IMG/VR virus record: IMGVR_UViG_3300046779_000230
Span: 87,562-126,495 of that record
Length of the DNA stretch: 38,934 nt
Origin: a virus
Taxonomy: Duplodnaviria > Heunggongvirae > Uroviricota > Caudoviricetes
Reading direction: 5' to 3' (one strand)
Under the pieces are notes generated by a model. It saw nothing but the letters and a program-made list of their open reading frames with translations, did no database searches and had not been told where the DNA came from. The translations under genes and the position numbers were made by a program. Below, piece after piece: positions 1 through 38,934 of the stretch (its first letter is position 1; each line of letters starts with the position of its first letter).

Positions 1-23
1 CATGACCAGCAACCTTCAGTCTA

Positions 24-3000
24 TCATGCACAAGCAATAACTCTCAAATCTTTAATTCTAGGAACAGCTGAACTATTTGTTGACTTCATTACAATCTTAA
101 CAACGATATTGTCGAATGGAGCCATGTTATCGATTGTGTAATCACAGTCGTAGAACGAGTCATTTCCATTCTGAACTTTAACTAAATTGGAATCTGGTGT
201 TGCCAGTGTATATTTAGTTGTTGTTAATTTAGTCTTGTCGCCAACACAAGTCTTGTAGTACACAAGCACATCTGAAGAGTTAGGAATATTTGCAGCAAAC
301 TTAACTCTAACATTAGTAGATACGTTTTCCAACTTGACTGCAGAAGTAACGTACTTGCTTAGAGATGAGCTACCGTTAGGTGAAATATCATCCAAGAACA
401 GTTCTCTGATTGAAACAGTTGTACCGCTAACAGAACTCTCAGCAGTGAAAGTTGTGTCTAGAGTCAATGTACCAGTTGTGCCGTCATCTGCATAACCAGT
501 GATTAGAACAGTCTTGTTGTTAGCGCCAGTTGTAGCGCCAGCAATAGTAATGTACTTACCGATAGAAGCAATAGCCATTGCAGTTCTAACCTCAGCGTCT
601 GTAGATGTTATAGTACCACCAGCGGTAAAGTTAAACACACCGTCTGTGTGAGAGAAAATCTGCTTAACGTCTAACGCTGATACGTTGACATTAGACTCTG
701 ATGGACTATTGATCTTGTTAGAGATAGCAATCAAACTTGTACGAGCAGTATCGATAACTGGTGAAACCGCATCGTTAGAAGTTTGTAAACGAGCAGAGAA
801 TGTCAATGACTTGTTACCAGACATCAAGCTGTTTTCGTTTGGCTCAGAAGAAATAACTCTTGGAGTGTAGAAGTAGTTGTTGTCCTTAACCAAGCAAGGA
901 GAGAATCCTGTATCAATTACATAAGGAGTTTCACCACCATCAACAGACTTGCCTGATGTAGTCTTCACTGAGAATGAAGCATTTGTATCAGAGAATGTTT
1001 GCATCTGAACAGATGGAACCAACACGTCGTATTGAATGTTTGCAGTGGCTCTAACACCCAGACCACCAGCATATCCAGTAGAAGTGGCAGCAGTAGTAGT
1101 TGTGATAGTGTAAGAATTCATATCAACGTTTGAAATCAAGTGTTCTTTGTTGAACTCTGACGCTGGGATACCGTTGATCGCAGAAGTAACGCTGTCGATA
1201 ACAACTCTAGAGCTAACAGTCATACCATGGTCTTTGTGCCATACGCGAACTGTTGTAGAACCTACAGCAGTTTGGAATGGATCGTTTTCGATCTCAACGT
1301 ATGGTAGAACGTCGTTAACAAACTCTACGTTACCGATAACGCTAGTGTCAAACTGTGCTCTGTAGATAGAGAACTTAATATCTTGGTTTTGATCAGCTGT
1401 CCATGTAGAAGCGTTTTGTGATTTAAACATAACGCCAGCATAAGGCTGCTCAGAAATAGTTCTGCTAGTTCCAGGAATTGTATCGCCTACGTTAGAGATC
1501 CAAACTTTGTAGTTGTTTGAGTCAGACAGTAGAACAAAACAGTACTCAGCATTATCTTGAACGTAAACAGGAGTTTCGAAAGTAAACGATGTTGCTGTGT
1601 TGTAGTCAGCGTATGATACATTGTCTAGAGTAACAGCAGTGTAACCAGCAGCAACTGGGTCTTCACCAGCAACTGGAGCGTTAACAACTTCTGGCTTTAG
1701 AGTAACTCTAGAGAATGGAAGAATGTTCTTACCTGGATATCCATTTACCATCTCTCTGATTTCAAGAGAAACTGGCACTGCAACGTCTTTAGTTGCAAAG
1801 AACACATCAATCTTTGTCAAGAAAGCACCACCCTTTTGCTGAACCAAGAATGATTGAGCAAGTGGATCGTACCAACCTGTGTCTGAAACAACGCGCTCAG
1901 ATGTTTGATAGATTGTTTGTCTAGCTTCTGGATCGTCATTTGGACCAATAACTTCTTTAACCAACTCTGCATTACGCACAGCGTTGATGATAGATTGTTT
2001 AGTCTCTAGAACACCTTGTGCTCTATACATACCACGACCACGAGATGTGAATTGTCCGTTAACAGTTGGAGTGTCTACCAACTTCAATTCTCTAGAACCA
2101 GTGCGGAATCTAACTGAATCTGTGTTAGGGATATTGAACAAGAAGTTAACTTCACCATTCTTGTTAGAAACTAGAGTAGTTGGTGTTGCTACAGAAACAA
2201 CAGTACCTGTTGCTCCAGAAACAGAACCAGAGAATGACTCGCCAACTGCAAATGTACCTTTAACGTTAGCCAATTCCAGAGTTAATGTATCTGTTTCTGG
2301 ATCGATAGACTTGCTAATAACTACAGCAGAAGCTGTGTCCAGAGAATTAGTGATAACATCACCACGGTTCAAACAAACTTGAGAATCGCCGTTAATTCTA
2401 CGCTTTGTTTCAGATGACGCACCACCAACGTTTGTGTCAGTGTCAAATACACCAACGCCAGCTGTGTAAACCATTTTGATAGATGGAGTCACAAAAGAAG
2501 AGATATCGATATCGTCAAAGAATGGATAGAAACGCGTTTCTGGCTTCATACCCTTTACCTGAACTAAAATATTTCTAGAACGGATATAAGGAATTGTTGC
2601 AGTAGAAACAACACGTTCACCAACTTGTTGGTAATCAGTCTTTGTTGCTAGCTTAGTTCTGATGCCAGTTCTTGATTGACCAACTGGTGTAGCAAAAACC
2701 TCGCTAACAACTTGACGGATAGCCCATCCACTTGCTTCTGGACCAACACCAAACTTGGCATCTAGAGCAGCACCGCCATCACCACCACGACGATCAGCAG
2801 AGTAGCTGCGTGTGCCTTGAGAGATTGGTTGACCAATCCACTCATCTTTCCAAGCACCCCAAACAGTACCATAACCGTTTTCTTGAATAGTGCCAGACTT
2901 GATTGCCAACTCGCGAATCAAGTTGTAGTTACCTTCTACGTTGATGATGTCTGGAGCAACTTTGTTAGTTTCAAACCAATCATCAGAAGGTGGGTTGATG

Positions 3001-6000
3001 CTAACATTACCCAAGAATGTGAAGATTGCGAATGGGTTAATGTTTTCTAGTCTAGAAGCATATTCTTGCTTGACCAAAACTTTGTCTGCAATGATAGGCA
3101 ATGTGATAACATCACCATTGATCTGGTAGTTAGAACTGTCACGTTGGATATCAGTAGAGTTCTTTTCCAACAGATTAACGTTCTTCATAGTGTAGAATGG
3201 ACGCAACTCTCCATTGTTCATATCAATAGAACAGTAGTAGTCAGGTGAGCCGACGTTACCGATATTGTTACCAGTAAAGTTATCTACAATAAAACCATTC
3301 TTTGTTCTATCTAGACCATACTCGTCTGTTATCTTAAGAGACTGAGTTTCTTGCTCTAGTAGAGAAAGAGAAGTGTAGTATTCTAAGTTGTTGATTCTAG
3401 TTTCTAGCTTACCAATGTCGCGCATTGTGTAACGCTTGTTTTCTAGTTTCTGAACATTCACGTTGTTTGACTTAGTGCCAAATGTGTATGGCTCTAGTGT
3501 GATGTTATATAACACCATACCCAACGCTGGGTCTTGAGGATCACCTGGATTTAGAGATGATACGCCAGCAACAGAGAAGAATTTACCGTTGAAGTCGATA
3601 GCGATCTTGTCTTTTCTAGCAAGGTAGTAGCTAAAGTCAGCCAGCACATCAATACCACGCTTTGGAATTGATGTTAGAGAAGAACCTGTGCCAATAAAGT
3701 TTCTAGTAGAACCAGCGCTCTTGTTGGCTACACGTGGTCTAAAGTCAATCGCATCGCGGCAGTTAGCAGGGATTGACTTGTAATCAATGTTTGTGTAAGA
3801 GTTAACATCAAAGTAGTCACCAACACCATGTTCGAAATATTCGTACTGGATTCTGATTGGGCTGTTTGGTGCGCTATAAGACGCTTTAAGAATTAGTCTA
3901 CCTAGATCGTAGTGTGTTGTGCGTTGACCATCATCAAACTCGTAGAAGTCTGTGATGTCTGTTGTGTAATCTTCTGGTGCTGGAGTTGAACCAAATGCAA
4001 AACCACTAGCCATCTTAACACTAATCAATCTAAACACGTCAGCATGTTCTAGCAAAATAGTAGATGCTTTGGCATCAGAAGCGCTAGTCAAAGTCATTGG
4101 TGTTGCTGTTGTTAGAGTCTTTGTTTTCTCGAAAGAAGAACCAGAACGAACGACAGCTGCAATAACAGAGATAGAACGGTTTGCTCTGCCAGATGGAACC
4201 AATACAGTTAAGTTAGAACCAGATGGAGTTACAGAGTCTGGCGTGAATACTTCACCGCCTGCAGTGGCATCATTATCAATAAAGATATAGTTGTCTGTTT
4301 CAGCGTAAGAAGCAAATGTACCAGAGATAGAGAATGTGACTGATGTTCCAGTTGCAGTCTGAGTAATCTTTTGGTAGCATGTGTAGCTAGTATCGTTGAT
4401 ACCACCAGTACCAGCTTGACGCATAGATCTAACAGCGTAGTATGGTAGTGGGAACAACAGAGAGTTATTTCCTGGTTCTACAATTTCTGTTGTTGCCAAG
4501 CTATATGCTTTGCCTGTGAACGAGAATGTAGATGGAACAGTCGCTGCTTCTTGGCTAGATGGATTAGCAGTAATACGAACCATCTGTCCGTCGACTACAA
4601 TATAATCACCTGCAGAAAGATCTGTCTGGAATGATGTTCCAACACCAGTTAGTGTACCGCCAGAAGCGCTAACAGAACCAGAAAGAGTAGATGTTACTGG
4701 ATCAATATCAGCAGAGAAGCTCAACTGAGGATCTCCAGAAACGCTGTAGTAGAATGATTTTACATCACGGTTGAAGTCAAACCCGTTGTTCATTTGAACA
4801 TCGAACAGACCAAGTTTATAAACAGAAGATGTGTTAAATGGCAAGCCAGTGTGCCATTCAATAAAACGAATGCGGGCAGTACCAATGTTGTTACCAACTG
4901 CAGTACCACGAGCGCTAGAGCCTGTTATTTGATCATACAAACGAATTGTGTCATATGAGTCAACTGGTGGCAAGTTGTTCACGTTCTTAACAAGAACATA
5001 GTTACCAACAGTGGCTGGAATAATAGCGTCAACGGCTTGAGCGTATTCTCTGGACTTTGATACTGGAAGATATGTTGTTGAGTCTTTTTCGATCTCATAA
5101 CCGCGAACATATGCCTTACCAGCTTCTAGTCCGATAGCTAGTTTTGTTTCATCGCCATTCAAGTAGATACCACGGTTGTAAGCTGGAGCTTCTGTGTATT
5201 CCCAGTTGATACCTGTAGAACCTGGACCGTCATATGCAGTTCCAGTTGTATGAGTTGGAGCAGTTGTTACAGATGAGCCGCTGTTTTTCGCAACGTATAA
5301 GTTACCAGCATGTGCAACAATATCACCAATCAAGTAACTGGTGTTTTGAGACCAAGCGCCACGATCGTTGTTACGGTGTTCTCTGATATCGATTGCAAAT
5401 TCTTTTACAGTGTAGTCACCAGATTCGTCGTAAGTTCTACGAGCCAATTCTTTGCCAATCAAAGAATACTCTGTTGTCTTAACGATTGTGTCTACAGTAC
5501 CATTGTTAACACGAATCAATTCTACAAAGTCTTGATCGTCTGTGTCGTCTAGTGCTTTCTTGATAAGAAGCAACTCAATGTAGTAACGATGCGCACCTGG
5601 AGCAGCAAAGTTGTAGCTGTTTTGTGCGTTGTCCAAAAGAGTTTCGTCTTCTTCTGGAGTAATAACTTTCTCATTAACATCCAAACCAACTCTGTATGTT
5701 GGGCTATTTGAATATTTTTCTAGAATAATTGTCTGTTCTTCAACTAAACAGAAGTGTCCATTGATGTAGTAAACACCTTCTTTAACTGTAGCCAAAGAAC
5801 CTTTACCAACTGCTCCAGTAGAAGCAGCTTGGAAAGAGTAAGCACCGTCTTCAGTCTGAATAACTTCAGAGTTTGAGAATGTTTTTGTTTGTCCGTCAGT
5901 GCCTGAGTTTAGATAACGGACATACAATGTTGTTGGATCAGATTCTTCAGCGCTTTGAGTTTTGATAACTTGCGCTTTGACACCGCTAGAACCAATGATA

Positions 6001-6305
6001 ATCTGATCTTTAAGACTAGTCAAAAATGTTTCGACTGCAACACCAGAGTACAAAGAAACTAATTTGATATAATCAGAACCTTGATTTTGTTGTGTTACAG
6101 TTTCAACAGATGCTTGACCTGGAATGACCATAGCACCTTGCTTAAAGATAGCATCGCCATGTCTCTTAATTTGATTCTGCAGAATAGTCTGCATTTGAGT
6201 AAGTTCACGTGCTTGAACTGCAAATGAAGGGCGATACAAGATTCGGTAAAACTTTTTACCTTCTTCAAAGTCATCATTATACGGTTCTGTGTTGAAATCT
6301 ATCAT
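24..6305 (-). CDS. Large virion/baseplate structural protein (DUF4815/VrlC-like, 2093 aa)
   Basis: N-terminus FNTEPYNDDF..KFYRILYRPSFAVQARELTQMQTILQNQI is typical of the giant structural protein next to gp8 in T4-like cyanophage-type genomes; contains a carbohydrate-binding-like insert. Confidence 0.75.
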   Translation of the reverse strand: MIDFNTEPYNDDFEEGKKFYRILYRPSFAVQARELTQMQTILQNQIKRHGDAIFKQGAMVIPGQASVETVTQQNQGSDYIKLVSLYSGVAVETFLTSLKDQIIIGSSGVKAQVIKTQSAEESDPTTLYVRYLNSGTDGQTKTFSNSEVIQTEDGAYSFQAASTGAVGKGSLATVKEGVYYINGHFCLVEEQTIILEKYSNSPTYRVGLDVNEKVITPEEDETLLDNAQNSYNFAAPGAHRYYIELLLIKKALDDTDDQDFVELIRVNNGTVDTIVKTTEYSLIGKELARRTYDESGDYTVKEFAIDIREHRNNDRGAWSQNTSYLIGDIVAHAGNLYVAKNSGSSVTTAPTHTTGTAYDGPGSTGINWEYTEAPAYNRGIYLNGDETKLAIGLEAGKAYVRGYEIEKDSTTYLPVSKSREYAQAVDAIIPATVGNYVLVKNVNNLPPVDSYDTIRLYDQITGSSARGTAVGNNIGTARIRFIEWHTGLPFNTSSVYKLGLFDVQMNNGFDFNRDVKSFYYSVSGDPQLSFSADIDPVTSTLSGSVSASGGTLTGVGTSFQTDLSAGDYIVVDGQMVRITANPSSQEAATVPSTFSFTGKAYSLATTEIVEPGNNSLLFPLPYYAVRSMRQAGTGGINDTSYTCYQKITQTATGTSVTFSISGTFASYAETDNYIFIDNDATAGGEVFTPDSVTPSGSNLTVLVPSGRANRSISVIAAVVRSGSSFEKTKTLTTATPMTLTSASDAKASTILLEHADVFRLISVKMASGFAFGSTPAPEDYTTDITDFYEFDDGQRTTHYDLGRLILKASYSAPNSPIRIQYEYFEHGVGDYFDVNSYTNIDYKSIPANCRDAIDFRPRVANKSAGSTRNFIGTGSSLTSIPKRGIDVLADFSYYLARKDKIAIDFNGKFFSVAGVSSLNPGDPQDPALGMVLYNITLEPYTFGTKSNNVNVQKLENKRYTMRDIGKLETRINNLEYYTSLSLLEQETQSLKITDEYGLDRTKNGFIVDNFTGNNIGNVGSPDYYCSIDMNNGELRPFYTMKNVNLLEKNSTDIQRDSSNYQINGDVITLPIIADKVLVKQEYASRLENINPFAIFTFLGNVSINPPSDDWFETNKVAPDIINVEGNYNLIRELAIKSGTIQENGYGTVWGAWKDEWIGQPISQGTRSYSADRRGGDGGAALDAKFGVGPEASGWAIRQVVSEVFATPVGQSRTGIRTKLATKTDYQQVGERVVSTATIPYIRSRNILVQVKGMKPETRFYPFFDDIDISSFVTPSIKMVYTAGVGVFDTDTNVGGASSETKRRINGDSQVCLNRGDVITNSLDTASAVVISKSIDPETDTLTLELANVKGTFAVGESFSGSVSGATGTVVSVATPTTLVSNKNGEVNFLFNIPNTDSVRFRTGSRELKLVDTPTVNGQFTSRGRGMYRAQGVLETKQSIINAVRNAELVKEVIGPNDDPEARQTIYQTSERVVSDTGWYDPLAQSFLVQQKGGAFLTKIDVFFATKDVAVPVSLEIREMVNGYPGKNILPFSRVTLKPEVVNAPVAGEDPVAAGYTAVTLDNVSYADYNTATSFTFETPVYVQDNAEYCFVLLSDSNNYKVWISNVGDTIPGTSRTISEQPYAGVMFKSQNASTWTADQNQDIKFSIYRAQFDTSVIGNVEFVNDVLPYVEIENDPFQTAVGSTTVRVWHKDHGMTVSSRVVIDSVTSAINGIPASEFNKEHLISNVDMNSYTITTTTAATSTGYAGGLGVRATANIQYDVLVPSVQMQTFSDTNASFSVKTTSGKSVDGGETPYVIDTGFSPCLVKDNNYFYTPRVISSEPNENSLMSGNKSLTFSARLQTSNDAVSPVIDTARTSLIAISNKINSPSESNVNVSALDVKQIFSHTDGVFNFTAGGTITSTDAEVRTAMAIASIGKYITIAGATTGANNKTVLITGYADDGTTGTLTLDTTFTAESSVSGTTVSIRELFLDDISPNGSSSLSKYVTSAVKLENVSTNVRVKFAANIPNSSDVLVYYKTCVGDKTKLTTTKYTLATPDSNLVKVQNGNDSFYDCDYTIDNMAPFDNIVVKIVMKSTNSSAVPRIKDLRVIACA

Positions 6306-6339
6306 TCTTTTTACTCTCGAAAAATTATTTGTTATACAT

Positions 6340-6346
6340 TATTTAT
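6340..6346 (-). promoter_or_regulatory. Putative T4-type late promoter (ATAAATA)
   Basis: ATAAATA on the minus strand in the gp8/large structural gene junction, 35 nt upstream of the ATG at 6305. Confidence 0.45.
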
Positions 6347-8928
6347 TAGAATCTGATAACAGTTCTTAATGTAACAGTTTGGTCTGCAGTTGGAGTGAAT
6401 GCTTGTTTGTTGTCAATGAATAGCAAGTCACCAGAGTATTTGTCTACTGTTGGGTTGCTAACACCAGAAGCAGCAAACGCTTCTGCTTCTTCGTTCTGGA
6501 ATACAGAACCAACTTGAGGTACAGCGTTGTCTAAAGATTGTAACAAAGCGCCAGTAGAAGTCAACGCAACAATTCTAAATCTTGGACCACTAGCAGAACC
6601 CATAGTTACTAGCATATCTTGGCTAAAGTTGTTAACATCAACATATCCAGAAATAACATAACATCCTGATCCCAATGATGTTTTTAATAGCGCTGTTTTA
6701 CCGTACTGTCTTGGGTTTTTAATAATACCCAATTGACGGAAGTCGTTATTAACTTCAAAACCTTGGTTCTTGTCCTTGGAAATATTTGAGTAGAACATCA
6801 GTGTTCTAGCAAACATACCATTAATAGGATCTTTACCGTGTCCACCAAATGGAGCCATAACAGCACGAGCGGTAGCACCTTCACCAGCACCAGTGATAGT
6901 TACTTTAGCCCAACGATATCCAATACCGTATTGTGTTGGTGTTATCTTGATAACTTTACCAGCTTCTACTTGAGCAACAGCCTCAGCACCTTCACCATCA
7001 CCTTCAATAGTGATTGTTGGTGGTGTGCCGTATCCAAAGCCACCAGAAATAACTGGATATGCCATGATACGACCATCTGTTGTCAACAATTCAGTGTTTG
7101 CTTGTAGTGTATTAATATCGCCTGGAGATAAGTCAGAAGTTATAATCGCCCCTGTGCCGTCACCAGCAACAGAAATGTTGGCATATGTATAACCAATACC
7201 ACCCTCGACAATAGAAACACCAACGATTTGTCCAGCGTCTAGAATTGGAATTAACTTGGCAGATGACTTAACACCTTGACAATAAGCAGTAGCGCCACTA
7301 CCACCAGAAACTGGTTGAATAGAAACACCTGGAAGAGATGAGTATCCAGAACCGTACTTAAGCGAGATAGTACCAGTTGCTGGGCTACCAACATATTGTA
7401 AAACTACAGTGCCATTTGAATCAGAACCAGTTGTATGAGTTGGAGCAGTAGCACCTGAAGTTCCAGCAGATGTTACGGTGTATAATCTGTTGGAATAAAA
7501 AATCTGTTGGTTAACTGTATATGATGTAGTAGCTTGCCATTCAGTGCCAAATACGATGTTGGGGGCAGATGTGTAATTATCACCAGAGTCTTGAACAACA
7601 ACGTAAGCAACGCTAGTACCTTGCATAACAGCTTGACCTAGAGCGCCACTACCACTACCCCCAGAAATTGTTACTGTTGGGACAGCTGTGTAACCTGAAC
7701 CACCATCAATGATGTTTACATCATACACAGAACCATTTAGAATAATTCCAGTAACATGTCCATCTGAAACTGTTACCTGACCAGTGACAGTAGAACCGAT
7801 GTACTTAAGCACAGCAGTACCATTTTTAACTTCTCCGCTCTTGTGTGTTGGGGCAGGAGATGCTAATGAACCAGATAGAGTTGCTTCGTAAAGATTACCT
7901 TCATGTTCAATCTTTTGACCTAGCAAGACGCCAATGTCTTCAACCCATGGGTTAGCGCCAGCAAATGGTGGTTCAAATGCAACTGTCGCGCCAGATGTGT
8001 AATCAGCACCGCCACTAGATATCGCTACGTTTTGTAACAATAAAGGATCAGATGCTCTGTAACCATCTCCTTGGACAACCAAAGAAGCGAAAGTGTAGTT
8101 CTCTCCACCAGATTCAATAATTGTGTTTTGAATCTCACCGTTAGAATAAAACTGTGAACGTAGAGAGTTAACGACTGGCATATAAGCATCAGTCAAAAAC
8201 TTATTACGTAGGGCAATTGGAATACTATACAAGTATTTCCACATATAACCATCTGGCATGATAACAGGGTCAACAACAGTACCGATAGGTTTATATGTCG
8301 ATGATGCACCGTTGTTATTATCAAGGCACTTGTATACGTTAAATTCGTCTGTGATAACGTAGTTGTTTGTGTCTTCTAGAAGTTGAGTGCCAGAATATCC
8401 TTTTACAACCACAGCTGCAGCCGCACAACCTTCACCACCACCGCCAGTGATTTCTACTGTTGGACTAGATGTATATCCACGACCACGTGTTAGTAAATCG
8501 ATAGCAACAACAACGCCATCTAATACAATAGCTTCTGCTGTAGCTCCAGATCCACCACCACCAGTGATTGTGATTGTAGGAGGGTCTGAATATCCAAAAC
8601 CACCAGAAATCACGTCAATACCTTGCACTTCATCGCTATATTGATCGTCATACATATCATAAACAGTGCCAGTTACCCAGTCAACACGTGGCACAACGAA
8701 AGCTACGTCTGTAGACTTAATTTCTTTCATTGTGATAATTTCAGAACGAGTTTTTAGTTCGTAATCGAAACTATCGACTGGAAATGGCGGCACTGTGTCA
8801 TCACCAGTCCACTGAATTGTTCTACCTAGAAAATAGTAGTAACGAGCGGTACGGTTTTGAATTTCATTATATAAACCCTCTGCGATAGAGTTATGTAATG
8901 CAGATTTCAATAGAGATGAAGTCGCCAT
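6346..8928 (-). CDS. gp8: Baseplate wedge subunit gp8, expanded with Gly-rich repeats
   Basis: YYYFLGR, FVVPRVDWVTGTVYDMYDD, YVITDEFNVYKCLDNNNG, DGYMWKYLYSI, NDFRQLGIIKNP and KYSGDLLFIDN motifs; position after gp7; AGGA RBS. Confidence 0.85.
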   Translation of the reverse strand: MATSSLLKSALHNSIAEGLYNEIQNRTARYYYFLGRTIQWTGDDTVPPFPVDSFDYELKTRSEIITMKEIKSTDVAFVVPRVDWVTGTVYDMYDDQYSDEVQGIDVISGGFGYSDPPTITITGGGGSGATAEAIVLDGVVVAIDLLTRGRGYTSSPTVEITGGGGEGCAAAAVVVKGYSGTQLLEDTNNYVITDEFNVYKCLDNNNGASSTYKPIGTVVDPVIMPDGYMWKYLYSIPIALRNKFLTDAYMPVVNSLRSQFYSNGEIQNTIIESGGENYTFASLVVQGDGYRASDPLLLQNVAISSGGADYTSGATVAFEPPFAGANPWVEDIGVLLGQKIEHEGNLYEATLSGSLASPAPTHKSGEVKNGTAVLKYIGSTVTGQVTVSDGHVTGIILNGSVYDVNIIDGGSGYTAVPTVTISGGSGSGALGQAVMQGTSVAYVVVQDSGDNYTSAPNIVFGTEWQATTSYTVNQQIFYSNRLYTVTSAGTSGATAPTHTTGSDSNGTVVLQYVGSPATGTISLKYGSGYSSLPGVSIQPVSGGSGATAYCQGVKSSAKLIPILDAGQIVGVSIVEGGIGYTYANISVAGDGTGAIITSDLSPGDINTLQANTELLTTDGRIMAYPVISGGFGYGTPPTITIEGDGEGAEAVAQVEAGKVIKITPTQYGIGYRWAKVTITGAGEGATARAVMAPFGGHGKDPINGMFARTLMFYSNISKDKNQGFEVNNDFRQLGIIKNPRQYGKTALLKTSLGSGCYVISGYVDVNNFSQDMLVTMGSASGPRFRIVALTSTGALLQSLDNAVPQVGSVFQNEEAEAFAASGVSNPTVDKYSGDLLFIDNKQAFTPTADQTVTLRTVIRF

Positions 8929-8942
8929 TTATAAATTCCTGA

Positions 8943-9392
8943 TTAGCTTACTGTAACAACCCAAGTGATAGCAATAGAGTCACCAGCAGCTTTGTTAACA
9001 ACTGGGAAAGTTGTACGGCATAGCATGATACCACCAGTAGTGTTATTGAAAACACCAGCTTCAGTAATGGCACCAGTACCAGTACCAGCTGGGAAAGTGG
9101 CAGTGTAAGTAACTTGGTTGTTTGCAGCAGAAGCAGAAGCCAGTGTAACACGACCAGCTTCAGTTCCTAATGTAGTGTTTGCCACGGCTGGAGTTGCAGT
9201 ACCAGTACCAATAGCCATATGTGACATGATGTCGTTTGCAACACCAACAATACGTGAAGCAATATAGTTCTTACCAACAGTAACAACTAAGTTCTTGATA
9301 TCACGTTCGTCTTTAATATTACCAAATGCGTCCTTTAGAACGACTTTAAGTTCGCCCTTCATTGTTAGCATTTCTTGTTCTTGTAGATTCAT
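8943..9392 (-). CDS. Virion structural/tail-associated protein (149 aa; start re-assigned to MNLQEQ)
   Basis: AAGGAG RBS precedes ATG at 9392; NLVVTVG..HMAIGTG..GTGAITEAGVF..MLCRTTFPVVNK pattern is common in phage tail proteins. Confidence 0.6.
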   Translation of the reverse strand: MNLQEQEMLTMKGELKVVLKDAFGNIKDERDIKNLVVTVGKNYIASRIVGVANDIMSHMAIGTGTATPAVANTTLGTEAGRVTLASASAANNQVTYTATFPAGTGTGAITEAGVFNNTTGGIMLCRTTFPVVNKAAGDSIAITWVVTVS

Positions 9393-9402
9393 ATAATCTC
9401 CT

Positions 9403-11553
9403 TTAGAATAAAATTTCTGTTCCGACGTACAATCCACTATCATTTAAGAAAAAGCCAGCTTCACCGTAAGGGTTAAACTCGATAATACCACCTGAGTCTA
9501 CAATTTCACTGATATCAATACCAGAAATTGTAGGATCAATAATTTTCTCTAATATGAATGCGGGGACTGTTCTATTTAGGTCGGATCCCGTTACATCTTC
9601 CATAACTACGTGTTCGTAGTTAGTTCCACCGTCATAAAGAATATGAGCGTCTAATAATTTTTCCATATCAATGATAGCCAAACCAGTTCTGGTTCCTACT
9701 AACATTGGATATTCTGGTTCGATCATGACAACAGATTGTTGATCATAAACCCCATCATAATTTGCTACTGTTGCATCTACCAGTTTGTTAAATGTCATGT
9801 ATGGAAAAGTTCTGTCCATACCAGTTCCAGTTTCATCAACTGGCACAACATTTTCTTGATCTACAACACCATCGTAGTTTAATGTTGTTATTGTAATGGT
9901 CTTATGAGAATCAAAGAATGGACCAGTACGATCTAGACCTTCTCCAACCTCAGAAGACATAAACACTTCATGACCTTCGACCAACCCATCGTAGTTTGGT
10001 GTAGTGTTTATAATGTTCTTTCCAACTAACAAGTATGGATAAGTTCTGTCCATACCAGTACCAATTTCGTCGAATGGGCGAACTACATGTCCTTCTAGAG
10101 CATTATCATGGTTTCTTACATAATCGTCTAGATACTTACTAAAGTGTTTTATTTCGATTAAGTTTTCAGCAGTAACTTCTTCACTCTTAGAAAGAGTCAA
10201 GATTCTAATTAGAGATTCTAGTTCTAAGCTAATATCGAATTCGTTACGAATATCGTACTCACCGAACATAGCCATACCAGCTGGGTGAATCAAGTTCTTG
10301 ACTGCAGTCTTATAACGATCTAGAGTCTCGTCGATCTTAATAACGTAAGAGAACGCTTGATAGTATCTAGAGTCTTGGATATAAATCGCATCATCCAAGA
10401 AGCCATCGTTGTTAATATAGTAACCTGGATATTTCGCTAGAGCACCAAGTTTAACTTTAATAATGGCTGGATTACTTTCAGTTACTTTAGAGTCGATAGT
10501 AGAAATACCGAATTCTCTAAGCACGTTACCTGCATAAGTACCGTCAATGGCTGGAGCAGTTGGGTTCGCTGGATCGAATGCGTAGTCAAACGTGTTGATT
10601 GTACCACTTTCAGAATAACCATCCAAGCCTTCTGAAATATTAAGATTAGATCCAATACGCTGAATAACAGTACCAGATGTACCAGAGACATCCTGACCAG
10701 ACTGAGCAGAGATTGTAGTTGTGAAGTCTGTGCTGTAACCGATACCGTATTTAATGAATTGAGCTAGTTCAATACCACCAGTAGAGTTAACTTTAGAAAC
10801 TTTTAGAATAGAACCATAACCGTTAAAGTTACGGATATTATACAGCTGACCAACTTTAAATCCAGAACCTGCTTGTTGAACTTCTAGAGCAGTTGTTGTT
10901 GCTAGAATCTCAGCAGTAAAGTAAACACCCTCTGCATCATTTCTATAACGTAATCTGTCGCCAACTGAAACATTACCAAAGAATCGACGGTCAATTAAAA
11001 ATTCATAAACGGTATCAGACAAACGAATTGTTCGTTCAACTTCAACTTCAACGTCTTGTCTTCTATCAACTAGAACACGAATAATTTTATTTGGTGTGAT
11101 AACATCAACTAATTTACCAACAACATCGTTTGGCGTACCAGTCAATATCTTGGCAAAAACAGAAACGTCTTGGTTCCATTTACCATCGGATGCGCGAAGC
11201 ATTTGTTTAGAAGGATAGTCAATAGACACTTCCTTGTTAAACAAAATTCTGAACAGCAACTTAAATGATGCTTCAGAACCCTTTGCTTTGTACTGATCTT
11301 TAATGTGTTGTAATAAGAATCTTTCACTAACAGTAGAATATGGAATGTTTGAACCATATTCATTTCTAAAGTGTTTGATAAAACTGTCTAGTGTACTATC
11401 TAAATCTCTTAGAGTCTTTAAGTCGACTTGTGTAGATTCTAGATACGTGTAATACGCTTCTAAGAACGAAACGAATGTATCGTATTCTTCTCGTACAAAC
11501 TCTGGTAGCTGATTTGCTACCAGAGTTGAAATCTTAGGTTTTGTTAATGCCAT
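9403..11553 (-). CDS. gp7: Baseplate wedge initiator gp7-like
   Basis: QLPEFVREEY..FLEAYY, YKAKGSEASFKLLFRILF, LRASDGKW, IQDSRYYQAFSYVIK, VKNLIHPAGMAMFGE motifs; follows gp6. Confidence 0.75.
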   Translation of the reverse strand: MALTKPKISTLVANQLPEFVREEYDTFVSFLEAYYTYLESTQVDLKTLRDLDSTLDSFIKHFRNEYGSNIPYSTVSERFLLQHIKDQYKAKGSEASFKLLFRILFNKEVSIDYPSKQMLRASDGKWNQDVSVFAKILTGTPNDVVGKLVDVITPNKIIRVLVDRRQDVEVEVERTIRLSDTVYEFLIDRRFFGNVSVGDRLRYRNDAEGVYFTAEILATTTALEVQQAGSGFKVGQLYNIRNFNGYGSILKVSKVNSTGGIELAQFIKYGIGYSTDFTTTISAQSGQDVSGTSGTVIQRIGSNLNISEGLDGYSESGTINTFDYAFDPANPTAPAIDGTYAGNVLREFGISTIDSKVTESNPAIIKVKLGALAKYPGYYINNDGFLDDAIYIQDSRYYQAFSYVIKIDETLDRYKTAVKNLIHPAGMAMFGEYDIRNEFDISLELESLIRILTLSKSEEVTAENLIEIKHFSKYLDDYVRNHDNALEGHVVRPFDEIGTGMDRTYPYLLVGKNIINTTPNYDGLVEGHEVFMSSEVGEGLDRTGPFFDSHKTITITTLNYDGVVDQENVVPVDETGTGMDRTFPYMTFNKLVDATVANYDGVYDQQSVVMIEPEYPMLVGTRTGLAIIDMEKLLDAHILYDGGTNYEHVVMEDVTGSDLNRTVPAFILEKIIDPTISGIDISEIVDSGGIIEFNPYGEAGFFLNDSGLYVGTEILF
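9535..10113 (-). repeat. About five tandem 39-aa repeats in the gp7-like C-terminus
   Basis: NHDNALEGHVVRPFDEIGTGMDRTYPY / NYDGLVEGHEVFMSSEVGEGLDRTGPF / NYDGVVDQENVVPVDETGTGMDRTFPY recur with exact 39-aa spacing, followed by two more degenerate copies. Confidence 0.75.
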
Positions 11554-13385
11554 TATGATCTGCTTGTGCTAAAGACGTAATTATATCCGCCACGAAGATC
11601 TCCAGTAGCTGCCTTATCAGAAATTGCTTTAATTGTCAAGTGATCTCTGGCAATTTCAGCGATTTGTGTTAGAGCGGAGACCACATCATTAGATTGTGGT
11701 TTAATAGAAATCTCAAAGTCGATATCAGCCAATGCTGTGATGTGTAAGTTTCTAATGTCTACGATACCGTTAGCGTAGTCAATAGTACCGATTCTGTTAT
11801 TTACATATTGTTTGATAGCGTTTGGACCATATTTAAACAGTCTAACATATCCAACACCATCGTCGTTCATATAGTGAACTTCATCGCTACCAGCAATAAA
11901 GAAACCAGTTGTTAAGAATGAACCAGCTTCACCTTGTCCGTCTGCGTAGATCGGGTTAATGATGTTCAAGATATATTGAGCGCTAACATTATAGCGAGGA
12001 ATTAATCTTCTTCTTAATAGAACAGTAGTAATGTTGCTGACAATAGATGGGTCTGCTGCGTCAATAATTCTACTTAGTTTAGAGAATCTAAACATACCAT
12101 CGAATCTCTGCAAGTCATCATCATCGTATTTAAAGATTGCGTTTGTAACGATTGTTTCTATCTCAGAAGCAGTCTTTGTAGTTTCTTGCTCGTTGTAATA
12201 GATTGTAACATCTAGAGCGATGTTAATATATTCTGGATCTAAAATTTCTGGAGTAACAGAAACAACGCTACGCTGAGACAACACGCTGGAAATAATAGAT
12301 GCTTTTTGAACCGATGTCAACTTAGAAGCATTCTTTGGTTTGACGCAGATAAAAGTTTTACCGTAAACTGGTGGGTTGTTATCTTCACCACCCCAAACAG
12401 AAACTGACTTGGCTTCTGGCACAGATGCATAGATAAGAGCCTTGTAATCATCTGGAGTAACAGCACGGTTTTGCGCTGAGTACATTTTTGGAGCATTGAA
12501 TCGAATACTCTCTATGTCTTCTCTATCAGATCCATTAGAAGCTGGAGAAGTAGTAGTGATAGTTATAGTAGAACCACTCAATAGAGTTGAACCATTATAT
12601 GTGAATGCTCTAGCGCCATTGGCTATTTCTTTACTAGAAACAAAATATTCAATGTGAATCACATTACCATTAGAAAGAGCCTTGCCCAAATTACCATCAC
12701 CGAATGTTAACTCATAAAGGCTATCGTCGATCTCTTTGATCCAGTATAATTTAGAATCTGGTGTAGCTTTGACTAATGTATCTGCACGAGAATATGTCTC
12801 GTAGAAAGAAGATGTAGAACTTTCCTGAACTCTAACAGTCAATGTGTCTAAGTCAATATCAGCGTTTGGTACAATATATCTTGCGCCGTTGCTAACTAGA
12901 AACTTATTAGATAGTGGCGCACCCTCGTGGATTTCAACACCAGTGAACGTATAAGTGTTTCCATTACGGTTAGTTGTAATAGAACCTCTGTTGAAAAATG
13001 TCAAAGATGTTCCATCAACAGTAGTATTAAATTGACTGAATGCTGGAATTGTTAAGTTTGTCGGGCTAGAAGTACCGCCTGCAACTGTGATATTAACTGT
13101 AGCAGAAGCGCATTTAGCTGAACGTGGTGTGTAACCAAGATGCTTGGCTAGAGAAACTACGCTGCTTCTTTTTCTAGCAGAGTCCAAGAACATTTCGTTA
13201 ATCGTCATGTTATTGTACAATGCATTGTAGTGTGTATTGTAGGCTAGTGTGTCCATCAGTACGGACATCGCAGAACCTTCAAAATCATAATCTTGAAATT
13301 GTTCTTGTCCGCTTAAAAATTCTTTGATATTAGACTTGATTGCATCAAAGTCTAATTCTGTTACATTAATCTTTTTGTTAGCCAT
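11553..13385 (-). CDS. gp6: Baseplate wedge subunit gp6
   Basis: ELDFDAIKSNIKEFL, DFEGSAMSVLMDTLAYNTHY, QNRAVTPDDY, VWGGEDNNPPVYGKTFI motifs. Confidence 0.93.
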   Translation of the reverse strand: MANKKINVTELDFDAIKSNIKEFLSGQEQFQDYDFEGSAMSVLMDTLAYNTHYNALYNNMTINEMFLDSARKRSSVVSLAKHLGYTPRSAKCASATVNITVAGGTSSPTNLTIPAFSQFNTTVDGTSLTFFNRGSITTNRNGNTYTFTGVEIHEGAPLSNKFLVSNGARYIVPNADIDLDTLTVRVQESSTSSFYETYSRADTLVKATPDSKLYWIKEIDDSLYELTFGDGNLGKALSNGNVIHIEYFVSSKEIANGARAFTYNGSTLLSGSTITITTTSPASNGSDREDIESIRFNAPKMYSAQNRAVTPDDYKALIYASVPEAKSVSVWGGEDNNPPVYGKTFICVKPKNASKLTSVQKASIISSVLSQRSVVSVTPEILDPEYINIALDVTIYYNEQETTKTASEIETIVTNAIFKYDDDDLQRFDGMFRFSKLSRIIDAADPSIVSNITTVLLRRRLIPRYNVSAQYILNIINPIYADGQGEAGSFLTTGFFIAGSDEVHYMNDDGVGYVRLFKYGPNAIKQYVNNRIGTIDYANGIVDIRNLHITALADIDFEISIKPQSNDVVSALTQIAEIARDHLTIKAISDKAATGDLRGGYNYVFSTSRS

Positions 13386-13777
13386 TATCGTGTTCTCTCT
13401 AGAGTTATATCAAGAGTTAAAGGTCTCTCTGTATTAACGATCTTAAATTCTATGGTTATGTCAACAGAATTTTCGTCTTCTAATAATGAGACGATAACAT
13501 CTATAACTTCAACTCTTGGTTCGTAGTTGTTTATGACATCAATAATTGCTCTTCGTAAAGTCGCTTCCAACATTGGAGTAGCTGGTTCGAATAGCAAAGC
13601 CATAACGGGAGAACCAATTTCGCTGTGGAATGGTCTCTCATAGTTTTTAGTAAGTATCAAAGTTTTCAGCGCTGCCTTGATCGCATTGTCATCATATCGG
13701 CGTGCAATGTCTTTCGTCACTGGATGTGCAGTGAAGTTAAAGTCTAAATCAGAGAATATTCTTGTGTTTCTTGCCAT
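13385..13777 (-). CDS. gp25: Baseplate wedge subunit gp25
   Basis: FSDLDFNFTAHPVTKDI, ERPFHSEIGS, YEPRVEV motifs. Confidence 0.93.
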   Translation of the reverse strand: MARNTRIFSDLDFNFTAHPVTKDIARRYDDNAIKAALKTLILTKNYERPFHSEIGSPVMALLFEPATPMLEATLRRAIIDVINNYEPRVEVIDVIVSLLEDENSVDITIEFKIVNTERPLTLDITLERTR

Positions 13778-13783
13778 AACTAT

Positions 13784-13790
13784 TATTTAG
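13784..13790 (-). promoter_or_regulatory. Putative late promoter (CTAAATA)
   Basis: CTAAATA 6 nt upstream of the gp25 ATG; the same heptamer recurs at 20381, 20855 and ~34285. Confidence 0.45.
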
Positions 13791-13791
13791 G

Positions 13792-14076
13792 TTATTCTAT
13801 TATGGTTTTTGCATTGCCGTCTGCAACTTGGTCGCCATCAGCAATTGGATCATTTACTCTCGCAGCTGCAAAACCTTCGAAGAAAGTCTTTGCAGCACCT
13901 GCTGTTATTTGCCTTTGAGCTCCAATGTGATCTAGATGTGGAGCGAATCGGTCACCAACTACACCCACTAACACTCCACCAACATAAGTTTTAACACATT
14001 GGATTTTAGCAGTAAGGGCTGTTGGTGGACCATCTAAACCCTTGCTCATCGCACCTTTATATGTTAAGTTTGGCAT
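13792..14076 (-). CDS. PAAR spike-tip protein (gp5.4-like)
   Basis: 94 aa directly after gp5; VGVVGD..PH..R.I..G..KTFFEG..AARVND.IA.G..VA.G PAAR-like pattern. Confidence 0.8.
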   Translation of the reverse strand: MPNLTYKGAMSKGLDGPPTALTAKIQCVKTYVGGVLVGVVGDRFAPHLDHIGAQRQITAGAAKTFFEGFAAARVNDPIADGDQVADGNAKTIIE

Positions 14077-17000
14077 TATGCTTTCTTAGCCTTTGGTGGA
14101 ATAGTATCGTGTAAGTAGAATCCTTCAGGAATTCCAGCAGAGTTTCTGTGGTAAATAGCATCATTAACCATAGTGAAAGCCATCTTTCTAGTACCTTTAG
14201 GTCTGTAAGATATGTGAATCCAAGTAGATTCTGGATAACGATACTCTAGAATAATCTGATCATAAGGCATTAGTTTTTCAAACTTCTGAACAAGCTCATA
14301 TGTCTTGTTAATCTTATCATTACCTAAAATACCAATGTCAAAAGCCAAACCTTTGCAGTGGTCAGAATGGGGAGTAGAAATGCCACCAACCTGTCTATAA
14401 CCAGAGTTGATTCTCCATAGTTTGTTATATCCACCGATACCACCTGGAAGTATTTCTAGTGCTGGCTCAAGAATATTTTGGCAAGCCTGAGCTAAGTTAC
14501 AAACGATCTCTCCGACTGTATAAAGTCTTTCTGGACCAGTCTTAGACTCTCTTAGCATTTGGTCGACCAATTTATGTTTACCACCAACGCCACCATCAAT
14601 GACCATACCTAGACTAAAGTTCTTAGATAAAACAAAGTCGTTAGTGAAGTTTGTAGTTGCGTAGATAACTTGGCAATCAACTGGAATCTTAGATGAAACG
14701 CCACCACTAGGAAGTGGTGCGCTTTCAGAAGCAACTGGTGCTGGGGCATTAGGAACACCTTGCAATGTTTCTTTGTTTGATTGCTGACGACCTTCTGGTG
14801 TATCCCATTCATCTGGTGTCTCAATAGAAGACTTGTCTTCAAATTGTCTTTCTGGTGGGATTAGATATGGAACTACAGAATTTACTGGTATTCCAACAGC
14901 AGGTGGTGTTAGTTCTACATCAACAGCGCCACTTGCGCCGTTACCAAACTGCCCTTCAGCATAGTCAGCGTGTAGTGTAGCACCAGCTAAAATATTCATA
15001 TCTGCCGTTGATTCTAAATTCATATTAACGGACTTTTGATTGATATTTGCAGCTTGTATATTAAAATCACCGCCAGCTTTAATCAGCACATCACCACCAG
15101 CTGCCATGTAAATATCATTTGCAGCACCAACAGTTAGATTATTACCAACAGTCAAATTTGCATTTTGAGACACTTCAATATTAGCGTCTGAACGAGCAAA
15201 GATGTTTGTATTTCCATCTACTGTTATGTTACATTCACCTGCAACATGCACGCATCCATTTCTTTCCATCAAGATAAAATTGTCACCCACAATATAGTTT
15301 ACTTGTGTGCCTTGAGAATCAATCTCAGTGAAGGTGCCAGAACGATGGTATGTATGAATGCGTTCTTGACCTGGAGTGTCATCAAATTCTTGAATGTGAC
15401 CAGACTCAGTTTCATAAACTTTATTGAATGGATACTTTGCGCCAAATGGTGCTTGTGGTTGATCCCAAATACCGCCAGAAGCAGTTGGTACACCTTGAAC
15501 ACGAGTGGCGTCTTTCTTATTGATAACTGTACCTTCTATGATACCTCGAGCAAGACGGTTTGTATCTGGTTCATTAATATAATCTGGTAGTGGATATTTG
15601 TTATTCGGATCTCTAAATCCTGTATTATCTGTACCACGTTTGACAGACTCAGGAGAAGGTCCAGGTTTAACAACACCATCTGTTTGTGGTGGTACTGCTA
15701 TTGGTGCGCCAGCATCTTTTTCTACACCACCGTATGAATTCTCACCATAAAAGTATTCATAGAATTGTCTTTTTGCTGCAGCGATGTTTGGCACGTTAAA
15801 TCCAACAGCTTTCTTTGCCGCTTCAAAATAACCAGGATGTGCACTAGGGTTAACCTTAGGTGGAACCTTTATCTTAAAGTAGAGAGCAGCCACGACCGCT
15901 GACACATTAATATCTGTGTCCAAAGAATCTGGATTGTTAACAAGATCAAGAGTTATACCAAATTCCTTAGCTTTTTGCTGGAATAGTGTATAGTTTTCTC
16001 TGCCAGTTAACCCAATAAATCCACGCCCATAATATTTACCACCGTCTTCATCTGTTTTGTTACCCAAAAAGTTTTTACCACGAGTAGTTGGTCCATACAC
16101 CCACGAGAAGAACTCTTCTCTTGACATACCCTTTTTCTTGGCGTTTGAGTACTTTTCTACTTGCTCTGGTGTTGCAAAAGAAAACACCTCTTTCAATCTA
16201 GCTGGCGAGTAATTATACGCTTCTTGTTGCGGAATCCAAGCACTCTCACCACCAGCAATACCAAGCAGAGCACACTTTTGTTCTTTTGTAGTAAGACCTA
16301 CTTTATCACAAGCAGCAAGAAGTGCTTTGATACCTTCTTTTGCCTTTGCTTCGTTTGGAGTAGATCTCTTTGGTGGAATTGTTGGAATTGATTGATTGGT
16401 ATCAGTTTGCTTAACTGGACTGTCTGATATAACGATAGGTTTACCGCTACCAGAAAGTACTGGTTCTCCACTCGATGTAGTTAGAACTCCTTCGACTTTA
16501 GATTGTAGCACTGCGTCTAAGTTGGTTGGGGCTTCTTTAAATGAGATTATGTTTTCGCCATAACCAGTGACTGCAGAACTAATAGTTATCTCAGTGCCAC
16601 TGTCAATACTAACAATGAATGTGTTTTCTGGAATACCAAAGCCAATAACACGCATGTTGGCTTTTAGACTTCGAGTCAAGTCGACTCTACCTAACTCAGG
16701 ATCAATGAATGTTAGCTTCTTACCAGTAACTGGTCCAGCTATAGTTCTAAGTTGAATGTCTTTTATTTTCTCTGTAATTTCACCATCATCATCAGAACCA
16801 ATAGCAGATGGTGTTCTTGCAATACCACCAACTGTTCCAAGCATTATAGGATACTGCTGGTCTTCATCGGCATAAGTGATAATAACTGTTGTACCTTCAA
16901 CTGGACCAATTGGCGTTTGACCAATACCATTCATCGCAGCAGATGTTACTGGTTGTAATGGAATAGCCCATGGAAGGTGATTAGTTGGAAGTTGAGTTTT

Positions 17001-17090
17001 GTCATGGGTATGCAACCCGACAACTCTAACTTGACAACGACCAAGACTTAGCGGATCGTTTCTATTTTCTACAACACCAGTATAAAACAT
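14076..17090 (-). CDS. gp5: Baseplate hub/central spike gp5 with GH19 lysozyme and C-terminal peptidase M15 domains
   Basis: N-terminal OB fold (FYTGVVENRNDPLSLGRCQVRVVGLH..LPWA); GH19-like GGES..YNYS..YYGRGFIGLTGRENY; YPFNKVYETESGHIQEFDDTPGQERIH; beta-helix repeats; SGYR..SDHCKGLAFDI..WIHISY. Confidence 0.9.
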   Translation of the reverse strand: MFYTGVVENRNDPLSLGRCQVRVVGLHTHDKTQLPTNHLPWAIPLQPVTSAAMNGIGQTPIGPVEGTTVIITYADEDQQYPIMLGTVGGIARTPSAIGSDDDGEITEKIKDIQLRTIAGPVTGKKLTFIDPELGRVDLTRSLKANMRVIGFGIPENTFIVSIDSGTEITISSAVTGYGENIISFKEAPTNLDAVLQSKVEGVLTTSSGEPVLSGSGKPIVISDSPVKQTDTNQSIPTIPPKRSTPNEAKAKEGIKALLAACDKVGLTTKEQKCALLGIAGGESAWIPQQEAYNYSPARLKEVFSFATPEQVEKYSNAKKKGMSREEFFSWVYGPTTRGKNFLGNKTDEDGGKYYGRGFIGLTGRENYTLFQQKAKEFGITLDLVNNPDSLDTDINVSAVVAALYFKIKVPPKVNPSAHPGYFEAAKKAVGFNVPNIAAAKRQFYEYFYGENSYGGVEKDAGAPIAVPPQTDGVVKPGPSPESVKRGTDNTGFRDPNNKYPLPDYINEPDTNRLARGIIEGTVINKKDATRVQGVPTASGGIWDQPQAPFGAKYPFNKVYETESGHIQEFDDTPGQERIHTYHRSGTFTEIDSQGTQVNYIVGDNFILMERNGCVHVAGECNITVDGNTNIFARSDANIEVSQNANLTVGNNLTVGAANDIYMAAGGDVLIKAGGDFNIQAANINQKSVNMNLESTADMNILAGATLHADYAEGQFGNGASGAVDVELTPPAVGIPVNSVVPYLIPPERQFEDKSSIETPDEWDTPEGRQQSNKETLQGVPNAPAPVASESAPLPSGGVSSKIPVDCQVIYATTNFTNDFVLSKNFSLGMVIDGGVGGKHKLVDQMLRESKTGPERLYTVGEIVCNLAQACQNILEPALEILPGGIGGYNKLWRINSGYRQVGGISTPHSDHCKGLAFDIGILGNDKINKTYELVQKFEKLMPYDQIILEYRYPESTWIHISYRPKGTRKMAFTMVNDAIYHRNSAGIPEGFYLHDTIPPKAKKA

Positions 17091-18373
17091 TATTTTCTAA
17101 CCTTATTCAAATCTAATTCCAAACTTTCTTTAATCAATTCCATATGACACTCATGTTCTTTTTTAGTTATATGATGATTGATAGCAGAAATCAAATACTT
17201 ACCAGAAAACATCTTGTCTCTAATATCACGATCGTCTTGTGTTATCTGCTCTACTTTATGTAAAGAAACTGAGACTAATTGACCAACAGTGTAATCAGTT
17301 CGACCTGGGACTGTAATACTAATCTTATTAGATTCTGCAAGTTTCATTAGAGAAAGTCTCTCTTGGAAAGTTTTAATGTTACTTGTATCTTCAAATCCAT
17401 TGAATGTATTTAATTGTCTTGGGTAGTTGACCAACAAAGCATTCGATCTAAACACTAGCTTGTCAGATGTTATTGGAAATTTGTTTAGATGATACTGTTT
17501 AGTGTATTTGTCAAACATTGTGTATATCTTGACATTATACTTCTTGTTTGTCAAGTCATAAGATATAGCTTTCGAAGCGAATGCTCCACCCATGATTCTG
17601 TCCATATAATCAAAACCAGTTGCTATGTTTATGCTGGTGATTCTTTTAAAATCTTTTTCTACGTTTCTAACTGTGCCACCGCCAGCAACATTATCTCTGC
17701 TGTATCTATCATAAACAAAATCTTGATACACTTTTTGATCGTAAAGTGATTCTAAACTAACAAAATTAAACCCATCTCTGTTCTCGAAAAATGTATAGCT
17801 AGGAGAACCGTTTCTATTAACAGCATTCTCCGTAGCATAAGTGATAATCTTAACTGGAGACCAGAAATTTGATATGAATGAAGTGTCTTGTGTTGTTGGT
17901 TCTACTTTTAATCGCTTGCTGCTTTGTAGACCATTTAACTTATCTTTAACAACATCAGTTACAATATCTCCAACATTACCAGAGTAGATTTTACTAATTT
18001 TCTTATTAAGATCGATAACAGCTTCTGGTGATATAAAGTGTAGTTGATACACAACAGAACGATCACCAACAAGTTCTCTATCAGTTAATTTGTAGATATA
18101 AAAAGTACCTTTGATGCTACCAGTCTTGATAGCAGGTGTTGTTATCTCTAATTCTAAGGTTTCTTCGCCTATAAATGGAAATAAGTTAACGAAATCTATA
18201 GATTCTTTTAAAATCAAACTTCCAGAAATAAATGGGGAAAACAAATCCTCGTATACTTGGATAGTTATAACTTGTGCAGTTATATCTTGGAAAAATCCAG
18301 TACTCGATGTTATTCTTGCTTTAGTGACACTGACATCACCAGCAAACCTAATAGAATTAGTGTTTGTTGTCAT
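17090..18373 (-). CDS. Baseplate hub/tail protein (gp27-like position)
   Basis: Lies between gp53 and gp5; IQVYEDLFSPFISGSL, YTFFENRDGFNFVSLESL, ITVPGRTDYTVGQ, SGKYLISAINH match conserved hub-protein patterns. Confidence 0.6.
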   Translation of the reverse strand: MTTNTNSIRFAGDVSVTKARITSSTGFFQDITAQVITIQVYEDLFSPFISGSLILKESIDFVNLFPFIGEETLELEITTPAIKTGSIKGTFYIYKLTDRELVGDRSVVYQLHFISPEAVIDLNKKISKIYSGNVGDIVTDVVKDKLNGLQSSKRLKVEPTTQDTSFISNFWSPVKIITYATENAVNRNGSPSYTFFENRDGFNFVSLESLYDQKVYQDFVYDRYSRDNVAGGGTVRNVEKDFKRITSINIATGFDYMDRIMGGAFASKAISYDLTNKKYNVKIYTMFDKYTKQYHLNKFPITSDKLVFRSNALLVNYPRQLNTFNGFEDTSNIKTFQERLSLMKLAESNKISITVPGRTDYTVGQLVSVSLHKVEQITQDDRDIRDKMFSGKYLISAINHHITKKEHECHMELIKESLELDLNKVRK

Positions 18374-18864
18374 TATAGTTCTTCAGCGAAATTCTTTAAT
18401 ATAGAACTAATAAGAGATGGTGAAATTATCTTTATTCTTCTTTTGCTCTCGTTAAGGTCTTCTTCGTATTTGATATTTGATATTGGTAATGCACCTGGAA
18501 AATCAGAATCGACAATATACCCAGAAGGAGAAACCCAATGATGTGGGTAGTATTTTTGATCTCCATATTTTGCTTTTATGTATTCCCATAGAACATTATA
18601 CGTCATAGGAAAATCTGCAACGTAATCATAACGATCATTGGCAAGCATAACAATCCAATGATATTGAGCATCGCCATAAAACTTCTCAGCAATAATCTCT
18701 GGTGTCTCTCCATCAACGATATCGTATAAATCGTAGAGAGTTATGTTAGCCAATACATCGCGACGGAATCTGATATTTCTAGTTATGTCTTTAACCAACA
18801 TAACTTTGTCTTTTCCAGCGATATTGAAATCATAAAGAGTTTCAGGAAATTCTTTAAAATACAT
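18373..18864 (-). CDS. gp53: Baseplate wedge subunit gp53
   Basis: MYFKEFP, YDIVDGETPEIIAEKFYGDAQYHWIVMLAN (LysM-like), YEEDLNESKRRIKI. Confidence 0.92.
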   Translation of the reverse strand: MYFKEFPETLYDFNIAGKDKVMLVKDITRNIRFRRDVLANITLYDLYDIVDGETPEIIAEKFYGDAQYHWIVMLANDRYDYVADFPMTYNVLWEYIKAKYGDQKYYPHHWVSPSGYIVDSDFPGALPISNIKYEEDLNESKRRIKIISPSLISSILKNFAEEL

Positions 18865-20369
18865 TATAGTCCAGCCTTGATTTTATCTTTTGTCAATAGA
18901 GCCAGTTCTCTGAATGATAATTGTACGTTAATCTGTGTTGGCATACCATTAGCGAAAGTATTGAACGAACCGTTAGGCGTGTAGTTAATACTCATTTCTG
19001 TTAACACACAAGAGGTATGTCTGTGTAGGTTTGGGTTTTCTTTACCGTTCTGGTAGTAAAAAATGTCAAACTCAGATGGATACACATAAACAAAATTATT
19101 GTCATCCTTGAATTCAGGATGCATATGATACTTAAATTCTTCGATTATTCGTAGAACATTTCTAGCTTCGTTGACGCTTCTTGGGAAAAACTGGTATTCA
19201 AACTGGAATGATCTATAGTCAACACCTTTAAATACTTGTTCTTTCTTTGGGTTTGCTGCCAAACCAAGTGCTGCAGAATTAGCTCCAGCGTTTGGTCCTT
19301 TAGATAGAGCTAAGTTTGCGATAATTGCAGCACCAACACCAGTAACATCACTGTTCTTGTCTCCGCTTAGAGCCTTAACGATTTCTTCACCACCTTCTGA
19401 TGCCATAGCCAATATAGCAGTATCTTCATCTGACCACTGAACACCGTATCTAATTTGTAGCTGGTTAGGTACGTGTAAGGCAATCGCAGTCTTTAGTCGT
19501 TTCTTACCACGAAGAACTTCTGGAGCTAGTGTTGATGCAACACCAACACCAACTGTTCCAATGTTTGCTATTGCTGCACCCTTTGCCGCACCTTTTATAC
19601 CACCGCCCAATGCAATAGAACCAGCTGCTACGCCTCCGATTGTATTAACAGTGGCATTAGAAGCAACCAATCCAGTCTTGGTCATTTTACTTCCAACCAT
19701 ATCTCCAGCATCTCTTGGCGTCATATCATTGACCGTTGCTGCAGCATTCTTTCCATTAACTAACTTAGAATCACTTGCTACGTTAATATAGAAGATAACA
19801 TAATGCTTACCATACTTTGATTCGTCTGACATTAAGTCATCTGGATACATATGATTCTTGACTTCATACTTGTTTGCATTAGTAGAAGACTTAGCTGTAG
19901 TCGGAGTTGCAGTTGGAGAAGATGTTGCAGCTGACGCTGGTTCTTTTACTGGTGCAGCTTGTTCTGAAGCAGTAGTACTAGAAGATGAACCTTCGCTTGT
20001 AGAAGAATCTGCTGCAGCACCTGCAGATGTAGATTCTGGGGCAGCTTCGGTGACTTTCTTTTCAGCAGCTTTATCTGCTTCGTACTTAGCTTTCTGAGAA
20101 GCCTCATATTCAGCATTTTTTGCAGCTTCTAATTCTCTCCACTTAGCTTGATTGGCATCTGCTGCTGTGCTAGTTGTAGTTGCATCAAGAGCTTCTGCTT
20201 GGTCGCGTAATTGTTTAGCTCCTTCAACGTCTCCACCCTGACGCAATTGTCGCGCCTTATCGCGAAGTGCGTCAGCTTCTGCTTGAATCTTTCTATTCTT
20301 CTCGTTCTCTGCGTCTAAGGCAGTTTGCGTTTGAGCGTACTGTAACTCTAATTCTGCGACTGTTGCCAT
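18864..20369 (-). CDS. gp48: Baseplate tail-tube cap gp48 with N-terminal extension
   Basis: IALHVP, NPKKEQVFKGVDYRSFQFEYQFFPRS.NEA, VYPSEFDI, CVLTEMSINYTP, LSFRELALLTK. Confidence 0.88.
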   Translation of the reverse strand: MATVAELELQYAQTQTALDAENEKNRKIQAEADALRDKARQLRQGGDVEGAKQLRDQAEALDATTTSTAADANQAKWRELEAAKNAEYEASQKAKYEADKAAEKKVTEAAPESTSAGAAADSSTSEGSSSSTTASEQAAPVKEPASAATSSPTATPTTAKSSTNANKYEVKNHMYPDDLMSDESKYGKHYVIFYINVASDSKLVNGKNAAATVNDMTPRDAGDMVGSKMTKTGLVASNATVNTIGGVAAGSIALGGGIKGAAKGAAIANIGTVGVGVASTLAPEVLRGKKRLKTAIALHVPNQLQIRYGVQWSDEDTAILAMASEGGEEIVKALSGDKNSDVTGVGAAIIANLALSKGPNAGANSAALGLAANPKKEQVFKGVDYRSFQFEYQFFPRSVNEARNVLRIIEEFKYHMHPEFKDDNNFVYVYPSEFDIFYYQNGKENPNLHRHTSCVLTEMSINYTPNGSFNTFANGMPTQINVQLSFRELALLTKDKIKAGL

Positions 20370-20380
20370 CGGGTGTTCTT

Positions 20381-20417
20381 CTAAATAAAGGGTATGAAAT
20401 TATCTTCTATTATTTAT
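20381..20417. promoter_or_regulatory. Divergent putative late promoters between gp48 and gp4
   Basis: CTAAATA on plus (20381-20387) toward gp4; ATAAATA on minus (20417-20411) toward gp48. Confidence 0.45.
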
Positions 20418-20862
20418 GTTCCATAAAAGAAAGTACACGCCTGTATTTCCAGAGAAATACACAGGAGACCCATCAAATATCATAATGAGGTCTAGTTGGG
20501 AGACTCGTTTTGCAAATTGGTGCGATAAAAACCCGAACATAGTCAAATGGAGTTCAGAGGAAACCATAATCCCATATCGTTGCCCAACCGATAACTATAT
20601 CCACCGTTATTTTGTTGATTTTAAAATACAAGTTCGCACAACAGATGGTATTCTAAAAACATATCTGGTTGAGATAAAACCAGCTGCACAAACAATTCCA
20701 CCTGTATATCCAGGGAAACAAACAAAGCGTTATCTAACAGAATCAATGACATTCTTAAAAAACCAAGCCAAGTGGAAAGCTGCAACTGAGTATGCCAAGG
20801 ATCGTGGGTGGGAATTTAAGATCATAACAGAATATGAACTCGGTCTCAAGCAACCTAAATAA
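20416..20862 (+). CDS. gp4: Head completion protein gp4 (TnsA-like nuclease fold)
   Basis: KYTGDPSNIIMRSSWE..WCD..WSSEE..PY..HRYFVDF..VEIKP..NQAKWKAA..GWEFKIITE. Confidence 0.92.
   Translation: MFHKRKYTPVFPEKYTGDPSNIIMRSSWETRFANWCDKNPNIVKWSSEETIIPYRCPTDNYIHRYFVDFKIQVRTTDGILKTYLVEIKPAAQTIPPVYPGKQTKRYLTESMTFLKNQAKWKAATEYAKDRGWEFKIITEYELGLKQPK
20855..20861 (+). promoter_or_regulatory. Putative late promoter (CTAAATA)
   Basis: 5 nt upstream of the gp2 ATG. Confidence 0.4.
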
Positions 20863-20866
20863 TTAA

Positions 20867-21466
20867 ATGGCAAAACAACCCGTAAAAGACGTATTCGAAC
20901 GTAACCGCTATGACTTGGCTACAGCTGCCAAGAGATCAAGAAGTTGGTTCGATCAACAAGTCAGAATGCTGGCTGGGGAAAACCTCACGCCACAAAAGCT
21001 ACTGGCTACAAACCCAGACAAGCTAGAAAATAGGATCCAAGCTGGGCATCTTTATATGTTCATGTATGATCCAAAGACTAAAGATAAACTACCGTATTAC
21101 GATAGATTCCCGTTGGTTTTCCCATACAGAAGAACAGAAGACGGTTTCTATGGATTGAATATGCATTATCTTCCATATCAACTAAGAGTTGGTTTGTTGG
21201 ATAACTTAATGATGTTCAGAACAAATAATAGAATGGATGAGTTGACAAGATTAAAGTATTCTTGGGCAGTTATAGATGGAGTTTCCAAATTTGCTGCTGC
21301 TCAACCATGCGTGAAAAGATACTTGGGTGATCATGTTAGAAGCCAGTTCAGAAAAGTAGATGCCAATGATTGGACTACTGCTATGCTTCTACCTGTAGAG
21401 AAATTCGTCAAGTTGGATAAACAAGCAGTCTGGGCAGAATCCAGACGAATTATGAGAAAACGCTAA
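20867..21466 (+). CDS. gp2: DNA end protector protein gp2
   Basis: GHLYMFMYDPKTKDKLPYYDRFPLVF, GFYGLNMHYLP, CVKRYL.DHVRS motifs. Confidence 0.92.
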   Translation: MAKQPVKDVFERNRYDLATAAKRSRSWFDQQVRMLAGENLTPQKLLATNPDKLENRIQAGHLYMFMYDPKTKDKLPYYDRFPLVFPYRRTEDGFYGLNMHYLPYQLRVGLLDNLMMFRTNNRMDELTRLKYSWAVIDGVSKFAAAQPCVKRYLGDHVRSQFRKVDANDWTTAMLLPVEKFVKLDKQAVWAESRRIMRKR

Positions 21467-22119
21467 TGGCTTTAAAAGATTTCATCGCTCAAGTAAAGAC
21501 TGGTGGGCTGGCTCGAGGGTCTCACTATGCTGTTGAAATAACACCACCTATTGGTATGAGTGCTATCGGTAACATGCAAAAGATTTTGATGTTCTGCGAT
21601 CAAGCACAACTTCCAGGTCTCAATCTTTCTACCACACCAAACAGAGTTTTTGGCGAGATTAGAGAAGTGCCATACGAGAAGTTATTTGACAATATTAACT
21701 TGTCATTCTATATGGACCAAGACATGGAAGTTAAGTTCTTCTTTGATGCTTGGATGGGATTGATTCAAAATCCATACGATAGAACATTCAGTTATTATAA
21801 AGACTATATCGGATCTATGAAGATTCAAGTCCAAGACATAAATGATAATTCTCGTTATGAAGTAGAACTGTTTGAGTGTTATCCAAAGAATATCGGAGCA
21901 GTGGCTCTAGATTATTCTTCTAAGGACACTCTAAAATTAAATGTGACAATGCAATATAAACACTGGACATCTAAAACTGTATCCACATCAGCTGCTGGTG
22001 GTGCAACAGACAAGAGCCTTGTTGATAAGTATGGTAAAGTTGGAAAGTTCTTAATGGGTGCTGCTGGTTCTTATGCAGTCACTAAACTTCCAAGTTTGAT
22101 TGGTAAACTTAAAAGGTAA
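21466..22119 (+). CDS. Tail-tube initiator gp54-like (tail-tube fold)
   Basis: GGLAR..HYAVEI, CDQAQLPG, SFYMDQDMEVKFFFDAW, FECYPKNIGAVALDY, VTMQYKHW. Confidence 0.7.
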   Translation: MALKDFIAQVKTGGLARGSHYAVEITPPIGMSAIGNMQKILMFCDQAQLPGLNLSTTPNRVFGEIREVPYEKLFDNINLSFYMDQDMEVKFFFDAWMGLIQNPYDRTFSYYKDYIGSMKIQVQDINDNSRYEVELFECYPKNIGAVALDYSSKDTLKLNVTMQYKHWTSKTVSTSAAGGATDKSLVDKYGKVGKFLMGAAGSYAVTKLPSLIGKLKR

Positions 22120-22122
22120 TTT

Positions 22123-22539
22123 ATGAAGATTGATGATAACCTGTCTAGTGTGTTTGATGTAGCACCATCAAATGTGACAGATGTAGTGACTAAAGATGGT
22201 GAACTTGTTGTACCTTCTAATTCTAAAATAGAAGATGATTATGACGCAGCAAGAGGAAATTTACGTGAGTTGTTAACTTCTGGTAAGGCAGCGCTGCAAC
22301 ATGCACTAGAAGTAGCTAAACAATCTGAACACCCAAGAGCATTTGAAGTTGTGGGTAACTTAATGAAACAACTGGCTGATGTTAACCAACAACTTATGGA
22401 TATACATCAACAGAAGAAAAAGTTAGACACTCCAGAAAAAGGAGAAGCGTCTAAGCAAGTGACTAATAACAATGCTATCTTTGTTGGTAGCACTGCTGAG
22501 TTGAACAAAATGATCAAGAATATGACTAAAGGAGAATAA
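22123..22539 (+). CDS. gp16: Terminase small subunit gp16-like
   Basis: DDYDAARGNLRELL..G..AL..ALEVAKQSEHPRAFEVVGNLMK..NNNAIFVGSTAELNKMIK matches T4-like small terminases. Confidence 0.8.
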   Translation: MKIDDNLSSVFDVAPSNVTDVVTKDGELVVPSNSKIEDDYDAARGNLRELLTSGKAALQHALEVAKQSEHPRAFEVVGNLMKQLADVNQQLMDIHQQKKKLDTPEKGEASKQVTNNNAIFVGSTAELNKMIKNMTKGE

Positions 22540-22541
22540 TT

Positions 22542-23264
22542 ATGTCTTTACCTATAATGAGTACACCAACCTACAATTTGGTAGTACCTTCAACTGGAGT
22601 TTCAGTTAAATATCGTCCGTTTCTCGTTAAAGAAGAAAAGGCTCTTCTTATCGCGCAACAATCAGAAGATGTCACTATCATGGTTGATAGTTTGAAGTCA
22701 GTAATTAAATCTTGTTTGATTGACAAGGTTGACGTCGATAAACTAGCGACATTCGATTTAGAATACATCTTTACCCAAATTAGAGCAAAATCTGTTGGTG
22801 AAGTTATTGACTTATTATTCCCATGTGATAATGATCACGGGGAAGACAACGACAAGGCTCGTGTTAAGATTTCTATTGATCTGACAAAATTAGAAGTAGT
22901 AAAAGTTCCATCACACACAAATAAGATTGAACTATTCGGAGATGTTGGAGTTGTTCTAAAGTATCCAACATTAGATATCATGAAGCAGTTAGAAAATTTA
23001 AACGGCAATGATTTAGATGCAGTATTCTCTGTAGTTGCAGAGTCTATTGATTACATCTATCAAGGAGATGAGATCTTCTACGGTAAGGAACAAAAGAAAG
23101 AAGAGTTGATTCAGTTCTTGAATAATTTAACTTCTGAGCAGTTCGTTAAAGTACAAGAGTTCTTTTCTACAATGCCACGTATTAGTAAAGAAGTTGAATA
23201 TGGATGTCCTGTTTGCGGTAAGCAACACAAGAAAGTCCTAGAAGGAATGCAAAGTTTTTTTTAA
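22542..23264 (+). CDS. gp26: Baseplate hub assembly protein gp26
   Basis: MSLP..PTYNLVVPSTG..VKYRPFLVKEEKALL, FDLEYIF..IRAKSVGE, FF.TMP..CPVCG..LEGMQSFF. Confidence 0.88.
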   Translation: MSLPIMSTPTYNLVVPSTGVSVKYRPFLVKEEKALLIAQQSEDVTIMVDSLKSVIKSCLIDKVDVDKLATFDLEYIFTQIRAKSVGEVIDLLFPCDNDHGEDNDKARVKISIDLTKLEVVKVPSHTNKIELFGDVGVVLKYPTLDIMKQLENLNGNDLDAVFSVVAESIDYIYQGDEIFYGKEQKKEELIQFLNNLTSEQFVKVQEFFSTMPRISKEVEYGCPVCGKQHKKVLEGMQSFF

Positions 23265-23302
23265 TAAATCTTTGTCATGAATCGCTGTTCAACTTCTATA
23301 AA

Positions 23303-23443
23303 ATGAACTTTGCATTGATGCAGTATCACAAATACTCATTGAATGAACTAGAAAATATGATTCCATTCGAGAGAGATGTTTATGTTGCGATGCTAGTACA
23401 GTATCTAGAAGAAGAAAAACAAAGATTAGAAAGTAAGCGATGA
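23303..23443 (+). CDS. Short 'gp51'-like hub assembly ORF (46 aa from ATG; possibly the -1 frameshift extension of gp26); absent from ORF track
   Basis: MNFALMQYHKYSLNELENMIPFERDVYVAMLVQYLEEEK; the frame is open upstream through the T8 run at 23255-23262; ATGA overlap with the next gene. Confidence 0.8.
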   Translation: MNFALMQYHKYSLNELENMIPFERDVYVAMLVQYLEEEKQRLESKR

Positions 23444-25239
23444 CAGTTATAACCGCATCACCAAAAAGTTTTCAAGCCATGCTTAACGCACAAGCAGTGG
23501 CTAATGAACAGCTATTCTCTATAAGAGCATTGCTAGAAGAAGCTCAACTTGCTCAAATAGCAACTCTTATGGAGACTAAAAAAATTGATGATGATGGTGA
23601 TCGCCAAGAAAAAATTGAGTCAGACTCTTTAAAGGTTCAGAAAGACGCTCTAAAAGCGCAACAAGATCAACTTCAGTTGATGAAAGATGATATCTCTGAT
23701 CGTAAAAAGAGAGAAGAAGAACTGGCCAAAGTCATGGAAGGTATGAAGTCCTTCAAGACCCCACTCGAGAAAGTAAAGAGCACATTCTCAAATATAAAAG
23801 AAAAGTTCTCTGGTGAAAATATCAAAAAGTCATTTTTACAAAATACTAACATTTTAGGTATCAATGATAAGAAGTTAGAAAAGCAGAGATTTGCCACCGA
23901 ACAAAAAGCTCTTGGTTTTAAAGGCACCGAAAAAGAATTGTCTAGTAATTTCGAATCTGCATATGCAATCAAGAAAGATGCAGATAAGAATAAAGCCCAG
24001 ATCGATAAGATGGTTTCAGACACTGGTGGAAAGTACAGCGCTGAACAGATTGCCAAAACAAACCCAGAGATGGCTAAACTTCTCGATAAGAAAAAAGGTT
24101 TTGAATCTGAGTATTCTAAATTTGATTTAGGCTCTAAAGCCCTATCAACTGTATCTGAAACACCATCGCAAGCGTTTGCCAGCCAAGGCGAACAGCAAGA
24201 AATGGCAGCTGAACAAACAAAGGCAATTTCTGCTCAATCTGACTTGCTATCTAAAATCGAAGAAAACACAAGAGGTGGAGGAGCAGAACAAAAGGCTTCT
24301 GCTGCTTCTGGCGATTCAGGTGGTGGTTTGCTTGGAGGTATCGGAAAGGGTCTAGAAAAACTAGGTAATGGTTTAGCTAGATTAGGTGGTGGAGCAGGTA
24401 GAGGTATTGCTGGTTTCCTACGTGGACTGGCTATGGGATTAGCAGCAATGGCTAATCCAGCAACTATAGTTGGTCTTGGCGCAGCAACACTGGCAATTAT
24501 GGGTATCGGTAAAGCACTAGGATATGCTGCACCATTCATGGAAGCATTCGCACCTGTGCTAATCAAAATAGCAGATGTTGTTCAGAATGTATTCGTTGCA
24601 GCTATTGAAAAATTACCAGAAGTTATTACAGCTGTTGGCGAGGTTGTTATGGGTATCATCGGAGCAATCTCTGACGCCATCGTTGAAGTTATAGACTCTG
24701 TTGTTAGCGCTGTAGAACGTCTAAGTGAAGTCGACGGTGGCAACTTACTAAAAGTTGGTGCTGGTCTGTTGGCTATTGCTGGTGGTCTTGCCGCTTTTGG
24801 TGCAGGTACTGCAGTGGCTGGTGTTGGCAATTTGGTTGGTGGTTTACTTGGAGCAGTAACTCCAGGTGGTTCTGCCATGGATCAAATAATGCGTCTTGCT
24901 GACAAAGGTGAGAACATCGAAAAGGCAGGTATTGGTATAGAGAAATTGGCTGGTGGTATGACAGCATTCTCTGCTATTGATACTGATAAGATTAAGGCTA
25001 TTGCTGCTCTTCCAACAGAAAAGATTGCAGCTATGGGTGCTGCGATGGGACAAGCTGGTTTAGTTTATGCTAAGTCTGGTGAAAATGCTGGCGCTGCTAC
25101 CAAGTCTTCTGGTGGAAACAAAACAAATGTGGTTAACGCACCTGTGACTAACAGCACAGTTCAGAATCAGTTTATTAAATCTCCGATACGAAATCAAGAC
25201 TCTACGTTATCGAGATACATGCAAAGAAAATACGCATAA
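23440..25239 (+). CDS. Tape-measure/baseplate hub protein (gp29-like)
   Basis: 599 aa, helical K/E/Q-rich N-half, Gly/Ala-rich hydrophobic C-half, NVVNAP..N C-terminal motif; follows gp26/gp51; length is similar to T4 gp29. Confidence 0.7.
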   Translation: MTVITASPKSFQAMLNAQAVANEQLFSIRALLEEAQLAQIATLMETKKIDDDGDRQEKIESDSLKVQKDALKAQQDQLQLMKDDISDRKKREEELAKVMEGMKSFKTPLEKVKSTFSNIKEKFSGENIKKSFLQNTNILGINDKKLEKQRFATEQKALGFKGTEKELSSNFESAYAIKKDADKNKAQIDKMVSDTGGKYSAEQIAKTNPEMAKLLDKKKGFESEYSKFDLGSKALSTVSETPSQAFASQGEQQEMAAEQTKAISAQSDLLSKIEENTRGGGAEQKASAASGDSGGGLLGGIGKGLEKLGNGLARLGGGAGRGIAGFLRGLAMGLAAMANPATIVGLGAATLAIMGIGKALGYAAPFMEAFAPVLIKIADVVQNVFVAAIEKLPEVITAVGEVVMGIIGAISDAIVEVIDSVVSAVERLSEVDGGNLLKVGAGLLAIAGGLAAFGAGTAVAGVGNLVGGLLGAVTPGGSAMDQIMRLADKGENIEKAGIGIEKLAGGMTAFSAIDTDKIKAIAALPTEKIAAMGAAMGQAGLVYAKSGENAGAATKSSGGNKTNVVNAPVTNSTVQNQFIKSPIRNQDSTLSRYMQRKYA

Positions 25240-25242
25240 TAC

Positions 25243-25270
25243 AAAAAAGCCACCGAAAGGTGGCTTTTAA
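25243..25270. terminator. Bidirectional intrinsic terminator
   Basis: AAAAAA-GCCACC-GAAA-GGTGGC-TTTT between convergent tape-measure and gp32 genes. Confidence 0.9.
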
Positions 25271-25287
25271 CTTTTAGGGATAAAAGT

Positions 25288-26208
25288 TTATTCTTCTTTA
25301 GCGATCTTCTCGAAGTAAGACATCACATCATCGTCATCATCTTCCATTGGGGCTGGTTTAGATGCCTTTGGCGTGAACGCTGGAGCAGACTTTGCTTCTG
25401 GTGCTGGAGCACTTGGACGTTCATCTTCAGCCATTTCAGCTGCAGACTTAGGTGCAAAAGAGTCACCAGAAAGAACTTCATTCAGCTTCTTCTTCAACTC
25501 ATCGTAAGACTTGAAGTTTTTACGATCAGTGAATTCTGCCAGAGTATGGCGAGCAGACAACACACGAACGATTTCTTCATCATCAGAAGAAATTGGGCAT
25601 GGCTCAGTGAATACTGATTCGTCATAGTTCGCATAACCATCTTTCTTACGCATACGAAGTTTGAAGTTAGCACCTTGGTCAAAGTCAAAGACGTTGACTG
25701 GTTTCTCATCTTCAAATGTAGGGCGAGCCTTGTCCATGATCTTGTCGAAGATTTTCTTACCGAACTTGAACAGGAATACCTTACCTTCATTCTCAGGATG
25801 CTTTGGATCAGAAACAACCAGAATGTTACAGATGAACGCCAGCTTACGCTTTTGTTTACGTGCAATTTCTTTGTTTGTCTCAGTACCAGTGTTCCACAGT
25901 TGAGTGTTCAATTCACCAACAGGGTCATTCTCGCCGAGAGTAGTAAGAGAGTTTTCGATGTACCACTTACCAGTTGGACCTTGGAAACCGTGGGAAAAGA
26001 TTTTCACCCATGGTAGTTCGTCAGCGTCAGTCTTTGGTAGGAATCGAATAGTGGCAGTACCGTTACCAGCCTTGTCGCCTTCTAAACGCCAGAAGCGATC
26101 ATCAGCAAAAGATTTAGTTTCGGTCTGAGGGTTGGCAATCTTTTCGAATGCGTTAGAGATAGCACCGAAGTCAGAGTTGCGCATTTTGCGAAGTGTTTGA
26201 ATATCCAT
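25288..26208 (-). CDS. gp32: Single-stranded DNA-binding protein gp32
   Basis: DDRFW..DKAGNG.ATIRFLP, HGFQGPTGKWYIENSLTTLG..DPV, FKFGKKIFDK, GANFKL, YANYDES, acidic C-tail. Confidence 0.96.
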   Translation of the reverse strand: MDIQTLRKMRNSDFGAISNAFEKIANPQTETKSFADDRFWRLEGDKAGNGTATIRFLPKTDADELPWVKIFSHGFQGPTGKWYIENSLTTLGENDPVGELNTQLWNTGTETNKEIARKQKRKLAFICNILVVSDPKHPENEGKVFLFKFGKKIFDKIMDKARPTFEDEKPVNVFDFDQGANFKLRMRKKDGYANYDESVFTEPCPISSDDEEIVRVLSARHTLAEFTDRKNFKSYDELKKKLNEVLSGDSFAPKSAAEMAEDERPSAPAPEAKSAPAFTPKASKPAPMEDDDDDVMSYFEKIAKEE

Positions 26209-26233
26209 ATATTTTCCTTGTATAAACGTAGTA

Positions 26234-26446
26234 TTAAGATTTATTGTATTGTATCGAAATTTCGTCTTCTAGTCCAACATCATCCTCGAATGCGTCGTCA
26301 TAGAATTGGTCATCCTCTACATAACTATTTAGCGTTCTCATACCACCAGACTTTCTATTATTTGAATGTTTGGCGTGTTTCCCCGAACGGCTAGAGGGAT
26401 TATCATCATCGTAGCGATTAGATTGTTTATGGTAAGTCTTACCCAT
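26234..26446 (-). CDS. Hypothetical protein (basic N-half, acidic C-half)
   Basis: 70-aa ORF coupled to gp59 and upstream of gp32. Confidence 0.65.
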   Translation of the reverse strand: MGKTYHKQSNRYDDDNPSSRSGKHAKHSNNRKSGGMRTLNSYVEDDQFYDDAFEDDVGLEDEISIQYNKS

Positions 26447-27059
26447 TTTGTTGCTCTACAAATTCTTCCTTGAAGTGCTGGAAAATCTTTTCAGCTTTAA
26501 TTCTATCGTATTTAACAAATCCAGTCAACTTTTTAATGCGTCTAAGTTGTGATTCGAATGCAAACATTACAGGTGTTGTTTCCCACTTGTACAAGTATGG
26601 CTCAATATCATCTATCATTCTCATAGACTCTATAGAAACCTTGCCTGACAAGTAAAGTGTTAGAAGAACTGGAATGTCGCCAGAATCGGCATTGAACAGT
26701 TTATTGAATTCTATCTTAGTAGTTTCTAAATGAGTTACAACATTGGCAAGGTCATCTATAAAATTCTTTGTAATAGATTGTTTGCGTTTGGTCCACTCAG
26801 TTAGATTTTCTACAGACTGCGATCCTTCGTAAATAGCAGCTTCATCACCATAAGCAAAGTTCGCTACATAGAACTGTATGATGTCACGGTCTGTATCATA
26901 CTTATTCGACAATTTTTCAAAGATATATCGATCATTTCTAGAGTTGAACGAATCTCTTGACATTTTAACATTTCCTCTGTTTTCGAAGACGTTAAACTTG
27001 TCTGTGGTAAAGTGTAATTTTAATGCTAGGTAATACCTATATGCTTTATAACCGTCCAC
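26439..27059 (-). CDS. gp59: Helicase loader gp59
   Basis: YRYYLALKLHFTTDKF, RNDRYIFEKLS..FYVANF; located between gp33 and gp32 as in T4. Confidence 0.88.
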   Translation of the reverse strand: MDGYKAYRYYLALKLHFTTDKFNVFENRGNVKMSRDSFNSRNDRYIFEKLSNKYDTDRDIIQFYVANFAYGDEAAIYEGSQSVENLTEWTKRKQSITKNFIDDLANVVTHLETTKIEFNKLFNADSGDIPVLLTLYLSGKVSIESMRMIDDIEPYLYKWETTPVMFAFESQLRRIKKLTGFVKYDRIKAEKIFQHFKEEFVEQQNG

Positions 27060-27267
27060 TTTGTGCTCTCATATTTCTGCACGCTTCACGTGCTGCTGGT
27101 GGAAAATCTGGAGAGATTTCAGATAATTCACAGTTGTAAACTACAACGGGTTGTTTAGGCATAGAATTTAAAAAGTAAAACCCAACGCCAATCCACACCG
27201 TTGCGAATATACCAATACCGATATTAGATATCAAGTTGCGCTTGTTTTGGAAGATAGTTGAGTTCAC
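27046..27267 (-). CDS. Small membrane-anchored hypothetical protein (start uncertain)
   Basis: Hydrophobic IGIGIFATVWIGVGFYFL then YNCELSEISPDFP..REACR; 44-nt overlap with gp33 suggests a later start. Confidence 0.55.
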   Translation of the reverse strand: MNSTIFQNKRNLISNIGIGIFATVWIGVGFYFLNSMPKQPVVVYNCELSEISPDFPPAAREACRNMRAQSGRL

Positions 27268-27439
27268 GGAAATTCATTTCAATTTTATCACGAAGAGACT
27301 TGTTGATGAGTGAAGAAACATCATCAGGCTCAATGTAATTTTCTTTACAATATTCTAAGACCGCATCCATGTGATTGAGTTTTCGATCTTTTACCATCTG
27401 CTCGATGTGCAGTGAAAATTCGTTTGACGATTTAAACAT
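27224..27439 (-). CDS. gp33: Late-transcription coactivator gp33
   Basis: FSLHIEQMV..HMDAVLEYCKEN.IE..V..LINKSLRDKIE..ELNYLPK. Confidence 0.88.
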   Translation of the reverse strand: MFKSSNEFSLHIEQMVKDRKLNHMDAVLEYCKENYIEPDDVSSLINKSLRDKIEMNFRELNYLPKQAQLDI

Positions 27440-27644
27440 TCTTTTTAATCCAGTATTCTACATTGCGGATTTCCTGAGAAAGTTTACCATATTCCTCGTG
27501 TTTCTTTCGATAAAGTTTCCATTGAGGTGTATTGGGTTTTTCTGGATCCATCTTACTACCAAACTTGTCCAAGAACATAGTAAAGAACCGATCCATTTTC
27601 ATTCTCTCGGCGCAAAGTTGATTGTGTTTAGCTACATAATTCAT
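27432..27644 (-). CDS. Hypothetical protein (start uncertain: 27644 or 27602)
   Basis: ORF between promoter at 27645-27673 and gp33. Confidence 0.55.
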   Translation of the reverse strand: MNYVAKHNQLCAERMKMDRFFTMFLDKFGSKMDPEKPNTPQWKLYRKKHEEYGKLSQEIRNVEYWIKKNV

Positions 27645-27673
27645 ATTATATCTTAAACGATATTGCAAGGCAA
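27645..27673 (-). promoter_or_regulatory. sigma70-type early promoter
   Basis: TTGCCT-N17-TATAAT. Confidence 0.7.
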
Positions 27674-27677
27674 TTCG

Positions 27678-28013
27678 TTATCCTCTCCTCATAGTTGCAA
27701 TTTCAATAGCTTGCTCATCAGAGAATACTGGAACTGCATTCGACTTATGCATCGTTCCAATACCCTTGATGGCAGAACCTGTATATACTGGGTTTGGTTT
27801 CTTGGCACAGACTCCACCAGAGAATGGTAGACTTGGAATCTTTGGTGTTTCACGGATAAAGGGTTTGGGCGCACTGATTGGCTTCACAGCCTTCAGTGGC
27901 TTCTTTGGTTCGTACTTCTTCATCAACTTTTCCCACGATGCGTCCAACTCGCGTTGCTTTGCTGTTGGTTTGCGTTTCTTAGATTTACCGAGTGAAGTGT
28001 GTATCATCTGCAT
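27678..28013 (-). CDS. Conserved-looking basic hypothetical phage protein
   Basis: 111 aa, K/R/P-rich, C-terminal YTG..IKGIGTMHKSNAVPVFS.EQAIEIATMRR. Confidence 0.7.
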   Translation of the reverse strand: MQMIHTSLGKSKKRKPTAKQRELDASWEKLMKKYEPKKPLKAVKPISAPKPFIRETPKIPSLPFSGGVCAKKPNPVYTGSAIKGIGTMHKSNAVPVFSDEQAIEIATMRRG

Positions 28014-28019
28014 GATTCT

Positions 28020-28048
28020 ATTATACCTTAATCAGCGTTGCAAGTCAA
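28020..28048 (-). promoter_or_regulatory. sigma70-type early promoter (leaderless geometry)
   Basis: TTGACT-N17-TATAAT, then 6 nt to the ATG at 28013. Confidence 0.8.
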
Positions 28049-28740
28049 ACTACGAAACCAGTTGTGTCTTTTTTAGCTTTACCCTTGGCTTTGAGACCAA
28101 CAACCACACCCTTAGGGTCAAGGAATCGCAAGTCGGTTTCATCACCATCGATAACTGTACGTCCGATGTAAGTATCTGGCACTTCTTTGAAGACAACAGC
28201 CACATTCATACCAGTCGATGCAACCAAACGAACATCCATGTCGTTTCCATCAGCCTTAGAGAATGTCAGGTGATAATTAGTCAGGTGTGATACCTTACGG
28301 TTGCGCACTTTGGTGTAGTCATAGAATTGCACTTCTGGGAACAACTGGAAAATGTTCTTGCCATCTGCAACTTCATATTTTTCCCAGCTTAGGTCAGATG
28401 TACCATTGAGACGAAACGCTGGAATCATGTCTTTTTTCTCAGCTTGCTTGATACCCAGTTTGATATCAGCAACCAAGTCTTTCATGAATTGATCGCGATT
28501 CTCGAAAAACATCTTGGTCTTGCGAATACGGGCTTGTTGAATCACGTTAGTGTTTTCACCCTTCTTGAACATACCACCACGACCAGCAGTATTCAAGCAT
28601 GCAGCAGTACATCCAGCAGTGCGCTTGGGGCAAGTCTCGTAACCAGAAACATCGGCAGGAGACAAGTGGAGGACGAAAGACATATAACCTTTCTTTTGAC
28701 CCTTCAACAACTTTGGATTACCAGTGCTAAGCAATTTCAT
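28045..28740 (-). CDS. GP88-like Cys-rich phage protein
   Basis: TCPKRTAGCTAACL..GRG, RLNGTSDLSWE, FPEVQFYDYTK, NYHLTFS, IDGDETDLRFLDP..VVGLKAKG; family name recalled, not searched. Confidence 0.65.
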   Translation of the reverse strand: MKLLSTGNPKLLKGQKKGYMSFVLHLSPADVSGYETCPKRTAGCTAACLNTAGRGGMFKKGENTNVIQQARIRKTKMFFENRDQFMKDLVADIKLGIKQAEKKDMIPAFRLNGTSDLSWEKYEVADGKNIFQLFPEVQFYDYTKVRNRKVSHLTNYHLTFSKADGNDMDVRLVASTGMNVAVVFKEVPDTYIGRTVIDGDETDLRFLDPKGVVVGLKAKGKAKKDTTGFVV

Positions 28741-28769
28741 AACAAACCTTTCTCAATCACAATAGAGTT

Positions 28770-28798
28770 ATTATACAGCAAGATGCAATAAAAGACAA
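28770..28798 (-). promoter_or_regulatory. sigma70-type early promoter
   Basis: TTGTCT-N17-TATAAT followed by GAGAAAGG RBS and ATG at 28740. Confidence 0.8.
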
Positions 28799-28810
28799 CA
28801 ACTAAATGCG

Positions 28811-28837
28811 AAAGACCCCACACTCGGTAGGGTCTTT
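28811..28837 (-). terminator. Stem-loop immediately upstream of early promoter
   Basis: Minus strand AAAGACCCTAC-CGAGT-GTGGGGTCTTT, an 11-bp stem with one G-U pair. Confidence 0.6.
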
Positions 28838-28855
28838 AAAAGTAAACCTAAAGTA

Positions 28856-29080
28856 TTACTTTTTAGGGGTTTGGCTCTGGGAGATACTATACGATAAACA
28901 CACATTAGTAGTGCTATTATTATAAGCACATTTAACGGCTAATGGGTCAATACCCTTTGCAATGGCAGTTTCAATATTCTTCTCTAATGATTTTAGTTCT
29001 GCAATCTTATAATAACTAACAGAACCCATTAATGACAATAATGAAATAGTCAAACAAATAATAAAAATATTACGTTCCAT
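28856..29080 (-). CDS. Small membrane-anchored hypothetical protein (start MERNIF)
   Basis: N-terminal TM segment, then IAKGIDPLAVKCAY..C; ATG at 29080 avoids overlap with clpP. Confidence 0.6.
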   Translation of the reverse strand: MERNIFIICLTISLLSLMGSVSYYKIAELKSLEKNIETAIAKGIDPLAVKCAYNNSTTNVCLSYSISQSQTPKK

Positions 29081-29081
29081 A

Positions 29082-29639
29082 TTATGATAAATCTTTAACA
29101 TCATCACACAAACCAAGTTTCTTTGCTTCAGTTGGACTCAACCAAACATCTTGTGGTGGCAATAATACTTCGCGAATCTTGGCTTCAGTTAGACCAGTAC
29201 ATTTTTTATAATGAGCGATCATTTTCTTGGTAGTCAAGTCAAATTCTTTAACAGTGGCAAACAATTCGTGTTCTTTACCAATAGCACCCCAAGAGTATTG
29301 ATGAGAAAGAATAGAAGTATTTGGTGTCAACAGTCTCAACCCTTTATCGCCAGCAATAAAGATCATTAAACCAGCAGAAGCAATCTGACCTAAACCAATT
29401 GTGCGAACTGGAATGGCTGAACCACGCATAACATCAATTAAAGCAAATGCGGCATTTAAATCACCACCTGGACTTGTGATTAACAAGTTTAACATCTCTG
29501 GACGTTCTTCAGCAAAGTTTGCTTCGAAAATCCATTCAACTGCTTGCTTACAACTAGCTAGATTAACTTCTTCCATCATTAGGAAGAATGAGTGGCGAGA
29601 TGTTTCTTCTTTTAATTGTAAATTCATTTTGGACATCAT
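29082..29639 (-). CDS. clpP: ClpP-family serine protease
   Basis: LLITSPGG.L.AAFALIDVM, TIGLGQIASAG (catalytic Ser), LTPNTSILSHQ (His), D.WLSP.EAKKLGLCD.V. Confidence 0.9.
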   Translation of the reverse strand: MMSKMNLQLKEETSRHSFFLMMEEVNLASCKQAVEWIFEANFAEERPEMLNLLITSPGGDLNAAFALIDVMRGSAIPVRTIGLGQIASAGLMIFIAGDKGLRLLTPNTSILSHQYSWGAIGKEHELFATVKEFDLTTKKMIAHYKKCTGLTEAKIREVLLPPQDVWLSPTEAKKLGLCDDVKDLS

Positions 29640-30148
29640 ATGCGTTCTCTTTCTTTATAAAAAATATGTCTACCTATCTTAGTTGTCACTTCTAATCCTC
29701 TCCAACGGGGATTCACATAATCAGCATGATAGAACAGCGCTCCATGCGTAATGTCCTTTAACTTTTCATAGTTAGTATAAACGTATATAGCCATCTGTTT
29801 AGAAGAATCATAAACTTCTTCTTTGATGTTCTTTTTACGTTCACAGAACCAAGAGAACTGACACGTTGATTTTACCTTTTGTTTGACTACAGAACAAATA
29901 TCTTTTGGAAATCTAGGATCTTGTAATCTGTTTAATGTCACAAGAGCAACAGCCATCTTTCCTTCATGTGGTTCATGACCAGCTTCGAAATAAATGTTTT
30001 GTGCAAGACAATCAACTTGTTTTTGTGATTCTTGCGTTAATGAATTATAAGTTATTTCTATGATTTTTTCTCTAGGTGGATTAGAAGAAACCAAAGTCAA
30101 TAAACTCAACGCCGCGATGGCTAAAATAATAGTTACACGTAAGTGCAT
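29636..30148 (-). CDS. SleB-like cell-wall hydrolase (Hydrolase_2) with N-terminal signal/anchor
   Basis: CLAQNIYFEA..E..EGKMAVALVTLNRL..RFP..IC.VVKQ..CQFSW..GALFYHADYVNPRW..IGRHIFY; AAGGAG RBS. Confidence 0.9.
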   Translation of the reverse strand: MHLRVTIILAIAALSLLTLVSSNPPREKIIEITYNSLTQESQKQVDCLAQNIYFEAGHEPHEGKMAVALVTLNRLQDPRFPKDICSVVKQKVKSTCQFSWFCERKKNIKEEVYDSSKQMAIYVYTNYEKLKDITHGALFYHADYVNPRWRGLEVTTKIGRHIFYKERERI

Positions 30149-30167
30149 AATTATCTCCTTAATTAGT

Positions 30168-30189
30168 TAAAGGGTGTGTTTCCACACCC
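30168..30189 (-). terminator. Intrinsic terminator-like hairpin
   Basis: GGGTGTG-GAAA-CACACCC-TTT (GNRA tetraloop). Confidence 0.65.
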
Positions 30190-30236
30190 CGATCCCGTAT
30201 CAGGTGGACTTTTTGCTAGTCTGATTGATCAGTAGA

Positions 30237-30440
30237 TTATTTTGCTTCTGCCTTTTTCTTAGGCACTGGCTTGTTTGCTGATGGAGGTGCTTTATCGCAG
30301 TTTTTATCCTTCAACATATCACAATTCTTCTTAGCAGGGGCTTTCTGCTCTTTCTTGACAGGCTCTGGCTTTTTAGTCGGTTCTGCTGCCCAGCTAACTG
30401 ACATTGCCAATAGAAACGCTGTCGTGATAAGGTATTTCAT
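30237..30440 (-). CDS. Small secreted K/P-rich protein
   Basis: Signal peptide MKYLITTAFLLAMSVSWA, Cys pair NCDMLKDKNC; GAGG RBS. Confidence 0.7.
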   Translation of the reverse strand: MKYLITTAFLLAMSVSWAAEPTKKPEPVKKEQKAPAKKNCDMLKDKNCDKAPPSANKPVPKKKAEAK

Positions 30441-30453
30441 TTTATTCCTCTAT

Positions 30454-30479
30454 AAAAGAAAGGGTGGACAAGCCACCCT
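30454..30479 (-). terminator. Intrinsic terminator
   Basis: GGGTGG-CTTGT-CCACCC-TTTCTTTT after the beta-barrel gene. Confidence 0.75.
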
Positions 30480-30483
30480 GCTA

Positions 30484-31050
30484 TTAGAAAGAACGAGAGT
30501 ACTGAAGTGAAGTAGTCTTGTTCGCGCCATCGCCACGTTGAATATCGTGACCGATAGTTACTTTGTCCAACTTAGTCAAAGCATATGTCAAAGACATACG
30601 AGTTGCTTGGTTAGTGTCTTTTGCTAAATCATTAAAGCCATCGCGCCAGCGGTAACCAACTTTAGCAGAAAAACCTTCAACTGGTAGTTTGAAAGAAACT
30701 GCAGGTTCGACAGAGTAGTATGCATAATCTGGTTTACCAGATGCTTGCTTGGTACCAAGACCACCGCGAACAGAAGCTGTTACGCTAGAGGATACTGGAA
30801 GGCTATAAATCAATCCTGCTTCATAACGATTAGTGATAGTGTTTGCAACATCAGCAGTAGTAGCTGAGATACCCAAATCACCATCAATAGACTTTGTTAA
30901 CTTAGTCTGGACTTTCAATGCAGTAACATGCTTTTGTACTGCAGGAGAGTCATCATTTTGAACTGCATAATTAACGCTCATAGATGATTGAGCAGATGCA
31001 ACACCAGATACAAATAACAAAGCTGAGGCTAAAGCCATTTTCATTTTCAT
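30484..31050 (-). CDS. Putative outer-membrane beta-barrel protein
   Basis: Sec signal peptide (..VASA|QS), alternating amphipathic strands (RYEAGLIYSL, FSAKVGYRWR, RMSLTYAL), C-terminal ..LQYSRSF. Confidence 0.75.
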   Translation of the reverse strand: MKMKMALASALLFVSGVASAQSSMSVNYAVQNDDSPAVQKHVTALKVQTKLTKSIDGDLGISATTADVANTITNRYEAGLIYSLPVSSSVTASVRGGLGTKQASGKPDYAYYSVEPAVSFKLPVEGFSAKVGYRWRDGFNDLAKDTNQATRMSLTYALTKLDKVTIGHDIQRGDGANKTTSLQYSRSF

Positions 31051-31112
31051 AATTTCCCTTTAAAAATATTGTTGTTCATAATATTGGCACCCACTGTGGC
31101 AATACTTTAAAG

Positions 31113-31460
31113 TGGTTGGTTATTCTGTTACGAGGAAACCAACCGAAACCCTAAGCAGCGTTTAGGCTGCTAATGCGTAGACAGAGTCGTTTGCATTTAC
31201 TTAGTTTGCTTGATTTACGGTCATCGCCTACCGTGTTGCCGTCTCTACTATCTACCCCTGTCGAAACCAATGCATCCCCATCAATAAGAAACTGAAGATA
31301 AACCCAACGGTGTTCATCATGACGATAACCATTACATGCATGTAATGGTACACCATATTCGTTAGGTCTATTCAAATTCATAACAATTCCCTATTGGTGG
31401 AGATGGGCGGAGTCGAACCGCCGTCCAGAAGTCCTTCGCTTTGAAGGGATTACAACAATA
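31113..31460 (-). ncRNA. ssrA: Circularly permuted (two-piece) tmRNA
   Basis: Acceptor piece ~31460-31395 (GGACGGCGG-TTCGACT-CCGCC-CATCTCC-ACCA); coding piece from 31279 (GGGGATG..TTCGAC) with tag GCA AAC GAC TCT GTC TAC GCA TTA GCA GCC TAA = ANDSVYALAA at 31194-31162; the acceptor stem has the G3:U70 alanine determinant. Confidence 0.93.
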
Positions 31461-31466
31461 ACTTAT

Positions 31467-31495
31467 ATTATACTTCTATATTTATTGGAAGTCAA
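31467..31495 (-). promoter_or_regulatory. sigma70-type promoter of tmRNA
   Basis: TTGACT-N17-TATAAT; predicted start ~31460 at the 5' end of the acceptor piece. Confidence 0.85.
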
Positions 31496-31974
31496 ATGAT
31501 ACGTAATACGAGAACATATCTATCAGAATCAACTGAAGTGACAAAATGTGGAAATTGATATCCAGCTGGAGCGACAACCATTGTTCCTGTTTTTGGTTTG
31601 ATAACAAGCCCTTGTTCTGGATAAACTAACTCACCACCATTAAATTCATCATTCAAGAATACAATAGCAGACCTGTTCCAATTAGTTACTCGAATAACTT
31701 TACCATTCTCAATTATAGAATTATCACAATGTTTAACATTAGATGTGCCTCTAGGGTACCAAATTATAGGAGCGTTCTCTATCTTAAAATTAAATAAATT
31801 TGAAATTTTTGCAACTACTTCACTATCTTTAGCATTTCTTCTTTCTAAACCATTGTAATCATGGTAATCGAAAGCAGCGGTAGTGCTTGGTGTATCATTA
31901 AATCTAGCATCAACTATCATTTTCTGACACACTTCTTTAGATAGAAGATTCGGGACTAGAACTATCTGTTCCAT
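31492..31974 (-). CDS. 2OG-Fe(II) oxygenase (prolyl-hydroxylase-like)
   Basis: HCD..SAIVFLNDEFNGGEL..P..PHFV..V..DRYVL (HxD..H..R). Confidence 0.85.
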   Translation of the reverse strand: MEQIVLVPNLLSKEVCQKMIVDARFNDTPSTTAAFDYHDYNGLERRNAKDSEVVAKISNLFNFKIENAPIIWYPRGTSNVKHCDNSIIENGKVIRVTNWNRSAIVFLNDEFNGGELVYPEQGLVIKPKTGTMVVAPAGYQFPHFVTSVDSDRYVLVLRII

Positions 31975-31975
31975 T

Positions 31976-32629
31976 TTAAATGCCTCGTTTATTTTTAAAA
32001 TCTAATCTTAATTTCCTGAACGGACCAATCCAATTATCTCTTTTCTCAATAAACCATCTTGGGTCATCGTTTTCAACTGCCATCAAAATGGCAATACGAC
32101 CAATTGGGATTCCAGTTCTTTCTTCAAATGCAACTGCATATGCAGCACATTGCATAAAATAGTGATAGATGTCATCTCTGTCTTTTGGTTTACTAGCTGT
32201 CTTAAAGTCAATAACAGTTAGTTTACCTTGAAATTCTGCAATACAATCAACTGTTCCTGCGACTTGTAGAAAGTCTGAATACAGCGGTGTTTCCAAACAG
32301 TGAATGTTATCAATATCATCTAATAAAAACTTTATAGAGTTAAACATATCAAGGTCAAAAATATCAGCCTCGAACAAATTACCTCTTAGATAATCTTCGC
32401 AGTATTGATGAATTCTTGTTCCACGGGCTGAAGCCCTAGCAGAAACTCTATTTGCTTCTTCTTCACCAACTCTCATTCTCCATTTAGCAATACCTTCGGC
32501 TGTTGCTTGGCTAGTGATAGTTGTGACAGAGGGATACTTCTTTCCAGATGGAGTTAGATAAACTCTAGTACCATCTTCTGAAGTATCCCTCTGTAATTTC
32601 ACTAAATCATGATGTATAAAATTTTTCAT
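31976..32629 (-). CDS. PD-(D/E)XK exonuclease
   Basis: YPSVTTI, RGTRIH, LETPLYS, AGTVDCI, VIDFKT, YFMQCAAYA. Confidence 0.88.
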   Translation of the reverse strand: MKNFIHHDLVKLQRDTSEDGTRVYLTPSGKKYPSVTTITSQATAEGIAKWRMRVGEEEANRVSARASARGTRIHQYCEDYLRGNLFEADIFDLDMFNSIKFLLDDIDNIHCLETPLYSDFLQVAGTVDCIAEFQGKLTVIDFKTASKPKDRDDIYHYFMQCAAYAVAFEERTGIPIGRIAILMAVENDDPRWFIEKRDNWIGPFRKLRLDFKNKRGI

Positions 32630-33252
32630 TATGTCAGTAAGTGGATAGCCTCATTATAGTGCTTGATACGATCTTCAAGACCAATGTACCCACCATTTAT
32701 CTTTCTTGTCATTGTTTTAATATCACCAGCATCTGCTTCTTTGTTCAGTTTGTTTTTGTTCCAGAACCAAATAGCAGACATCAGCGCAAAGTCTTTGTCA
32801 TAAGTAACCCAATCTGGATTATTCACAACTTCTTCCCAATTGTCAAACATATCTTTGGCAAACTGAGTATAGTTTGCCTTGCCAGTTAACTGAATTGGTC
32901 CGCGACCACGATACTTATATCCATCACCAGATTCTTCGCTACCATTACCCATGCGATTGCAATAGATCTTGTTAGCGATTTTCTCTGGCTGGCGCTGGTA
33001 AGGCAACGCAGATTCTTCAGTTGGGAAATACTTTTTGAAGATGCCAGTTAGACCCTTCGCTGAGTAATTCAAGTTTTCTTCAAACACTGTCCAACCACCA
33101 GACTCATGTCCACATTGCGCTAAGAAAGCAGCAACACGTTGTGGAGTATTAATCTCGTAAGTTGGGAATACCTCATTCATTGAATCAACCCAACCTTGTG
33201 GATCAGTGTTTCGTGGGAATAGGTGACTAAATTGCTCTACTGTTAGTAGCAT
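32629..33252 (-). CDS. GH19 (chitinase-class) endolysin
   Basis: RVAAFLAQCGHESGG..EENLNYS, YRGRGPIQLTGKANY, SAIWFW, TRKINGG.IGLEDR. Confidence 0.93.
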   Translation of the reverse strand: MLLTVEQFSHLFPRNTDPQGWVDSMNEVFPTYEINTPQRVAAFLAQCGHESGGWTVFEENLNYSAKGLTGIFKKYFPTEESALPYQRQPEKIANKIYCNRMGNGSEESGDGYKYRGRGPIQLTGKANYTQFAKDMFDNWEEVVNNPDWVTYDKDFALMSAIWFWNKNKLNKEADAGDIKTMTRKINGGYIGLEDRIKHYNEAIHLLT

Positions 33253-34018
33253 TAGATTTTCCTTCGTAAAAGTCTTCGTATTTTAGTTTAGCCAAAATAT
33301 AGTCTTTCACGAGAGAAGATCTCACGATGTCGTTCACGTCAAATTCGATACGAGTAAAAGCACTCATGTGTTGAGCAATGTCAAAGAATTTTAAAATTCC
33401 AGTAACATCGTTCTTCTTTTTATTCAAATCAGTTTGTCTATAATCACCACACCATATAATTTTAGATCGATATCCGACACGAGTCATAACGGTGTCGATC
33501 TCTTCATAAGTCAAGTTCTGCATTTCATCAACAATGATGATAGCGTCATCAAAACTCATACCACGAATAAAGGACGTTGAGATAAAAGTTATATGTCCTT
33601 GTTCTTCGAGTCTGTCCCAAGCATCCTTGCGCCCAAATAATGTTTCGCAAATTTGACGATAAGGCTGCTCATAAATTTCCATCTTTTCGTTCACGTCACC
33701 TGGAAGATGACCAATCTCGCGAGACTGCACAGCAGAACGAACGACGATGATTTTATTGAATGGGTTTGATTTATCCAACACCTCTTCAATAGCTTTGTAT
33801 AGCGCACAGAAAGTTTTTCCTGTACCAGCAACTCCGTGGAGTGCTACGAAATAGTCCCCTCTTTTATAAGCATCAAAAAACTTTTTCTGATTTCCAGTCA
33901 ATGGATCAAAAGTTTTCAGATCATCCATTCTTAATCTTAAAGAATTATTAATTTGTTTGGGCTGCTTATCACTGTGTTCATTATCTAGACTTTTAGCAGC
34001 AAGGCGTTTTGTTGCCAT
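33227..34018 (-). CDS. phoH: PhoH-family ATPase
   Basis: GVAGTGKT, IGHLPG, SFIRGMSFDDAIIIVDEMQN, GDYRQTDL, DIVRS.LVK. Confidence 0.95.
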   Translation of the reverse strand: MATKRLAAKSLDNEHSDKQPKQINNSLRLRMDDLKTFDPLTGNQKKFFDAYKRGDYFVALHGVAGTGKTFCALYKAIEEVLDKSNPFNKIIVVRSAVQSREIGHLPGDVNEKMEIYEQPYRQICETLFGRKDAWDRLEEQGHITFISTSFIRGMSFDDAIIIVDEMQNLTYEEIDTVMTRVGYRSKIIWCGDYRQTDLNKKKNDVTGILKFFDIAQHMSAFTRIEFDVNDIVRSSLVKDYILAKLKYEDFYEGKSNATNSRAI

Positions 34019-34034
34019 GCAAGTCCTTTTGTAA

Positions 34035-34274
34035 TTAGATTTTAGTTGTTCGGTTTAAAATGCTTCCTGGGGTTTTTTGATGTATCTTTTGTAAGACCTC
34101 CTTGAATCCATTATCAGTTTTAAGCACAATACGATCTCCAGAAAAAGCTGGAGCACTAACGATGATTGATTCAATGTGTGGATTCTGCTGTAGATATTCC
34201 TCACGTTCTGCAATCTTCATAACCTTTTCAAATTGTTCACCCGTGTTATTATCGCGGAATGTGTATGTTGGCAT
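34035..34274 (-). CDS. FmdB-like small protein (Cys-less)
   Basis: MPTYTFRDNNTGEQFEK..M..EREEYL..NP..GFKEVLQKI; AAGGAG RBS and upstream CTAAATA. Confidence 0.7.
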   Translation of the reverse strand: MPTYTFRDNNTGEQFEKVMKIAEREEYLQQNPHIESIIVSAPAFSGDRIVLKTDNGFKEVLQKIHQKTPGSILNRTTKI

Positions 34275-34299
34275 AATTTCTCCTTACTCTGTATTTAGC

Positions 34300-34866
34300 T
34301 TATAAAGAAGGTGTGTCAACAAAAAGATTAATCCCAGAAATAAAAAAGTTCATAGAAAGTCTAGATGTTTCTACAGTAGAACCAAATCCACCTGCTGCTC
34401 CATGTAAATAATCACCACGATAGAAAATCATCGTATTATAAACATATGGTATAACAATTCTCTGGTTTTCTCTATACAAGATTGTCCCACATGCTAGCGG
34501 ATCTTCTGGCACAATATCATTCAAATAAACAACTGCAGCAAATAGTGTGCTGTCTTTATGTAAACCAGAATCACCTACTAACATATCATCTGTGTCATAG
34601 AGAGAATGAAATAATGGATATCCAGTATATGAAACCCTCACATCAGCTTCTTTTCTAATATTTACCATAGTAGCTAGGATAAATTCATCAGTTATTGACT
34701 TGAACTCTTCTCCCAATGGATCAGTTCTTCTCCCTGGAAAACGCATGTTACGTTTCACAAATTCAGGCTCTGCTGTATAAGAATGATATGCTTGTTTGAT
34801 CGCAATATCGTAAATTGCCTTAGGGTCTTTAAAACAATTCGGTACTATTAGAAAATCTGTTAACAT
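34300..34866 (-). CDS. 2OG-Fe(II) oxygenase-like protein (DUF6445-like)
   Basis: FPGRRT, HKDS..AAVVYLN, GTILY, YNTMIFYRGDYLHGA, RL. Confidence 0.7.
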   Translation of the reverse strand: MLTDFLIVPNCFKDPKAIYDIAIKQAYHSYTAEPEFVKRNMRFPGRRTDPLGEEFKSITDEFILATMVNIRKEADVRVSYTGYPLFHSLYDTDDMLVGDSGLHKDSTLFAAVVYLNDIVPEDPLACGTILYRENQRIVIPYVYNTMIFYRGDYLHGAAGGFGSTVETSRLSMNFFISGINLFVDTPSL

Positions 34867-35894
34867 GTTGCTGCTTGATAAAGGCTAAAACTTGCCAGAT
34901 TTTTTGCTTTGCTTTCACACATGATGTCGTGGGTCTTGAGATAATCTAGAACCCAATCGTTACAAGCAGTGTTCCAGTAAAAGTCTGAGTGTGCGCGAAG
35001 TTTGGCTTTCTTAAAACCGTTTTCCAGCAACACAGCATAATCTGGTTTTGTCTTGCTGCAATGATCGACAAGGTAGTCTTCGCGAGATTGAGAGTAGTGC
35101 ATAGTTGGACGAACCCCACGCCAAGAGTCAATGACACGTTTGACACGATCGTCATTATGATCAAGCCACACACCTTCACGACACCAGTGGTGATGTACAT
35201 CGAGAACAATTGGCAACAAGTCTGCCAATTCTAGAGAGTCATCAAGACCCCATGCGTTTTCTTCGTTTTCGATAGTGATGCAGTTTTGTGCAACTGTAGA
35301 CAGACGTTTGTAAGCTGCACGAATGCCTGCTGGACCACGTTTGCCAGAGATGTGTACATTGATCTTAAAGTCTTGGAATGCGCGACCATAACCCATCATA
35401 CGAGCCATGTCTGCATGATACTCGAATTCTTCGATAGAGTTATTGACAATACCATCGTTCTCGCTAGCAAGAACTGTAAACTGACCTGGATGGAAACTTA
35501 GGCGAACACCAGCTGCACGTGCTGTGTCACCAATCTTGGTAAAGCCACGTTGCAGAACATCAAGCACATCTTGTTGTTGATAAAAGTATTTCCAATCAGC
35601 GTGAGTATAGACTGGAAGAATTTCGCTGCTCAATCGAACCATGCGCAATCCTTCAGGTAAGTTGGCTACCTTGGTTACTAGATTGAGTGTGTTTTGAAGA
35701 TTTTGTTTGGTGATGTCCCACAACTTTTCTTCTGCATTTGTGCGACTTTGACGACCAAGCCAAGCAACAGTAGTTGTACCTGTGCTGTATTTCTTTGCAT
35801 CGTCTTTGGGTTTGATACCATCGACTTGATCGACAGTGTCAATCCATTTACATGCAAAACCAATTTTACCGTGTTTCATAATATGTGTATTCAT
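34860..35894 (-). CDS. uvsE: UV-damage endonuclease UvsE/UVDE
   Basis: KIGFACK, MVRLSSEILP, RLSFHPGQFTVL, INVH, ITIENEE, IVLDVHHH, MHYSQSR, RAHSD, DIMCESKAKNLA. Confidence 0.93.
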   Translation of the reverse strand: MNTHIMKHGKIGFACKWIDTVDQVDGIKPKDDAKKYSTGTTTVAWLGRQSRTNAEEKLWDITKQNLQNTLNLVTKVANLPEGLRMVRLSSEILPVYTHADWKYFYQQQDVLDVLQRGFTKIGDTARAAGVRLSFHPGQFTVLASENDGIVNNSIEEFEYHADMARMMGYGRAFQDFKINVHISGKRGPAGIRAAYKRLSTVAQNCITIENEENAWGLDDSLELADLLPIVLDVHHHWCREGVWLDHNDDRVKRVIDSWRGVRPTMHYSQSREDYLVDHCSKTKPDYAVLLENGFKKAKLRAHSDFYWNTACNDWVLDYLKTHDIMCESKAKNLASFSLYQAATC

Positions 35895-35900
35895 AATCTA

Positions 35901-35929
35901 ATTATACCGTAAAATTGCATTAAAGTCAA
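35901..35929 (-). promoter_or_regulatory. sigma70-type early promoter (leaderless geometry)
   Basis: TTGACT-N17-TATAAT, then 6 nt to the uvsE ATG. Confidence 0.8.
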
Positions 35930-36088
35930 TCACCAGTGCCTTATAACACCAGCAACGATAAAAAAGTTTGTAATAATATAACAAAGAACGATGCAAGTGC
36001 GAATAAGAGCGATGGTGTCAGCTTCTTTGACACTAGCACCGCTCTTTTCTCCAATTGCTTTCGCCCACAATCTCCAGGCTTTTCTCAT
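35930..36088 (-). CDS. Small membrane protein (52 aa); absent from ORF track
   Basis: MRKAWRLWAKAIGEKSGASVKEADTIALIRTCIVLCYIITNFFIVAGVIRHW; ATGA coupling to the upstream gene; fills the gap exactly. Confidence 0.75.
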   Translation of the reverse strand: MRKAWRLWAKAIGEKSGASVKEADTIALIRTCIVLCYIITNFFIVAGVIRHW

Positions 36089-36369
36089 AGCATACGAATT
36101 AGTCCAATTGTATCAATAGTAGTCAGCAAGAGGTAGTTAGCCAACATCCCAAACGATTTCCTAGTATAAGCAGCCCAAGCATAAAGAGCACAGCCACTGA
36201 TCCATATAGGATAAAGGACAAGAAGTGGAGGATTAGGTACTGTGAGAGCCATAGTAATGCTACAACCAATACTGATAGCCCAAGCCAGTAACTCAACGCA
36301 AAAACGAAACTTATTAGATCTGAAGTCATCTAGAATCCATGTTAGTGTGTTTAGTATAATTTGTTTCAT
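36085..36369 (-). CDS. Hypothetical multi-pass membrane protein
   Basis: Three hydrophobic segments; ATGA overlaps at both ends. Confidence 0.7.
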   Translation of the reverse strand: MKQIILNTLTWILDDFRSNKFRFCVELLAWAISIGCSITMALTVPNPPLLVLYPIWISGCALYAWAAYTRKSFGMLANYLLLTTIDTIGLIRML

Positions 36370-36881
36370 GAGTGTTCTTTAAGTGCTGCCAGTGTATGAA
36401 TCTGCAAGATTGTAGATTTAAGTTTGGCAATAGTGCTGGCAGAATCAGTGTGAAGAATACCATATCCACCAGCTGAATTAAATGGATCAATACACCCAAT
36501 ACTGTCATCGACTAGAATACTGGTTGGCGTTGCATACTTTGCCTTACCAACTTTATCATTGACAAAGTTAGCGCGATATGGAATGTTTTTAGCATTCAAC
36601 CACTTGAGTTTTTGCATCTTGGCTTCATTGGCTTGGAAAGGTTCATGTGTGCCCATAGATGTTAGAATTTCTACAGTAACACCGTTCAAGCTAGAAACAT
36701 AATTCAACAACTCTTGAGCGTCAGGCATAAAGTCTAACTTCTCGAAAATCTTGTCTTCGATAACTGCAGTACGGAAACGCTTGCGATCCTCTTTATTAGG
36801 ATCCAACTTAATGTACTCTTTGTTGAAGTCTGCTAGAACTCCGTCCATATCAAGATAAAGTGTAATCATGTTACTCCACAA
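36366..36881 (-). CDS. HAD-family 5'(3')-deoxyribonucleotidase-like
   Basis: LYLDMDGVLADF, ILTS, K..WL, ILVDD..N/C..F..AGG.GILH. Confidence 0.85.
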   Translation of the reverse strand: MWSNMITLYLDMDGVLADFNKEYIKLDPNKEDRKRFRTAVIEDKIFEKLDFMPDAQELLNYVSSLNGVTVEILTSMGTHEPFQANEAKMQKLKWLNAKNIPYRANFVNDKVGKAKYATPTSILVDDSIGCIDPFNSAGGYGILHTDSASTIAKLKSTILQIHTLAALKEHS

Positions 36882-37245
36882 ATTGTTTGAAGTTTGGTGG
36901 TTGCCAACCTTCTGGCTTTAGAATCTTACCATCTTCACGTCGACGCACTAGACCAGTGGCAGGATCAATCTTAGAAAGGTTGCTTTGTGCACCTTCGATC
37001 CAAGCACCGTCCATATCCCAACCACGTGAACGAGCGTATCCAACGATAACCCAAATCATGTCAAAACAAGCGTCAAGACGTTCGGTATCATCGTTAGCTT
37101 CATCAGCTTCCCAAAACTCTTTGATTTCTTCACGAATCAACTCTTTGTATAAAAGCGATTGTGGGTTCTCATCAACAAGGAATGGCGGTGGATTTTGTCC
37201 AACAGCATTCAAAAACTTCTCAACATCTTCAAAAACATTACTCAT
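36871..37245 (-). CDS. All-alpha NTP pyrophosphohydrolase (MazG/PRA-PH-like)
   Basis: LIREEIKEF..E.LDACFDMIWV..GY..SNLSK..RREDGKILKPEGW.PP. Confidence 0.85.
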   Translation of the reverse strand: MSNVFEDVEKFLNAVGQNPPPFLVDENPQSLLYKELIREEIKEFWEADEANDDTERLDACFDMIWVIVGYARSRGWDMDGAWIEGAQSNLSKIDPATGLVRRREDGKILKPEGWQPPNFKQFVE

Positions 37246-37577
37246 TTATATTCCAATTCCATAAAATTAACATCAGCGTCTAACGCTTCCATTGTGATAT
37301 CATCAGCGCCAGCGACATCTTGACAGAAGTTTCTGTACACTTGAGATGTATAACCACTCATACCATATGATTTTTTATGGCAGCGATAAACACTGCCACT
37401 AGAACCGTAGAACATGTAGTGATCTTCATCTTGTTCTATCTTGATACAACCACTATTTAACTTCCAACTGTCGCCGTTGGCATAACCACCGTACCAACCA
37501 GCTAGAATCTTGTAGATTGTTTCGCCTCTAACAACAAATTTTAACATCACCCATGTATCTGGTGTGTATTCTCTCAT
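37242..37577 (-). CDS. Hypothetical phage protein
   Basis: YTPDTWV..YKILAGWYGGY..GDSWKLNSG..FYG.SGSVY.C; ATGA-coupled in the operon. Confidence 0.75.
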   Translation of the reverse strand: MREYTPDTWVMLKFVVRGETIYKILAGWYGGYANGDSWKLNSGCIKIEQDEDHYMFYGSSGSVYRCHKKSYGMSGYTSQVYRNFCQDVAGADDITMEALDADVNFMELEYK

Positions 37578-38515
37578 ACCTCAACCACTTTCAATTCAAA
37601 TTTATCAGCGATTTCTTCATATCCGATATAACCACGTGGGTTACACACAATTCTGGTGTCTCCAATGGTGTAATCAAACAATTCATGTGTGTGACCATGC
37701 GTCCACAACACAATTTCTGGGTGATCAAGAATAAATTCACTCAAGTCACTGTGGTAACCACCGTTCATGATGTCATCATGAGCATATCTTGGGTGACAAG
37801 ACTTGTGAGAAGGTGTGTGATGACCAACTACAACAATTTTGTTGCCAGTTTTTTGCTCGCGATGATTTTCCACGATTGTTTTGATGTAACCAAGACACTT
37901 GCGATGTTCTTCAACAGCATCTTCTGCAGAGAAAGTTGCAACGCGAGTCTTAAACACAGACTTGAATCGCTCAGAAGTGGGCAGAGCCAAAAACTCATCA
38001 TCAGTCATACCTGTTGGCTTGTCTCGTAAGACATCGGCACGGTAAGAAACTACTCTATTTGAGTTTTGAACACAACGAAAGTCGTTCATCATGTTCTTCA
38101 TTGCATGTAGAGTAAGTGGATCCTCTTTGTTCATGTCTGTCCAAAGAGTACCTCCAACAAAAGTTACATCATCCAATGTCCAGCACTCTTTGTCCAAGAT
38201 GTGCAAGTTAGGGTGATGAGCCAACTTGCGTTTTAGTTCACCAATAGTTTGGGCAAAATCACCGTGGTAGTGTTCATGGTTGCCAGCAACGTAGATTACA
38301 TGTGGAAACTGAAAACACACACGAGAGAAAAAGTCATGAAAACGCGATGATCTGGCACGTGCAAATCCCAACTCTACTTGGCGACGATCCAACATGTCTA
38401 GGTCACGCTCAACCAAGATATCACCAGACAAGATGAGTACATCGATGCCTTGATCGTTAGTGATCATGACATCACCAAACTCTAGGTGCAAGTCTGACGC
38501 AACAGCAATTTTCAT
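37574..38515 (-). CDS. Calcineurin-like metallophosphoesterase (start re-assigned to MKIAV)
   Basis: SDLHLE, LSGDI, AGNHEHY, GHH.P, WTHGHTH, NPRGY; GGAG RBS before ATG at 38515. Confidence 0.9.
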   Translation of the reverse strand: MKIAVASDLHLEFGDVMITNDQGIDVLILSGDILVERDLDMLDRRQVELGFARARSSRFHDFFSRVCFQFPHVIYVAGNHEHYHGDFAQTIGELKRKLAHHPNLHILDKECWTLDDVTFVGGTLWTDMNKEDPLTLHAMKNMMNDFRCVQNSNRVVSYRADVLRDKPTGMTDDEFLALPTSERFKSVFKTRVATFSAEDAVEEHRKCLGYIKTIVENHREQKTGNKIVVVGHHTPSHKSCHPRYAHDDIMNGGYHSDLSEFILDHPEIVLWTHGHTHELFDYTIGDTRIVCNPRGYIGYEEIADKFELKVVEV

Positions 38516-38536
38516 AAGTTTCTCCATAATAGTTGT

Positions 38537-38565
38537 ATTATACCCTATACAGGCTTGCAAGACAA
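38537..38565 (-). promoter_or_regulatory. sigma70-type early promoter
   Basis: TTGTCT-N17-TATAAT. Confidence 0.8.
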
Positions 38566-38682
38566 CCCTTCATAATACCGCCACAGACGAACATAGTAAG
38601 CCATCCTACGTGGTTCGTGATCAGGATGCGGCATATCCGAACCACACCACTCAATAAATCGTTGGATTTCTTCGTCTGTCAT
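38545..38682 (-). CDS. Small hypothetical protein (45 aa); absent from ORF track
   Basis: MTDEEIQRFIEWCGSDMPHPDHEPRRMAYYVRLWRYYEGLSCKPV; ATGA coupling to the upstream ORF. Confidence 0.65.
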   Translation of the reverse strand: MTDEEIQRFIEWCGSDMPHPDHEPRRMAYYVRLWRYYEGLSCKPV

Positions 38683-38888
38683 ACACTGCCATCCTTGATG
38701 CACGCTTCAAAGGTTGCAAATGTCTGCTCAAACTTAACTTGATAGATGGTTTCTAGACCCAGCAGATAATTACTGATCTCATCAGGTGTCATCTCTCGCA
38801 CATCCAGCATCTGGCGATTAAGAGCCTTGATATCATCCACAATATTCCAACAAGCCAGAATCCCTTGTTCAAGTTCAAATCTATTCAT
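38679..38888 (-). CDS. Hypothetical protein
   Basis: 69 aa, AGGA RBS; DRFELEQ.I..CW.IVDD..LLGL..IY..KF pattern. Confidence 0.7.
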   Translation of the reverse strand: MNRFELEQGILACWNIVDDIKALNRQMLDVREMTPDEISNYLLGLETIYQVKFEQTFATFEACIKDGSV

Positions 38889-38934
38889 GTTAATTTCCTA
38901 TTACATTGGATTGACGATCACTGGGTGACCAAAT

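Follow-up and report, generated by a model that had tools for sequence, protein, structure and literature searches.

The locus raises two questions: whether a T4-like phage could obtain a working ribosome-rescue RNA from a circularly permuted, two-piece tmRNA gene (ssrA) of its own, and what is encoded in the segment that separates the two pieces. The stretch of DNA analysed here (38,934 nt, hereafter the window) is the final 39 kb of an IMG/VR record of 126,495 bases, which has 39.4% G+C and a CheckV completeness of 79%. Judging from sequence comparison, the locus is likely a functional beta-type permuted ssrA in which a real small-protein gene forms the spacer, and this spacer behaves as an exchangeable slot.

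Several T4-like homologues are present in the window, namely gp6, gp5 (with lysozyme), gp48 (baseplate), gp32 and gp2, and they agree with the T4-like phage proposed in a first-pass annotation of this DNA. The cultured phages nearest to its gp32 are the Methylophilales phage Melnitz (51%), a Synechococcus phage and Pelagibacter phage HTVC008M. DNA nearly identical to that of the window has been recovered in about eight studies of freshwater and aquatic metagenomes, with two possible source studies excluded. We place the phage in an uncultured freshwater T4-like lineage that is related to Melnitz and the pelagimyophages. The genes located 5' of the tmRNA on the same strand encode PhoH, a GH19 glycosidase, a PD-(D/E)XK nuclease and a 2OG-Fe(II) oxygenase, and the oxygenase reading frame extends with its stop codon into the -35 box of the tmRNA promoter. 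On the 3' side, also on the same strand, are the genes of a 188-residue signal-peptide protein and a 67-residue protein, neither of which has a match in Pfam, PHROGs or PDB, followed by a SleB-type cell-wall hydrolase and ClpP. When proteins of the window were used in tblastn searches, dozens of IMG/VR contigs proved to share the order PhoH-GH19-PDDEXK-(2OG)-tmRNA-(OMP)-SleB-ClpP-gp32; used as a query for relatives, the 2OG oxygenase encoded upstream gave two weak loci only.

The identity of the RNA was examined with ARAGORN and Rfam. ARAGORN calls a permuted tmRNA with the tag ANDSVYALAA, in which the 3' tRNA domain (positions 55-93 of the gene) precedes the 5' domain (positions 209-235), and this is the sole tRNA-like gene of the 126.5-kb record. 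The Rfam model beta_tmRNA (RF01850) matches model positions 1-331 with 155.7 bits (gathering threshold 84, E 3e-48), and tmRNA_permuted (RF04321), which was also found in a whole-genome scan, matches over the full model (1-213) with 151.5 bits (gathering threshold 47). Both scores are far above gathering, and RF01850 is the top subtype model of its clan, a lower-scoring overlapping match being dropped. The circularly permuted two-piece form recognised in the first-pass annotation is thus confirmed by two programs, and the landmarks it had placed on the minus strand (promoter, T arm, CCA end at 31395, GGGGATG at 31279, the 115-nt gap and the tag) were all recovered at the same coordinates (Table 1).

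Table 1. Positions of the tmRNA gene parts, the spacer and the phage clpP gene in the window.
Feature	Position	Strand	Details
Sigma-70-type promoter	31467..31495	-	-35 TTGACT 31495-31490; 17-nt spacer; -10 TATAAT 31472-31467; 11/12 consensus matches
Acceptor piece (predicted), about 64 nt	31395..31458	-	5' end placed from promoter position
T arm GGCGG-TTCGACT-CCGCC	31422-31406	-	Loop of GGUUCGAnUCC type
Acceptor 3' strand CAUCUCC	31405-31399	-	Followed by discriminator A (A73) 31398 and encoded CCA 31397-31395
Spacer (intervening segment), 115 nt	31280..31394	-	Between CCA and G1; predicted to be excised
Small-protein ORF, 76 codons to first stop	31151..31381	-	ATG at 31381, 13 nt after CCA; AGGGA upstream
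Perfect 22-nt palindrome	31349-31328	-	Inside spacer
Coding piece (predicted), roughly 170 nt	31108..31279	-	Starts at G1
Acceptor 5' strand GGGGAUG	31279-31273	-	Start of coding piece
Tag frame	31162..31194	-	Resume codon GCA, ANDSVYALAA, stop TAA; ARAGORN
Hairpin AGCAGC/GCUGCU	31171-31154	-	Coding piece, after tag; stop codon in loop
3' hairpin GGUUGGUU/AACCAACC	31144-31114	-	Coding piece
ClpP-family protease gene, phage-encoded	29082..29639	-	Pfam CLP_protease, E 1.2e-27; 1.5 kb downstream of tmRNA

Read from 5' to 3', the acceptor piece consists of the 5' strand of distal P2, a local hairpin (CCUUC/GAAGG), the P2a strand ACUUCUG, the T arm and the acceptor 3' strand. In the coding piece, GGGGAUG is followed by the D-loop-like UGGUUUCGA, the P2a strand CAGGGGU, the distal P2 strand GCAACA, a PK1-region hairpin (CGGU/ACCG) and the tag frame. 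The pairing of GGGGATG with CATCTCC that had been noticed at first gives an acceptor stem of seven pairs including G3:U70, which together with A73 and CCA carries the alanine identity elements. Likewise, the pairing AGGGGT/ACTTCT that had been assigned to P2 makes up six of the seven pairs of helix P2a (ACUUCUG/CAGGGGU), in the Rfam alignment as well as when the predicted pieces are folded as two strands, and this fold also recovers the acceptor stem, the T arm and distal P2. The PK1-region hairpin fits the Rfam model, the tools used being of a kind that does not model pseudoknots. Two P2/PK1 architectures, with or without an insert of roughly 20 nt, are seen in relatives. The terminal 3' hairpin of RF01850 is absent from the window gene, whose alignment lacks about 20 positions of the model, and the minus strand between the tmRNA and the next gene (before 31050) showed no terminator-like site.

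The gene also has its own promoter directly upstream, as the first reading had it. This promoter is of sigma-70 type and coincides with the conserved UUGA...UAUAAU positions that are part of the Rfam beta_tmRNA model. Across the region, sites resembling the promoter consensus show no enrichment (6 found against 5.0 expected); the site stands out because of its score of 11/12 and its location at the promoter boxes of the model. Transcription is predicted to start near 31460, which would be the 5' end of the acceptor piece. In relatives, the modal distance from the end of the -10 box to the CCA end is 71-72 nt, as in the window, and TTGnnn-N16-18-TAnnnT was matched in only 39 of 94 distinct upstream regions among the matches listed.

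Whether such a gene is exceptional in phages can be judged from earlier surveys and from IMG/VR. Two-piece forms amount to 53 of the 133 unique tmRNAs in 18,146 phage genomes, 50 of them in aquatic phages, and one was described in the T4-like phage Melnitz (PMC9004378). IMG/VR was scanned once with a degenerate acceptor-piece pattern, which gave at least 119 loci. ARAGORN made a permuted call for 101 of the 119 among the matches listed, and most of the listed loci belong to one T4-like lineage with the same gene neighbourhood, at the position that ssrA has in Melnitz. The first-pass annotation had taken most phage tmRNAs to be one-piece, and it had tied the novelty of the locus to permuted tmRNAs not being common in T4-like phages. 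With these 53 of 133 and with more than 100 beta-type permuted genes in IMG/VR, most of them syntenic and T4-like, they are common there, and the claim of rarity is not supported. The tmRNA alone is therefore an addition to a known, little-studied class, such phage genes being already known and common.

Conservation of the RNA was analysed in the aligned mature parts of 87 unique phage sequences among the matches listed. G3:U70 is present in all 87, and the acceptor stem, the T stem and P2a are canonical in 83-87 of the 87 at all 19 pairs. The bases themselves vary: acceptor pair 5:68 is AU in 49 sequences, GC in 21 and CG in 13, T-stem pair 2 is GC in 43, CG in 18, AU in 16 and UA in 10, and pairs 1 and 2 of P2a occur in three compensatory forms each. 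Because G3:U70 is invariant and the stems covary, the tmRNA is under selection. The covariation fits a working, alanine-accepting tmRNA and speaks against both a pseudogene and an artefact of assembly. When the P2 strand was searched for by exact match in one genome per species (185,579 species), two contigs only were obtained, both with 39% GC and from MAGs labelled uncultured Bifidobacterium sp. and Alteromonadales. A permuted tmRNA and a tRNA are encoded on each of these contigs, and a GH19 homologue on one of them, so they are read as phage-like. Since the search returned nothing but these two, the window gene is no recent copy of a represented bacterial ssrA.

These results bear on whether the gene might be a mere passenger, that is, a fragment of a host tmRNA gene that was captured by imprecise excision or through misassembly and has no function in the phage. 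Such a capture would be in keeping with the use of tmRNA genes as common prophage integration sites (PMC4383910, PMC9004378). It is nevertheless hardly credible here, because both pieces are complete, the position is conserved in dozens of lytic-type T4-like contigs, the covariation shows selection, the same P2 sequence is in no bacterial representative genome, and the locus is present in independent freshwater assemblies. On these comparisons, ssrA is a conserved and vertically inherited gene of the freshwater T4-like lineage, and one large uncultured lineage retains it at a fixed position. Two freshwater metatranscriptomes contain Logan contigs over 31205-31269 at a depth of up to 857, which cover the conserved core only and branch at variable sites, so that they are not attributable to the window phage and do not show the RNA ends.

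For a functional gene, the following course is proposed. Host RNA polymerase would probably transcribe one precursor early from the sigma-70-type promoter, and host tRNA-processing enzymes would then release an acceptor piece of ~64 nt with its CCA end and a coding piece of ~170 nt beginning at G1. The sizes predicted in the first-pass annotation, ~65 nt and ~165 nt, are reasonable in this light. The RNase P cut at G1 and the 3' trimming to CCA are inferred from the maturation of the two-piece tmRNA of Caulobacter. The two pieces would be held together via the acceptor stem and P2, and host AlaRS could charge the RNA via G3:U70 and A73. Together with host SmpB and EF-Tu, the charged RNA would rescue ribosomes stalled on broken mRNAs and add ANDSVYALAA to the unfinished protein. 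An LAA tag end is recognised by ClpX, and the tagged proteins may be degraded by ClpXP with host ClpX and possibly with phage ClpP. The likely benefit would be free ribosomes and amino-acid recycling during host mRNA decay. The small protein of the spacer would also be expressed from the tmRNA promoter. The phage clpP is syntenic with the tmRNA in closer relatives (75-89% identity), and this context makes its product a possible functional partner of the tmRNA. Genes for SmpB, ClpX and SspB were not found within 126 kb of the 79%-complete phage genome.

A phage that encodes the RNA and has no SmpB gene in these 126 kb could also use the RNA as a decoy, which would titrate host SmpB or block host trans-translation, not rescue ribosomes. 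There is a precedent in mycobacteriophage DS6A, in which an RNA with a tRNA-like domain only has been found and a decoy role has been proposed (PMC4131195, PMC11915505). In the window gene and its relatives, however, the mRNA-like domain is complete, and it is conserved together with the resume codon, the canonical ...YALAA tag and a stop codon placed in the loop of a hairpin. Furthermore, the tags of the listed relatives vary and yet nearly all end in AA, most of them in LAA, which is sensible only if they are translated. We therefore regard a decoy as very improbable and retain ribosome rescue as the preferred role. The tag ANDSVYALAA itself is also present in four IMG/VR loci (L004, L020, L074, L118) among the matches listed.

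The tag had been read in the first pass as more beta/gamma-like than alpha- or cyano-like and as a possible hint at the host. The beta-type model is the best fit; the hint at a host is weak. Melnitz has a Methylophilales host and yet carries an alpha-type tmRNA, and among the cultured Pseudomonas and Stenotrophomonas phages with permuted genes, PA_L9 scores above threshold with the Rfam beta model and BUCTxx99 does so with the general permuted model only. Pseudomonas and Stenotrophomonas themselves have a one-piece tmRNA. Since relatives at the same locus carry either alpha- or beta-type genes, the type of tmRNA is weakened as a host marker. A class-level Rfam search centred on one of the P2-matching MAGs gave no bacterial beta-type tmRNA above threshold. 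Freshwater Burkholderiales may be considered as putative hosts.

The second question concerns the spacer. As an RNA segment, it has a closing stem of 11 bp (AUAGGGAAUUG / CAGUUUCUUAU), and its 3' terminus is a family-wide UGAU directly before G1. Its predicted fold has -32.4 kcal/mol (z -3.14), and its palindrome has no exact match in IMG/VR. DNA contigs from other freshwater samples join across exactly 31284-31395. Among the matches listed, the spacers of 93 relatives range from 20 to 237 nt (median 76), and spacer ends of relatives usually pair as AAAGCAUAUU...AGUAUGCUUU, followed by UGAU. In comparison with three relatives (L015, L020, L068), the mature parts are 90-95% identical and the spacers are unrelated. 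In many long spacers of relatives an ATG lies 7-16 nt 3' of CCA, and an ORF that begins at such an early ATG and fills at least 90% of the remainder was found in 12 of 42 distinct spacers of at least 75 nt among the matches listed. Shuffled spacers gave 2.5 such ORFs, and none of 1000 shuffles reached 12. Because the mature parts are so similar while the spacers are unrelated, and because of this excess of ORFs, the spacer in the phage lineage behaves as an exchangeable slot for small genes. As the nested gene of the window shows, a loop that arose from the circular permutation of an RNA gene has been used as a slot for protein genes.

In the window, the first-pass annotation had missed a protein-coding gene within the 115 nt between the pieces. 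The conserved 34 codons of this ORF (31381-31280) lie within the spacer. A search with its first 45 residues gave five relatives, four in the spacers of other beta-type permuted tmRNA genes and the fifth free-standing. The five tmRNA-borne copies, including that of the window, are combined with five different tags and with both P2/PK1 architectures. Over the 34 spacer codons of these five copies dN/dS is 0.01-0.12, and the variable columns are distributed over the three codon positions as 4:1:13, or as 3:2:11 against the stand-alone copy. The stand-alone homologue (L164-L166) is a gene of 63 codons with no tmRNA around it. It retains 20 consecutive residues (NEYGVPLHACNGYRHDEHRW) at a pS of 0.73, and the palindrome, which in the window overlaps the codons for PLHACNG, is destroyed in it.

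The family of this small protein is wide, and in other phages its genes are free-standing. A phmmer search with a stand-alone member against 1.84 billion representatives gave 59 clusters of 41-101 residues, with the window ORF at E 1.5e-8. The family motif NEYGVPLHACNGYRHDEHYW comprises 24 residues, with near-invariant N, Y, G, V, P, H, A, C, G, R, D, E, H and W; the window ORF bears it at residues 7-29, and the 59 clusters have the near-invariant motif NEYGVPLHACNGYRHDEHYWAWL in common. Three family members that were examined are encoded near portal or head-morphogenesis and capsid genes in unrelated phages. The spacer peptide has no match in Pfam, PHROGs or PDB, and no nuclease motif was detected in it. 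Its AlphaFold2 model is of low confidence (pLDDT 65.5, pTM 0.30), and metal binding, suggested by the spacing H-x-C...H-x-x-H, is only a guess. Based on the low dN/dS, the stand-alone homologue and the 59 clusters with the motif, the spacer is considered a genuine protein gene of an unnamed family. A widespread, unannotated phage small-protein family with a strikingly invariant motif is thereby uncovered.

One could instead suppose that the spacer is merely a structured processing element, in which the closing stem and the hairpin present the cleavage sites and the ORF is incidental. The strong fold and the perfect palindrome would be explained in this way, and so would the absence of a stop codon of its own in the ORF and the occurrence of the closing stem in non-coding spacers of relatives as well. 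What makes this quite improbable is that the stand-alone homologue conserves the peptide and not the palindrome, outside any tmRNA, and that both the substitution pattern and the 59 protein clusters speak for coding. The structure need not be dismissed on that account: two synonymous changes inside the palindrome of one tmRNA-borne copy (L161) preserve G-U pairs, and since the fold is also strong, the RNA structure of the spacer is probably selected too. An RNA-structural role and a protein-coding role can coexist in the spacer, and this is the reading that we prefer.

The way in which the ORF leaves the spacer is unusual. In none of the five tmRNA-borne copies does a stop codon interrupt the spacer frame ahead of the mature 5' end of the coding piece; the frame runs as ...F-L-I-D-G-D-A... 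through G1 into the tRNA-like 5' domain. The ends of the ORFs vary with the tmRNA sequence among the five copies (53-76 residues, of which a tail of 20-42 residues is tmRNA-derived), and the window ORF terminates at TAG 31153-31151, out of frame with the tag. Since there is no stop before G1, production of the full protein and maturation of the tmRNA from one transcript should be mutually exclusive. Either the precursor is translated before it is folded and processed, or the excised spacer would be a non-stop message. In addition, the Shine-Dalgarno-like AGGGA is itself a strand of the closing stem, which should set the initiation of translation against formation of the stem. The nested gene thus raises the question of how translation and RNA maturation share one transcript.

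For a protein gene, an ORF without a stop before the RNase P site is an awkward arrangement, and the AGGGA of this ORF is masked by the closing stem. One could imagine that the spacer gene is a built-in non-stop message that is tagged by its own tmRNA, the permutation loop being a dedicated, exchangeable slot for small genes; we consider this unlikely. If it were true, the frame of the spacer mRNA would reach its 3' end after the RNase P cut at G1, and ribosomes on the excised spacer would need rescue by trans-translation. The level of the peptide would then be coupled to the activity of the tmRNA and of ClpP, which could serve as a self-reporting timer or deliver a degradable regulator.

The locus can be compared with several known systems. 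It resembles the beta_tmRNA model RF01850 in the promoter boxes, P2, the T arm, the acceptor stem, the PK1-region hairpin, the tag and the hairpin after the tag, and it differs from the model in a 93-nt insertion in the intervening loop, in the missing terminal hairpin and in being phage-borne. A betaproteobacterial two-piece tmRNA was reportedly described by Sharkady and Williams in 2004.

The ssrA of Melnitz and the pelagimyophages (Buchholz et al. 2022, PMC9004378) is like that of the window in being a permuted tmRNA gene with an early-type promoter in a T4-like aquatic myophage. Its position is also alike, with the order PhoH-PDDEXK-two small genes-ssrA-...-gp32. The tmRNA of Melnitz is of alpha type (RF01849, 106.7 bits), whereas that of the window is of beta type (155.7 bits), and the former is followed by a glutamine riboswitch, whereas no riboswitch match was obtained for the window in Rfam. 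The window is further distinguished from Melnitz by its freshwater origin, its ClpP neighbour and the conserved protein gene in the spacer.

Permuted tmRNA genes are also listed for cultured phages, including Pseudomonas phage SM1, Stenotrophomonas phages Mendera and Moby, Sphingobium phage Lacusarx, Synechococcus phage S-CAM3 and others (PMC9004378, Table S1). By ARAGORN these have the same permuted gene form as the window, but they are unrelated types of phages (siphophages, Ackermannviridae). In blastn searches, the acceptor piece of the window matched SM1-like phages and BUCTxx99, and the coding piece had no match among 50,697 cultured phage records.

Protein genes in a part of the tmRNA gene that the mature RNA no longer contains are also known from group I introns of tmRNA genes, inside which homing endonuclease genes are located (PMC11915505). 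There, the segment is a self-splicing intron of the T loop, and a homing endonuclease is its product. In the window, in contrast, the segment is the permutation loop, its removal is predicted to depend on tRNA-processing enzymes, and the protein is a peptide of 34-76 residues. No description of a protein gene that lies in the permutation loop of a tmRNA and crosses the processing site was found in the literature searched. What is new at this locus, on the comparisons above, is that a conserved protein gene occupies the spacer and extends across the processing site.

The P2/PK1 region of the window's tmRNA gene was compared with that of four IMG/VR loci (L004, L027, L120 and L107), whose neighbouring proteins are very similar to those of the window (PDDEXK 88-90% and PhoH 86-91%). 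The tmRNAs of these loci have a different 5' leader from that of the window, and also an insert of ~20 nt in the PK1 region. Since the neighbours are similar but the P2/PK1 region differs, the tmRNA gene itself is mosaic within the lineage.

The spacer between the two pieces of the window's tmRNA, which carries the ORF of a small protein, also contains a palindrome (see the table). At this site, the relative L161 differs from the window by two synonymous changes, both of which keep G-U pairs. This suggests that selection acts on these bases at two levels, on the protein they encode and on the hairpin they form in the RNA.

Coordinates of the features described in the window and in two cultured phages
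Feature	Sequence	Positions	Strand	Details
Perfect 22-nt palindrome, ACCATTACATGCATGTAATGGT	Window	31328-31349		Within coding core of spacer ORF, codons PLHACNG
188-residue protein	Window	30484-31050	-	Directly 3' of tmRNA; signal peptide; C-terminal ...YSRSF
67-residue protein	Window	30237-30440	-	Next after 188-residue protein; Lys/Pro-rich; secreted or lipoprotein-like
ClpP	Window	29082-29639	-	Phage gene; adjoins SleB-type hydrolase
Permuted tmRNA gene	Pseudomonas phage PA_L9 (L169; PP869205.1)	1158-1593		beta_tmRNA 101 bits; tag ANDTSFDVRLAA
Permuted tmRNA gene	Stenotrophomonas phage BUCTxx99 (L002; OR529408.1)	1455-1780		tmRNA_permuted 100 bits; tag ANDDVYVVALAA

In the IMG/VR locus L095 (tmRNA at 478-918, minus strand), the spacer ORF has 81 codons, continues in frame with the tag and ends in ...KANEDSFVAERLAA, so that translation of the precursor would give a protein already bearing the degradation tag. 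In the spacers of four further IMG/VR loci (L108, L030, L080 and L084), T-arm-like motifs (GGTTCGAATCC and similar) take the place of ORFs. Such motifs may have been left behind by tRNA-like elements, or they may derive from duplication of the acceptor module.

Downstream of the window's tmRNA, the 188-residue protein looks like a small outer-membrane beta-barrel and shares 35-63% identity with its counterparts in several relatives; neither it nor the 67-residue protein had a match in Pfam or PHROG. Synteny between the phage ClpP and the tmRNA is conserved among the closer relatives. A search for ClpX in the window's virus record did not find it, and ClpP would therefore need a host unfoldase.

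Phage-type permuted tmRNAs were also observed on two contigs of 39% G+C from MAGs labelled uncultured Bifidobacterium sp. (L125, CAZCDW010000126.1) and Alteromonadales (L126, CALMJT010000228.1), which are probably phage DNA binned into bacterial MAGs. The Bifidobacterium-labelled contig has a second RNA gene, a tRNA with anticodon CUA (tRNA-Pyl by ARAGORN), which would read the UAG stop codon and is thus a possible amber suppressor.

Among cultured phages, PA_L9 and BUCTxx99 have permuted tmRNA genes, which are absent from the feature lists of their records. The hosts' own tmRNA is one-piece.
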